64,000 bases of DNA, taken from the NCBI GenBank assembly GCA_946965045.2, contig OX337232.1, positions 3,100,001 to 3,164,000 on the forward strand, read 5' to 3'. Position numbers and translations under genes: made by a program. The notes under the pieces are model-generated. The model ran no database searches, was not told the origin of the DNA, and was given only the letters and a program-made list of their open reading frames with translations. Numbering within the stretch: the stretch's first letter is position 1; the number at the start of each line of letters is the position of its first letter. This DNA comes from Epithemia pelagica (taxonomy: Eukaryota; Protista; Bacillariophyta). This document shows positions 1 through 64,000 of this stretch, piece after piece.

Positions 1-471
1 AGTAATGACAGCGTACGGTTCCAATTTGTGGTTTCAATGGTTCGTTGTTGTGTTGCTTCTTTACTAGGGGGAGCGAAAAACCAAGAAGGAGAGAAGCCGT
101 TGATGATGATGACGAGAACGAGCAGCCCAAAAGGAGACGACGTGAATCTCTGTTTGTGTGTGATGATGATACAAAAGAAAATCCAAAAAAGATGCGAACC
201 GGCACCGACACGCTGTGTCGGTAAAATCTCTCGTTTCTGTCAGTGAGGGTGTCGGTAAAAGATAGTGGGAAAAGCGTCTCTAAGGCGACTGAGACGCGAT
301 GGATCTTTGGTCCACAGACGCGGCACAGAAAAAAAGATCGACCGACCATGGGCAACGGACGGCTGGTGGTTGGTTCGGTTCCGTGTGTATCTTAGAATCC
401 AAAAACAGCCACAACACGCTCCAGTGTCTCTCTCTTTGTCACTCGAGTGTGGAACCACCACAAACTCGAGC

Positions 472-2886
472 ATGGCACTGCAGCGTCGTGAGGGCCAGCA
501 CTGGGTTTGGAGTTTTGGAATTGTTGTTATTATATTTTTGGGGACGGTCGTGTGGCATCCATTGACGGTTGCTGGTTTTTGTGGTGGTGGTTCTAGATCG
601 CCGTTCTTCCTCCCAATCATGAGTTTCCGGATAACGACGGCAAGAAGAATCGGCATGCGCGTCCGTGGTGTGTGGAATGGTGGTGACCGCGTGTCACCAT
701 CTACCCTGACTGCCTTTCACAACAACCACCACCACAACAACAACAACAACAAGGCCCGTGACAATCTTCCTTGGCAAACCTCTGGTGGAGTAGCAGCAGC
801 AGCATCCGTTGCCACCTCGGGTTCTGCTTCGTCCTCCTTTTCCTCCACCTCCTCCTCGTTTCTCAATGACGCAAACAACAACAACAACAACAAGAGTCCA
901 AAAGATGGTACGGTGGACACAGACACATCATCGTCCGACTCTTCTTCTTTGTCTTCTTCCAAGTGGTCTGGTTGGGTGTCGGAATTGCACCACGTGTACC
1001 AGACACTCGGAACCGATGGAGTTCGTCATTGGGTCCACGACCAGCGTGCCCATGAGGAATTGTCCCCCGGGGAGATTGTGGCCTTGGCGCATGCGGCCGC
1101 TCCTCCGGGACAATTGGGCACGGCCGCCAGTATCCTCAATGCCTGGATTGCCTCGTATTATCGCAACGACAATCCTCTAAAAACAGACAAGCTGTGTGAG
1201 AATATCCACGTCAATGAAAGCCATCCTCATCCAGCCTTGGCCTTGTATGAGGCGTGGCATCAACAGGCTGCCAAGAGCCATGCGTCCGCATCTCCTTCTT
1301 CTGTGGCGCCAAAGCATGCGGGTTCATCGTCCAAAGGCTCCCCCAAACAATCGACCAAATCCTCCTCCCTTCAACAACAACCACAACCACATCTAGAAGG
1401 TTCTTGTTGTCGTCCCGATCTCTTGACGTATGCCTTGACCTATGCCGTCTTGACGGGCGGACCGCCCACAAAAATGACACTCGACGAATCATCCTTGGAA
1501 GGACCACCACCCAACCCACATGCCGTTGCCGCCCAACACGTTTTGGAACAAGGCTTGCAGTGGAGCAAGAAAATGGCCACTACCAAACAGCATCGCAAAG
1601 CCATTGCCGCGGCGTTACGACACGAACAACAACAACGACAAGACGCCATTAATAACAACACCAAGAAACAGGGCAAGGGACAGAAAAGAAGCACGACACC
1701 ATCGACTGCATCTCCACCACTGACTGTGAAGGATCACGTCTCGAAAATTCAAAGCTTGTTGCAAAACAACGAATTTGACGTGTTGGCGGAAACCAATGAC
1801 TGGGTGGTGGTGTACAAACCCGCCGGTGTCGTGTGTCTGCACCAATCGAACCACCCAGCAGACGACACAAGTCTGGTAGAGGCCCTGGTGCAGTGTCACA
1901 TTGCCTTGTCGACCCTCAATCCCGAAGCTCCCTGCTTGGTTCATCGATTGGATCGGGGAACGTCGGGATGTTTGTTCTTGGCCAAGACCAATCCCACCCA
2001 TGCCTGGGCCATTGCGGAATGGTATTGTCGCCACACGTCCAAAACCTATCACACCTTGGGAGTCCCAATAACCTCGTCCTGGTCGACACCACCACAACCA
2101 CCGAGTACCACCAGCACCACTGGCGACAACCAGGACGATTCACACTCTTTATCACCATCATCTCCGAAACAACCACCACATACCAATCATGACGACGAAT
2201 GGGTCGTGGTAGACTTGCCCGTCGATCAACGACCGGCCCAATCCGCCTATCGTCTGGTGCAAGACTTTGTCGTGTCGGTACCCCAAAACAGGGACCATTC
2301 CCCGACAACAAAGAGCAAGCACCACGCAACGACCGATTCGTGCTCCAGCCCAACACGGGAGACTAGGGCTGCGAATGACGATGACGACACACGCAGTAGT
2401 ACCATTGTTCGAGCAACCTGGATGGAATGGAAGACCTTTACCGGTCGCAAACATCAAGTACGAGTGCATGCGGCCGACGGAGTACAGGCACCCGTCTTGC
2501 TCGATCCCTTGTACGGTCCTGCATCTCGGAACAAACAGGGTCGTCACAACAACAACAAAAAGGAGGACAACAAGGATGCTCACACTGCATTGGCACACTG
2601 GTTGAGCTTGTCTTCTTCTTTGGATCACGACAGCAACCACAAGAGCAAACGAAAGAAAAAAGGTTCTTCATCACCACGCGATGAACGCTTCTTTTTGCAT
2701 GCCTCCCACTTGTCCGTTCCAGCCTTTGGGATTCAGGTCCAGGCTCCGACACCACCGTCGTGGTGGCAACCCGCCTTGCATCAACTGCGACAACACAATC
2801 AACTCGGCACGAACGAACCGGACGACGACGACGACCAAAACGACAATCCGACCACCACGACTCACGAAGGAGACGACGGATCCTGA
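472..2886 (+). CDS. RluA-family pseudouridine synthase with long low-complexity N-terminal extension
   Basis: Motifs VVYKPAGV, VHRLDRGTSG (catalytic Asp), TGRKHQVRVH, PVLLDPLYG and FLHASHL occur in order. Start is uncertain (ATG at 472 or 619; the ORF track starts at a non-ATG codon at 265). Confidence 0.9.
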   Translation: MALQRREGQHWVWSFGIVVIIFLGTVVWHPLTVAGFCGGGSRSPFFLPIMSFRITTARRIGMRVRGVWNGGDRVSPSTLTAFHNNHHHNNNNNKARDNLPWQTSGGVAAAASVATSGSASSSFSSTSSSFLNDANNNNNNKSPKDGTVDTDTSSSDSSSLSSSKWSGWVSELHHVYQTLGTDGVRHWVHDQRAHEELSPGEIVALAHAAAPPGQLGTAASILNAWIASYYRNDNPLKTDKLCENIHVNESHPHPALALYEAWHQQAAKSHASASPSSVAPKHAGSSSKGSPKQSTKSSSLQQQPQPHLEGSCCRPDLLTYALTYAVLTGGPPTKMTLDESSLEGPPPNPHAVAAQHVLEQGLQWSKKMATTKQHRKAIAAALRHEQQQRQDAINNNTKKQGKGQKRSTTPSTASPPLTVKDHVSKIQSLLQNNEFDVLAETNDWVVVYKPAGVVCLHQSNHPADDTSLVEALVQCHIALSTLNPEAPCLVHRLDRGTSGCLFLAKTNPTHAWAIAEWYCRHTSKTYHTLGVPITSSWSTPPQPPSTTSTTGDNQDDSHSLSPSSPKQPPHTNHDDEWVVVDLPVDQRPAQSAYRLVQDFVVSVPQNRDHSPTTKSKHHATTDSCSSPTRETRAANDDDDTRSSTIVRATWMEWKTFTGRKHQVRVHAADGVQAPVLLDPLYGPASRNKQGRHNNNKKEDNKDAHTALAHWLSLSSSLDHDSNHKSKRKKKGSSSPRDERFFLHASHLSVPAFGIQVQAPTPPSWWQPALHQLRQHNQLGTNEPDDDDDQNDNPTTTTHEGDDGS

Positions 2887-3889
2887 AAGATACATCACCT
2901 ATCAACGCTATTAGTGCAACAATGACTACCTATTATACACAAAGCAGCTTTGAAGGACAATGACATAGAGGATGAAGGTGGACCATCCCATGCTTCTCAA
3001 CTACCGTTGTCTCATCATACAGAAACAGCGTGGAGGCGAGATGGATCCTCTTTCCATGGCAACGACGTGAGTTCCTATGGAAGTGCTCATGAATGGGGTC
3101 TTTTGTTTGGTCTGGTTGTCGATGTGGCTTCAACATGCACGAGCAAAGTCAGACTTCCTACTATTAGACATACTAGTAATTTGTTGATTTCACCTTGTTG
3201 AATGTTTTTTCTAGCCTTCTTCTGTTCAAGACATCCTTTATGCTTGGAGTTTGTAGAAGAGTAAATTTCCATTTTACCATTTTACCAAGGATTCTTGCTT
3301 TCGGGATACGATCTTTTGGGCCGAGTGTTGCATGTCTTTGGATGAGAGCTATTTCAAAAAAAAAAGAAACAATCTCCTTGCGGACGGCTCATCCAAAGTC
3401 TCGGAGGCTCACATGCCATCAACACAAATCCTGTAACGGTCCTCCTGATCGGTGAAGAAACTGATCCAGTGTGCGGGCGAACATATTGCTCTCCACAAAA
3501 GAACTTCTTCTTCGCCCCGATGGAACCTGGAGAAAGGAAGGTTCTCTCCAACATTTGGTCTCCTTCATGGGATTGTTGTGTCGTACCTTTCCGTGCCTTT
3601 ACCGAGGCTAAGTACCATAGTTCCGAATTGGGACGACAGCAAGCCACGTAAAGCAAAAGCAAGGTGAAAAAGGATTGTGTGTGAACAGTGGATAGCATTT
3701 GGGGGATTGGATGGATGCAAGCGCGGAACAACGTTTTGGAGCATTCGAACAGATTCTTGCAGTCGCTTTCGGGGAAATCATGATATGATTCTTTTAGGGA
3801 ACAGTACGTTACCCTCAGAGATTCACGATTTTGGAGTTGTCGATTTCAGGAGCGCTGGCTTCGAAGTGAGGATCAACAAAAGATTAATC

Positions 3890-4828
3890 TCACGGCAAAT
3901 TGTCTTTCGTTTGATGCTCTTGTGGTGGTTGTGTCTTGTCGCTGTTGTCCGAGCATGGTGCGGCCGCACTCGTCGTAGGTCCCAAGGTCGAGGAGGGAAG
4001 AAGAACGGCCAGGTATCCATTGAGCAAGGGATCTTGCGTCAAGACGGTGGGTGTCAAGGACGAATTCACTTCGAGAATGGTGCCCCAGATACCCGCGTAC
4101 AAGGGGACCATGATGGTAGTGGACGACGAATCCTTGTCATCCTGCTGGTTGGCTGGTCCAATCCCAATACGAGCCAAGACGGTGGTGGGTTGTACCATGC
4201 CGGGTGGCAATTGGGTATCGTATTTTCCTCCTCCTTGTTTGAATTGCTTTTGTTGTTGTTTTTGCAATTTGCTTTGGTGTTTTCGTTTTTGACTGGCACT
4301 TTGGTTCGCCACCGGGGCGGCCGATTGACACCATTCAATGGATTGAATGGCCATCCTGACGGAATGATTGGTGTGTTGTGGTGGTGGCGGTCGTTGGAGA
4401 GCCTGCGCAATGCGAGCTCCGGCCGTGACCAGGACCAATCCATTGGCATGTTGATGAAGGACTTGCGATGACGAATCCTCCTCCTCCGGATTGTCCACAG
4501 TCTGGTGGTTGTTGTCGTTCTTGTTGTCGTTTGTCGTTGTACCGAGCGTCGTGGAACAAGAAGAAGAAGAAGCCTCCAAGGATGATGGAAGGTGAACCCG
4601 ATAGGATTCTTGAAAAAAGGAATGCGGTGTCCCCGGACGTCCCGAGGAAGAAATGGGACTGTAGTACGCATCTACGTGATGTGCTGGTGCTGGTACTGAT
4701 TTCGTGGAATCCTCCTTGGTTGGGTCGTCGGGGTCCAATCGTGGTCGTTTGCGATTTGTGGAGAAAGGATTGGTGGGAGAAGGAGGAGGAGCCGCGGCAT
4801 TTGGTTCGTTGGTTTCTTCCTCCTTCAT
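3890..4828 (-). CDS. ABITRAM/FAM206A (Simiate)-like protein, glycine-cleavage-H-like fold
   Basis: VLHQHANGLVLVT ... VQPTTVLARI ... LYAGIWGTILEVN ... LTQDPLLNGYLAVLLP matches the FAM206A/GCV-H-like pattern. Confidence 0.7.
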   Translation of the reverse strand: MKEEETNEPNAAAPPPSPTNPFSTNRKRPRLDPDDPTKEDSTKSVPAPAHHVDAYYSPISSSGRPGTPHSFFQESYRVHLPSSLEASSSSCSTTLGTTTNDNKNDNNHQTVDNPEEEDSSSQVLHQHANGLVLVTAGARIAQALQRPPPPQHTNHSVRMAIQSIEWCQSAAPVANQSASQKRKHQSKLQKQQQKQFKQGGGKYDTQLPPGMVQPTTVLARIGIGPANQQDDKDSSSTTIMVPLYAGIWGTILEVNSSLTPTVLTQDPLLNGYLAVLLPSSTLGPTTSAAAPCSDNSDKTQPPQEHQTKDNLP

Positions 4829-5269
4829 GGTTTGTCACGGTCGTCCTTTTTTCGTTCTTGTTCTACTTGGAAGAATGCAACGACGAGAAGAGCGTCAAGA
4901 GATCTCCTCACGACAGGAGAGAGAGAGAGAGAGAGAGACTACCAAGACGAGAGAGATGTCGTCGTTATGGCAAAATGTCTTTTTGTTGTAGTGTCATGCA
5001 AACAATTGCGCTTCAGCGTTCCAAAATAAATATTAGTATTTTTCTCTTTCAATTATTAATGTATGGAGAGATGGGTTGTGAGAGTCACGTTTGGCGGTCG
5101 CGGAGTTCGGCCATCCAGGAACCACACACACCATTCGTTCCATGGATCCATCGTCGACGACTCGTCCTCCTCTTTGAATATACCACCATTGCCACTGAAC
5201 GCACGATCCAAACAACCGCAGACGTGTGTGATTGTTGGGAGCCACACTGAAAGCTGCGGCGCTGCGCGA

Positions 5270-7072
5270 ATGATTGGACGACTGCTTCTGGTCGTTTGGG
5301 GGACAACCACAACCACAAGGACAACCCTTTCGTTCAACGTTCCACAAAACATCCTCACTGGACGACAACCGTTTGTGCGTGCCGCATTTGGTTCGACGTT
5401 GATACCCAATATCCGTAGAAGCAGCAATTCCAATTGGTTTCGTCCGAGCAGTTGGCAATCATTGTTATTTCTTCCAAGAGCCGGCACGTTTGCAACAAGA
5501 CCAGGACCGGATTCGTGCCTCCCAACAAGAACCACCACATCCCTGGCTTGCACAGCAAGCGGAACCACTGTTGCTGCAGCAGCCAACGAATCGTTTGTCA
5601 CTTCTTCTGCTTCTTCTTTTTCATTTCGCCGCCGTACCAACCACACCCTTGTCATGTCGTCGTCGTCGTCATCGTCGTCGACCAGTGGCGGTGCTCGTCG
5701 CGTGGGTCTGTCGGACTTGGAGGCGTGTGGGGCCCGATTGCGGGCCGGCGACTTGGTGGCCTTTCCGACGGAAACCGTCTATGGATTGGGTGGTCATGCC
5801 TTGTCCGAGACGGCCTGTCGCAAAATTTTTGCCGCCAAGGAACGACCCTTGACGGATCCCCTCATTGTCCATGTGCACGACCCTTTGACGGCTCTGGGCC
5901 TCTGGGCGTCGACCCGCGTCAACACGATCGCAGAGGAGGAGACGACTACGACCCAGGACACTTCCACCACCCAACCTTCAGTACCAACCAACGACGACGA
6001 TTCTTTGGAAGCTTCCATTTTGCAGTACTTGTGTGACGCATTTTGGCCCGGTCCCTTGACGATTGTGGCTCGCGCGGCACGGGGGCAAGTTCCCGATGTG
6101 GTCATGGCCGGGACGGGCTTTGTGGCCTGTCGAAGTCCCCGTCACCCAGTCGCCCGTGCACTGTTGCAAGCCGCTCAAGTCCCCATTGCCGCTCCCAGTG
6201 CCAACAAGTTTGGTCACGTGTCACCCACCACGGCGCAACATGTCTGGGATGATTTGCAACACGAAGCGTCCGTCTGGATTTTGGATCCGGATCAGCAGTC
6301 TGTGGAGACTGCTAATAGTTGCGATTCCTCCAATCCAGCAATGGACACCGTGCCTCCCGCACCGCAACAACAACAAGAACAACAACAGGTGGGCGTGGAA
6401 AGTTCGGTGGTCAAACTGGAAATGGTTCCACCCCCCGACAATGACAATCATAAAAACCAATTACCGGTGGCGCGCTTGACCATGTTGCGACAGGGTGCCA
6501 TTTCCGCGGGGCAATTGCAAGACGCCTTGCACCAGCATGCTGCCACTGCCACTACAAACAATTGGACTATGGATCGCATTGAAGTAGTGGCCCAAACCCA
6601 AGCCATGTTGTCTCAACACGTGTCGGCCGTGAGTCCTGGACAAACGCTGCGTCATTACTCGCCGCATGTGCCGAGCTTTCTCGTGTCGGCTCAGTGTCAA
6701 CCATCCCGCAATCACGACAATGACACGGACGACAGCACTCTCTCGGCGGCAGACCAGGACATTTTGCAAACGGCCGTTGTGATTGATTATGGCCAAGCCT
6801 TGGGGTCGTGGAAATCCGTGGCCTTGGCCTATCGCGATTTGAGTCCCAGCCGCAGTGCGACGCAGGCCGCCCAATCCATTTACGATACCTTGCGATGGGC
6901 CGAACAAGTTCCGGGGGCGGTGCGCATCTTGTTTCCCATGCTCACTGCAAAGGACGACAATGATGAGGACGATGAACCCACCAAGGCCTTGTTGGGAGCC
7001 GTCCAAGATCGATTGACCCGAGCGGCCAGTGGCAAGGTCGTGGATCAACTGAATCAGGCCGTCTTGCCATGA
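5270..7072 (+). CDS. SUA5: Threonylcarbamoyl-AMP synthase (YrdC + Sua5 C-terminal domain)
   Basis: GDLVAFPTETVYGLG, FAAKERPLTDPLIVHV, FWPGPLT, IAAPSANKFGHVSPTTAQHV, GVESSVV, SPGQTLRHYSP. Start is ATG 5270 (with presequence) or 5654. Confidence 0.93.
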   Translation: MIGRLLLVVWGTTTTTRTTLSFNVPQNILTGRQPFVRAAFGSTLIPNIRRSSNSNWFRPSSWQSLLFLPRAGTFATRPGPDSCLPTRTTTSLACTASGTTVAAAANESFVTSSASSFSFRRRTNHTLVMSSSSSSSSTSGGARRVGLSDLEACGARLRAGDLVAFPTETVYGLGGHALSETACRKIFAAKERPLTDPLIVHVHDPLTALGLWASTRVNTIAEEETTTTQDTSTTQPSVPTNDDDSLEASILQYLCDAFWPGPLTIVARAARGQVPDVVMAGTGFVACRSPRHPVARALLQAAQVPIAAPSANKFGHVSPTTAQHVWDDLQHEASVWILDPDQQSVETANSCDSSNPAMDTVPPAPQQQQEQQQVGVESSVVKLEMVPPPDNDNHKNQLPVARLTMLRQGAISAGQLQDALHQHAATATTNNWTMDRIEVVAQTQAMLSQHVSAVSPGQTLRHYSPHVPSFLVSAQCQPSRNHDNDTDDSTLSAADQDILQTAVVIDYGQALGSWKSVALAYRDLSPSRSATQAAQSIYDTLRWAEQVPGAVRILFPMLTAKDDNDEDDEPTKALLGAVQDRLTRAASGKVVDQLNQAVLP

Positions 7073-7607
7073 CCAACCAAAAAAAGACCAGCAAGAGACT
7101 ACAACCTATAGTGTGTCCACCCAAAGCAAATGGACAGTTTGCCCAATCTGCAACACATTGGTTCTGCCGAGCACTATCCTCAACTCATCCTGGAACGTTT
7201 GGATGCCTTGTTGGGATGTACACGGCACGAACCAACGTTTGGAGTACCCCGCTCCTTCCCTCACTGGGAATAACGACATTGTAGCATAAAACTACTAGAA
7301 CCGGGTCAATGTAAAAAAAGAAAAAGACAAGTGTTGTAGAATCCATCCTGTGCGGCAGTGTCAGGGACGTGTGTGTTGTACAAGGATGAACCATGGGTCT
7401 GTCTATATATATAGATATTGTATAGAGGTATGGAGGATGGCGGCGACGCCGAACAAAGGTTTCCTATACCCACAGTGGAGTTTGGATGCTCTGCTACCAT
7501 CTCATCAAAGTTTGTATCGTCACAAAGCGTCCAGGAGTTTAAACCAAGTCACGACAAAACGGCGTCTACCACAGTCTCCTGTACAAAAGATTCATTCCTC
7601 CACCCAA

Positions 7608-8861
7608 TCACTTTTCACATCGAATCACCACACACGAGGGCGCCAGGACTTCAATGTTGATCTTGTTCGAGGCAAAGCCTCCTTGTTCCATCAAGTCTCG
7701 CAATTGTTGGACCGAGCCAAAGTATTGAAAGGCTTGTCGGGAGGGTCCCGTCGAGCCGCCTTCGCTCAGATTCGAGGCGCGAAAATAATCGGACAAGAAC
7801 GTCGTGGCCAAGTACCGTCCCCCCGGTTTGAGGACACGATAAATTTCCGACGCGGCCGCGGGCAAATCGGGCCAACAATGCATGGCCGCACCGGCATGCA
7901 AGGCATCGACCGAAGCCGTTTGCATGGGAATTTGACCGACATCCAAGCGGACCAAATCGAGACGACACGACGACGACGACGTGTCCTTCCCTTGACCAAG
8001 AATTGGGTCGGCTTGAATGCGGCGACGAGCTTCTTGCAACATGGAGGCCGAATAATCGCAGCCCAAGACTCGTTGGTACTTGCCACTCTTGGCAAAGCGA
8101 CGGGTAAAGAGACCCGTGGCACACGACATGTCCACCAACACTTGCGTGTCCATGGATCGAGCCATGGACGGCTCAAAGTAGTCCATGGCCATACGTGCTT
8201 CTTCATCCTCACCGGGGAATCCGGCTCGTTGAAAACTTTGACGCCACCCCCGTTCGTAGGCATAACTGACGGACGGCGAGGTAAACAAGTCCCGCATGGG
8301 AACGTAATCGTCCGCCACCAAAATACCGGCCGTGGCCAAGGGCGATCGTAAGGGAGGTGGAATCAGAGGTACCAAATTCTTCCAAAATTCTTGTCGTCGT
8401 TGTCGTTCTTGTGAATTGGATTCGGATAAAGAATCACTCGTCTCGTCTTGTTCTGACACGGGTTCCAATAGATTCAAAAAGGTATTGGAAGAACCCTTGT
8501 ACACAGTGGTACTGTTTTCCGCTTGAAGGGTGTACGAAATGGGACGAGTTTGACGACCAGAGGAAGTCGCAAATAAGGTTCCAACCGTGGGTTTCAACAC
8601 TACCGCTTCTTTGGTCACGGGATCGGCCAACACGGTATCCGTCGTTGGTTCGGGATTGAGAATTCCCAACAAGAGTTTCTTTTGCTCGGCACGTTCTTTT
8701 TCTTGCACACTTGTCGTCGTTGTGCTGCTGGTCGGCTCGACCGTGTCCGTGGCGGCACTGGCGAGGCGTAACGATCTTGGAAGGGCTTGTCCCTCGGTCG
8801 GAACCTGCACAAAGGCCGCTGAGCATGGTCCGACCAAAGCAAGGAGCACAATGTTTATCAT
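7608..8861 (-). CDS. SAM-dependent methyltransferase (Methyltransf_11, At2g41040-like), predicted plastid-targeted
   Basis: SPSVSYAYERGWRQSF, LVDMSCATGLFTRRF, VLGCDYSASML, DALHAGAAMHCWP, YRVLKPGG; signal peptide followed by SAA-F bipartite motif. Confidence 0.88.
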   Translation of the reverse strand: MINIVLLALVGPCSAAFVQVPTEGQALPRSLRLASAATDTVEPTSSTTTTSVQEKERAEQKKLLLGILNPEPTTDTVLADPVTKEAVVLKPTVGTLFATSSGRQTRPISYTLQAENSTTVYKGSSNTFLNLLEPVSEQDETSDSLSESNSQERQRRQEFWKNLVPLIPPPLRSPLATAGILVADDYVPMRDLFTSPSVSYAYERGWRQSFQRAGFPGEDEEARMAMDYFEPSMARSMDTQVLVDMSCATGLFTRRFAKSGKYQRVLGCDYSASMLQEARRRIQADPILGQGKDTSSSSCRLDLVRLDVGQIPMQTASVDALHAGAAMHCWPDLPAAASEIYRVLKPGGRYLATTFLSDYFRASNLSEGGSTGPSRQAFQYFGSVQQLRDLMEQGGFASNKINIEVLAPSCVVIRCEK

Positions 8862-9108
8862 TATGGAGAGACCTTGTCAACTACTTGGATTGGATTGTCG
8901 TTGTGTGGTCTTGAATTCTGCGCTCATCATTGCTAAGATCTTGTTTCTCTTTGTCGAAAACAGGGAATGAGTCAGACATGGGTAGATTAGTATCATTCGC
9001 TCATGAGTAGTCTTTAGGTCACCTTCAATTCGGGAATAACTCTACCCAAGACCTAAATAGTAGTCACATAAAAATCCCAGCTGCTCCTTGGTCAGTTCTA
9101 TTCTTTTT

Positions 9109-9388
9109 TCATGGTGTTGTCTTTCTGACTTTTTCTCGCTTGCGTCGTCCTTCTGTGTTCAGATCCTCACGATGGTGGATGCTGTTGTTGTTGAATGTGT
9201 AAGAAGGACAAAAAAGACAAAAGGGACACAACAAGAAACAAAGAGAGGATCCTTCCCCTCATGTTGTTGTTGTCTTTTGCTGACTTTTTCTCGCTTGCGT
9301 CGTTCTTCTTTTCAGATCCTCACCGTTGGCGGATGCTGCTGTTGTTGAATGTAAGAATGACAAAAACAGACACAAGGGACACAACAAT
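9109..9388. repeat. Diverged tandem duplication, two ~125-bp copies about 155 bp apart
   Basis: ctgactttttctcgcttgcgtcgt...tcagatcctcac...gtggatgctg...gggacacaacaa occurs at ~9125-9233 and ~9280-9388. Confidence 0.85.
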
Positions 9389-11099
9389 ATAGGAGATCCA
9401 AAAATAATTTGTGGGTACGGGCAACAACAAGAGGCGTAAGGCGCAACCCTCCTCCGGCGGATACCTAGAGGAAAAGTGTGCATCGTGATTTGTGTGGTGT
9501 GATGTCGACAATGCACAACGCGCATCATGAGAAAGATGCTTTCGACACCACCTGCACAATGCACGAGACAACCGACACGGCCAAACCATTCGTCACCATC
9601 TGGCACAATATCCATCATCCATACTACAAAACATCAATCCAGATGCTCTATATTATGTTATATTTCGCCTGTTGCTCCACTTGGCAGGGACGTTACACGC
9701 TGTTGTACTTCGTAGTTTGTAGTTTACTGTCCTAAGATGAGGCGCTTACTCTCCTAAGATGTCGTCGCCTGTTTGATTTTATTCACAGACAAGCAAGTCT
9801 TAAGATGGTCCCGATTCCAGTCAATAATAACCTACAAAACAGAGGGACGAGTAACATAACAAGGATTTTAGTATAGTTGTTTGTTCACGTTTGCCTGCCA
9901 GTGAGTAAGGTGTCCTGATTCGGCAGTTGCTGTTGCATGCTCCAGGATGCTCAAAGTTCACATTCAGGCGATCCAGGAAATGACTACTTAACCAGACGTC
10001 GTTCCACACAATCTATCGCCACTTCTATATCTACAAGGAGGTCCAATCAAGAAAGGAACCAAAGTACAGACGAATACGCACTACAGTGGATTGAATTCCT
10101 ATATCAAGCGGACTCGAATGATATGCTGTTAAAGCGATAACTACTGGGTTTCTCCAGTCTCCGAGACATACAGATACTCCCCGCCTCAGCACTCAGCACT
10201 CAGCACTCACACCATCAAGTTCACGGATGACTAGATTGCTTCGTCTCACACAAGAACGAAACAACATTGACAAAGTTGACACCGTCAGACTCAACAAGGT
10301 AATACGACCATCTTTAGGGATGGATTAAAGATCTCATCTGCATGAGGGTCGACTGTTAGCCTCCCCTTGTCCAGGCCTTTTTGCTTGGAGTTCGGTATTG
10401 GTTCGGTTGGTTTGCTATTCACTTGCCCGAGCGATGAGCCTCTTCACTTTTTCTATGCGAAAACTGCATGAAGATGTCCAAGGGGCTTATATCCTAATCC
10501 CCCTGGATTCTGATAGGACTTTCAATACAGATTCTTACTGGTCCAAATTGCTCCAAAGTCTATTATTACTAGGTAGGTTCGAGTATGCCCTTCAATGTCT
10601 ATGTCATCCACACTCCACACTATTATACCTACACCGTCTATCGAATATAATGCCAAAAATGCCAATGCCTTTTTCCCTGGATCTATTGGGCTTGCCCATC
10701 CGAACTCTTTCTGTGTCGTGACTGGAACGACAACAAAAGCGCATCATGTAAAACTGAAAAACTAGGTAGACATTTCCGGAGATGAGAGAATCGGATGCTC
10801 TTCTTTCTATCTACAATACCTCATAACTCAACTCACTGGAACCTATTAGAGTGGCGTAAGTCATGACGTGTACCTTTCACTTTTTGTTGACGTGGCGAGA
10901 TCAACGAGACACAAAAGCCTTTGTCGTTGTCCTATGCCCGATGCCGTCTATTCATATCTCAACATGGAAGGGACCCGAAAAAGATGCTCCGATGAGAGCC
11001 GAGAGATTATCATCATTGGAAAAAGTTTCCCACGTTTTCAAAACTTTTGCATCCTGTCAAATTGGAGGCACCCGAGTCTAAAAATCAACAGTAAGAAAA

Positions 11100-11625
11100 A
11101 TGGCGCTTGTGGTAAAGTCATGGGGAGAAATCCAAAACATTCCCAACTATGAAGAAGTAGCTGGTGTCCTTTTGTTTCGAAAGTAAGTCAGTCTTTGCCT
11201 CGTGTCCAATGATGCAGTGTCCGATGTCCAGTTTCTAACTGCAACCTTTGTCTTTTAGAATTTTTGAGGTCGAACCGGGAGCTCAAGCATTGTTTGAGTT
11301 TGGCAACGGACATGCCCTTGGTGAAGAAGAACTCTACAAAGATCCAAGCTTTCTTTCTCATGCGAGAACAGTGATTCGAATGGTCAGCACGGCCATTGGC
11401 CTCTTGGAAAAAGGGGACATGGATTCTCTGATTGGGGCACTCAGGGACTTGGGAGCACGGCACGCGTCTTACAATGTGTCGCAAGAGCACTATCCAGTCG
11501 TTGGGGAAGCTCTGATAAAAACATTGGATGCAGCACTCGGGGAAGCCTTCACATCAGATGTAAGAGATGAATGGCTCAAAGTTGCCGATGTAATATTTAC
11601 CACAATGGCAACCACATGGGGCTAG
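11100..11625 (+). CDS. Single-domain globin (3/3 fold), 2 exons
   Basis: Exon 1 11100-11182 (MALVVKSWGEIQ..., A-helix SW); GTAAGT intron 11183-11258 with CTAAC branch site; exon 2 IFEVEPGAQALF (CD1 Phe) ... LGARHASYNV (proximal His F8) ... HYPVVGEALI ... W. Confidence 0.92.
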
Positions 11626-12394
11626 AACTACTATCGTGCACATCGCTGAGAATTGGATTGCTCCATGCTGACAATATCCGAGGCGGATGGGAAATCAGTA
11701 ATGGACTGACACGGCTGTACGGGCTTACGGCCGACGCGTGTTGCGAAAGAATGTATCATATTTGTTGCTACCAGGTCTTGTTGAATAAACACAAGCCGAA
11801 GAACAAACAACGCCTATGCTGTCGAGCTCATCGATCCAATATGCGAAAGAGCTGCAATGCCTATATATACAGTAGTGTTCATTACGATTGTCTAATCCAT
11901 TCCATCAGTTCGAAGTTTACAAAAAGTTGAGCAGAGCTATGCTCTTGTGCTTGGTCTTTGACGATCAGTGGCGTCACTGAGCCCTATCTCCCCTAGCAAG
12001 GTCGGTAGGGGAGTCTTGAGTCTTTCCAAATCGTGCAAGGTGGCCATAATCCCCCATTCCCAATCAGAAATCCATGATTGGCGGTGGAATTACAAAACCG
12101 TGAATCCCCCAAAAGTTCTCCCATCATCCATTAGCCCTAATTTATAAAACAAACTTAGGGATATCGGAAAAAATTACCGGACAGAAGTCCTAGAAATCTT
12201 GATGATCAGGGACACCCGGAAAATCTTCACACGCGACCAATCAAACAGAATTGTAGAAATTTCATATTACAGTACAATGATCTTAAGTATTCTTGAGAAA
12301 ATCTAACGGACGCGCATGCATGGATGGGAAGTAATCTACTTAAGGATTTTGCACGCACGCACAGCACTATGAAAATTCACATCTCATGTGAAGA

Positions 12395-12445
12395 AAAAAT
12401 TTCTTCACATCGTCTTCACATCGTTTTCACATCTTCTTCACATCA
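12395..12445. repeat. Left subterminal CTTCACAT array
   Basis: ttcttcacatcgtcttcacatcgttttcacatcttcttcacatc: four copies with ~11-bp period. Confidence 0.85.
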
Positions 12446-12588
12446 TGTTCGAATGACCTCTTCTTGTGAAACAAGAAGCATAATCAATTGATGTTACTTC
12501 GTTTAGGCGCAACTGCCCAACAGACACCCATGCAACAAAAGCAACAAGGACAAAAGGTATCTCGAGAAAGAACCAAGAGCAGCAGAAG

Positions 12589-14286
12589 ATGTCAGAAGAA
12601 GGATGATCATGGGAGTCCCTTTCGTTGCTAGGCAACGACGATAACGGAAACTCAGACCATGACAGAGAGGATACAGATGGAGGACAGCATGGAGGCAGAT
12701 TGCAGGTGATGCATCGGGCTCACTCGGACCCATTTCCATCCTTGCACCTCAATGGCGGAAAACTGGAAAGAACACAAGGCCACGGTGGTTCGTCCGTGCT
12801 TTTTCAAACTGCCAATTTTGCCATTCTGGACGAAATCAACTTTTGGCAAGACAATGATCAATGGTCCGACTTGGAGGAGGACAATGACGAGAAATCTCAA
12901 CCAGAGGAGTACCAAGACGAAGAAGAAGAAGCCAAAGAGGAGGATGAAGCGAGTTTTGGTATGGATTGGTCTCCGCAAGCGAGACATCCCAACGAACTTT
13001 GCATAGCCAGGAAACAGATTGAGATTGCTAGCAGCAACTCATACACCAACGAGACCTGATCCTCCAATGACGAGATGCCGTTGGACGAAAATAGTCCCTG
13101 TCAAAGTCGTGAAGCATCTAATTTCACCCTCCATCACATTATCGAGAAAGCTCCCTCTTCCCCCTTCGTGTCTACCAAAGACAAGACATTGAAAAATCCG
13201 GAGTCAAGGCATGGGAAACATGACTGGATAGCGTTTTCCTTGAGTGTTTTGTTGTTGATTGCACTTTCGTTGACATGGCAAACGTTGTGCATGGTCTATT
13301 CACCCTCCTCTTCGCTCACGGATGATTCAACAGCATCTCGTCCAGATTCCTTGGCTATGAACCAACCCAAACCCTTCAATAACACTACAGAATCATCAGA
13401 TACAGAATTGACCTCGGCTTTGCCAACAATGATGAATGAGGGGAGCAACACAGAATCCTCTCAACCCCATGTGTTTACCAGCGTTCTCCCTGACATATTC
13501 CATTCTGAATCAAGAAGACCCAGATTGCAGCTTACAAGGGAAAAGTCTCAGGGTACCTCAACGTCATGGAACAGCTCATCATCACTGTTGCAGCGGTTGA
13601 GGACACCCGCAAGAACTCATCAATACTGGGACAACAGCATCGCACAAAACAAAAGTACTCCAAGACGAAACGTCAAGTCCGCTTTCGTAGACCGTGGGAA
13701 CTATCCTGTGCCTGATGAGTTGGATGATACAGAACCGGACTCAAATTCTTGTTCCAGTCTCTTTTTGTCTTCCAGCCGAAACATTATTGCAAACAGTTCC
13801 ATCGGTCTTGCGACTCGACTTGCGTTTGTGACCTTATCCATGAGACCACGGAGAGAGTCTCGTGCCTTTTTATTGGCGGATGAATGGTTGGGGCAGTGTG
13901 GCCATGGCGATCGAATGGGAGGTACGTATGGACGCTCGTTTGGAGTTCGACCAGTCACCTCCTGTACAAGGATGGTAAACATTCGAGAGCAAGAGAAACC
14001 TGTGAATCTCCCGACGGATTCAGAATGGACTCGGATGTCGAAGGATGTGGACGCATCCCTGCAATTCGTCAATCAGTTTTGGAATCCGGAGGCACTGGAA
14101 CGTGGTAGCTGGTTTATGGACGAGGAGGGAGAAGAGTTGCGTCCTGAGGACAATATTGTCAAAACATTTTGTCGAATGGTCGGGAAGAAATGGCCTCGTG
14201 TCAGTCTCTTTACGAGACATGACAAGAGAGTCCACAACACGCTAGGGACCACAACGGATTCCATTTTACAATTGATGGACGAATGA
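12589..14286 (+). pseudogene. Decayed host-like gene inside the TIR element: acidic/Ser-rich protein with one predicted TM helix
   Basis: ATG 12589 (MSEEG*SWES) and ORFs 12625-13059 and 13075-14286 are in one frame, interrupted only by TGA at 12604 and 13057. Hydrophobic stretch IAFSLSVLLLIALSLTWQTLCMV. No family recognised. Confidence 0.55.
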
Positions 14287-14568
14287 TTGACTTGCTTCAG
14301 ATCTCTTTGCACGGAAACCAGGATACTGTGGAACTTTGAGACACTTTTGAGGGGAATGTTTGCTTAAAAGGAAACAGCAAAGTATGCTCATACTCCTTCT
14401 TATACCTGATAGGATTAACTCTGGAGACAAAGCTCTGTTATTGATTCATCATACATCGTCGATTGGGGCAACACTACGGTTCAAGACTTCCCATGAACTT
14501 AGTTGGGCATGTATCTGGTAGCAAACATGTACAGCTTCTAATAAGCTTGGCGGAGGTTATTCATCTAT

Positions 14569-15003
14569 TTATACAAATGCGAGACCGATCCATACGGTTC
14601 CAATGACCATGGCGAGTACTGAAGAGCAAAGACTAAACTTTTGTGGAATATCGGGGCGTTGAAAGAATTGACCCGCCTTTCGGGTGCCTTCACCCACCAA
14701 AGTGGTGACAATGGCCATGGCCGCAATGGTTCCAGCGGCATAGGCCAACAAAAAGGCCAAATTTCCACTCCACGTGGCCACGGCCAAGGAGGGAGCCAGT
14801 GATGGTGCTCCGTCCCAGGAGAATCCATGCAACAAGCCGTTAAAGATCACGGCTCCTTTGGTACCACTCTTGGCACCAACATCGGTCGCCGCCGCCGACA
14901 AGGATTGTGGCATGACCCCACTAATTTCCTCCTCCCATTCACGGGCTTCCCGAATTCACAAGATGCCAATCACAATGAGCGACAATCCCAAGGCAATTTC
15001 TGT
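14569..15003 (-). pseudogene. C-terminal fragment of a NiCoT/HupE-UreJ-like high-affinity nickel transporter
   Basis: TEIALGLSLIVIGIL*IREAREW...NGLLHGFSWDGAPSLAP...FLLAYAAGTIAAM...GEGTRKA. In-frame TGA at 14958-14956 where Gly is expected; the N-terminal half is absent. Confidence 0.7.
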
Positions 15004-15107
15004 TGAGGTCCCAGTTCCGGAGGATCAGGAAAACCAGCAGAACTAGTAACTACTTTGTTTAGTCCTTCATTCTCCCATTTTTCTTTTAGACTCTCATTTT
15101 TGTAGTT

Positions 15108-15290
15108 TTCACATCGTCTTCACATTTTCACATCTCCTTCACATCTTCTTCGCATCTTCTTCACATCGTTGATGTGAATTTTCACATATTCATGTGAATT
15201 TTCATATGAAGTGAGAATATTCCTATCGCCACTTTTTTCTTCACATGACAGATGCGAAATTTCACATCGTCATGTGAAATTTCACATGAT
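15108..15290. repeat. Right subterminal TTCACAT/ATGTGAA array with palindromic units
   Basis: About six direct ttcacat copies, then palindromes gatgtgaattttcacat, catgtgaattttcatat and catgtgaaatttcacatg. Confidence 0.85.
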
Positions 15291-17521
15291 GTTTCCTTTA
15301 AGTAAATGCGCACGCCGTCCTGGTTGAACTCATTAGGTTACTTATATAAAAGAGAAGACATGCGTGATAACACATAGAATACTTAGATGGGGGCTACAGT
15401 ACTATGCGAACTTCTGAAATGTCAACCTACAGTCCTCTGCGAAGATTTTCCGGGTGTCCCAGTACCTAACCTAGCGCCACAGCACAGGATCGCTGTACCA
15501 TAGCCTACGAGCACAAGAAGTGACCAGTTTTACTCAATTGTTTGGTGGACACTAGTCCGGGTCATGATAGCGCTGTATGTAGCAGAAAGGAATTTCCCAA
15601 ACCCTCGCATCACGCTTCACTGGACATACCCATGAGGGAGTACGTGTCATAGGACGAGAAACCGCAACGACAAGGACCCACAGGTGCTTTTGCACAAGCC
15701 TTCGCTTACATCAAGATGCTAGTACAGAGGAGAGTTCAATGAGGAGATGCTGGCCATCAAGTGGAAGAGAGAGGGCATGGTTACCGCTGGCATTACGATT
15801 CATGAGGCATAGGAGAACCACGACAATGACATGCGGACAGCCGCAGAAAAGGAACCACCAAGACAATTGAATGGATCCCAATGGATTACCATCATGGATG
15901 TTGGTCGATGGAAGCTTCTTCTTTAAGCAAAAACATCAACTCCCCATACGAGACAATGGCAGCGACAATGACAACGAGCGCAACAATCAACTCCACCGAA
16001 CGTACAAGACTATGTCCAAAACAACAATCAACTGCAGCAACAATGAGAAAAAGAGATGAGGCTGGTATGCAATGTGCCCTTGGCTCTTCAGGCTTGTTTC
16101 CCCAGCTTTCCTACCAGAGCCAAAACAACAACCTGATGAAGATGAAAACAACAATCAACTACATGGATGAGGCAGAAACACTCCAGAGAACCAATGCAAC
16201 AATCAACAACTCCTTGTCCAAACGCAACAATCCAATAATTGATTGATGCCAAAGAGGAGCAGCAACACAACTACAAAAGACGACCAGACAAGACAACAAA
16301 ACAAAACCTATGATAACCTATGATGCCTGCTGCCACTGTTGACAGCACTACTGCTCTCGCCAAGACGACAAACACAGTTGGACACTCAGAGCCCCGGTGT
16401 CGTCCCTAATAATGAGATGACGAAGACCAGGGAAGCACCCTTGTCTCAAGGCGACGAGGTCTTCGTTTTTCATTCTTCATGCCAAGACACAAGAGGCAAG
16501 AGCAGCACGCAGCACAACCTCTCGTCTCTGCCCTCTCCACATTACGGGAATAAGACTAAGATTCCTTCTTTCCTTTTCTACTTATACCTAGTACTACACC
16601 CTACATACGTGGCTTATGTACTACGGTGGACGCGCTGTCCTATAAACTTTTGGGATGATACATCATGCGCGAAGTGGGGTGAGGACACAAGACCAAAGAC
16701 CACGACCTGGACGTGACTACTCCTTCCTGGCACGACTGGAGTATAGTCGCGCAGAGCAAACTACCCCTTGGAGAATACTGCCTGAGCCGATACGGACCCT
16801 AGATCAATACATGATGCTCCAAGGGCGGAAAGGCACATGGAATACTCCTATGATCTTGCTGTGGATCGACCTACGATAGGTAGGCATTCCTGTGTGGTTC
16901 TGGATCTGATCAGAACACCACATGTGCCCCAAACAAGACAAGGAATTGTATACTAGTGTGGCTTCCCCCCTGGCCACGATAGGAGGGTTGAAGTACTCGC
17001 CTACTAGAAGACAGGCTGGCACTTTTATCCATCGTGTAGTATGTCTCGCTGAGAACTCCCCAATGATTGCGGAGACGCATAACATTTGGAGGTTTTCGTT
17101 GCGTATGAGCTTAGGAGTAGCATACGCCAAGACTTCGTTGGAAACTACCATTTGCGCTGAATCTACCCAGTCCCGGGACACAAATAGATAAAGTACATAT
17201 GTTTCACTAATCTTTACAGCTTCATTCTAGCCGCCGTTGCCCTGAGCTGTTGGCAAGGTGTCTCTCGTATTTTTCTAAGTCGTTTGTTCTGTTTTCTCTA
17301 AAAGTAGCATGTGTTCGTTGGAACAGAAAAGAAAAGATCTTTGTTGATCCCTCACTGTTGTAAATTTTTGGGAAGACCGCGTTGCAGAAACAACGGACGG
17401 GTTGAGTGTTAGCCAACGCACTATCCATGACATCTTCAGCCATGATATTCATCAAGACTCCCCCAATAGCTATGATTATGGCTTGCTCAAGTCTTCACGG
17501 GACATCCTCTTAGGAAACCAT

Positions 17522-18946
17522 TCACTGAACGAGAGTGCTTCCACTGTGGTTATTGTGAATGTCGTTCAAAGAATGAAGAGGGTCCAGTAACAAGGAGTCG
17601 TCATCCAATAGAGGGGGGAGAGAGTCATTGGATTCGGCCGGGGGGAGAGAATCATTGGATTTGGTAGCATGAACCAAAGACTCAGTTGCAGGAGCATGGG
17701 TGTCGTCTTCTTCTTGAGGACTGTCTTCTTTGGGACTGTCTTCCATGAGCGCCCCCAATCCACCCATATCACTTGAAGTACTTGACTCGCGATGAAAAAT
17801 GCCATGCTTTGGTCGGCCAAAGTCAACAACACGTTCCTCGGACTCTTGACGGGGAATGATATCTGTCACTGGAGACGCATGGTGCAAAGGTGATAGACCT
17901 GATTCCAAAAAGCCTTCGTTTTCAAACGGATTGACAAAGTCTTCGTTGCTCCATTCATCGTGCGCATCAATCTCTGGCAATGCTAGTGAGTGTTCACGGC
18001 CTCCTCCTTGAGTCAAATCCAACGGAGGAGGAAGACCGAACACAGGATGAATGCTCCTACCATTGCTTGGCGGAGTATCATCTGTAGGGACAACCGTGTG
18101 TCCGTTATACTCCAACCGTACGCGCTTGGTTGGAGGTTGCACAACAAAGTCAAACGGATCTTCGTCTTTGACAACCGCTACTGAAGTGCTGAGATGAGGA
18201 GAAAGCTCAACGTGGCTGGTGTGAAGACCGGCCACGGAATCCAAATGAAGAATCGCTTCGTCTTCCAAAGGCGATGCTTCAATCAACGGTCTCTTGATTC
18301 CTCGTGATCCAGCAGAGGTGACTGCGAATGGAGTGGACGTTATGGGCCCTGACGGTACACTTGCTGGTGTTGCAATGTGTGACAAAGGCCCCTTCCGAAT
18401 GGATTTTCGGCCAGACTTTGTCTTGGTAGGTTCTGTTTGGTGAGCAGCTCGAATCTGGGGTGCCCCTTCGCGAAGGGCTTGGCTGGTTTTGGCCATGATT
18501 CGCTCATCATCTATTTCGACCCACCATCCTCCAGTGACTCCTCCCGTTGTGTCCTTTTGCAAAAAACGGCCTGGTGGCTTTTGGTTGCGCACCAAGTCAA
18601 TAACTTCCTGTGCGACCCGTGACTTTTCTACTTTGGTAGGTGCAAGGTTGTATTCATTCTTTCGGACTCGAACCCACTCGCGAAACTGTACATTTCCCAT
18701 GTGGGCGTTGATACCTCCCCCTCTTCCACTCAATACGTCGTGCTCATGAGGTGTTCGGATTCTTGTGTAGACTCCTTGAATGGAGTTAGAATACATAGAG
18801 CCATTGTTCGATAAAAGCATCATTGTGTTGTTGTCGTTTGTTGTTGTTGTTGTTAATAAGTTGTTGTTGTGTTCAATTTTGTTATCTTCCTTTGCAGTTT
18901 CTTGCACTGCACGTCTGCGTTTTTTTGTGGACATGATGATTGCCAT
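17522..18946 (-). CDS. DUF6824-domain protein (diatom-expanded putative regulator)
   Basis: TPHEHDVLSGRGGGINAHMGNVQFREWV...KSRVAQEVIDLVRNQKPPGRFL...WVEIDDERIMAKTSQALRE, followed by a disordered tail. Start taken at ATG 18946. Confidence 0.88.
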   Translation of the reverse strand: MAIIMSTKKRRRAVQETAKEDNKIEHNNNLLTTTTTNDNNTMMLLSNNGSMYSNSIQGVYTRIRTPHEHDVLSGRGGGINAHMGNVQFREWVRVRKNEYNLAPTKVEKSRVAQEVIDLVRNQKPPGRFLQKDTTGGVTGGWWVEIDDERIMAKTSQALREGAPQIRAAHQTEPTKTKSGRKSIRKGPLSHIATPASVPSGPITSTPFAVTSAGSRGIKRPLIEASPLEDEAILHLDSVAGLHTSHVELSPHLSTSVAVVKDEDPFDFVVQPPTKRVRLEYNGHTVVPTDDTPPSNGRSIHPVFGLPPPLDLTQGGGREHSLALPEIDAHDEWSNEDFVNPFENEGFLESGLSPLHHASPVTDIIPRQESEERVVDFGRPKHGIFHRESSTSSDMGGLGALMEDSPKEDSPQEEDDTHAPATESLVHATKSNDSLPPAESNDSLPPLLDDDSLLLDPLHSLNDIHNNHSGSTLVQ

Positions 18947-21269
18947 GACTTCGCTTTTTCTTAGCTGTTGTTGTTGCTCAACAAAAAGAAGTGATACGCT
19001 GTGCTGGTTCGATGAGAAAGACAATGTCAAGGTAGACTCAGAAATGACAGGTGGAGTGTCTTTGCTGACTGTCAGGTGGAGTGTCTTTGCTGACTGTTTG
19101 GAGACAGAGGGCAAGTTTTTAGGTGATTCGCGTTTTGTGGGCAAACCGTGTGATGAACTCCTTTTGACGCGGTGTCGTTTCTTGCCGTGTTTCTCCTGTG
19201 TACACTCCGCACCCGTTTGCGGGTGCTGATGATGATGGGTGGTACCATGTCTGCCTGCGCGTGGGGCTAGAGGTCGCGGTGAGGAACGTGGGGGAACGCG
19301 GTTTCGAACCAACCAAATTGTACCTCTGACGTTTTCTGAGTTCGCCTTCGATTTTATGACCCTCCCAAGCAGCTTGTGGGAGTTTGCGGAGGTGCTTCTT
19401 TCTGCTTCGCGGAATTCTATCGAAGTGACTCTGACGATGCAATTTCAAGCATGACCAAAGTGTTCCGGAGGAACGGATCGCGGGAATGTATTTGCAGGAA
19501 CTAGATTTTGGAGCGATGGGGAATTCGATTACCTGTGTCTGAGTCCCTATCTTCGTCAGTCACGGTGTCGTTCCGGAGTACCGATGCCGAACCAGGTGAC
19601 GGAGCGGAATGCGAAGCTTACTGTGTCGAATCAATGACATTTTCTGACACGTGACACCCCAGCGCATAGCGTCTCGACTCAATAGGTCATTGACACACAT
19701 ATTCGCGGAGAACATGATAAGTCGTGTCTTGACCTGGAAGACAGATGCCAGTGCGTCAGAAGCCACTTCTCATTTCTGAGCGGGGCCCAGCAGATGGAAG
19801 ATGGAGAAAGAAGAGAGCCCAGTCATCCCAGAAGCGATGACGCAATCTCCTCCCTCTATCTCGCGTACGCCCCACCATCTGTCAAACCCGAATCGGAAGA
19901 TGAGAATGCGAATCGACTGGCTCACAGGAAACGAAGCTTCGCGCACGCACGCCAAACTTACAGATCATTGTACGGAAATCGCAAGCCATTCCAAACGTGA
20001 CGTCATCTCGTTGCGTCGCGCTTTGCCAGGACATGCGCCCCGAACTCGGAACAGGACCTCCATCCAACAAATGGGGTTTTTCTGGGAGAGCTACGGACTG
20101 TTTCTGAGACGAACAGGACAACGGATCATCTCCAAGGGAGCAATGCATCCAATCTACTTAGGAGTAGCTACTCCATTCCTATTGCATTGGTGGTTTCTTT
20201 CATGGGCGGAAGTTGATATCGAGCTAATAGGTTTTGATGAGGCTGGATTTCGAAGGTTCATGTCGTTCATCATTATTCTTTACAGTCTTCCGTTTCATAG
20301 ACCGCCAAGTCCATCCTCAGCTCTCTGGATCATTTGACATGAACACTTTCAACTCAAGCGAGTTTGTGACGTGCGCCTTTCGCAAACAGCAGGTCTTTCT
20401 CTCGGTAGTAGCATCTGATTGAAGCAACCCGTGGTTTCCCGGTCCATCCATTTGTTGCATCTTTCGTCGCTCTAGATAACTAGGCTACGACGAACGGGTA
20501 GCATCATAAGAAAGCTTCTTGGATACTCGATGCATCCCAGAAAGAGACTCACGAAAGGCATCCAAGAATGGCGCCATTCTAGGTGAGGTGATCCATAAAA
20601 TTTCATCTTGTCGTCGACATTGTCTCTCGGACGAACAACCTCCATTCTTGGCATTGGAGAGCAGCCACATGCATGCCAATGAAAAAGACGTGCCGAGGAG
20701 AACCAGACAGCGCCAGAATTGCAGTTGGAAGTACGGCGTGTGCTCCTGAAACGATTCCTTGAATAGGTCACACAGTGACCTTTGCTTATTGCATAGAAGC
20801 ATGGCCGCCGCCTCTTGGTTTGCTTCCAATGTAGTCATTGTGGACCCTCTCTTTTTCCAGGAGGGCGATGCATTTACCACCTCGCATCTCGTACGGTCAT
20901 GGCGATGAGCTCGCTCAGATGAGCTAGGAGGCGTACTCTGGTTGGTAGGGTAGATTAGGTCATGGATCAGTCCACAATTCATGTCAGATTTCTGCACATT
21001 GTGGCAATGACAAATAATGGCGGTCCAATAGGAGACTCTGTTATTGACAAATCTCATTCTTGACACCGTCGAATTGTCGATACACACAAGGTCTATCCAT
21101 ACCATGTAAGAGAAATGAGGCTGAATTGATTGGCGTAAAAGGAAGCAAGTTTTTCATGCCTGAGAATACCACCGAGAACTGAACATCAAACGTCTACAGA
21201 GTGTTGCATCCATTCGAGACCTACTCAAGAAAGGCGGTGTGGTCCAAGATCTCTCCTCGTTGCAAACCA

Positions 21270-22934
21270 ATGGAGGTAGAGTCTTATTTAGTGGGACTGT
21301 GTCCCTTCTTTTGGGCTCATGTGCCCTTATCGATTCAACATGTTCAATCGATGAAGCTGGTGAATGGATTGCATTGCCTGTTACTCCACAACAATCGTTC
21401 CAATGGCACTTTTGTGGCCGCAGTTCCATTGAGTAAATGCCGATTGGTAGGAACCATTGTCGCAATAGATCGTCGAGGAGGACCTGGTGGAGGTGAGGCT
21501 ACCATTTACGTGATTGATGACGGCACCGGTCTGTTGGATTGTTTGCATTGGAATGGTGGCAATGGGGATGGTCTTGACCTTGGCAGTCAGGATATCCTTC
21601 CCGATCTCTTGGGGCACGAACGCCAAAGTGGCTCTACTGACACTACTGGGGCCTTGTGTGTTGGCCAACTGGTTCTGGTTCATGGACAAATCGATTGTGC
21701 ATGCGTCATCCTGGAAGACGAAAGCCACATGTACACGAGTTCACCAACAAACACAGGGGCAACGGAATCCAGAGACTCTTGGGCAACGTCGTCATCGTCG
21801 TCGTCCTTCCAGAATCTCAATGGACCGCTCGAAATTCGATCGTGTCTCCGTGAAATTCGAGTGAGTTTGATCCAACCCGTCGGACACCACTGCATTGGCA
21901 TTCAGAGAGGAGGTTTGTTGGAAAATGCCGAAGTGCAACATTGGAGCGACGTTCAGGACTTTTATCATCAGCTTTGGCAATCTACTATAGGAAACGTGGA
22001 TCCAGTGCAATGCAGCAGCGCCTTTGCCCCAACCAACAAGACATACTTGAACACGAATAAGATTCTCGACTTGTTGGGTCCAACCATTCGAAACAAAATT
22101 CAGGACCTTGGTCACGTGCCCAGTACTGGAAGTAAGGACGCGGAGAGGGACGATGGTGAAAACGAGATGAATGATGTTGTAGGGTCCGCTCCATTCTCTT
22201 GGCATTTGTTTGGACCGCGGTGCAAGTGTCATGATTTGACGTACAAATCGGATTTGTTGTACTGCCACTGCCTCGCCACCCCCTTGGTGCTACCATCCCT
22301 CAATTGTAGTCGGACTCATCCGAATGGTCTGGGACAGGACGATCCCCAGTTTATTTACCGAGACGCGCTCTTGGCCAAGTTGTTGCAAATGGAACAGGAA
22401 CACCAGACAAGGACGAAACCCACGTCACTTTCTGGGTGGGAATTGGACCCATTGCGATTTCAATATAGCAGTGTTGTGGAGGATCCCAAACTCGTTCAAT
22501 TGGCACAAGAGCAATATCAAAACGCTTGCAATTTACAGACAAGTGTGGCATCTGCAGTTGCCAATATACCTCGTGACGTAGCTTTTCCCCGAGCTTCCTC
22601 CTTGTTTGCACTCAATACCTTTCGCGCGCTGCGAAGTGATGGCATTGTTTATCTTTTGGATCAGGAATCCGACACGTATGTGTTGTTATCACGAGAAGGA
22701 GCAATTGAACCGTACCTTCGTCAAACGATCCTGAATCATCCGTCTTCGGCGGACCATTCAACTTGTTTGGCCATGCAACGGAAGAGAGAACGAAGGAAAA
22801 AGAATCCGCCCATTTATTGGTCTTCCATTCCATTGGCTCGCATACAACACGTCAAACGATTATTGCTGTGGAAAGAACAACAACGGCAACAATCAACTAG
22901 GACACAACCCGACGTTAACATGGGGGATCTTTAA
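21270..22934 (+). CDS. OB-fold protein, most similar to CST complex subunit STN1 (RPA32-like)
   Basis: FFWAHVPLSIQHV...CRLVGTIVAID...YVIDDGTGLLDCLHW...GQLVLVHGQI...EVQHW resembles the STN1/RPA2 N-terminal OB fold. Confidence 0.62.
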   Translation: MEVESYLVGLCPFFWAHVPLSIQHVQSMKLVNGLHCLLLHNNRSNGTFVAAVPLSKCRLVGTIVAIDRRGGPGGGEATIYVIDDGTGLLDCLHWNGGNGDGLDLGSQDILPDLLGHERQSGSTDTTGALCVGQLVLVHGQIDCACVILEDESHMYTSSPTNTGATESRDSWATSSSSSSFQNLNGPLEIRSCLREIRVSLIQPVGHHCIGIQRGGLLENAEVQHWSDVQDFYHQLWQSTIGNVDPVQCSSAFAPTNKTYLNTNKILDLLGPTIRNKIQDLGHVPSTGSKDAERDDGENEMNDVVGSAPFSWHLFGPRCKCHDLTYKSDLLYCHCLATPLVLPSLNCSRTHPNGLGQDDPQFIYRDALLAKLLQMEQEHQTRTKPTSLSGWELDPLRFQYSSVVEDPKLVQLAQEQYQNACNLQTSVASAVANIPRDVAFPRASSLFALNTFRALRSDGIVYLLDQESDTYVLLSREGAIEPYLRQTILNHPSSADHSTCLAMQRKRERRKKNPPIYWSSIPLARIQHVKRLLLWKEQQRQQSTRTQPDVNMGDL

Positions 22935-24238
22935 GGAGCAACATTCATTATAGAATATAGCTCTATACCTCTCAGTTATGTTTTTTGTGTCTCTACCTAG
23001 ACCTTAATCATGGGCCCGTATTCATTCTATGAATCAACAAAGTACCCCCCGAGCCGTTGTTTTTTCAGAGAACGCAAGAACCAACTGCTCGCTGTACACA
23101 ACTTTCTCCAAGTCTTGCTTTCGATTGTTCTCGTCGGTCACAATATTCCATCCAGCCAAGGCAATTCCTCGTTTCACACTTCCGCATCAAACTTTCCTGG
23201 AAATCTTTGCAGTACCATGACAGTCAATCGCTCTACTACCAGTGACCAATCCATACTGGTCCAGGGTATTTCCGCAGGCGGACCAACCTTTTCGTCAAAC
23301 ACCCATCGATCGGGCTGTGTGAGCCCAAGGAAGGGGTCCAAGCTTTTGCTATCCGTTCATGGAACACAGATCATGAGCAAGTTTTTGTTTCGAATTACTG
23401 ATATCAGAGTGAAACCGAAAGAATTGTTGTAAAGCTGTCGAAAGAGCGCCTCGTCAACTGTCATGTTGATACGATCAGGCCTTCGTAATTGAATCCGACT
23501 AACAGAAGCACGGCATGAGCTCTTTCCGAGTTTGCTTCTGGTCGCAATGCTGCAACAAGTCCTAGCTTTCTCGAGCGCCATATTGTGGCGACGTGACCGA
23601 TATAGTCGTGATCGACTGTGCTTGCCCTGAAATCATGAGGACTGGAGCGTTGTTACCACCAATCACATTCTCGACAAAAACACGGTATTCGACGTCTTTC
23701 CTGAGGAAGGGTCGTCGAATAGAACATGGGATATGCCGGTCGTGTATGGTGTAGGTCATTGAAGGTCGGAAGAACTGTATGCTGATTTGCCATTCGAGCT
23801 GTCTGTTAACCCTTTGTCTCGACAGATGCCTCAGAGACCGCGGCGACCGACTCTTTCAGGTGGTTGAGAACATGGTCCATGAGAATAAGTTCAGCAGACG
23901 TTGTCGGCCTTGATGTTTTCCGGTTATATCGCTTGATGCTGTCTACCGAGAATTTCGTGTGTCTGTCAGCCTATCCATTCCTGAGAGTTTACTAAGTACC
24001 ATCTAGGACTGATGCTGTGGAACAATGATTACGCTTGCTTGGAATGTACTATGATGCACTTCGGCTTGTACTACATAGCGGAATGTAGGGGTCGCTTGCC
24101 CCTGATAGTGTTGTAGAGCTTGGACTTGAAGCAGTGCATCATTCTGCAGTGTGATTTCTGTTTTTGCAATGCAGTATAGAGGGTGTGTACAGGCCAGTCA
24201 TTGTATCCCTCGTCTTTGCTCATATTGTAGCTGACAGG

Positions 24239-25296
24239 CTACCGGTTCCAACAACAACAGGTTTCCTTCGGTGGTCTGCCATTGCCGTCAATGAAAAGAT
24301 CATTTTCATCCAAGTAGGCAGTGGCGGCAAGTGCTGCATTAATCTCATCCAGATTCTCTTCTCCACGATCCCCCGCATTTGGCTCTTCCTCGTCTTCTTC
24401 GCCAACCTCCTTCACTTGTTCCATGGTATCAATATGCTTCTGCCGAGATACTTCCTTGCGGAGGATTGCCTGGATAGCAGCTTGAATGGCAGCAGATTCT
24501 TCAGAAGGCACAGCATCTACAGGTTCAAAGGTTCGCAGAGGCTGTATCCCTCCGATTTTGCGTAGTTCTGTGGTGGTTGCAGGAGTATCGTCGTCGTTGT
24601 TGTTGTTGTTCCGGGATTTTCGGGACGCCAAGACTCGGGAAAACCGAGATCGTCGGGTTGGGTCAGCCGATGCCACCGACTTTTCACTGAGCGAATCAAT
24701 GTTTCCAGTTCTTCGTCTACGCATGAACATACTAAAAGAAGATCGAACAGACGGTTGCGAACCTTTGGAGGAGGATGTGGACGATTTTAAAGAATGACTG
24801 GACGAGTGTTTCTTCTTCTTCCTCTTCCTTCTCAGGAATCCACGTACCGACACAGACTCATCCCTTGAGGGTGATTGTGACTTGACACTTGGTTCCGATG
24901 ATGGAATGGCATACTGTTTGGGAAGATACTGTGAGGCACTTTCCTCATCGGATGGACCAGCATCATTCATTGCCCAATCGAGGGAACGAGACGGAGTTGC
25001 AGACTGTGAGCCATTGTACACACTCGGATTGCCTGCCTTGTATCTCTTGACAAACTTGGCCACTCGTCTTTCACTGATGACCCATTCTTCATGAGATTCC
25101 AACAAGAGTCCGTACACCTCAAATGGTTCCAGAGAAGGTCCCTGCCAAAATACGAAACAACCATGCGTTAATTCGTGTAAGCATTGTGGTATTCACATGG
25201 CTTCCAATAGAGAGGATATGCATTTCGTACCTTGGTTTCCAGAATTTGATGGACCTCTCGATTCAATTCTACAGAGCTAGGTTCCAAGTGCCGCAT
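24239..25296 (-). CDS. Uncharacterised protein, paralog A of the 'W-x-I-x-ERR-V-x-KFVKR' family
   Basis: Exon 1 25296-25231 (MRHLEPSSVELNREVHQILETK); intron 25230-25142 (GTACGA..CAG, phase 0); exon 2 GPSLEPFEVYGLLLESHEEWVISERRVAKFVKR ... AYLDEND...ETCCCWNR*. Confidence 0.75.
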
Positions 25297-26056
25297 GATG
25301 GTGTCCGATCCATTGGCGAGTCCTCGCTAGATAAAAACTCACTTGCTCTTGTTACAACTACCAATGGTTTCCTATCGATGTTTCTCAATTTCACCGGTGG
25401 CTTTCGACATTTCGTTCATGGACTGAGGCAAAAGTGACAATGCAATACGCTCTTCTTCTTGGTGTTGCTTCTTCCAGGATTCCATTGATGTCTCTGCCTT
25501 CGCCGGAAGTGGATGGCTCGTCTTGAACGGCGATGGCGGCCATGATCCATGATGTCTCTGCCATGCCGGCGCGCGCGAGAGGTGCCGATGCCGCGAGGTC
25601 CCTATACCCAATAAGCTATCACAAAATCTTTTGCTCCCACTCTTTTGAGCTCTAGGTAGTCTATCATGCCGCACACGATGTATCAGTTCCGGCCGACAAC
25701 TCTACAAAAGGTATCTCTTTATTCGAAGAAATTAGGAGAAAGAGCTAAACAATGTAGTCTGTCTGATACCAGTCTATAGTCTGTGGACAAATAGAGAGCA
25801 ACAATGAATATTTTACCAAGCTCGAGTTCTCTGTTGCCGGAGGCGTCGACCCGACATGGTCTCATTGTCTCTCACAGAGAGGTAGAATTAATCTCTTCTC
25901 CATGAGCACCATCATGGATAGAACGCTTGATACCTTGTTTCTCAATATGAATCTCTGGATGCAAGTCAGATTGCTCACATTTCCTCGTTTGCTCTCTCGT
26001 TGGCCAACCAATGGATCGAGGGACCAGACAGTTTTGTTCCTCAAGTCTTGCCTTTG

Positions 26057-26788
26057 CTACATTGGTGCTCCGACTGGGATAATTGGGCCGATCGTCTTGA
26101 TACACCAGCAACTTTCATTGTGTTCACTCGGTTCTTCATTGCTTTCATCCAGATAGATTGGCTTTTCGGGAAGCGGTTTGGCATCCTCAACGTCGTCACC
26201 CGTGGTGGTATCCCAAAAGTAGATTGATTCCAACAGAGCCGTCGAACGCGGCGAATCAAAGTCATCTTCATAAATCACATTGACCGATGTGGCTGGTTGT
26301 GCACCAATTCGAATGTCTCGTCGCGCTGGTGTTGTTGTACTGCTACGCTTCAACACTTTGCGCAGAAAGCCGGGTTTGCGTGCCGAAATGGATGCCGTCA
26401 AGGAAGAGACCTCGGTGGCATTGTCGTCGTTGTGTTGTGGAAAGGAAATTCGATGTTCGGCCGAGTTCAGTCGCTTTACAAATTTGGCCACTCGTCGTTC
26501 ATGGATATGCCACTCTCGATGTTTGGTTTTCAATCGATTCATCACTTCTCCCCATTCGACCGATTCCTGTCCACAACAAGTACAAACAGAGACACCGAGA
26601 CAACACAAACAACAAACATGCGAAAATGAGAACACGAATACAAGCGCAACCGTACACCCAAAGAATAGACTCACTTCGTCGAGAATGGCTCGAATGGATT
26701 CATTCATTTCGAACGACGTTGGCTTGTATCTTCGTTTTGGTGCTTTATTGTTTAAACTCATGTTCGTCTTTATCGCTCGACTGGTCAT
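26057..26788 (-). CDS. Uncharacterised protein, paralog B of the same family
   Basis: RRYKPTSFEMNESIRAILDE | 108-nt in-frame intron 26674-26567 (GTGAGT..CAG) | ESVEWGEVMNRLKTKHREWHIHERRVAKFVKR ... IYLDESN...ESCWC. Confidence 0.75.
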   Translation of the reverse strand: MTSRAIKTNMSLNNKAPKRRYKPTSFEMNESIRAILDEVSLFFGCTVALVFVFSFSHVCCLCCLGVSVCTCCGQESVEWGEVMNRLKTKHREWHIHERRVAKFVKRLNSAEHRISFPQHNDDNATEVSSLTASISARKPGFLRKVLKRSSTTTPARRDIRIGAQPATSVNVIYEDDFDSPRSTALLESIYFWDTTTGDDVEDAKPLPEKPIYLDESNEEPSEHNESCWCIKTIGPIIPVGAPM

Positions 26789-27227
26789 GGTGGTCGCCTG
26801 TTTCTGGGTGACTCGACAAGGCGAATGAAGCGACTGTGTGGAGTTCGTGTTGGAAAGGATTTCTTGTGGTTCACGCAAAAAGCGGGACATCATCAATGGA
26901 TGTGCTGGTGATGGTGGGACTTGGTTTCTGTTTGGAAGGGTGACGGGATTCGAAAGGGAACCCCTACAAATTTCTAAAATGTAAAATCCTATCGCGCAGC
27001 TTTGTGAACTGTTAAATTTAATCAAAACTTCGCGGACAGATTCCTGATCGGTAGTTCCTCGAGTGCCGGGTCGGCGGCCTTCTGTGACCTGTGACCTGTG
27101 ACCCAAAATCATCAGTGGCAACGCGATTGGGCTTTGAGACGGGTTTGTCTGAATGGATACCTACGGACAGATCTTTTTGTCGAAGAAGAAATTTGACACT
27201 GTGGGGTCTGCCGCATCACAGCACGAG

Positions 27228-28844
27228 ATGAGGAAGCTCTCGTCTTCTATTCCTGTTCGAGTTTCAGTTTTGGTCTTGGTGATTGTTTGTCTGACAGCAC
27301 CAAGGACGATTGCGTTGAACAATGGACTGGCGCAAACTCCTCCAATGGGATGGAATTCGTGGAATTCCTTTCATTGCAAGGTGGACCACGAGTTGATTGT
27401 TCGCACGGCAGAGCAAATCAAGGAGTTGAAATTGGATGAATTGGGCTATCGCTACATCAATATTGACGATTGTTGGATGTCCATGTTTCGCACAAAACAT
27501 GGCAAACTGATTGGTGATTCGAAACGATTTCCCAAGGGTATGAAATGGATGGGCGATTACTTGCACAGCCAAGGATTATTGTTTGGCATTTATTCCAGTG
27601 CTGGCTACCGAACTTGTGCCGGTTATCCAGCCTCGCTGGGTAAAGAGCAAGTGGACGCTCAGACATTTGCGGAGTGGGGTGTGGATTATCTGAAATACGA
27701 CAATTGTTTCAATGCTGGCAAAGCATCGATCGAACGCTATGCGGCCATGCGGAATGCCCTCAATGCCACGGGTCGTCCCATACTGTATTCCATTTGTCAA
27801 TGGGGCACGGAAGATTCGTGTCATTGGGGTCCATCGTTTGGCAATGTGTGGAGAACAACGGGTGATATCACAGCCGATTGGAACTCGATTGTGGGGTGTT
27901 TTTGGAAATCGCAACAACAATACCATGGACAGTCCATGTCCGGTGCCTGGTTGGATCCTGACATGTTGGAAGTTGGCAATGGCGATTTGACGTATGAAGA
28001 AAACAAGTCACACTTCTCCTTGTGGGTGTTGGCCAAGGCACCGCTCTTGTTGGGTAATGATTTGAGCACCATGACGTCCGAAACACTCGAGATTATTTCC
28101 AACACGGAACTTTTGGACCTCCATCAAGATCCATCTCTACCGCAGGCTACCTGTGTCGTGGGATGTGACAAGACCAATTGGTGTGCTCCCAATGTGGATG
28201 GTGAACATGTGTTTCAAGACTCGGATCTGTACCTCTGCAATCGTACCGACATGGACGACGACAAGGGCAAGGAGAACATGGCCCATGACGACGATTATTC
28301 TATTTTTGCCACAACGCGCCGGCATGGAAGCAGCAACAACAACAATGATACTGAGTTGGTGGCAGCTCTGATTATGAATTGGCACGATTCTCAAGCATTG
28401 AATCTCGGTATCCTCAATGCCGTTCAAGTCTTGGGCATAGCACCCTTTCCCAATCAACGCGTCCTTATTCGAGATGCTTGGGAACACACTCCCGTAACCG
28501 TACCCGCGCCACTGATGGTGAAAGAAAGGACAACCGTCGGAGAAGAACTGGACGATGTGAACAATGATAGTATTCATGACAAGGACCATAATTTGGACCG
28601 CAAGACGAGAAGGAACAACCGTACCAATGAAAGAACACTTTTGGAAAGCACAGTCGAGTCCTCATTATCGGAACGTCGTTCGTTTTCGTTTCAGGACTTG
28701 CAAAAGGTCCCCCTTCCACCCATACCACCGCACGGATGCCTCGTGTACACCCTTACTACCATTTCCAATCCGACACGGAGTACAGAAGAGGACGATGAGG
28801 ACAGGAAACACTTCGTCTCGGAATCTACCAGCACCGAATTGTAA
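27228..28844 (+). CDS. Secreted alpha-galactosidase, glycoside hydrolase family 27
   Basis: Signal peptide; LNNGLAQTPPMGWNSWN, NIDDCW, DSKRFPKGMK, WGVDYLKYDNC (catalytic Asp), WRTTGDI, WLDPDMLEVGN, KAPLLLGNDL. Confidence 0.95.
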   Translation: MRKLSSSIPVRVSVLVLVIVCLTAPRTIALNNGLAQTPPMGWNSWNSFHCKVDHELIVRTAEQIKELKLDELGYRYINIDDCWMSMFRTKHGKLIGDSKRFPKGMKWMGDYLHSQGLLFGIYSSAGYRTCAGYPASLGKEQVDAQTFAEWGVDYLKYDNCFNAGKASIERYAAMRNALNATGRPILYSICQWGTEDSCHWGPSFGNVWRTTGDITADWNSIVGCFWKSQQQYHGQSMSGAWLDPDMLEVGNGDLTYEENKSHFSLWVLAKAPLLLGNDLSTMTSETLEIISNTELLDLHQDPSLPQATCVVGCDKTNWCAPNVDGEHVFQDSDLYLCNRTDMDDDKGKENMAHDDDYSIFATTRRHGSSNNNNDTELVAALIMNWHDSQALNLGILNAVQVLGIAPFPNQRVLIRDAWEHTPVTVPAPLMVKERTTVGEELDDVNNDSIHDKDHNLDRKTRRNNRTNERTLLESTVESSLSERRSFSFQDLQKVPLPPIPPHGCLVYTLTTISNPTRSTEEDDEDRKHFVSESTSTEL

Positions 28845-29455
28845 CAGGAAACACACCCTGAATCCAAAGTTCTCGTGGAACGCACTGCAATGCATACTCC
28901 AGGGATATGCCTCCACTTTGTCACATCTTTCATACAGTCATGGGCCCTAACGCGCCTTATTCATGCTACATGGATCACTGATTCCCTTCAACTCTCAAGC
29001 AGTCAGGAAATGCGTCGACATTTTCCTCCAGGGCGTCGCGACAAGAGTAAAAAACCCAAGTCTCTATTGATGATCGAAATGTCTATGGAATCGTCCTCGG
29101 ACTAATAGGTCAGACACGACACACAAATCCCGGCACAAGGGTTGAGTCAACTACACTTGGCTGTCCTCCGAGCAAATAACAGTGTGCAAGGACTGCAACT
29201 CTCGTAGGCAGGAAGAGATTCATCGATTGAAATACTAGATGTTGGAAGTCTGTTTCCATTTTCCCTCATCCCTTCACATTCAAATAGCAAAAACCATTCT
29301 AAACGCGACTTCCGTCTTCCACGCGCGACCCAATAGAAACAAGCCCAACCAAATCTCTCCCTTCGATAATTAAAAGCGAGAGGTTATCGTCTCTCCTCGG
29401 ATTTTTTACCACATCGATCACCATGACCCTTTGTTGTCGGTCATCGTGATGCTAC

Positions 29456-30834
29456 ATGCCTTCAACAAGAAGCATGAACATTTTGAGAACGCGCAAGACT
29501 GTCTTTTGTCGCATTCTTACAAGATATGTTGCAGTTGTTGCGATTGTCACATCACAAATCATTTTCTTTTGGACGACGTACCCGGTAGAGTCTGAACCAG
29601 TTGTTGAGTTCAATCCACTGGAATTGCATCCGGATTCAGTGACGACAAAACAAAAACCAACGATCCCTGTGGACTGCCAAGGTGGACAAGAAACGTTGTG
29701 AAAATTCTAGTGGATGCCGGTATTCAAAATGCTTCCAGATATTGCCGAGGCGACGAGAGCAATCTTCGCATCCCTCCGTGGAATGAAACAACGGCCTTGT
29801 ATGGATCCAAGCCAATCATTCTTCGGTTCTGCGAGGATCGCAACAAGAGTTTACCTTTTCTGGTTCCAAGGATTGTTGGCATGTACAACACTGGTACAAA
29901 TGCATTGAAAAAATTGTTTCACCTGAACCTTGTACAGGTTCAAAGAAACATGTTTCGAAACAATGCATCCGATGTCGACAAACTTCGATTACCTTGGGTG
30001 TTTCGAAACAATGCCACGGATCGACACACACAAAAGTCGAACAGGGAGTTAATTGAGGAACTGAATTTGGATTCTTTGAAACACAATCCAGTGGACCGTA
30101 ATCCGGATCCCAGTGGCGGTGTGCCATTCTTACGAGTAATCATCACGCGAGATCCATACCGGTGGATGCGATCGACTTGCCGCAGTCCCTACGATATTCG
30201 ATGGAAGATGGTTGAAAAGGAAAGCGGCACTCCACGAAAGATACCAACAACAAGAAAAAGATGGGGCAACCTGAAATTTACGACACGAAAAAAGCCGGTG
30301 AATTGCACTGACTTGTACCCTCCACATCTACAAAAGTTGTCCATCCTATTTCCTCGCCGCGAAGCCTCCGACAAAACCGAACGTGAATCTCATATGTTCA
30401 ATCGCGATTATCCATCTCTGCCTCACATGTGGAGTCAATGGCATCAAGAGTATCTTCATGCGGCGGAATCCAGTTTGTCACAACAACCGACCCTGATCAT
30501 TCGATTCGAGGATGTGCTTGTTCATGCACCCGAAGTGCTACAGGCGGTAGCGTCCTGTGCCGGAATGGACTTGATTGGGAACTCCGCAGAGGAAGCCACA
30601 AGCAACACGAGCAGGACAGACGACGACTCTGTCATCAAGGTTTTCTATCTCTAGAAACGATCCAAGAATCATGGTCGTGGCAATGCCAAGGCCGGCTTTG
30701 CGACCACCTTACTCCGCAGCATGGATCCAGTCGGACGCACCGCTGGGTTTACCGACCAGTATCTGAACTTTAGTACCAGCAGTTTGGATCCCAAACTTTT
30801 GAAACTGTTTCACTATCCGCCACCACAGTTCTAA
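29456..30834 (+). pseudogene. Type II membrane sulfotransferase-like protein (diatom family), disrupted
   Basis: N-terminal TM anchor; PAPS-like motifs GMYNTGTNAL and ITRDPYRWMRSTC; IIRFEDVL. Frameshift at ~29698 (acg ttg|tga; ...ETLVKILVDAG needs +1 G). In-frame TAG at 30652, after which the frame continues KRSKNHG...LDPKLLKLFHY to TAA 30834. Confidence 0.7.
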
Positions 30835-31123
30835 TAGAGAATAAACCAAAGGATTTATACACTCAGACCATTGTTGCTATCCTGTATCAATCTTCCGACG
30901 AACAAGGCGTCGCAACAGGCTTGCAACAAGAGAGATGACTCTCTCTACTCTATAGAGGGTCATGGTCCTCTACTCTAGTAGACTCTACTCTAGTAGAGCA
31001 CCCATTCACAATCTACGGAACTGGATCGAAGTGCAGGGGGACACAGAGGAATGGACACGGTTGATGTATAGTCCACGAGAGAGTTTTCGTTACGACTATG
31101 GTGAATATTCATAGCTACTCCCA

Positions 31124-31204
31124 GAGGAGGTTCACCTCAAAATCCTGAGTGCTTATTGATAGCCACACCTAGCGAGGAAGTTCACCTCAAAATCGTGAGT
31201 GCTT
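31124..31204. repeat. 31-bp direct repeat pair, 50-bp period
   Basis: gaggaggttcacctcaaaatcctgagtgctt (31124-31154) and gaggaagttcacctcaaaatcgtgagtgctt (31174-31204), two mismatches. Confidence 0.8.
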
Positions 31205-32305
31205 CGATGGAGACGAGTAGAGCCAACTCGAGGTTGAGTGTGCAGCATGGTTGACATGAGAAAGCGTCCCAAGTACCGAAGGAAAGTCCAGCGGAAAATG
31301 TAACCTATCTTTCTTCTTTCTTGGTTTGTAGCTCGTGTCTGTTCGCGGTCGTTTCTTGCTTTGCTTCCGTCGTGGTTGGTCGCATCCCATTCCCATCCAT
31401 CATTGCTCTAAAGAGAACAATGCGCAAGAGGAGAATGCGCTTTGCTCTCTTCCCCCATGGATGGAGATGGACGGCGTGCGCGGCACACTGAAACATTGTG
31501 AGGAGCCGTATGGTAGTGTAGACTCAGTGACGTACGCGGGCAGGATGTCCCTGCCAGATTCTTGGACTGTTGTCGCGCGCCGGCATGCCTCCTTCGGCAT
31601 TGGTCCCCAAACTCCACTCTCGCGAAAAAACACAACCGCAACGGCAGATCCCGTCGTACGGGAACCCTGTACTCTTCGAGGGAGTGTCGTCGGAGTGAGC
31701 GACCGACGGACGCTCCCTTCTGGACCAATGCACACTTCCGTTGTGGAACCCGTTGCGTCGTAGCAGGCGCTGGACTTGTTTCCACAACGGAAAGGAGTGT
31801 GGAAGGAATGAAGGAGGAGGAACGATGATGTGTAGTACACATTGATAGTTGAGACACTCTATACCCTCTCTTACAACAACAGCAAGCCAGCAAGCAAGCA
31901 AGTATAGGTACTTACTTCACCTTTTTGTATGAACTGGAATCAACGTAACTCTTAATTTTTGATGCGCAGCGACAGCGGTGGGAACATTATTATTTGTGGA
32001 TTCATCGATATCCACATACATATACACATTGGGCTCGTCAGTTCCACAAACTTTTTGGAACGCTTGTTCTTGTTTTGAGAGTACCTCTATAGGTGGGTGT
32101 TTGGTTTGGTTGTGCCTGTCCTTTTGTTTGGTGATTCGATTGTTTGGTTGAATGACGACGACGACAACAACAACAACCGTTACAACCACCCCATTACTGA
32201 TCATTGTCTCTTTGTTGCGGCACGCTGTTGATTTTACAGGAAAACCGGTCGAACCTTGGGTGCCAAAACAAAACCTGGTGTCTCCTAGAATACGTCATTC
32301 TCATC

Positions 32306-35300
32306 ATGACGGCCGATACGGCATCCACAACGCCCATCGACAATAGCAACACGAACCACAAGCCATCCATGGTGGTGACGACGACATCTCCGGCCGACTC
32401 TAGCAATGCCAAGCCAGGATTTTCCGAAGGTTCGCAGTCCTCGTCTCCACCATCGGGTGCTGCACCCATGATGGTGGCTGCGGCTGCTTCTGCTTCCAAT
32501 GGCGGCTCGTCGTCTCCGACCAATGGACCGGACATGATGGGAAGTGTCGAAGCGGCAGCCGCCATGGCCGCCGCAGCCGCCTTGTCGCCCATTCAAAATT
32601 CGGCTCCACCCACCTTGACGACGACGACAAGCTCGACACCTCCTCCGGCCCCTGTGCTTTCGGCTTCGTCTCCGACCGTCACCAACAATAATAATAATAA
32701 CAACAACAACAACATGAATGGCAATTCGGCGCCCCCTCCTCCTCCGCCGCAGTCGTCGTCTCGAAGAACGTCCTCGAGCAATAGCAGTGTGGGAAGTCAT
32801 TCGAGAGGAAGAAGAGGACGATCCGGTCGTCGCCGAAGTTACAGCGATGTTCCCAAAACGATTCAAGGTGTCCCCAGTCAACCACCGCCGTCATCTGGTG
32901 CTCCGTTGCCACCACCACCACCTCCTCATGTCATGGTACCACCCCCACCGCCCTATGGAGGATATCCACCGGCCAGTCCCTACAACAATGGCGCTCCTCC
33001 CATGAATGGCAACCCGCTCAGTCCGCAACAACAACAGCAACACCAACAGTTCCTCATGATGCAACAGCAACAGCAGCAGCATGCTCATTTGGTCCCTCAT
33101 CCGGATCAAGCCTTTTCCTATGGTCGCGGTCGTGCCTGGTCCGGCGATGCCGCCATGTATGGATTGCCTCCGGCAGCGCCTCCTCCTCCACCCAACGTTG
33201 TCACGGGCTATTCCAGTGGTGGCGAAGGCCGTCCCTTGATGGTCGGTGGTGGTCCGTCCTCGTCCTTTGATGTCACCAACAATATGAGTTTGGGCGCTCC
33301 TCCTCCTCGTCACAATGGTGGTCATCGTCGGACCGATTCCAATGGTTCGGTCGGCAGTGTCTTGAGCAACATGGGTGGGAGTATTGCCGGATACGGTTCC
33401 ATTTCGGGCGGTGCTCCTCCGTCGCCGCGTCCCACATCCGCTTCGCCGCGAGCGGCCGGTGCCGACTTTTCGCCCCGTCATGAAATTCTCAACATGATGC
33501 GTCCCGAATCGCCACGAACGACCATTGGCACTTCGACGGTGCCTCAAAGTCCTCGTCCGGCCGGTGGTGGTGGATATGCCCAAGCTTCTCCGCGTGCGGC
33601 GGGCATGTACAATCGTCAATCGACGCCACCCGTGCAAGGAGGAGGCAGTTCCTACCAATCGCCCTATTCCCCAGCGCATGCCGCCGCCCTGGCGGCGGCA
33701 CAGGCCGCGTCGGGTATGGACGGCAGTCTCCTGGTCGGCCCGTCTCCGACCAACAGTTATCAACGCGGAACGAGTGCTGGCGGTGGCGGTGAAGCCGTCT
33801 TTGTGGCGCGTAGTTCGGGAGGGAGCAAAGCTCCGCCCGGGAGTGGCGAATCCACCCATCGTCGTCATATGCGACAACAATCGGCCCAAATGTACATGGA
33901 ACAAGTCAAGGGATCGCCGCAACCACTCATGTGTCGCGATTTGATTTTCTTGTTGCTCTTTGCCTTTCATTTGACCGGGATGGTCTATTTGAGTAACACG
34001 TATTCCAAAGAAGCACTCTTTCCCACAGCAGTGAGCAATGACACGGTGTGGTATCCCGAGGATGCGGCCGCACCCGTGAACCAGGACGTGGTCCATGCCA
34101 GCAGCAATTTGACCAGCATTGGTAGTAATCTCACCAGCATTGGTAGTAATCTCACCGTGTCGGACGCCATGGTGGGCAATGGAACAGCCAATGATTGGAC
34201 GACCGAGGAGGAAGATTTGGATTCCCCCGTGACGATCAATTACCCCCACTTGTTGTTGGTGGCAATTTGTTGTGGTGTCTTTGCCATGGGTATTTCGACT
34301 ACCTTGTTGAGTGTCATGACCTACTTTGCTCGTCGGTTTATCCAAGTGGCCTTGGTGGTGATTATCGCCCTGAGTTTTGTGTGGGGCACGGTGGGCATTG
34401 GTGTGTCGCCCAAAAACGTTGTACCCATTACCGGTATCATTGCCTTGGCCTTGTCGGTCGCCTATGCCATTTTGGTGTGGGAACGAATTCCCTTTGCCGC
34501 CTCCAATCTCGTCACGGCCCTGTCGGCGATTCGGGCCTTTCCGGGAACCTTGGTGGTGGCACTCTTTTTCCAAGCCTTGGGGTGTGGATGGTGCATTTAT
34601 TATTCGGTGATTGTCATTGGAGTGTACAATAGCATTCAGGATGGACGCATTGTCTTGTCGGAACGCATGGCAATGGTTGCCTATATTCTGCTGGGAATTT
34701 CCTTTTATTGGACCTACCAAGTGTTGTTGGTACGTTCCTGTGACCTTTCGAAACACTTGTTTCCGAAATGAAGGGAGCTTATACTCATTTATTTGTTTAT
34801 TTCGTGTTGTCGATATAGAATGCGGTTCAAGTGGCAACCGCGGGTGTGATTGGCAGTTGGTGGTATCAACCGGAAGGCGAGCACACAGTGAAGCGGTCCT
34901 CATTCAAAACCCTCTTTTATTCCATGGGTTCTGTTTGCTTTGGTAGTCTCCTCGTGGGCCCCGTCCTCGTCATTCGTCAATTGGCCGTCCTCTTTCGTCC
35001 CTCCAGTGAAGCTTCGTTACTCTGCTTGCACGAATGTCTCCAGTGCTTCCGAACTTGCATCACGACCTGTGTCGATGAGCTTGCCGCTCGATTCAATCCA
35101 TGGGCCTTTACCTACGTCGGTCTGTACGGTTACGGATTTGTCGATGCCGGACAGTTGGCGACAGAAGTGTTTGAGAAGCGGGGATGGACCACGATTGTTT
35201 CGGATGATTTGGTACGCAACCTACTCCTCATGACCTCCTTGGTGGTGGGTGGTGTGACAGGTTGCTTTGGCTACATTTTGGCCGGTTTGGAACGTTTGGA

Positions 35301-35634
35301 TGTTACGACAGACGATGAAACTGGCTTGGTGGCCTTTGTGGCTGGACTCATTATTGGATGGGTCATTACCAGCATTTTGTTTGGTGCCATTAGTAGTTCG
35401 GTGCATGCCGTGATTGTGTGCTTTGCCACCAGTCCGGTGGACTTTGAAGAGAATCACCCAGAACTCAGTCACAATATGCGTGCGGCATGGAGAGAAGTGT
35501 GGCCGGGAGCCCTGGACATTGTGGACATGCACTTGGCCATGGCACAACAACAGCAGCAACAACAGCAACATGGTGCCGCCATGATGAGTTTTTCACCCGG
35601 AAGTGTGGATCCTTCCATGACACCCTTGCTTTAA
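32306..35634 (+). CDS. Choline transporter-like (CTL/SLC44/PNS1) protein with ~530-aa Pro/Ser-rich disordered N-terminus, 2 exons
   Basis: CRDLIFLLLFAFHL, WERIPFAASNL, FYWTYQVLL|NAVQVATAGVIGSWW, SMGSVCFGSLLV, FNPWAFTYVGLYG, FEKRGWTTIVSDDL, VCFATSP. Intron 34730-34818. Confidence 0.92.
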
Positions 35635-37523
35635 AAGGAGTACAAAACTATCTATTATTTACGCAATTGCTATACGAACAACGAAAGAAAGAACAGAACC
35701 CATCAGAAACAATAAGAAACCAGAGGAAGGAGCTTGCTGCTTGTGAGCCCAAGCTGACCGCCTTTGGATCAAGTCACAGCCAGGTGTTATCTGAATGGAG
35801 AAGAAGCGGTGCTGTGCACTTTTATACTATTTGTGTGTGTGAAGAATTTCATGTCTTGTGTATCTTTTACCAGATACCTCATAATTGATTAATGACGACT
35901 TTAACAAGGACTTGGCAGAACTGTGGGGTAGTGTATTGTAGATGTCGGGATGTTGGTACCCAGAACGCATCTGCTGGTATTCTATATTGGCGTCGTAGAT
36001 TTCTTGTCTGCTCTCGAACAAGTCAAACATTTATGATCTTTAGATTCTGCAGTGCACAAGGATGAGCCGAATCTCGTCAAACACTTGATTGTGATTGGCT
36101 TCTAATTCTAGTTGGACGAGGTTTACTAGAAGATATAATTGTAATTGGTAATACCAGATATCAATGACAATGCAGAGATGAACGCGGATCGAACAAAGAA
36201 AGCGTTGTATGATATTGGCGAGGTTGGATCCAGTACGCGTCTCGGGTTGCTACAAGTTGTGTTCTTCGTACCGCTGTTGTGGACGGTATCCACTGCGACT
36301 TGAAGAACAGAAATATTGGGCATGCAACGGCGACACACAAAATGTGCGTTTGGTCCTAACGAGTGCGAGGCGGGATGACAGGTGATGGTAAGGTGATCTT
36401 TTAGTGCGATTCCTTCTTTTTCCCATGAACGTCGAATCATCCTGCCCGCTGGTGCTGACAAACAAGGCTTCGAAAATAATTTTGCATGGCTTCGACTGCA
36501 TGCATGTTGCTCGAGACCAGGTGCATGGTACTCGAACAGCAAGCATGCAGTCGAGGTCATTCAGAAATAGTGAGTCAGTATTGGAACAAAAGGAACTTGA
36601 GGGTCATGTTGCCAGCAGCCACAAAAATAAACGCATTCATGTCGTCTTTTGTGGGCGCAAAAAGTAGTGGAGGACGGTAGACATCAATGGTATTGTCCTC
36701 TGGTCATGTTCAAACGATATCTATCTTAGAGCGCACCTCATGAAAAAGATGAGAGCAGGAGGAGGAGGCGAACCACACTGAAACGGCATGGAACCATTCG
36801 GCGTGGTCTCGTGTTGTCCTCATGGTGAGACCCTCCTTCAGAGGAAGAAAACGAGGTGTGCGTAGGAAAGATTGGATTGTGGGCTTTCTTTTCGATACAA
36901 ACTAGCTTTTCTTCTCATGTTCTGGACTCATTGGTTCTTCCCAAACAATAACCTCTCTGTTCTCTAGGTGTGCGTAGAAGGTGAACGTGTAGAGTCATTT
37001 CCCTCCTGTGCCATGCCATGGGTAAAGCTGCTCACAATCACTCATTTTCGTTGGTGGAATAATGCGCATTGCGGTGATCCCGCCACCAATATCCTTCTCA
37101 TTGGTCTGAAAGACAGCAGAAGCATACAGAGTCATTTCCCTCCTAGACCATGGATGCAGTTGCACAAGGACTCCCATGGTTTCGGGATGCGCGTTCTGAA
37201 CAATGTGCTGATCCCGCGGGACCTCCGTCCCGAATAGCCCGAACTCTGATGCATTTGAGGTATTACAACCTATCCTTCCAGTATTTTGTGCATGGTTCTT
37301 GTTCATTTCATTTGCTCTCGTAACATCAGTTTAACGGTAATTTGAGCATCGATTGCCTCTCGGCGAGCGGTTTCGGCAAAAAAATCGACGGACATTCGCT
37401 GCATCCACTCAACCAACGCGTAAGAACGTGGCCAACCAGACGACCACACACCACACACCCTATTGTTGTTGATATTGTTGTTGCTGCTGTTTCTGTGCAC
37501 AATCTGATGCACAATCTGATAAG

Positions 37524-39065
37524 ATGGAATTGATAAATACCTTCCAAGATTCTGAAGGAAGTGTTGCACCTGTCGGAGCTACCTATCGAAGTGACGGAAT
37601 CGATCTTAATAGGGCTCATCTCACGCGGCAAAATGCAGTTTCTAGCATCATACGATTGACACGGAGTAACCAATATCTGGTTCTAGGTTCTCCTCCTGCG
37701 ATGGGAAAGACGTCTTTGCTTCAGCTCGTCAAGAAAGAGTTGCGGGGACAAGCTAATGGGATAAAGGTGTTACACCGGGTCTTAAATGTTATCACTAAAG
37801 TGGCGGATGTCATAAAGCGAATGGAGGAACTCGGCGTCACGGAGGGAGACGACAGCAGCGGCAGCGACGGTGAACAAGAAAGCAAAAGCCGAAAATATGA
37901 AGAGGTATGGTTTCTTTTAGATGATGCTCAGAATTGGTATGGACAGGAGTATTGGGGGTTTTGGCAGTTACTTGTGAAAGCCTTGCCGGTGACTTGCAAG
38001 ACAACGTTTTACGTTGTTATCGCTGCAACTTATGATCTATCCACCCATACAAGTCCTGTTCAATTTTCGGTTTTGCCGCATTTTCCGCATACGCCCATCG
38101 AAGAAGATGAGCTCAATCAGCTCTATCGGATGCATATTACAGATCCTGCAATGCATAATTGGGAAATGTTCGTGGGTAACATCAAAATGCTAAGTAAGCT
38201 CTCGGGGGCAGAGAACTCATATCATATCGGCACGGTTATGCAAGCAATACGTCTCTTACAGGACTGGATGAAGGAGACGGGTGTCGACAACAAAGACGAA
38301 GCTGCTGCGGTAACCAAGCTTCGATCGTCTGATTACACTCAGTTGCTGAAGAGATGTTATGAGCTCCCAGAGAATCTTCCAGAAACCGGTCGCCTTCGTA
38401 TTGTGGATGCCATCCTGACGCCAGATAGAAACTCAACGGGGCGTGGAGTAGTCGATAACGCGTTGGTTCCGTATACCCGAGCCGGAATCCTTGGACGGGA
38501 TGGGAATTTCAGTTGCCAAGCTGCATTTTGGTTCTACAACTTCAGATGTTTTCCTTTACGAGCATTGACTGTACCAAACAGCCTTGATGACTTGATCACT
38601 AAGTCCGTTCAGATGCTGTCAGCTTCCCGTTTGCGCAACAGTCTTCAGGACGATTTTCCAAAGGAGGCAGCTTTTCAACATTTTTTCAACGAAACAATGT
38701 CAATGAACTTAACAAACTCAAACTATCTCATTCCGGAGCTTAATACGGTTGCTACCGGAGAGAACGGAGAAGAAATCAGTGGAGAACTTGACTTCTTTGT
38801 CAATGGGGAATTGCAGTGGTGTGTAGAACTCTTACGGAATGGTGACAAAATCGGCGAGCACTTGGCGCGGTTCAAACCTGGCACTGGCAAGTATAGAAAT
38901 GTACAGGCGAAGGAGTATATAGTTGTGGATTGCCGCCCTCCAAAGCGGGGAAGAGGAGCCCAAATTGCGACGGACCGATGCAATCTATACTTTGAAGAGA
39001 ACTTTACAAAATGCCGTGTACAAATGCGCACCAATCCTGAGATAATCATTTCCCTTCAATCATGA
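37524..39065 (+). CDS. Crinkler/RHS-type (CR) effector-like protein: P-loop NTPase + C-terminal PD-(D/E)xK nuclease-like domain
   Basis: Walker A-like GSPPAMGKTS, Walker B WFLLDDAQ; C-terminal KEAAFQH...IPEL...GELDFFVNGELQWCVELLRNGDKIGEHLARF..GKY. No internal intron evident. Confidence 0.72.
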   Translation: MELINTFQDSEGSVAPVGATYRSDGIDLNRAHLTRQNAVSSIIRLTRSNQYLVLGSPPAMGKTSLLQLVKKELRGQANGIKVLHRVLNVITKVADVIKRMEELGVTEGDDSSGSDGEQESKSRKYEEVWFLLDDAQNWYGQEYWGFWQLLVKALPVTCKTTFYVVIAATYDLSTHTSPVQFSVLPHFPHTPIEEDELNQLYRMHITDPAMHNWEMFVGNIKMLSKLSGAENSYHIGTVMQAIRLLQDWMKETGVDNKDEAAAVTKLRSSDYTQLLKRCYELPENLPETGRLRIVDAILTPDRNSTGRGVVDNALVPYTRAGILGRDGNFSCQAAFWFYNFRCFPLRALTVPNSLDDLITKSVQMLSASRLRNSLQDDFPKEAAFQHFFNETMSMNLTNSNYLIPELNTVATGENGEEISGELDFFVNGELQWCVELLRNGDKIGEHLARFKPGTGKYRNVQAKEYIVVDCRPPKRGRGAQIATDRCNLYFEENFTKCRVQMRTNPEIIISLQS

Positions 39066-39421
39066 CTAATCGAACTATGCCAGCCAAGTACGACGACATC
39101 AAAAACGTCAAAGAGTCCCTCCAAGAAGCCCAACGCATGAAAACAGTTCATGCGGCACTGTTGCTAGCTACGAGCTCCGCGGCACTGAAAATGTCGTCTC
39201 GGTAGCCCGTGCTTCGCGCTTTTGATTCTCGATGAGACTCCCGGCCCAACGATATTATCCACATGCCGACTCACTCGTGAGCTTGTGTTGGCCGAAATCA
39301 ACAAGATGCTCACCACCACCATGGGGAGGGGGCACTAGCATAACAACCAACCCGCCTCCTCTATGCATATGAACAGGTACTAATAGAGAGTGTCTAGTTA
39401 GCTTATGTGTCGTAGGCTATC

Positions 39422-39490
39422 GTTCATCCATCCTCGCTCATCTATCCTTGTTCATCCGTCCTCGCTCATCCATCCTTGTTCATCCTCGTT
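39422..39490. repeat. 28-bp minisatellite, ~2.3 copies
   Basis: gttcatccatcctcgctcatctatcctt / gttcatccgtcctcgctcatccatcctt / gttcatcc. Confidence 0.75.
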
Positions 39491-40014
39491 CTCCATCCCC
39501 CATGTCTAGCAAGAGCGTCAAAGTTCGAAAAGGCGCTCTTGTTAGCGTTGCACCCAGCGAGAAGGGATCCAACGGGGGCTTATTGAGTAAGGTGTTGTTG
39601 CGGAATCAGATTGTTGTCGTTGTCAAAAGAGGAAGTTGATTGTCGCGTTTGTCGACCTAATAGACGATTCGTCACGCGTCAGTCGTCAATGACTGATGGG
39701 TACAACCATACAAAGGTGATGCCCTCTTGAAAAAATTGTGTGCGTGATGATAGAGAGCAAAAGAAAAGCTCGGCATGAGCGTGCTGCATGCTTGCTAAGA
39801 TGTCAATAAATATCTATGTCCTTCACGCGCGGGTCAATGCCCATGCGCTGTCAAAGACACTTGTGATAAGCGTAAATCGATGTCCAAATTGCTTGTATCC
39901 AAAAAGAAAGAAACTCACCGATTTGGAAAAATTATTTGAAAGAAACTCACGTTTTTGCCCACGATAATATATTAGCAGCAATTCCCTCAAGCATGAAGGG
40001 AGCTAATTCCCAGC

Positions 40015-40087
40015 GGGGGTCTAGCTCAGTTGGTAGAGCGTGTGCTTAGCATGCACAAGGTCTTGGGTTCGATTCCCAAGTCCTCCA
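40015..40087 (+). tRNA. tRNA-Ala (anticodon AGC)
   Basis: GGGGGTC-TAGCTCAGTTGGTAGAGC-GTGTGCTT[AGC]ATGCACA-AGGTC-TTGGGTTCGATTCCCAA-GTCCTCCA. G3:U70 Ala identity pair, A and B boxes, T5 terminator at 40089-40093; one U:U mismatch in the acceptor stem. Confidence 0.95.
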
Positions 40088-40320
40088 CTTTTTCGATCGG
40101 CGTTAGGCTCCAGCACACAGCACGCCGCTCAATTTTTTACTTTTTACATGTCCCTGTGTCGTCCTTCGGTGGTGTTGTCTCCTGAACTGAGGAGCTACTG
40201 CTACTTTCTCGTGAGCATACTCTCTCGTGAACATATGGACTTTAGTGCAGTGGATGGGCAAGTTGAGAAAGTACGACCATTTAACGTCCCACTAATCATT
40301 ACACAACATACGTGTCAAAC

Positions 40321-41755
40321 TTAGTCGACCACTTGAAATTCTCCCAGCCACTTTCGAACCAATTCATACGTCAGAAACATGAGGGCCGAGTTTGGGACGA
40401 CCTTGAGTAGGTGGACGCCCATACCGGAATACAATTTTTGTCGGCCTTCTTCTCTGGCAATGGTGAAAATGGTTTGCCACATGCCCTTGTATCGAAAGAC
40501 ACCCAGTTTGGCTTGTTCCCTCAACCGCGTCCGGGCCACTTCATGGGGATAGGTTGCGATACTGGCCACCATTTTGGAGGCCGCGGCAGAGAGGAAGAGA
40601 CTCAACTCGGACAAGTGGTCCGTGGGTGGCAGTCCCTGGAGTTCTCGTTGTCGATTGTGTCGAATCAAGAGACGCTTTTTCCATTGTTCGTACATGAGGA
40701 ATTGGACCGCACCTTCGGTGCATCCCCAATAACTGGCTGCGACTCCCTTGTAAAAGCCGGCCAAACCCTCTTCGCGAAAAATAGTACGAATCGCATCCAA
40801 GTAGCCTGTATACATGATTTGTCCGGCGGCCGAATCGGCCAAGAGTTGCATCCGAGTTCGAACCATCCAAATGGGATTGGTAATGGTATTGCCGATAATA
40901 CCGGCAATAAAGCCCGAGAACAAGGCATTGGGCGGTGAGCCTTCTTCGACGTACGGGGCCAATGCCTTTTTACTGCGTTGGTAGGCATAAAAATAGGCGG
41001 ATCGGGAGGGTATAATGCCCACCAAGGTGGCAGGAAGACCTCGCCAAAAGCCAGGAATGCCATCCATGTGGATAATTTCCTTGGCCACTGCCATGACACG
41101 GTTGTTACTGCGACCATCTCCGAGAATTTGATTTGACGATTGCAACTGTGTCTTGATGACTTCCAATGGATTGGTAATAGTCGATGCAATCGATCCGGCC
41201 AAACCGCCCGACAAAATGCTATGGTTCGACAAGACGAAAAGTAATTTTCAAAACAGAATAAAAACAACAAGACAAATAGATGGAACACGATTTTCTGAGC
41301 CAAAACAAGAGAACGTGATGGCAAAACATTCATGATACATACTTGAAGGCTTCCATTTGACGTGCCGTCATGGTTTTCTTCTCGGCCGATCGAGCACCCC
41401 CTCTGCCAAGTGAGTAGTGCAAGGCAGAGGATGAAGTTGGTCCATCCACTGTTGTTGCCGTATCTGTCATTGGTATGGAAGATATTCTTCCCACAAAGAG
41501 GACTTGTCGTTTATGTTTCTGTGGATTGGTGGACACGGTCGACGACGACGACGCCGTGGTGGGCCACCGTCGTCTGTGCCACTCCTGGCTCCACAGTGTC
41601 AATTGATGATCGACACGTTGACCCACTGCGACCGCCACTTGACTGGCCAAGGTGGCCCTGCTGGTCGTTGCTGCTGCTGTGGTCGTTGTCGTTGTGGACA
41701 GTCCAGTCGAGGCTCCCGCCACCACGCCAACTCCTCGGGACGACAGGACGTCCAT
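40321..41755 (-). CDS. Mitochondrial carrier, SLC25A33/36 (Rim2-like pyrimidine nucleotide carrier), 2 exons
   Basis: Three carrier repeats PLEVIKTQLQ, PIWMVRTRMQ, PHEVARTRLR; GIIPSRSAYF. Intron 41342-41219 joins MEAF-N-ILSGGLAG. Start uncertain (ATG 41755 or later). Confidence 0.88.
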
Positions 41756-42582
41756 CCGCAGATCGAATAGGACCAGGATGATCCAAGAGACAAACCATTG
41801 GGCTGGCACCAATCGCTCCTGCCGGTGATTTCGCATCGACATGATCCACTCGTTGCGTTCTGTTTGATATTTTGTCTTACAGAGCCCTTTGAAGTTGACA
41901 CTGGCTGGTGCTGTGTCTTTCTTGGCGTGATGGATGGAGAACAGCCGGTCTCTTTTGGTCCATGTGATGATGGATGGATGGAGCCAACGAGATTCCCAAA
42001 GAGATTCTTGTGAGTGGCTCTGGAAACTCGGAACTGCTTTCCGGAATCCGGACATACACACGGACATTTCTCGATTCTCAATGGAGATTTTTTCGTTCGC
42101 CAACGGTCCACAGTCCACACGCGACTGCCATGTCCCATGCAGGACGTTGCCATTGCCGTTACACGGGGCTATACTGGAAAAACGGCTGGAGTTTCGATAC
42201 AAGACGTACACGGAAGCATAACTGTCTCGACGGCCACGCCTCGCACACGCAAACCCTCTATGTGGTCGGACCGTCCGTGGTACGTGGTCGGAGCTGGCAA
42301 GTCGTCTCGCACTGGTCTTATTGGGCGAGACGCAAGAGGGTCATTTCACACGCCTGGCCAGCAGCTAAAAACTTCGCTTATGGAGAAGCGGTCGAGGATG
42401 CAGCCCTCATTTTTCCCGCCAAACAGCGAATCCAAAAAAGGTGATGTGCACAATTTTGAATTTGAGTGCCACCCACATCAACCGTCACAACATTCAGTGT
42501 TTGTCCTCGCTGTCTCGGCTTTCTGGCAAGATTCACAAAAAAAGCATTCGACGACCACCATCCATCCTCCATTATCATCACC

Positions 42583-43564
42583 ATGAGCTCTACGAAAACC
42601 TTTTACTATTATCCCACTACTGTGGAGTTGAATGAAATGATCAATGGCATTCTCCAAAAGAATGTAAGTTTCCAGAGGAAGACAACCAATGCTAGTGGTT
42701 GGTGTCACCGGATCGTTTCATGTGTCTTCTCACACAACTTGCATTGTCGCTTGCATCATTGTTCTAATCTTTCTTGGTTTGTCACAGAACACTTTGGATG
42801 TCAAGGGTGTCGAGGCCCGTATTAACAAGAAGAAGCCCAACTGGCTCGTTCCCGAACGTCGTTTGATCAAGTTTGTCAAGCGTCAAAAAGCAGGTCTTGG
42901 CATCAAGGAAGAAGATGACAAGTCTGTCTACTCGATGCGCTCCGTGTCGAGCCGCCGCACGGTGGACACCACCACGACCAGTTCCAGCAGTGTCGCTCGC
43001 AGTAAAAAGAATGTCTTGGCCAGCAAGGCCACCAAACCTCAAACTCGTGCCGCTCCTCCGGCCAAGTCAGCGACGACGGCGGCCAAAAAGACAACGGGTG
43101 GTGCCATTGTTGTCAACAGCAGCAATGCCAAGAAACCCTTGACCAGCAGCACTCGCAGTAGTACGGCTGCCACTCCCAAAAAGACCACCACTACCCCTGC
43201 CGCTCGGGGTCGCAGTGCCAGTGTCGCTCGTAGTACCCGCAGCACTACTTCCACGAGCAGCAGTGCCAGCAACCGTTCGCGCAGTGTCACTGCTCCTCGT
43301 CGTGCCAGTACCACAACGACTACCAAGACGACCACGACACCAGTCTTGAAGAAGAAGAGCTTGTTGGGCAAATCCTCGGCCGAACAAGACATGTCACAAA
43401 GCATTGTGAATCAATATGCCTTGTATCGGGATGATAATGATGGCAAGAAGGACATCTGCGGTGGTGGATGCATTTCGCACCCCATCAATTTCAAAATTCC
43501 CGTCTTTAAGCTCCCAGCCATTCCGGTTCCCAGAATCAAGTTTGAATTGGTCCATCCGGAATAA
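42583..43564 (+). CDS. Uncharacterised protein, paralog C of the 'ERR-x-x-KFVKR' family, with long basic S/T/R/K linker
   Basis: Exon 1 42583-42663 (FYYYPTTVELNEMINGILQKN); intron 42664-42787 (GTAAGT..CAG, phase 0); NTLDVKGVEARINKKKPNWLVPERRLIKFVKRQ ... ALYRDDND..DICGGGC. Confidence 0.75.
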
Positions 43565-44066
43565 ATAATGAATCATTGAAACACCAATGGTTGGTTGGCG
43601 CTCTTGGAGGAACGTTGGTGGATTGTCAGGATGAACAACAATGGCAATAGCAACGACGACAAGAGTGACGATATTCCAATAAGAGAGAGAGACCACCACG
43701 CACTGCGTTGAGTGATGAGCCTTGGGGATAACGATTGAATTCCTAGAGAGACTGTGTGAAAGTGTGTATAGTTGAGAGGGACAATTGATGACGATAATGA
43801 ACGAAATAATAAGAATGACATGTTTTGTATTAGTGACATTCCAAAGGTGTAGTATTCTGGTTTTCACGTCCATCAAAAGGTCAGGGGGAATGAAAGAATT
43901 GTTGTTTGTATACTACTTGTACCATCATCTTTCTCCGATATACCCTCTGTCTTTTCCAACTTCCAACCTTTGCCGAGAGAAAACAATCAGAGCGCATGCA
44001 CGCAAGGCTATCCATCTCGAGATAAAACTTTCTGCAACTGACTCTGCTGTACTGTGACTCCCTGTT

Positions 44067-45419
44067 TTACAGTTCCCACATTTCAAAGTCATTCTCCTCC
44101 GATGGCGGTGGATCCGATTTGTGGTCCGCCGATTGTCCAGAGGATGGTTGGTTCTTTTGGTGGTCCACTTTGGTCCATCGTTGTACCGGTGACAATTGGT
44201 CCTGGACATTTGGATAGGGAGCAATGCGGACATAGCCATGTCTTCCATGAACCCAGACAATGAGATTGGTACGCTCGCCTTGTGTAATGGGAAGGGCGGC
44301 ATGTCGTGTCATGCCGCGATGCAAAACAGCCATGCCAGGTTGAAAGGTGATATTGTGCAAGGTCCGTTGGGTTGCACCACCATGCTTGTTGTTGTCGTCG
44401 TTTTCTTGGACAAAATACAAGCCCGATCCTTGATAAGAAGACGATCCGTCAGTCTCGTTGTTGTTTGACAACGAGGATGATGGCGGCATATTGAGATTGA
44501 CATTGAGGGTATAAAGGGATGCATCGGAATGTTCGGAAAGGGCAACATCTTCTCCAGGCTTGTATCGTACGGTAAAGGCATAACTTTCGACGTCATCTTC
44601 TTGATCTTTGCCAACATAATCGGCAAACAAGAGTCGTCCCAAGGGTCGTATATAGTCGTCGACCAAGTAGTGATAAAAGCGAGTAAATTCCGTCATATTC
44701 ACAGCGCCATCGACCGATGGTTCGACAATGTATCCATAGCGATTCATGCCATTGGGACGACGAGTGGGAATTCCCGATTGGTCCATGGAATGCAAGTAAC
44801 GATGAAGGTCGTGGAGTTTGTGTGGATTCAAAAAGGGACAGGCATAGACACCGGGTGCAACGGGTTTCCACAAGTCACGCAATCGTGCTTCATCCTCTTG
44901 AAGGAGGGTCTGATCCTGTTGGTCGTTAATGTTGTTGTTGTGGCTGTTGTGACGACGATTGTGCCAGGCCGATTCGACCGCGACTCGTAACCGAGGATCG
45001 ATATGATCCCGTGACAAACGTGGCAACAACGAGTTTTCGACAGTAGTATCCCATTCATGCCATGCACGTTGAATTGTATACGAATGAGTCTGCCAAAACT
45101 CGGCATCTTCGTCTTCTCCATAGAGCGTGGAATTGGGTACTGGAGCCGTCAAGGACCGAGCTCGTTCGAGGGCCGTCGTCGTCCTGGAAGCTTCGTCTGG
45201 GCCGTCGTTTGTGTCGTGGTGGCTCCGAGAAGAATGATCTGGAGAATCATTCGGAACTACCATGGCTGCAGCAGCGGCTGTCGTGGACCTTGTCGTGGAA
45301 AACCAACCAAAACGAGAGGAAGAATCGTAAAAGACTGGCACGAAAACGAAAATGGACAGCAACACTGGAGAAGTAGACGCACCCACCATGGAAGTAGAAG
45401 AACGAAGGCTTCGTAGCAT
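44067..45419 (-). CDS. 2-oxoglutarate/Fe(II)-dependent dioxygenase (OGFOD2/PLOD-like)
   Basis: RRPNGMNRYG, YAFTVRYKPGED..SEHSDASLYTLNVNL (HxD), HRGMTRHAALPITQGERTNLIVW (distal His, RxN). Start taken at ATG 45419. Confidence 0.85.
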   Translation of the reverse strand: MLRSLRSSTSMVGASTSPVLLSIFVFVPVFYDSSSRFGWFSTTRSTTAAAAAMVVPNDSPDHSSRSHHDTNDGPDEASRTTTALERARSLTAPVPNSTLYGEDEDAEFWQTHSYTIQRAWHEWDTTVENSLLPRLSRDHIDPRLRVAVESAWHNRRHNSHNNNINDQQDQTLLQEDEARLRDLWKPVAPGVYACPFLNPHKLHDLHRYLHSMDQSGIPTRRPNGMNRYGYIVEPSVDGAVNMTEFTRFYHYLVDDYIRPLGRLLFADYVGKDQEDDVESYAFTVRYKPGEDVALSEHSDASLYTLNVNLNMPPSSSLSNNNETDGSSSYQGSGLYFVQENDDNNKHGGATQRTLHNITFQPGMAVLHRGMTRHAALPITQGERTNLIVWVHGRHGYVRIAPYPNVQDQLSPVQRWTKVDHQKNQPSSGQSADHKSDPPPSEENDFEMWEL

Positions 45420-45580
45420 AAGAGAAGGCTTTGTTGTTGTTCTTGATGAAAAGCTCTGCGCGAAAAAAAAGATTTTGGCCTCCTTCGCGTTTTGATCGCA
45501 TCGTCGGAGATACCATCGACTCGGAACCAGACCCCCACCAGTCGCGTCCCAACAGCGACACGTGTAGGTGGTGAAGGGCG

Positions 45581-45646
45581 GACAGACAGACAGACAGACA
45601 GACAGACTGACAGACTGACTGACTGACTGACTGACTGACTGACTGG
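45581..45646. repeat. Compound microsatellite (GACA)n(GACT)n upstream of the 2OG oxygenase
   Basis: gacagacagacagaca...gactgactgactgact. Confidence 0.9.
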
Positions 45647-46450
45647 CAATGTTGTTGGAATCAAGTTTTCGACTTGCGACTTGCGACTCCTCAAAGGAAA
45701 TGACCATGGTCTCACTTTTGTTGTGGTTCTGACATTCCCTATTCCCATTCCCCAGCCTTCCCCACTGGACAAGAATTAATCGGCGGTAACCTGTCATGTA
45801 GCATCCTGCCTCTTCCGGACTGCATTCGCCATCCACTATTATTAGTTTGGTGGACGGACGTATCGGCAACCAATGAGGTTCAGTGGATCACAAGCCTCGC
45901 GTCGGCCTACAATACACGGATTGGGTGCTCCGTGCAATTCTGGACGTAGGTGCCAATGAGGGTGTATGTATTACACGGTTCAAACCAGCAAGTCGCAAGA
46001 GTCCACGGAGTAGTGGTAGCAGTGGTAGAGCATCTCCCTGAAACAATCCACATCTCCTGCCAACAAAGACGAGAAGGAGGAGAAAGTAAGTCGACGTGGA
46101 CATTTTTCTTCCATAAAGCAGTACTGGCAAGTGTTTTGGTGCTCCTTGTGACCTGTGGCGAGGGACAAACGGCGGTGCACGCACTCCATGGCAAGACTCT
46201 GGTTTTCCACGGAACCAAGAGCATGACATGTGCAGGCAACGGTGATCATGGATGAAAGAGTACCTCCACCATAGTTTTGGTCGGTTCGATCCATGCGCAT
46301 AAGAATCAAAGCAGGCAATGGAAAATCTAAGAATACTTCACGTAGTGGAGGCTCTCTATGAGCTCCTATCTTTCGAGCAAAAGCGACTATGGAAATAAAA
46401 CAGGTACTATTCTCATAGATATTGAGCGAGAATGTGTGCTCATGTAAATT

Positions 46451-48208
46451 TCAATAACTTCCCATGCAATGAATCAAAGATCGAGACTTTAGAACGACGG
46501 ATTTCAGTTCACAGCTTCCACATTCAACCACATCCGGCACTGTTGAATCTAATGCATTGGCGCAGATGTCGTCGCAGTTCAAAAAGTCCAGAGGGTCTGT
46601 ACGGACATCGACTTGATCTTCGTAGTCATCGTCTTCGACCGTTTCAAACAGGGCATCCATATCCATTTCAAACACCACTCGTTCAAACGTACTCATGGCC
46701 CTGGAATCTGTAATGGAATCTTCGGCTGATATCATGGAATACGAACTCGAGGAATCCGACGATACTGTGGACGTTGTCAAGTCACTGACTTTTCTTCCGG
46801 CGGGAATTTCCTGGCGAAACTTGGGAAACCAATCTGGAAGATATTTGGAAGGGATTATTGTCACAACGGATTCCAGATCGCCCATTGTCTCTACTCCATT
46901 TTCGGCATCCTCTCGAAGTATCACCGATCGACGACGAACGGGACTCTCTCTTCGGGATTGCTTCGATTGCTGAGATTTCGATTGCTGAGATTTCAAAGCA
47001 GCAAAGGTCCAAAATCCATTCTTGAAACCACTTCGTTCTACTGTTTGAGATGCATCGCCCTTGTCTTGACTCTTATTCTTTTTTCGTGATTTTTTGGGAA
47101 GTTTCTTTGACTTTTGTTTCATAATTTTCTGATCTTGAGGGACACTGGAATCACTCACCGCACGCTCTGGTTTTGCTGGCTTTACGATCTTCAAACCTCC
47201 AGTGCTGTGTTCTGTCAACCGATTGCGCTTGGTTACCACAGCCCTGTTGTTGGTATTGTTGTCGCCCAACGGCTCTCCATTGTCTTTGTCACCATCCGAA
47301 GCATACGCTGCCGAGAATTCGAGGCCCCCGTATCTCTCCGTTGGCGATGTGCCTTGCTTCGACCACGCACTGCTTTGGTCACTGAAACGACGAATATGAC
47401 GGAACAATGACGATGATTCTGCGGGGGACTCGTTTTCAACGGGTGGAGCAAATGAACTTTCACTCTTGGCGTGACTCTTGACCTCCTCAAAGCTTGGTTC
47501 TCGGACCAGGTCGAGTGGCAGTGGTCCTGTGGGTGAGGATGGACATTCAGGACTCATGTGCTCAAAGAAATCAAAGGACCACAGGGAAAGTGGTTCGGTC
47601 TCTGCCGTCTGTGTTGTCTGCGGTGACGTAGGTGGATCTGCAAGGATTTTATCCATATCCGATGCAATGATTTCAGTTGTTGCAACTGACTTGATCCTAG
47701 TGTCCACGCTGGCGTCTCCATCAACCTTTGCCACATTTTCTGTCTTGCGCTTTGTTCGACCTTCGCTCTGACTCCTTGAACGCACTGAGGCATTGCTGTT
47801 TCGGCGTGAAACACTTTTGGATCTGGATCTGGATCGGGATCGGGAAGTAGAACGAGAACGCATGAATCGATTATCGTTTCCCCGTTTTAGTTTGATAGTT
47901 CTCTTAACGTCTCGGCCTCTGTGATTTTTCACCAATAGCTCGTCGTCGGTGCCTTCCGGAGTGACTTTCGGTTTGGCTGCAATCTTTGTCGGAGCCGGTG
48001 GAGGATTCCAATTCGTAGGAAACGCGTTGACAAGATCAACTTTTTCCCATTGGTTGTTTTGTAGGTCGTCCTCTTCTCCCCCAAAGGCCGAGTCACGAAA
48101 TGGACTGTTCATTGTGTCAAAGAACGATGGTTCATCGTCAAACACATTCCTGGACGGCGTCGACAGGACCAGAGTGTTGCGCTGCGTCTTGGCCTTGGGC
48201 GCCACCAT
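46451..48208 (-). CDS. Hypothetical, largely disordered protein with RS-rich tract
   Basis: 585-codon open frame from ATG 48208; RSRSTSRSRSRSRSKS tract; no domain recognised. Confidence 0.6.
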   Translation of the reverse strand: MVAPKAKTQRNTLVLSTPSRNVFDDEPSFFDTMNSPFRDSAFGGEEDDLQNNQWEKVDLVNAFPTNWNPPPAPTKIAAKPKVTPEGTDDELLVKNHRGRDVKRTIKLKRGNDNRFMRSRSTSRSRSRSRSKSVSRRNSNASVRSRSQSEGRTKRKTENVAKVDGDASVDTRIKSVATTEIIASDMDKILADPPTSPQTTQTAETEPLSLWSFDFFEHMSPECPSSPTGPLPLDLVREPSFEEVKSHAKSESSFAPPVENESPAESSSLFRHIRRFSDQSSAWSKQGTSPTERYGGLEFSAAYASDGDKDNGEPLGDNNTNNRAVVTKRNRLTEHSTGGLKIVKPAKPERAVSDSSVPQDQKIMKQKSKKLPKKSRKKNKSQDKGDASQTVERSGFKNGFWTFAALKSQQSKSQQSKQSRRESPVRRRSVILREDAENGVETMGDLESVVTIIPSKYLPDWFPKFRQEIPAGRKVSDLTTSTVSSDSSSSYSMISAEDSITDSRAMSTFERVVFEMDMDALFETVEDDDYEDQVDVRTDPLDFLNCDDICANALDSTVPDVVECGSCELKSVVLKSRSLIHCMGSY

Positions 48209-48777
48209 GCTGAATTGGCCTCTGATTCCCAAAATGATCGTCTTCTTTTGAACACGAGGGATGAAAACAACCACCAAGTCCGTAATGAGACACGCTTCTT
48301 ACGGCGGACATGTTCTTGTCTTGTGCTCGTGAAGTAGCCTTGGTCCGTTGCGGCGAATCGCAATATGCAAAACGTAAAAAGTAGCAGCCAATTTTGGTCA
48401 GCGTCACAAGTAGACTCGACTGGCGTGCACCCGATGAACAGACACTTCAAATCGGTTGGTGTCCGTTGAAGCCCAACAGTAAAATTGAGCGAGAGCAAGA
48501 GCTTTGTGTACTAACCGTTCTATTTGCTATAAATTTTGTGCGACCCAAGAACGATCATAAGGCCTGGCGAAAACGCGAGGCGTGCACTCAGTATGCTTGA
48601 GAAAGGATGTTCTTGAATATCAAACCCGAAACAGGTCGCTACGCGCGCGGAACTTCTTCTTCCGGATACGTGATCCACCTTTGTGCATCGTCACAAAATG
48701 AAAAATGCAATACTCCGCTCAGCAAGGTCTCATAAAACAACCGAGTCCAGAATCAAAACCTCACACAAGTAGTAATC

Positions 48778-49828
48778 ATGATGTTTCCAAGCACAACTCT
48801 TCGAAAAGCATTCGTTGGTATTCTTCCTGCAGTATCCAGAACTGCTCCATTCTCCACGACCACTATGCTGAAAGCAGCTTCGACGTCGCCTCAGGCGGTA
48901 TTGCCAAACGACTACAATTCACCAATGGAAAATGCTAATGTTCAATGTTCGCGTCATTCCGAGTGACAAACTCTATGTTTCAGAGCCCGATCCAGCCTGG
49001 TTTGGGAATGCTGCAAATCCGACAAATGATGATTCGTGGACCAATTCCAACTGGCTCAAGTCACGGTTTCATTTCTCATTCGCAGAGTATCACAATTTTG
49101 CCAATTCCAATTTCGGTCCCTTGCGCGTAATGAACGATGACTTGGTTCAACCTCATCGAGGATTTGGAACACACCCGCATGCCAATATGGAAATTATCAC
49201 GTACGTGGTGGAGGGAGAGCTGACACATCAAGATTCCATGGGTACCAAAGAAACGTTGGGACGTGGTAGCATTCAGTTCATGACGGCCGGTTCCGGAGTG
49301 TACCATAGTGAGTATAATCTTGGTGACAAACCGCTAAGGTTCATTCAAACATGGATTGTACCCACGCAGCAAGAACTTTCACCGAACTATGGCTCGTTCC
49401 GTGGAGAAAACGGAGAGGACCGCAAAAACAAACTACATCACCTTGTTTCCAGTGTATCCCAGACGAAACCAAGCACTCAATCTGACGAGGCAGACGAATC
49501 TTCACCCGAGATTGCAACAAGAACCCCCACAGTACTCGTGAATCAGGACGTGGACGCATATGCATCGGAAATGGAACTGGGACAGAAAGTGGTCTATGAA
49601 TTACCACCTGGTCGACAGGCATACTTGTTGTGTGTGGAAGGTGGTATCAAAGTGAATGGAAAGGCCCTCGAGCGTCATGATGCATGTGAGATTCATGGTG
49701 ACAATACTTCTGCGACGACCGTCGAGATTGAAGCAACCGAAACCGAATCGACCGAGAACGGTCAAGTTGCCCACTTTCTCATGTTCTCCATGAAACATGA
49801 AGACGGCTCCGGTCGGACAGATTTGTAG
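48778..49828 (+). CDS. Pirin-family (YhhW-like) protein; presequence separated from the domain by a 7-bp duplication
   Basis: SRFHFSFAEY, FGPLRVMNDDLV, GFGTHPHANMEIITYV, HQDSMG, QFMTAGSGVYHSEYN, FIQTWI, GRQAYL. (AATGTTC)2 at 48937-48950 shifts the frame relative to the upstream ATG 48778. Confidence 0.9.
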
Positions 49829-50042
49829 ATTTTAGCACCATCATCTTTGTATAATGTTATATTTCATAGCAGTTAGAGTCCTTTCCTTTCTATCTTTGTT
49901 GCACGTGTATAGCGTTTCGAAAGAACGTCTTTATGAATGATCTTTCCGTGGATAGTGCGGAATCTTCTGCCATCATTCGATCACCAGATACTGCATATAA
50001 ATGGTTTCCTGACGGCAACGCTTCTTCAATCAAACTATCATC

Positions 50043-53000
50043 TCATGCTCCATCTCTCAGGATGAGACGAGAGATTGCTTCCATTTCTGGTGTTGTCGTC
50101 ATGTCGAAAGATGGATCAGTCGACTTTAGGTCCAGGAGCTGGTCAAGCCGTTTGCGCAAGCCACCAATCAGTGTTCCAATCTTAGGACTGGCTGAAAGCT
50201 GGCACCAGTTGTCAACAACAATGACCCCCTTTGGAAGCTTGGATTTCCAGCTCTCCCCCAAACAGCAGCAATGAGTACTCATCACATTCCGTCACATCTC
50301 GCAGAAATGGTTTGGATGTGCGGACCAAAGAATTGTAGACCACCCATGGGCAACTGTAATTTCCGGCTCCAAAGTTGATCGATGATGGGTGAACGAAAAC
50401 TCTTTCTTCCATGTTTCTCGTATGCTCCACATTCGTGTCTGGAAAAATTCGAGCAAAAAACCTTAGTTCCTGAGCCTTCCCTTGCTTTTCTTTAGCTCCT
50501 TCTGCCGTTTCCTGGTAGGTAACAGCTGGCCGAACAATCTTCACCAACTGGCCTGGAGCCATTCCAGCAACTGCAACGGCTCTAATGATACGCCAATAGC
50601 TACCATGTTCGTTGGAATCGGAAGTATTGATATAGCCCACCGAACTCAATGCAGCGTCGAATTGTTGCTTTAGGAGAAGGAGATCGCGCATTGCAGGGAT
50701 GCTAAGGCCCAGCTTCTCAGAATACTTCCTCCGTTCCGGCCCTTTGGACTGCTCCCAATCCATGAATATTTTCGCCAGGAAAGCATGGTCACTTTGGCCT
50801 ACTAACTTGTAGACTCCTTTCCGTTCCTCCAAAATCTTTGACTTTTTCATTTCCTCAATTGGATCAATGTCATCATCCGCAGCATTCTTAGGTTTAACCT
50901 CAATTCGTAGCAACGGGCTTCGGGCTAGGCTCATTCCTGCACCCATAGCCAGCCCAGCGTTCCGACAACCCAATATGCACCCAAATATCAGAACTTCACA
51001 TAAATAGGTTAGGGTAAGATTTTGTTTCAGTGCACGAATGTGGTGTTTATACGTACTCTTTCCTACGATTGGAGGCGCAGGTATTCCGGCGAGATGCATA
51101 CCAAGGGGAGTCAGCTTATCATGCGTTTTGTTCACTGCTCCCAAGGTTTGGAGACTTTCCAATGCCGTTTGCAAAGACTTGGCCTGGGGTGGATCGAGAA
51201 GGCTTGTTATAAATGATCCAGACGGACTACAGTCCACTCCAAGGAAGAGGAGCGAAAGGAGAGTTTGGTCCAGAGCAGTTCGCAGAATTTCAGGCTCTGT
51301 ATCATTTCTAAGCTTTTCAAACGTGCCCGACGAGATCAATTTATAGCAGGTCCCTGGCCGTACACGTCCGGCTCGCCCTCTTCGTTGTTTCAAGCCTGTG
51401 GGGAAGAAGAAAGAACAAACATCAGTGCCATATACCAACACACAACATGGAGGGACAAACAAACATAGCGTACTAGCCTTCGAACAAAAGGTTTCAAGGA
51501 GAAGTGGCATTCGATTCGATGGATCATAGGATGATTGCTTTTCTCTTCCACAGTCAATCACGGCTGTACAGTCGGGAATTGTAACTGACCTGTAAGACCC
51601 AGGCAGACAAGAGAAATGTGAGTGAAGAGGCGTAAGATTCACAACAAACTAATACGGCACGACTTACGTTTCGGCAATGTTGGTGGACAAAATCACTTTG
51701 TGTTTTCCTTTCTCGGCGGGTTTGAAAACTAGGCTTTGTTCTTTGGGTTGGAGTCCACCATGCAATGGCAAGATGGTCAACGGGATGTCCCTTATTTCTC
51801 TCGAAATCGTTTCCTGAGTCCTATTGATTTCTGGAGCTCCAGGTAGAAAGACAAGAACTGATCCATCATCGCCAGCTTCTTCCTTGACAGATATGATATA
51901 CTTGATAAGCATGGCAACGAGTTTGAAATCAACCTCAGTTTCATCCACTCGAGCAACAATCTCCGATATAGGTCTGCCATGAACTTCTCTGGAATCCTCA
52001 GCTTTACTCTCTTCGTCTCCATCGTTCTCGTCCTTTTCCTCTGACATTGTGCTCTTTTGTTCATTAAGACTGTTGGCCACACCGCTTGATTTACCTTTCT
52101 TCTTTTTTGGTGGCATGTATTGCGTGAATGCCAAGACGTCCTCCAAAAAGTAATCCTTAACGGGGAATGTACGTCCAGGTATATGAAGTTGCGGCATATC
52201 CGATCCCCAATACGACGCAAACTTTTGGCTATCCAACGTCGCACTCATGAGAACGACTGTCAAATGGGTCTGTCGTGACAATTGCTCCTTGAGAAGGGCA
52301 AGCAAAATGTCCATATCCAAGGATCGTTCATGTACCTCGTCCAACACAATGTGCGTCAAGGAATCCAATGCATTGGCACTTTGCATCTGCCGCAGCAAAA
52401 CGCCTGTCGTACAAAAGACTAATCGTGATTGCTTACAGAGCGCGGAATCACCACGAACCACGTAGCCCACACTGCCAACGCCAGGTCGAGACTCGCCACG
52501 TTCTTGGGCAACACGGGATGCCACTCCCGTTGCTGCCACACGCCGAGGCTGGCACACAATAATCTTGGCATCGAGAGGATTCTCTTCCAAGATGAACTGT
52601 AAAACGATGTGAGAATCCGTCGGGAAAAGGGTGATCAACCCACATTACCGTACGCTGGTTCAAATTGGAGGTGATGAGACATGAAGACTTACCTGAGGAA
52701 TTTGCGTCGACTATGCATTCACAAGGAAACAAAAAAGGGGGAAACACAGAGAGGGAAATCACGCAAGAGCAAAAGTCGTTTAGATCTCCACTAGATGATA
52801 GCAGACAAAGTCTGATTCTCTCTTACCTTTCCACATCCCGTTTCTCCCGTAAGTAGCATAACGCGACCCTTTGATTGCGCCTCTCGCAACTTGTCCAAAA
52901 AGTCTGATCGGGCGGTATGAGCCGGTAGTGAAGTTCGTGCTTTTTGTAAGAGTGGACCCAGTTTTGGAAAGGGCATTGCCTTGGGTGTTTGCGTGGGAGG

Positions 53001-55301
53001 GGTTGACCAAAATGGACCCTTTTCGCGAGGTCGTCGTTTGACGACGCTTGGGGAAGCAGATTGAGACGTGTTTTTGGCTGGCCGTTTTCCAGTTTGCTTC
53101 GAGCCGGTACTGGTTATGGACGGCGCGGACCGATTGCCCTTTGATTGGTTGTCCTTGCTCAATGACGTTGAATGATTTACTCTGTCTTGCGATTTACTGG
53201 GGTCCACCAAGTCTTGCGGTTTACTGTTGTCCACCAAGGACTTGGTGGTACTGGTTTCCTCGCCCAAACCTTCCAGCAACAAGGACGACACAAAGGAGTA
53301 AATGTCAAAGATAGCTGGTTGATCCAACACCAGATCTTGTGCCAGATACTGGACAATTTGAGCGTGGACAGTCGTCCCCCTGGGCTTTGTACCGGCCGTG
53401 GCCAAAGACGACAATCTGTCCTGCACCAAGACACGAATGGGACGCTGGGCCGGATACAAGCCTCGTTGCAGTTGGATTTGCAATCTCCAGTCATGGGTTG
53501 GACCAGGCGTATTGTCGCTGTTGTTCGGTTCCGAATCGGGAGTGGCTGGAATGGGTATCGAAATTGTACAGAGATTGTCGTCGTATTCGCATTGGACCTT
53601 GTCCTCGCCAAAAATGGCACTCAAGGCTTCCAATTCCTCCTGAAACAGTTGCTCGTGTTCTTGTTTGGTTTCGTCGGGAATGGACGGTGAAACACTAGTC
53701 CCACCACGGCTGTCGTTGCCCGCCAGCAGAACCGCTTCGCAGCCCTCGTGACGAACCACCAGTTCCCAAAACAGTTCCAAAAGCATGGCGGATGAATCGG
53801 GTTGTTGTTGTTGTTTGTTGGAGTTTTGTTCCAGCTCTTGTACGATCCAGTGGGCTTCCGCCAGCGACAATCCCAACGAGTGAATCAAGGTTTGGCGTTG
53901 CAATTCCGTCAAGGGTGGAGTACGGGAGCTGCTTGCTGATGTGGTTGTGGACGAAGACGGTGCCGCAACGACAACCTCTAATTGTCCTTGGTTGGGATCC
54001 AATCCTACGGGCAAATCGTCTTCGGGAACATGCAACAAGAGCCATTGCAAACAGGGTTCGTAGAACTGCAATTCCCACGTTGAGGTATCCGTGATGTCCA
54101 TTTGTTTGGATGCATGCGTTTCGGTATAGGCCAAGCGGGCTTGTCGATTAGTAAATCCTTGTTGTTGCAAACGGTCTTGAACATATTGTTGGATGGGACT
54201 CTTTTCCTCCAAATCCTTGTCGTCGTCTTCGTCATTGTCTTCCTCGTCATTCTTTTGCAACAGCGCCAACAACTTGGCCCGACGATGGGGATCCTTTGTT
54301 GACGTCGAGTCGTTATCGTTGTTGTGTTCATCGAGCAAGACTTGTTCCAAGACGCGACGCATTTGTGCCGTCATGGTCACAAGTGGCAATCGATTGGCCA
54401 TTTGCGTAGCATTTCGTTTGGCCCATTTGGCATTGCGTTGTCTCAAATGTTCCAATCGTTCTTGATCTCGTTGCGCTTGACTTGTCACACGACCCTGTCC
54501 CAAATGCGTCGATACCGTAGGAGCCGCCACTTTGTTGGTATCATCCTCGTCGTCGTCGTTGTTCCGGTCGTCCTCCATGGAGGAGACAGAAGCCTTGTTG
54601 TTGTTTTTCGTGGCGTGGTTCTTTTTGTTTGGATTGTTATTGTTGGTGGGTGGAGCCTTGGTTCGTTCGACTGTGGTAGCGGCTTTGCGGATGGTAGTAG
54701 TAGCCGACGGATGTTGAATGGCATGAAGCCAGGTGGATTTGTAGGGTTCCGGCAAGGTTCGTTCATGTGGCAAGGTGGGAGTCAAATGCAACAAGGCCAA
54801 GAGAGCCGCTTCTTGACGGGCTTGTTCTTCATTGGCAACTCCCACTTGGGGGACAAAGAACAAGTCTTTTTTGGCATCGCCCTTGGCATCGGGGACAATG
54901 ATGCGATACTTGTACAAGGAATTCGTATTGTTGCTGTTGGGATTTCCTTGAATCAATTTGAATTTGGGTTTGTGATAAACCTTGTGTTGTCGTTGCGTGT
55001 ATTCCGACAATAATTGTGTGGGCAATCGTTGCCACGAGGCTGTCGGTTTGGTGTTGTTGTTGTTGGTACTACCACTAGCGATTGCTTTTTCCGCCACGGC
55101 CGTTTGTCCGGAAGCACCCTTTTGTTTGTGACCCTTGCCACCCCATTGTTGTGTGGTGGCATCCCATTTGTGGCCCTTGCTGGGACGCGGAGGACGATTG
55201 CCACAGGTACACTTGTAGGGATCGTCGCACGTACACTTGGGGGTAGTGGTTGCTCCTTTGCTGCTGCTGCTGCTGCCAGCCTTTTTGGAGGATTTGCCCA
55301 T
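50043..55301 (-). CDS. DEAH-box RNA helicase, DHX57/YLR419W-like (RWD domain), 6 exons, one apparent +1 frameshift
   Basis: Exons 55301-52827, 52710-52693 (18 nt, STQIPQ), 52596-51668, 51589-51474, 51395-51057, 50993-50043. Motifs GETGCGK, CQPRRVAA, LDEVHER, MSAT, VFLPG, STNIAETSVTIPD, QRRGRAGR. An extra C in the 50225-50229 run interrupts ASKG-VIVVDNW. Confidence 0.92.
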
Positions 55302-56181
55302 GGTCCACTCTTCTGAATGTTGGGGGCAAAACGAGATGAGAGAACCAAGGATGGATGGATTCGACCTACTCACAAAATGATGGACACTTTGGAAGATCCT
55401 TATCGCGCACAACTCCCCAACAACAACAGTGAGCAACCAATCTCAATCTCGTTCTCGTAGGATCGCTAACTTCACAGGAACCAGTTTTGGCGACTCTGTC
55501 TCATACAAACTGTTTCCTTTAGTGTCATGCACTAACAAGACAATAAAGACACGACGCATCAAGGGTTTTTACAATTTGCGTCACATGGTCGTCATCATTT
55601 GAGCTGTCCTGCAGATTATACGCGACCTATGTCATGAAAACCATACGCGATCAGAGTCATGTAAATAATACGCGACCGATCACAAATACATAACAGCGTC
55701 CGAAGGGCGATCGGAAACAGTTCCGAATTTGGTGACAGATCTGGAATATCATCTGCAGCAACGACCTGACCATGATTCTGTCTTCTTCTTCTTCTTCCTG
55801 TTTTTCTTGGAACTATCAAAAGAACTTTGCTTGAAGCGTTGGTGCTTCATTGAACTTCCACTCAAATTTCACGTTGGCAGGTTGTCTGGATTGGTTTGCG
55901 AAGCCACAACGTCTACCTAGTAGCATCCATCAGTTGACATTCGCGAGTGGTTGTCAACCAGTTGTCATTCTCTCGAAAGACGACATTTCAAAATCAGGCA
56001 TTCGAACGAGAAGGCGTGTGTCAACCGCAACGGCAGAAGATACCAGGAGTTCTTGCGGTCTCCGTGTTTGGTAGCGTGTCGGTGAGAGAGTCGATTGTGC
56101 CATTCTTTGGAATCTTTGGGAGACACCACGAAGCAAGAGCCTAGTAGAGCAGCCGCAGCAGCAGCAAGAGTACTCTGTATC

Positions 56182-57982
56182 ATGATGTGGAGCCATAGTG
56201 GAATCGTGGGCCGAACTCTCAAGCGGATCTCGAGCACTCAACGTCCAAGACTGTTTCGAAATTACCCTGGATCCGATTCATGCTACACCAAAAGTTTCTT
56301 CCTTTCTTCCAGACACTTGTCGTCGTCGTCGTCCTCTTCCGCGTTGGATCCATCGTGTCATGTCCTGATTGTGGGTGGTGGACCCGTTGGTTGTTCGACG
56401 GCCTATCATTTGGCTCTTTCCGATTCCACCAAGAGGATTGTTGTGGTGGAACAAGATGCCACCTATGCCACGGCATCGGCCATGTTGTCGGCTGGTGGGA
56501 TTCGACAACAATTTTCCTTGACGGAAAATGTCCAAATGTCCTTGTATGGGATTGACTTTTTGCGCACGGCGCACCAACGATTTGCGACATCCAATCATGA
56601 CAACAAGGATCCCAATCCAGTCCAATTGGAAGAACATGGATACTTGTTTTTGGCGTCCAGTCACGCGGGTCGTGACCAATTGATGCGCAATCATGAAACG
56701 CAACAGGCGGCTGGTGCCACGGACATTTGCCTGGTGTCGCCCGAGGATTTGGCCCAGCAATTTCCGTGGTTGTATACGGACGATTTAGTCTTGGGGAGTT
56801 TGGGGAAACGAGGCGAAGGATGGTTTGATCCATGGTCCTATTTGCAAGGATTGAAACGGGCCTGTCAAGCCATGGGGGTCGTCTTTGTCCAAGGACGACC
56901 GATTGGGACCACACGACGACCGGCCGCCGACGCGTCGGCCAATGTCTCGCAACCACAACAAGTTGTGGAGCAAGTGCACATTCAAGAAACAACAACGACC
57001 ACGACGACATTGTCACCGCGTGTGTCGACCTACACTGTTGACCAGGTCGTCAATGCCACGGGCGCCCATTGTCGTTCCGTCCTCAATGTCTTGGCGGGTG
57101 GACCCGCTTCCAGTCTGCCTCGCGATCAAGTCTTGGCCTTTCCCTTGCCCGTCTATCCCCGGAAACGGTGTATTTTTGCCTTTCATTGTCCTACGGCGAC
57201 CGACTGGACGGCGCCCTTGACGGTTTGTCCCACCACGGGCGTCTATTTTCGATCGACTCAAGGGGGAACGGCAACCAGTAGTAGTACTACTACAAAGAAG
57301 AGTGGCAGCGAGAGTAGCCAACCGCCGCAGGGAGGCAGTGGATACTTTTTGGCGGGCGTATCCCCGCCGGCCGAACTCGACACGGTCGAAGAGTCGGTCT
57401 GGACCGGACACGGTCCCCACGAATTGACCGTCACGGCACAAGACTATGAAACCTTGTTTGAAGACTTGATTTGGCCCGCCTTGTACGAACGCGTCCCCGA
57501 CCATTTTGGTGAACTCAAGGTCCAATCGAGCTGGGCGGGATTTTATGAATGTACGTACCAAACGAACCGATTCTGTTCAAAAAACACAATGTTCTAGCAA
57601 GATATATATCTCACACACACGTCTCGATGCAACACCATGAACAGACAATACCTTGGATCAAAATGGCATTATTGATTTCCATCCCGAATTGACCAATGTC
57701 TTGCTGGTCAATGGCTTTAGTGGTCATGGATTGCAACACAGTCCCGCTTCGGGACGTGCCGCGGCCGAGTTGTTGCTGAACCAGGGACAATTCCAAACCT
57801 TGGATTTGCGTCTCCTCAACTTTGCTCGTCTCATGCGGTCCGAAGCAACCACCACGCGTAGAAGTACTGCTACAAGTACTTCAGTTTTGTTGCCCCCTCG
57901 ACCGCATCACCACCAATCGGACGCCCCACTAGAACCACCCTCTCCACTTCCTCCCTTGGCATTGGAACAAGCAATTGTGTAA
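56182..57982 (+). CDS. FAD-dependent oxidoreductase, FOXRED1-like (DAO/sarcosine oxidase family), 2 exons
   Basis: VLIVGGGPVGCSTAYHL, LSAGGIRQQFS, EGWFDP, SSWAGFYE|YNTLDQNGII, NGFSGHGLQHSPASGR. Intron 57551-57644. Confidence 0.9.
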
Positions 57983-58353
57983 GAGAAGAGAGATCCACAA
58001 GAAGAAGAAGAAGAAGGATAGGAAAGCTGACCGTGAGGATCATGTCACACAACCAAACAACACGAGACCACCAGCACCTACTATAGAATCCTGTTTATCG
58101 CCCCACATCATTGCAAAGCGCAAAGCTGTAAGAATGATGGGTTTGGTTCAGCACAGATGTTGTTGGGTAGTCACCATCGACTTCTACAAATTTGATGCCA
58201 AGAGAGCCGAACACGCAACAAGAAAGGTTCTTCCCGATGACGTGTGAGACGTGTCTGGACTTTAGTGATGACTTTTGGGCGAAAGATGGCAAGGGGTTTG
58301 TCACTCTATCTGATTGTTGCCGTCGACATCTCTTCAAGCTTGCTGCTATGCGG

Positions 58354-58416
58354 CCTTCCGTTTTCCATGACATTGATACCACAGCACATCCCTTCCGTTT
58401 TCCATGACATTGATAC
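58354..58416. repeat. 26-bp exact direct repeat pair, 37-bp period
   Basis: ccttccgttttccatgacattgatac at 58354-58379 and 58391-58416. Confidence 0.85.
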
Positions 58417-58616
58417 ATAGATGTATCTCTATCCACGATTGGTCTGCGCGGAAAGATACCCCCTTCTTTTCATGATGTACGATTGGGATGTGGAGGTACG
58501 ATGAGCGATTGAGAAATGGAGTCATGCAATGTCAACATCTCGCAAAATTTTGTTGATGTGGCAAACAACAAGCCAGAGCGAATTGAAACGACATTGGTGT
58601 CTTGGTTCCGTACCTC

Positions 58617-60834
58617 ATGAAGATTACAGCTTCATCCCACTTTGCACGTTGGTGTGCGTCCGCGTTGTTGCTGGCCATCGTTGTCTCGGCCAGTGACAGC
58701 TCAAGCTCAAGCAGTAGCAAAAGTAAAGGGAAGAAAACGAAAAAGAAGGGCAAGGACTGTGGGCCCAACCAAGCCATTCGATCTGTATCAAGCCTTGCAG
58801 AGTATAATGTCTTGAATCTCCCCGAAGAATTTGGAGAAACAGGCGTTACATGGAAAGTTGCCCTTGCATGCAAGATTACACAATTTGAGTTCACGTTTCC
58901 CTAAGAGCTGACGATGACGATCTGGAAGAGATGGAAGCACTTGTCCAAGGTATTGAATCACAGGATCCAGTCATTAACCAAGAGTCATTTCTTTCGGAGC
59001 TGACCATTTCCAGCGACATGGTATCCAGCCTCTGTCCTGATATACCAACGACTGTTGAAGTTACTCTCCCTCGCAGTGTTCAGGGCCTTTGTATTGGTGA
59101 TAACTGCCGCCCCGTCCTATGTTCGCTTGGACCCGAGTTCTTGACACTAGGAGACGTAACGGAGGTGAGCTTTGCTCCGGGAAATACCGAACTGTTCTTT
59201 GGATCCAGCATTGACTGTGAGATTGTCGAACCATTGGACTGGGACAGTTACATCCTGAATGAGGTTGGAGAAGATACAACCATTCTTGGCTCGGAATTCT
59301 GGCTCTATCAAGATCTCGATGCTGATGGGTGAGTATTCCTGTCAATGTGCATTCCTGCCTGAACGTTGTGCTGAGGATAATGTTGTTCGTTTTTGTGCGC
59401 AGGGTATCCAACATTGTCGAATACTATGGAACTCCGATGATATCCTTCTTCGCGGAAATGAACACTGAAGAAGTACAGCCTCAAGCCATCTCTAGTTCTT
59501 TGGGAGCAGACATTTTTCTCGCTAGTGGTGGTCCTCGCTCACTCCGTTCGTATGGGCGACGTCTGGCCTATCCGTTCACCTCCGATCCCTTGGATCCAGA
59601 TACTGACGAGGATCTTCTCCTCGATGGCTATGAACTTCTGTACGGTTTAGATCCGTCGACTTTCAACGACATATCCGAAGACATAGACGGCGACGGCCTG
59701 ACTGTCTTTGAGGAACAAATTTATCGAACGAATCCGTTCGTGGTCGACACAGATGGAGACGGAGTTGATGACAACACCGAAATTGTTGATGGAACGAACC
59801 CACTTGATGATCGAGACTTTCTGGACCAGACAACAAGGTCTCTTCAGCGTGAATCTTTTCGAGCTATTCAAGAAAGTGATGAATGCAAGGACAAGACTGT
59901 GGATATTACGCTGACCATCGGTGATCCGAGTGGTTCAAGATCCGAGCGATACGCCATGGTGATTTCTAACTGGGGGGAGCACTCAGCTAAGAAGTTCGGT
60001 TAAGTAGCTATCGAAACATATCCTTTCACTGCTGGAACATACCAGGTCCGAGTCAAACATATAAAATCAAAACTGAGCACGCCTGATTACGACTATCGGG
60101 CGAGTATAACATACGCCCCATCTTCCGACTGGACGATTACCATCACCGACCCTGACAACTTGCTGACGACCTCGTACTTGAGCAGCATTGACCGCGCCAT
60201 CGGCTTGGTTGCAACACTATCCATTGTCAGGAACGATGTTCAATGTTCCTATGCTACGTGTTTTGATTGCCGTAGCGACGACAAGTGTTACTGGGACGAC
60301 GACAAAAAAGCCTGCAAGAAAAGGTCTTGTGCCTTCTTTGGTTCTGCCTATAATGACAAACCTGAAGAGTGTTTCTGCGAAGTTTGCAAGAACTGGGCAG
60401 CAGAGCAACGCGGCGAGAATGGCAATGGCCTCAACTGGATCAAAACCCTGCCGAAATGTCCTTGCACGACAGTCAATTCAGCTTTTGATGGGGACTGGGC
60501 ACCCGGTACATGGGACGTGGATAAATTCTGTAATCCGAAGAAAGATTGTTCCGAGAATCATCCAGGTGCGACTGGGTGCATACGGCAATATGTTGGGGAC
60601 TATGGCAATCAATGCTGCTACGACAGTGCTGGACGCATCATCACATCGGGGCGAGGGGCCGGGACTCCCGACAAGGCCCCAAGATCCTTGGGCTGGACGC
60701 ACTATAAACAAGACAAAGTCCCCTATGACAATTGCTGCCTCAAATGCGAAATCCAATCCGTGTGTAACGAATACATTGGTGGGGATGGCATTGTTGGAGC
60801 TCGACAAGACACAAGGGACTGCGTCAATATCTAA
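58617..60834 (+). pseudogene. Secreted protein with bacterial-type TSP3 Ca-binding repeats and C-terminal AMOP domain, apparently disrupted
   Basis: Signal peptide. Missing C at ~58899 (FP|LRADDD). Intron 59329-59402 joins DLDADG-VSNIVEY. Repeats DTDEDLLLDGYE, DIDGDGLTVFEE, DTDGDGVDDNTE. In-frame TAA at 60001. AMOP motifs LPKCPCT, HPGATGCIR, GNQCCYD, GAGTPD, HYKQDKVPYDNCC. Confidence 0.72.
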
Positions 60835-61198
60835 TTCCGGACTAGGGCCCTTGACGGAATATTTGGAGCTTCTCTCCTTTTACTCACATACATGTTTTGC
60901 ATACTCCTTTTCACAGCATGCACTAGAATTTTCTGCCATTCCATTTTAGTTTTATATAAAGATATCATTGAATATATTCTCTGGATCCTTTCTATTCTCC
61001 TAATAGAGGAGAAGTAGCTAGTAGCTTAGTGGAAGTTAAAGCTAAAGTAGTCCCGGGCTGATCCTTTTATTCGTGACACACATAGATAGTTTCCCGTATC
61101 TTTCGGTGGCAATCTCTGCAACTTTCGTTCCAACAGAGATCTGACATCTGACTACAACAGACGACGACGACGACTACATTAGTTGATTGATATCCACC

Positions 61199-62412
61199 AT
61201 GATGATGAAGAGCTCCTTCTCTATTCTCGCCTTGCTGATTGCTGGTGTTCACAGCTTTGCGCCCCTATCACCCGTTGTTCGTTCCTTTCCAACTACCACC
61301 ACGTCCACGACCGAGGTGGCCATGATTGGTGGCTTTTTTTCAGGATTTTTTGGTCAAAAGGATGCCGAAGTGACAGATACAGTCTATTTCGATATCGCCA
61401 TTGACGGAGAATCGGCTGGACGCATTGAAATGGGATTGTATGGGTCCACGGTCCCCAAGACGGTGGAAAACTTTAAACAGCTTTGCCAAGGAACTCCTGG
61501 CTTTGGATACAAGGATACCATTTTTCATCGTAAGACGAGGATCCTGTCACAGAATCCGTTGGTCCATTGAATTTGGCATCTCACATGTTGCGTTTGTATA
61601 TCATTACAGGTATTATTCCTGGATTCAGTGAGTATCATTATGGATGATCTGCCGCCATGTCAGCTAACACGATTATATCTCGAATTCTCATGTTATTGTT
61701 TCTTGTTGTCTGGTATTTTGCTCGCAATGGATGATCAGTGTGTCAAGGTAGGGACGCGCACCCGTGTTGATCTCTGGTATCTCTGTTGTGTGCAGGACAT
61801 ATCTCACCATGACTCTGTTCTTCTTATGTTCCAAACAAAACACACAGGCGGTGACATGACCAATTTCAATGGAACGGGTGGCAAGTCCATTTATGGAGCC
61901 AAATTTGAAGATGAAAACTTTGACCTAGTCCATGGAGGACCGGGAACCTTGTCAATGGCCAATGCGGGGGTACGTAACGATCTATTAGAATGGTCCACAA
62001 CACTCCAACCAATCTCACGCCACGGTACCGTTTTCGTCGCATCTTTCTCTCTCTTTCTCGCATATAGCCTAATACCAATGGATCCCAATTCTTTATTTGC
62101 ACAGCAGATACGCCCTGGTTGAATGGTCCGTGTCATTCCTCGTGTCGTTTGTCCTAGTCGATTCTTGACGAATGCTCGAGAGGCCATGGTTGGAACACTC
62201 ACTCACGTACAATGGCGATTGTTGTTCTTCTTGTTCTTGTTGTTGTTCTTTGTTGTCGTCGTTCCATTGGTTGGAACCTTTTCGCAGGTAAGCATGTGGT
62301 CTTTGGAAAAGTGACCGACGGAATGGATGTCGTCAAGAAAATCTCTTTCAAGGGCAGTGAAGTGGGCAAACCCAAGGCCGAAGTCAAGATTGTCGACTGT
62401 GGCTCTTTGTAA
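61199..62412 (+). CDS. Cyclophilin-type PPIase, plastid-targeted, 6 exons
   Basis: Signal + HS-FAP motif. Exons 61199-61529, 61610-61627, 61739-61747 (9 nt), 61848-61969, 62068-62125, 62288-62412 splice to FHRIIPGFMCQGGD...[16 protein letters not shown]...[12 protein letters not shown]. Confidence 0.95.
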
Positions 62413-63147
62413 AACAGCATCGGTTATTTTTTGTAACGAGAGGACCATATGAACGACGCACAAACGGATCTGTGGAAGAATGCGAATCGAAGTGGATCAC
62501 ACCAAAGAAGAGAGCGTTTCGATAGGCAGTTTCCATCACTAGAAGATGACATTCGTTTCAGTCTCATAAGAAACGAGGAGGAGAGAAGGATCTTGCGTAA
62601 AATGACATAGAAGAGTACCTTCTTCCTACCAGCGATTTCTCTAGCTCATCCACATCCACATAGGAGTAGCTAGGAGTACTTATCTACGAATAGCACAGCT
62701 ACCTGCTACTCCTACATAGCGTCATCCGCGATCGTTACTTTTGGCGCACTCCAAAAGAACACGTCAGTTCGGAAGCAACATGACGATCGAGACGTTTTGC
62801 TCTAGACAGAGAAAAGTCGACAGATGAGTTACTCCTATATGTTACATCAACATCAAAGAGCTTTGTCCCTGTCCCCGGTTCTATTGTTGTTGCTGCTGTG
62901 GTTGTTGTTTCTCCACACTGGCTGGTGTATTTATAGCGGCGAGACGAAACTCCGTGGACAACTGCAGTGCTTTCGTGTACAAAGAGGCAACACACAAAGG
63001 GTGTGTACATTGAATTCGGAGCATCGTATCGGCTTTGCATACCGTGGTTGCCGCCGATTCTGGAGACACCCACTCCAACACCATCACCACCGCTAAAAGA
63101 CAGTACAATCCACGTGACACCAACACCAGCATCCTCCTCACACTATC

Positions 63148-64000
63148 ATGCACAAACCATTCCTTCCAAATCTCGTTTCCTCTTGGTTTTTCGTCTTCTT
63201 GTTTGTAACTCTTTCGGCTGTCGTTCGCGATTGGAGTGTTCCCACGGCTCACTCCTTTTCCAGTGTCACCTACCCATCCTCATCATTGGTACCGCACGGG
63301 TTTGCAGTGGCCAATTCTCCTTCTCCCACAAGTACAAGAAGAATTCAATTGACAAGACAAGGACAAATGACTCCACGAAAATCTGCCGCCATGGAAGTTG
63401 ATTCGACGGTTCTGGTCGAACCGACCGTCGATACAGCCACTCCTACTATCAGTGCTGGCCGAAACATGGATCCACTTGCCGCCGACACTCACAAAGCGGC
63501 ATCCTTGTTGTCGTCGTCGACCACGAACAAAAACCAGAAGACCAAGGTGATTTATGGGATTCGTCATGCCCGATCGGTATCGAATGAATACATGAGACAA
63601 CTAGCCTGGGGCGATGCCACCTTTTGTGACGATTTGAAATTTGTTGATTCGCCTCTGTCCACGGTCGGCATGGAACAAGCCGTGGCCTTGCACGACCAAT
63701 TGTGTCACGACGTGGCGGCAGCAGCCGACCAGGACCATGCCAACGACCAACCACCAGTAGTACCTCATTGGTTGTCCCAGGTCGAATTGGTCCTTGTCTC
63801 ACCCTTAACACGATGTCTGCAAACCTTTGAATATGGATGTCGGCGCGCACTCGATCAAGTCCAACAACAACAACAGGCATCCTCCTCCAAGGATCCTCCC
63901 CGTATTCTGGCCTTGCCCTTGGCCCGTGAACGGGTCTTTACCGCGGCCGAAACGGGACGACCCTTGTCCCAAATTCAAGCGGAATTTCCCAATCTGGATT
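63148..64000 (+). CDS. Histidine phosphatase (phosphoglycerate mutase-like) family protein, predicted plastid-targeted; truncated by window end
   Basis: Open frame from ATG 63148 with hydrophobic signal + AHS-F motif; YGIRHARSVSN (RHG-like), DSPLSTVGMEQA, VLVSPLTRCLQT, LARE. Confidence 0.82.
   Translation, partial: MHKPFLPNLVSSWFFVFLFVTLSAVVRDWSVPTAHSFSSVTYPSSSLVPHGFAVANSPSPTSTRRIQLTRQGQMTPRKSAAMEVDSTVLVEPTVDTATPTISAGRNMDPLAADTHKAASLLSSSTTNKNQKTKVIYGIRHARSVSNEYMRQLAWGDATFCDDLKFVDSPLSTVGMEQAVALHDQLCHDVAAAADQDHANDQPPVVPHWLSQVELVLVSPLTRCLQTFEYGCRRALDQVQQQQQASSSKDPPRILALPLARERVFTAAETGRPLSQIQAEFPNLD

Follow-up and report, generated by a model that had tools for sequence, protein, structure and literature searches.

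Pack-MULEs are the classic case of transposons that capture genes, and to our knowledge nearly all that has been worked out about gene capture by cut-and-paste transposons comes from plants. Among the PIF/Harbinger transposons, Pack-type PIF elements are known from maize and rice (Gisby & Catoni 2022, PMC8903248). Within the PHIS (PIF/Harbinger-ISL2EU-Spy) transposons, the NuwaI group is defined by its CWG target; it is reported mainly from animals, with diatoms unmentioned, and its second open reading frame encodes a Myb/SANT protein (Han et al. 2015, PMC4482050). Our search of the literature for Pack-type elements or transduplication in diatoms found no report.

Here we describe a locus in the genome of the diatom Epithemia pelagica, contained in a 64-kb stretch of DNA that was analyzed as a whole (the window). 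Positions 12210-15459 of the window, a span of 3250 bp, very probably constitute a cut-and-paste DNA transposon that is non-autonomous and of the PIF/Harbinger (PHIS) type, CWG-duplicating and NuwaI-like, with host cargo inside. Capture of genes, familiar from the Pack transposons of plants, happens in a diatom too, and the original prediction that a gene-capturing family may operate in this organism is borne out by the shared ends of the family, its helper copies, the parental locus of the cargo, and a second cargo carried by other members.

Insertion site and target duplication

The inverted termini at 12209-12231 and 15438-15460 form a 23-nt pair that is 96% complementary, and the perfect 20-bp match that was noticed on first reading was seen again as the first 20 nt of this pair. 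That reading had found no target site duplication. Shifting the boundary one base inward, however, places the 22-nt terminal inverted repeats at 12210-12231 on the plus strand (left, GGACACCCGGAAAATCTTCACA) and at 15438-15459 on the minus strand (right), and leaves a 3-bp CAG duplication with its two copies at 12207-12209 and 15460-15462.

Comparison with an empty site had been proposed as the means of defining the duplication, and eight paralogous empty sites are available for this purpose. They read ...GATGATCAG|TACCTAACC... with one CAG and are without the whole 3250 bp, which proves that 12210-15459 is an insertion. The length of 3 bp was chosen from the biology of the superfamily, with GGG...CCC termini and a 1-bp 'A' duplication yielding identical strings. 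We rejected a hAT-like reading, with CAGGG/CTGGG termini and an 8-bp duplication, since the 8-bp flanks do not match and the empty sites give 3 bp.

The DNA outside the element belongs on both sides to a 1.29-kb host repeat. Its left part (12128-12209, plus strand) has 13 other genomic matches at 86-98%, all of which stop exactly at 12209, and its right part (15463-16666, plus strand; query positions 1-1204) is present in at least nine copies at 84-90%. Five of the seven complete copies of the transposon have an identical CWG on both sides; besides the window copy these include three flanked by CTG/CTG and one by CAG/CAG, and the other two pairs show a middle-base mismatch. Of the 14 ends that the complete copies have, 12 show CAG or CTG, and the remaining two involve the middle-base difference between sides.

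Backbone and subterminal arrays

Two blocks of transposon backbone enclose the cargo. The left block of 300 bp (12210-12509, plus strand) is homologous, by BLAST and alignment, to the left end of a transposase-bearing copy, C8a (L049), and also to the short copies of the family; missing from its subterminal array are stretches of 92 nt and 11 nt that are retained in a sibling copy (C5b) described below. The right block of 456 bp (15004-15459, plus strand) has BLAST matches of 84-89% to all family members, and its counterpart in the transposase-bearing copies is their final ~440 bp.

Both ends contain arrays of TTCACAT-type motifs, as the original prediction had stated. By motif counts, the left array consists of TTCACATC motifs at 11-nt spacing in a direct-repeat family (12376-12444, plus strand), and the right arrays consist of TTCACAT/ATGTGAA motifs in both direct and inverted repeat families (15108-15290, plus strand). 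Eighteen of the 25 occurrences of TTCACAT/ATGTGAA in the 64-kb window fall in the 758 bp of the element ends, and their spacing is mostly 11 nt, or one helical turn. A degenerate long terminal inverted repeat of ~200 bp had also been proposed, but this is weak: past the 20 perfect bases there are short matching islands only, and the arrays at the two ends are mostly in the same orientation and are therefore direct rather than inverted.

The transposon family and its helper copies

A genome-wide search with the 20-nt terminus, as originally suggested, gave 15 occurrences against 0-1 for the control, and these resolve into nine elements, so the ends are repeated and not unique to this locus. Three of the nine carry a DDE_Tnp_4 (PIF/Harbinger) transposase and six carry host cargo. 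The window copy is of the second kind, with no transposase among its interior open reading frames, in agreement with the first reading of the sequence; the transposase-coding partners sought for it are the three copies with the same ends, C8a, C8b, and C6.

Copy C8a has a CTG duplication and a 429-aa DDE_Tnp_4 open reading frame (36.5 bits) in which a frameshift removes the last catalytic region. Copy C8b contains an intact 419-aa open reading frame (L064:1501-2757) whose match to DDE_Tnp_4 scores 48.6 bits (cut-off 24.8) and covers positions 1-157 of the 158 in the profile; with its ORF1 intact, this element has nonetheless grown to 28.8 kb through nested insertions. Copy C6 is broken, and a helper intact in both structure and coding was not found among these three copies. 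A convergent 549-aa open reading frame lies beside the transposase, both in this family and in other Harbinger families of the E. pelagica genome. As a candidate Myb/SANT partner it gave no match in Pfam, NCBIfam, or PDB, a word search returned its own cluster only, and its AlphaFold model (pLDDT 44.5) is unusable.

The probable superfamily, which the original prediction left unassigned, is PIF/Harbinger (PHIS) with a CWG duplication, an assignment that is supported by these sequence comparisons. The 3-bp duplication and the subterminal repeats could also be read as those of a CACTA element; this was rejected because the partner transposase is DDE_Tnp_4.

The captured DNA and its parental locus

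The interior of the element, from 12510 to 15003, is captured host DNA. It is a single contiguous copy of contig 11:622485-624984, recovered as one BLAST alignment of 2538 columns, with 92% identity counting gaps and ~95% by substitutions (92-97% by segment). The capture of gene pieces was correctly foreseen, with the refinement that a single genomic piece was taken up and nothing was shuffled together from separate loci. It comprises a whole orphan open reading frame and an intergenic spacer, followed by the 3' end of a membrane-protein gene that runs convergently, in the tail-to-tail arrangement first described. The search for intact parental genes found both together on contig 11, extending past both breakpoints, and the homology to contig 11 ends exactly at the transposon backbone.

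The copy of the orphan open reading frame (12590-14286, plus strand; 568 codons in the parent) is a pseudogene with stops at parental codon 6 (GGA to TGA, 12605-12607) and codon 159 (TGC to TGA, 13057-13059), both of which are common to the sibling copy. The original prediction of a stop-interrupted plus-strand frame was thus right about the stops but wrong in taking it for a fragment, as the whole parental frame is present together with a 78-nt leader ahead of it. A search for a Pfam family and for relatives of this frame found none, and because of this the parental frame may perhaps be no real gene.

The minus-strand piece (14569-15003) holds the last 144 codons of the membrane-protein gene, with 142 of 144 residues matching in translation and a single GGA to TGA stop. 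It was first described as part of a NiCoT-like transporter gene, and a nickel transporter is its putative identity by the names of its relatives. The membrane protein is a conserved one, with 532 relatives of the parental exon found across diatoms; their sources call them 'high-affinity nickel-transport family protein' or 'nickel/cobalt exporter', and the Atlas neighbours include nickel/cobalt efflux and UreH/NicO clusters. Queried apart from the other exon of its gene, the parental exon gave only a sub-threshold Pfam match to DsbD_2 (19.3 bits, against a cut-off of 24.9), with no NicO match in Pfam and none in NCBIfam.

Movement after capture and a second capture

The sibling copy lies on the same contig as the window, 1.84 Mb away (C5:1272122-1276290), and carries the same cargo, 98-100% identical, between unrelated flanks. 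The presence of this cargo at another locus shows that the cargo-bearing element moved after capture. The sibling has an altered left terminus (6 nt) and lacks a readable duplication; its orphan frame is broken by a 1-nt deletion private to this copy and by an insertion of 822 bp. We considered whether these extra 822 bp might be part of the original cargo, but they are a separate multi-copy element with terminal inverted repeats and its own TGA duplication, and neither the window nor contig 11 has them. Another reading, of the right flank as a relative of the interior of this 822-bp element, gave no match.

Copies with different cargo, whose existence the original prediction had made a point to check, are represented by four 1.6-kb family members that contain a different, older host fragment, part of an open reading frame on contig 18. 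The window copy does not derive from this 1.6-kb subfamily, nor the reverse: its left backbone is longer by ~58 nt and its right backbone shorter by ~17 nt, and from this unequal retention it follows that the two captures are independent. Host sequence from these two captures fills all six non-autonomous members, and there are no plain deletion derivatives. It is conceivable, if rather doubtful, that Harbinger-type elements of E. pelagica capture host DNA habitually and not by rare accident; if they do, transposon-mediated gene duplication and shuffling would be a regular process in diatom genome evolution.

How the cargo may have been captured

The coding interior of the parent element has given way to the 2.5-kb contig-11 copy, and the two ends alone are kept. 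The DDE transposase and accessory proteins of the family would mobilize the product in trans, presumably by recognizing the subterminal motif arrays as well as the termini. As for the capture itself, template switching in the repair of an excision gap could account for it, as could an end-joining event of a similar kind. The two cargo junctions lie inside internal transposon sequence, the left one ~413 nt and the right one ~440 nt from the respective end, with microhomology of only 1-4 nt. Judged from their sequence, these junctions would seem to favour template switching in gap repair over the fusion of neighbouring insertions.

An improbable alternative is that two family members flanking the contig-11 segment were mobilized jointly as a composite and that their inner ends were later lost. 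This is the model put forward for Pack-TYPE elements in plants, among them the Pack-PIF clusters of maize (PMC8903248), and it would be consistent with the backbone positions at which the two cargo types replace the interior, which nearly coincide (17-58 bp apart). However, family ends are absent at or near the contig-11 locus today, and because the junctions are internal and neither an inner terminal repeat nor a duplication has left a relic, a composite would require two extra deletions.

Fate of the cargo

The cargo genes are dead, as indicated by their stop codons, all three of which lie within the cargo (the two in the orphan frame that are common to the sibling, and the one in the membrane-protein fragment), and by the near-neutral dN/dS of 0.8-0.9 for the copy of the orphan frame relative to its parent. 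We consider it very unlikely that the cargo is instead alive, a new gene having been recruited from the open 403-aa frame at 13075-14286 or from a chimeric transcript. The 403 codons are indeed open in the window copy, and the indels in this copy relative to the parent are all multiples of three, but both copies have the two nonsense mutations, the same frame is broken in the sibling by its private deletion and insertion, and the dN/dS also speaks against recruitment; moreover, by a rough estimate an open frame of 1.2 kb would not be unlikely by chance at such divergence. There is next to no likelihood that the locus contains no mobile element and is simply a convergent gene pair that happens to have inverted repeats on either side, or that the contig-11 locus was duplicated segmentally. 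Such a reading fits the preserved gene order and orientation of contig 11 but is refuted by the eight empty sites, and is contradicted by the abrupt end of contig-11 homology at the backbone and by the membership of the ends in a nine-element family that includes transposase-bearing copies.

Comparison with known systems

This diatom case is fully anatomized, with its donor locus, base-resolved junctions, empty sites, a sibling, helper copies, and a second independent capture, and it provides a concrete substrate for asking how capture happens. It also lets one ask whether the captured pieces are expressed, or whether they feed small-RNA silencing of the parent genes.

A close likeness is to the Pack-PIF and other Pack-TYPE elements (PMC8903248). 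As in those, a non-autonomous element with terminal inverted repeats has its ends in common with an autonomous family, its interior is host-gene sequence with a parental locus, it has moved after capture, and cargo differs among family members. The host, however, is a diatom rather than a plant, and the target is CWG here as opposed to TTA/TAA. The cargo is one contiguous 2.5-kb piece, an open reading frame plus a gene end, in place of short exon pieces from several loci, and the family is very small, with nine elements of which six have cargo.

With NuwaI (PMC4482050) the element shares a 3-bp CWG target site duplication, backed by paralogous empty sites in both studies, and a Harbinger-kind DDE transposase with further open reading frames beside it, a likeness drawn here from the duplication and the reading frames. 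The partner reading frames match no named family, in contrast to the Myb/SANT protein of NuwaI. This comparison would extend to diatoms a CWG-targeting, NuwaI-like branch of the Harbinger transposons that has been described mainly from animals.

Classical PIF/Harbinger elements and Tourist MITEs likewise have DDE_Tnp_4 as their transposase family, duplicate a palindromic target of 3 bp, and include short non-autonomous derivatives in which both ends are retained, but their target is TWA rather than CWG. Whereas Tourist MITEs are miniature products of internal deletion, the derivatives in E. pelagica are 1.6-3.3 kb long and filled with host DNA.

Termini and family

The element at 12210-15459 is, with little doubt, a non-autonomous cut-and-paste element of the PIF/Harbinger (PHIS) superfamily that carries captured host DNA. 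Its inverted arms (12209-12231 and 15438-15460; 23 nt, 96% complementary) pair perfectly over the outer 20 nt, as the original prediction had it, and TTCACAT/ATGTGAA, found 25 times across the 64-kb window, lies 18 times inside the element's two ends (758 bp), a strong enrichment in the predicted arrays, which are mainly of 11-nt spacing and mostly in the same orientation at left and right. The long degenerate TIR of about 200 bp proposed at the same time is weak: inward of the 20 perfect terminal bases, alignment between the ends is limited to short islands. The interior had been described as lacking a transposase, and ORF and domain searches found no transposase match there.

Elsewhere in the genome the two ends are found paired at eight loci, and the 20-nt terminus occurs 15 times at up to three mismatches, versus 0-1 times for the reversed control. 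Nine elements make up the family with these repeated ends. They are the window copy, its sibling on contig 5 (C5:1272122-1276290), four copies of 1.6 kb (contigs 4, 2, 13, and 5), and three long copies, of which two are on contig 8 (C8a, C8:3158284-3163894, 5.6 kb; C8b, C8:1762332-1791125, 28.8 kb) and one ends at C6:1528702.

The long copies C8a and C8b have a transposase gene between the same ends, the coding partner envisaged for the element. In C8a, a 429-aa ORF matches DDE_Tnp_4, Pfam's family for PIF/Harbinger transposases, and is accompanied by a convergent 549-aa ORF and two further ORFs. Comparison of the two transposase genes (L049:1762-3051 in C8a versus L064:1501-2760 in C8b) shows a frameshift near codon 370 in C8a, because its match ends at profile position 134 of 158, whereas the 419-aa C8b counterpart covers positions 1-157 of 158 (48.6 bits), with the usual C-terminal region present. 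A second ORF of 554 aa is likewise open in C8b, which has been swollen by nested insertions; in the contig 6 copy the transposase contains a stop, the second ORF is split, and the left end is missing. C8a is the only structurally tidy long copy, yet is frameshifted, and the intact transposase lies in the insertion-swollen C8b.

The 549-aa partner ORF, expected to be Myb/SANT, has no match in Pfam, NCBIfam, PDB sequences, or a word search; the three C8a ORFs besides the transposase, this one included, match no named family and lie at L049:1361-1795 (-), 3209-4858 (-), and 5009-5714 (+). Next to other Harbinger transposases in this genome lie partners 24-32% identical to the 549-aa product, in which a strand-rich C-terminal domain is conserved. 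Every non-autonomous copy keeps the stop-proximal end of the last C8a ORF (...PEDQENQQ, then the stop), at about 15000-15046 in the window.

Insertion and target-site duplication

The original prediction reported no target-site duplication, wrongly, as its boundary lay one base too far out: when the window copy is read as GGACACCC...GGGTGTCC, 3-nt matching flanks appear, CAG at both ends. C8b is likewise flanked by CAG/CAG, and C8a and the 1.6-kb copies on contigs 4 and 5 by CTG/CTG; the 1.6-kb copies on contigs 13 and 2 have CAG/CTG and CAG/CCG, respectively. Window positions 12119-12209 are part of another repeat, present in the genome in at least 13 further copies, and homology to it stops exactly at 12209. 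Eight of these copies were retrieved and compared as empty sites, and all eight read ...CTTGATGATCAG/TACCTAACCTAGCGCC..., with the window left flank, a single CAG, and the window right flank. The window copy is thus an insertion of 3250 bp plus one extra CAG. The host repeat is 1.29 kb long and spans 12128-12209 and 15463-16666; at least nine near-full copies (84-90%) are present, and its left end has matches at 13 other places (86-98%).

A duplication of a single base ('A') next to GGG...CCC termini would fit equally, as it yields identical sequences; we read the duplication as 3 bp because this is the rule in the superfamily. In a related 822-bp element the duplication (TGA) is unambiguously 3 bp. 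Pfam Globin clearly matches an ORF about 600 bp upstream of the insertion (11248-11625, +; 63.6 bits), and a 596-aa ORF at 17522-19312 (-) has a DUF6824 domain (93.8 bits).

Origin and state of the cargo

The window copy shares only 12210-12509 and 15004-15459 with the short and long copies. The intervening segment (12510-15003) aligns as a single piece to contig 11:622485-624984 (2538 columns, 92% identity counting gaps), and genome-wide terminus searches found no family ends on contig 11. Counting substitutions only, identity is 97.4% in the leader, 94.8% in the orphan ORF, 91.7% in the intergenic spacer, and 97.2% in the membrane-protein fragment. The parental genes are found here together, convergent and both intact. 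The direction of transfer is from host to transposon, because the transposon gene is truncated and its remainder exists at contig 11 alone.

The parental orphan ORF has 568 codons counted from the first ATG, with no family match and no relatives found. The membrane-protein gene (L062:5551-6661, -, contig 11) has a last exon of 209 codons that runs 65 codons past the capture breakpoint; an additional upstream exon starts with a signal-like peptide ending ...LEIMAF/AP, which we take to resemble the diatom plastid-targeting motif ASAFAP. Relatives of this protein number 532 across diatoms; among the named ones, that of Epithemia clementina is the closest (92%). The sources call these relatives 'high-affinity nickel-transport family protein' (Seminavis) or 'nickel/cobalt exporter' (JGI, Phaeodactylum), and UreH/NicO clusters are among its Atlas neighbours; Pfam, with each exon searched separately, gave only a sub-threshold DsbD_2 match. 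The 'NiCoT-like' label originally applied rests on these source names, not on a family-model match.

The predicted stop-interrupted ORF is borne out: the window copy of the orphan ORF is interrupted by stops in place of parental codons 6 (GGA to TGA, 12605-12607) and 159 (TGC to TGA, 13057-13059), both common to the sibling and therefore older than the last transposition. Its dN/dS relative to the parent is 0.8-0.9, and in the membrane-protein fragment 142 of 144 residues are those of the parent, with one GGA to TGA stop. The stops in both pieces, together with this dN/dS, show the cargo to be a set of pseudogenes; the 403-codon open frame at 13075-14286 is the leftover 3' of the second stop.

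The four 1.6-kb copies, 93-98% alike among themselves, hold other cargo. Their interior of 810 bp has no relation to the long copies; it matches, at 74-90% identity, the central part of an open, single-copy, 541-codon ORF on contig 18 (L075:617-2242, -; C18:2228616-2230241). This ORF is rich in Thr/Asn/Pro runs and has no Pfam match; its N-terminal LLLGDSWAES motif is reminiscent of SGNH/GDSL hydrolases, a likeness and no more. Compared with the window copy, their left backbone breakpoint is displaced by about 58 nt and the right one by about 17 nt, and since the interiors also come from different loci the family has made two independent captures. Host DNA is carried by all six non-autonomous members.

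Movement after capture

The sibling carries the same cargo at 99.1-100% identity, is 98-99% identical over the whole element, and loses homology with the window copy at the element ends; on this comparison the cargo-bearing element moved after capture. It retains 92 nt and 11 nt of left motif array lost from the window copy. The outermost 6 nt of its left terminus are altered (tgtgtc for GGGACA), and its right end abuts GGGACACGGGGG, directly adjoining GGGACACGGGGGTCCACACGCCGCGACC in a palindromic junction, GGGTGTCCC/GGGACAC (element ends at C5:1272122 and 1276290). These ends may reflect aberrant transposition or repair, or insertion next to the end of a related element.

The sibling's cargo also contains the 822-bp nested element (L045:1961-2782; C5:1273582-1274403), for whose TGA duplication the window and contig 11 act as empty sites. 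This TIR element has GGGTCGGTCTTATCG... ends and GTGAAATTTCAC subterminal motifs, and at least four full copies elsewhere at 99% identity show that it was active very recently. Its interior (positions 156-550) is present at many more places (75-94%).

Mechanism and comparison with known systems

These comparisons establish the anatomy, insertion, shared ends, donor locus, and post-capture movement, and the main value of the case is that the capture event is known in all its parts at single-base resolution. The window element would be mobilised in trans by the family's DDE transposase. Harbinger transposases are recruited by a partner protein bound to subterminal repeats, and by analogy one or more accessory proteins may bind the termini and the TTCACATC arrays, spaced one helical turn.

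At both capture junctions internal transposon sequence meets host DNA, the two having only 1-4 nt in common (left, ...TTTAGGCGCAA/CTGCCC...; right, ...TTTCTGT/TGAGGTCCC...), and neither junction has a relic of an inner terminus. This microhomology and lack of a relic fit capture by template switching, or as filler DNA, while an excision gap was being repaired. Joint mobilisation of two adjacent family insertions, as in the plant Pack-TYPE model of neighbouring insertions moving together (PMC8903248), fits less well and is the less likely route, because no inner terminus is left and the junctions lie within internal transposon sequence.

The original observation is confirmed with corrections, and its interpretation as a gene-capturing Pack-type element in a diatom is supported. 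In the literature searched we came across no gene-capturing DNA transposon described from a diatom, and a diatom MULE preprint mentions Pack-MULEs only to exclude that class. Pack-type PIF/Harbinger derivatives are documented in maize and rice (PMC8903248), and CWG-targeting PHIS elements mainly in animals, a 3-bp CWG duplication being the defining feature of the NuwaI group (PMC4482050). The family described here has the CWG duplication in common with the NuwaI group and is a candidate member of it.
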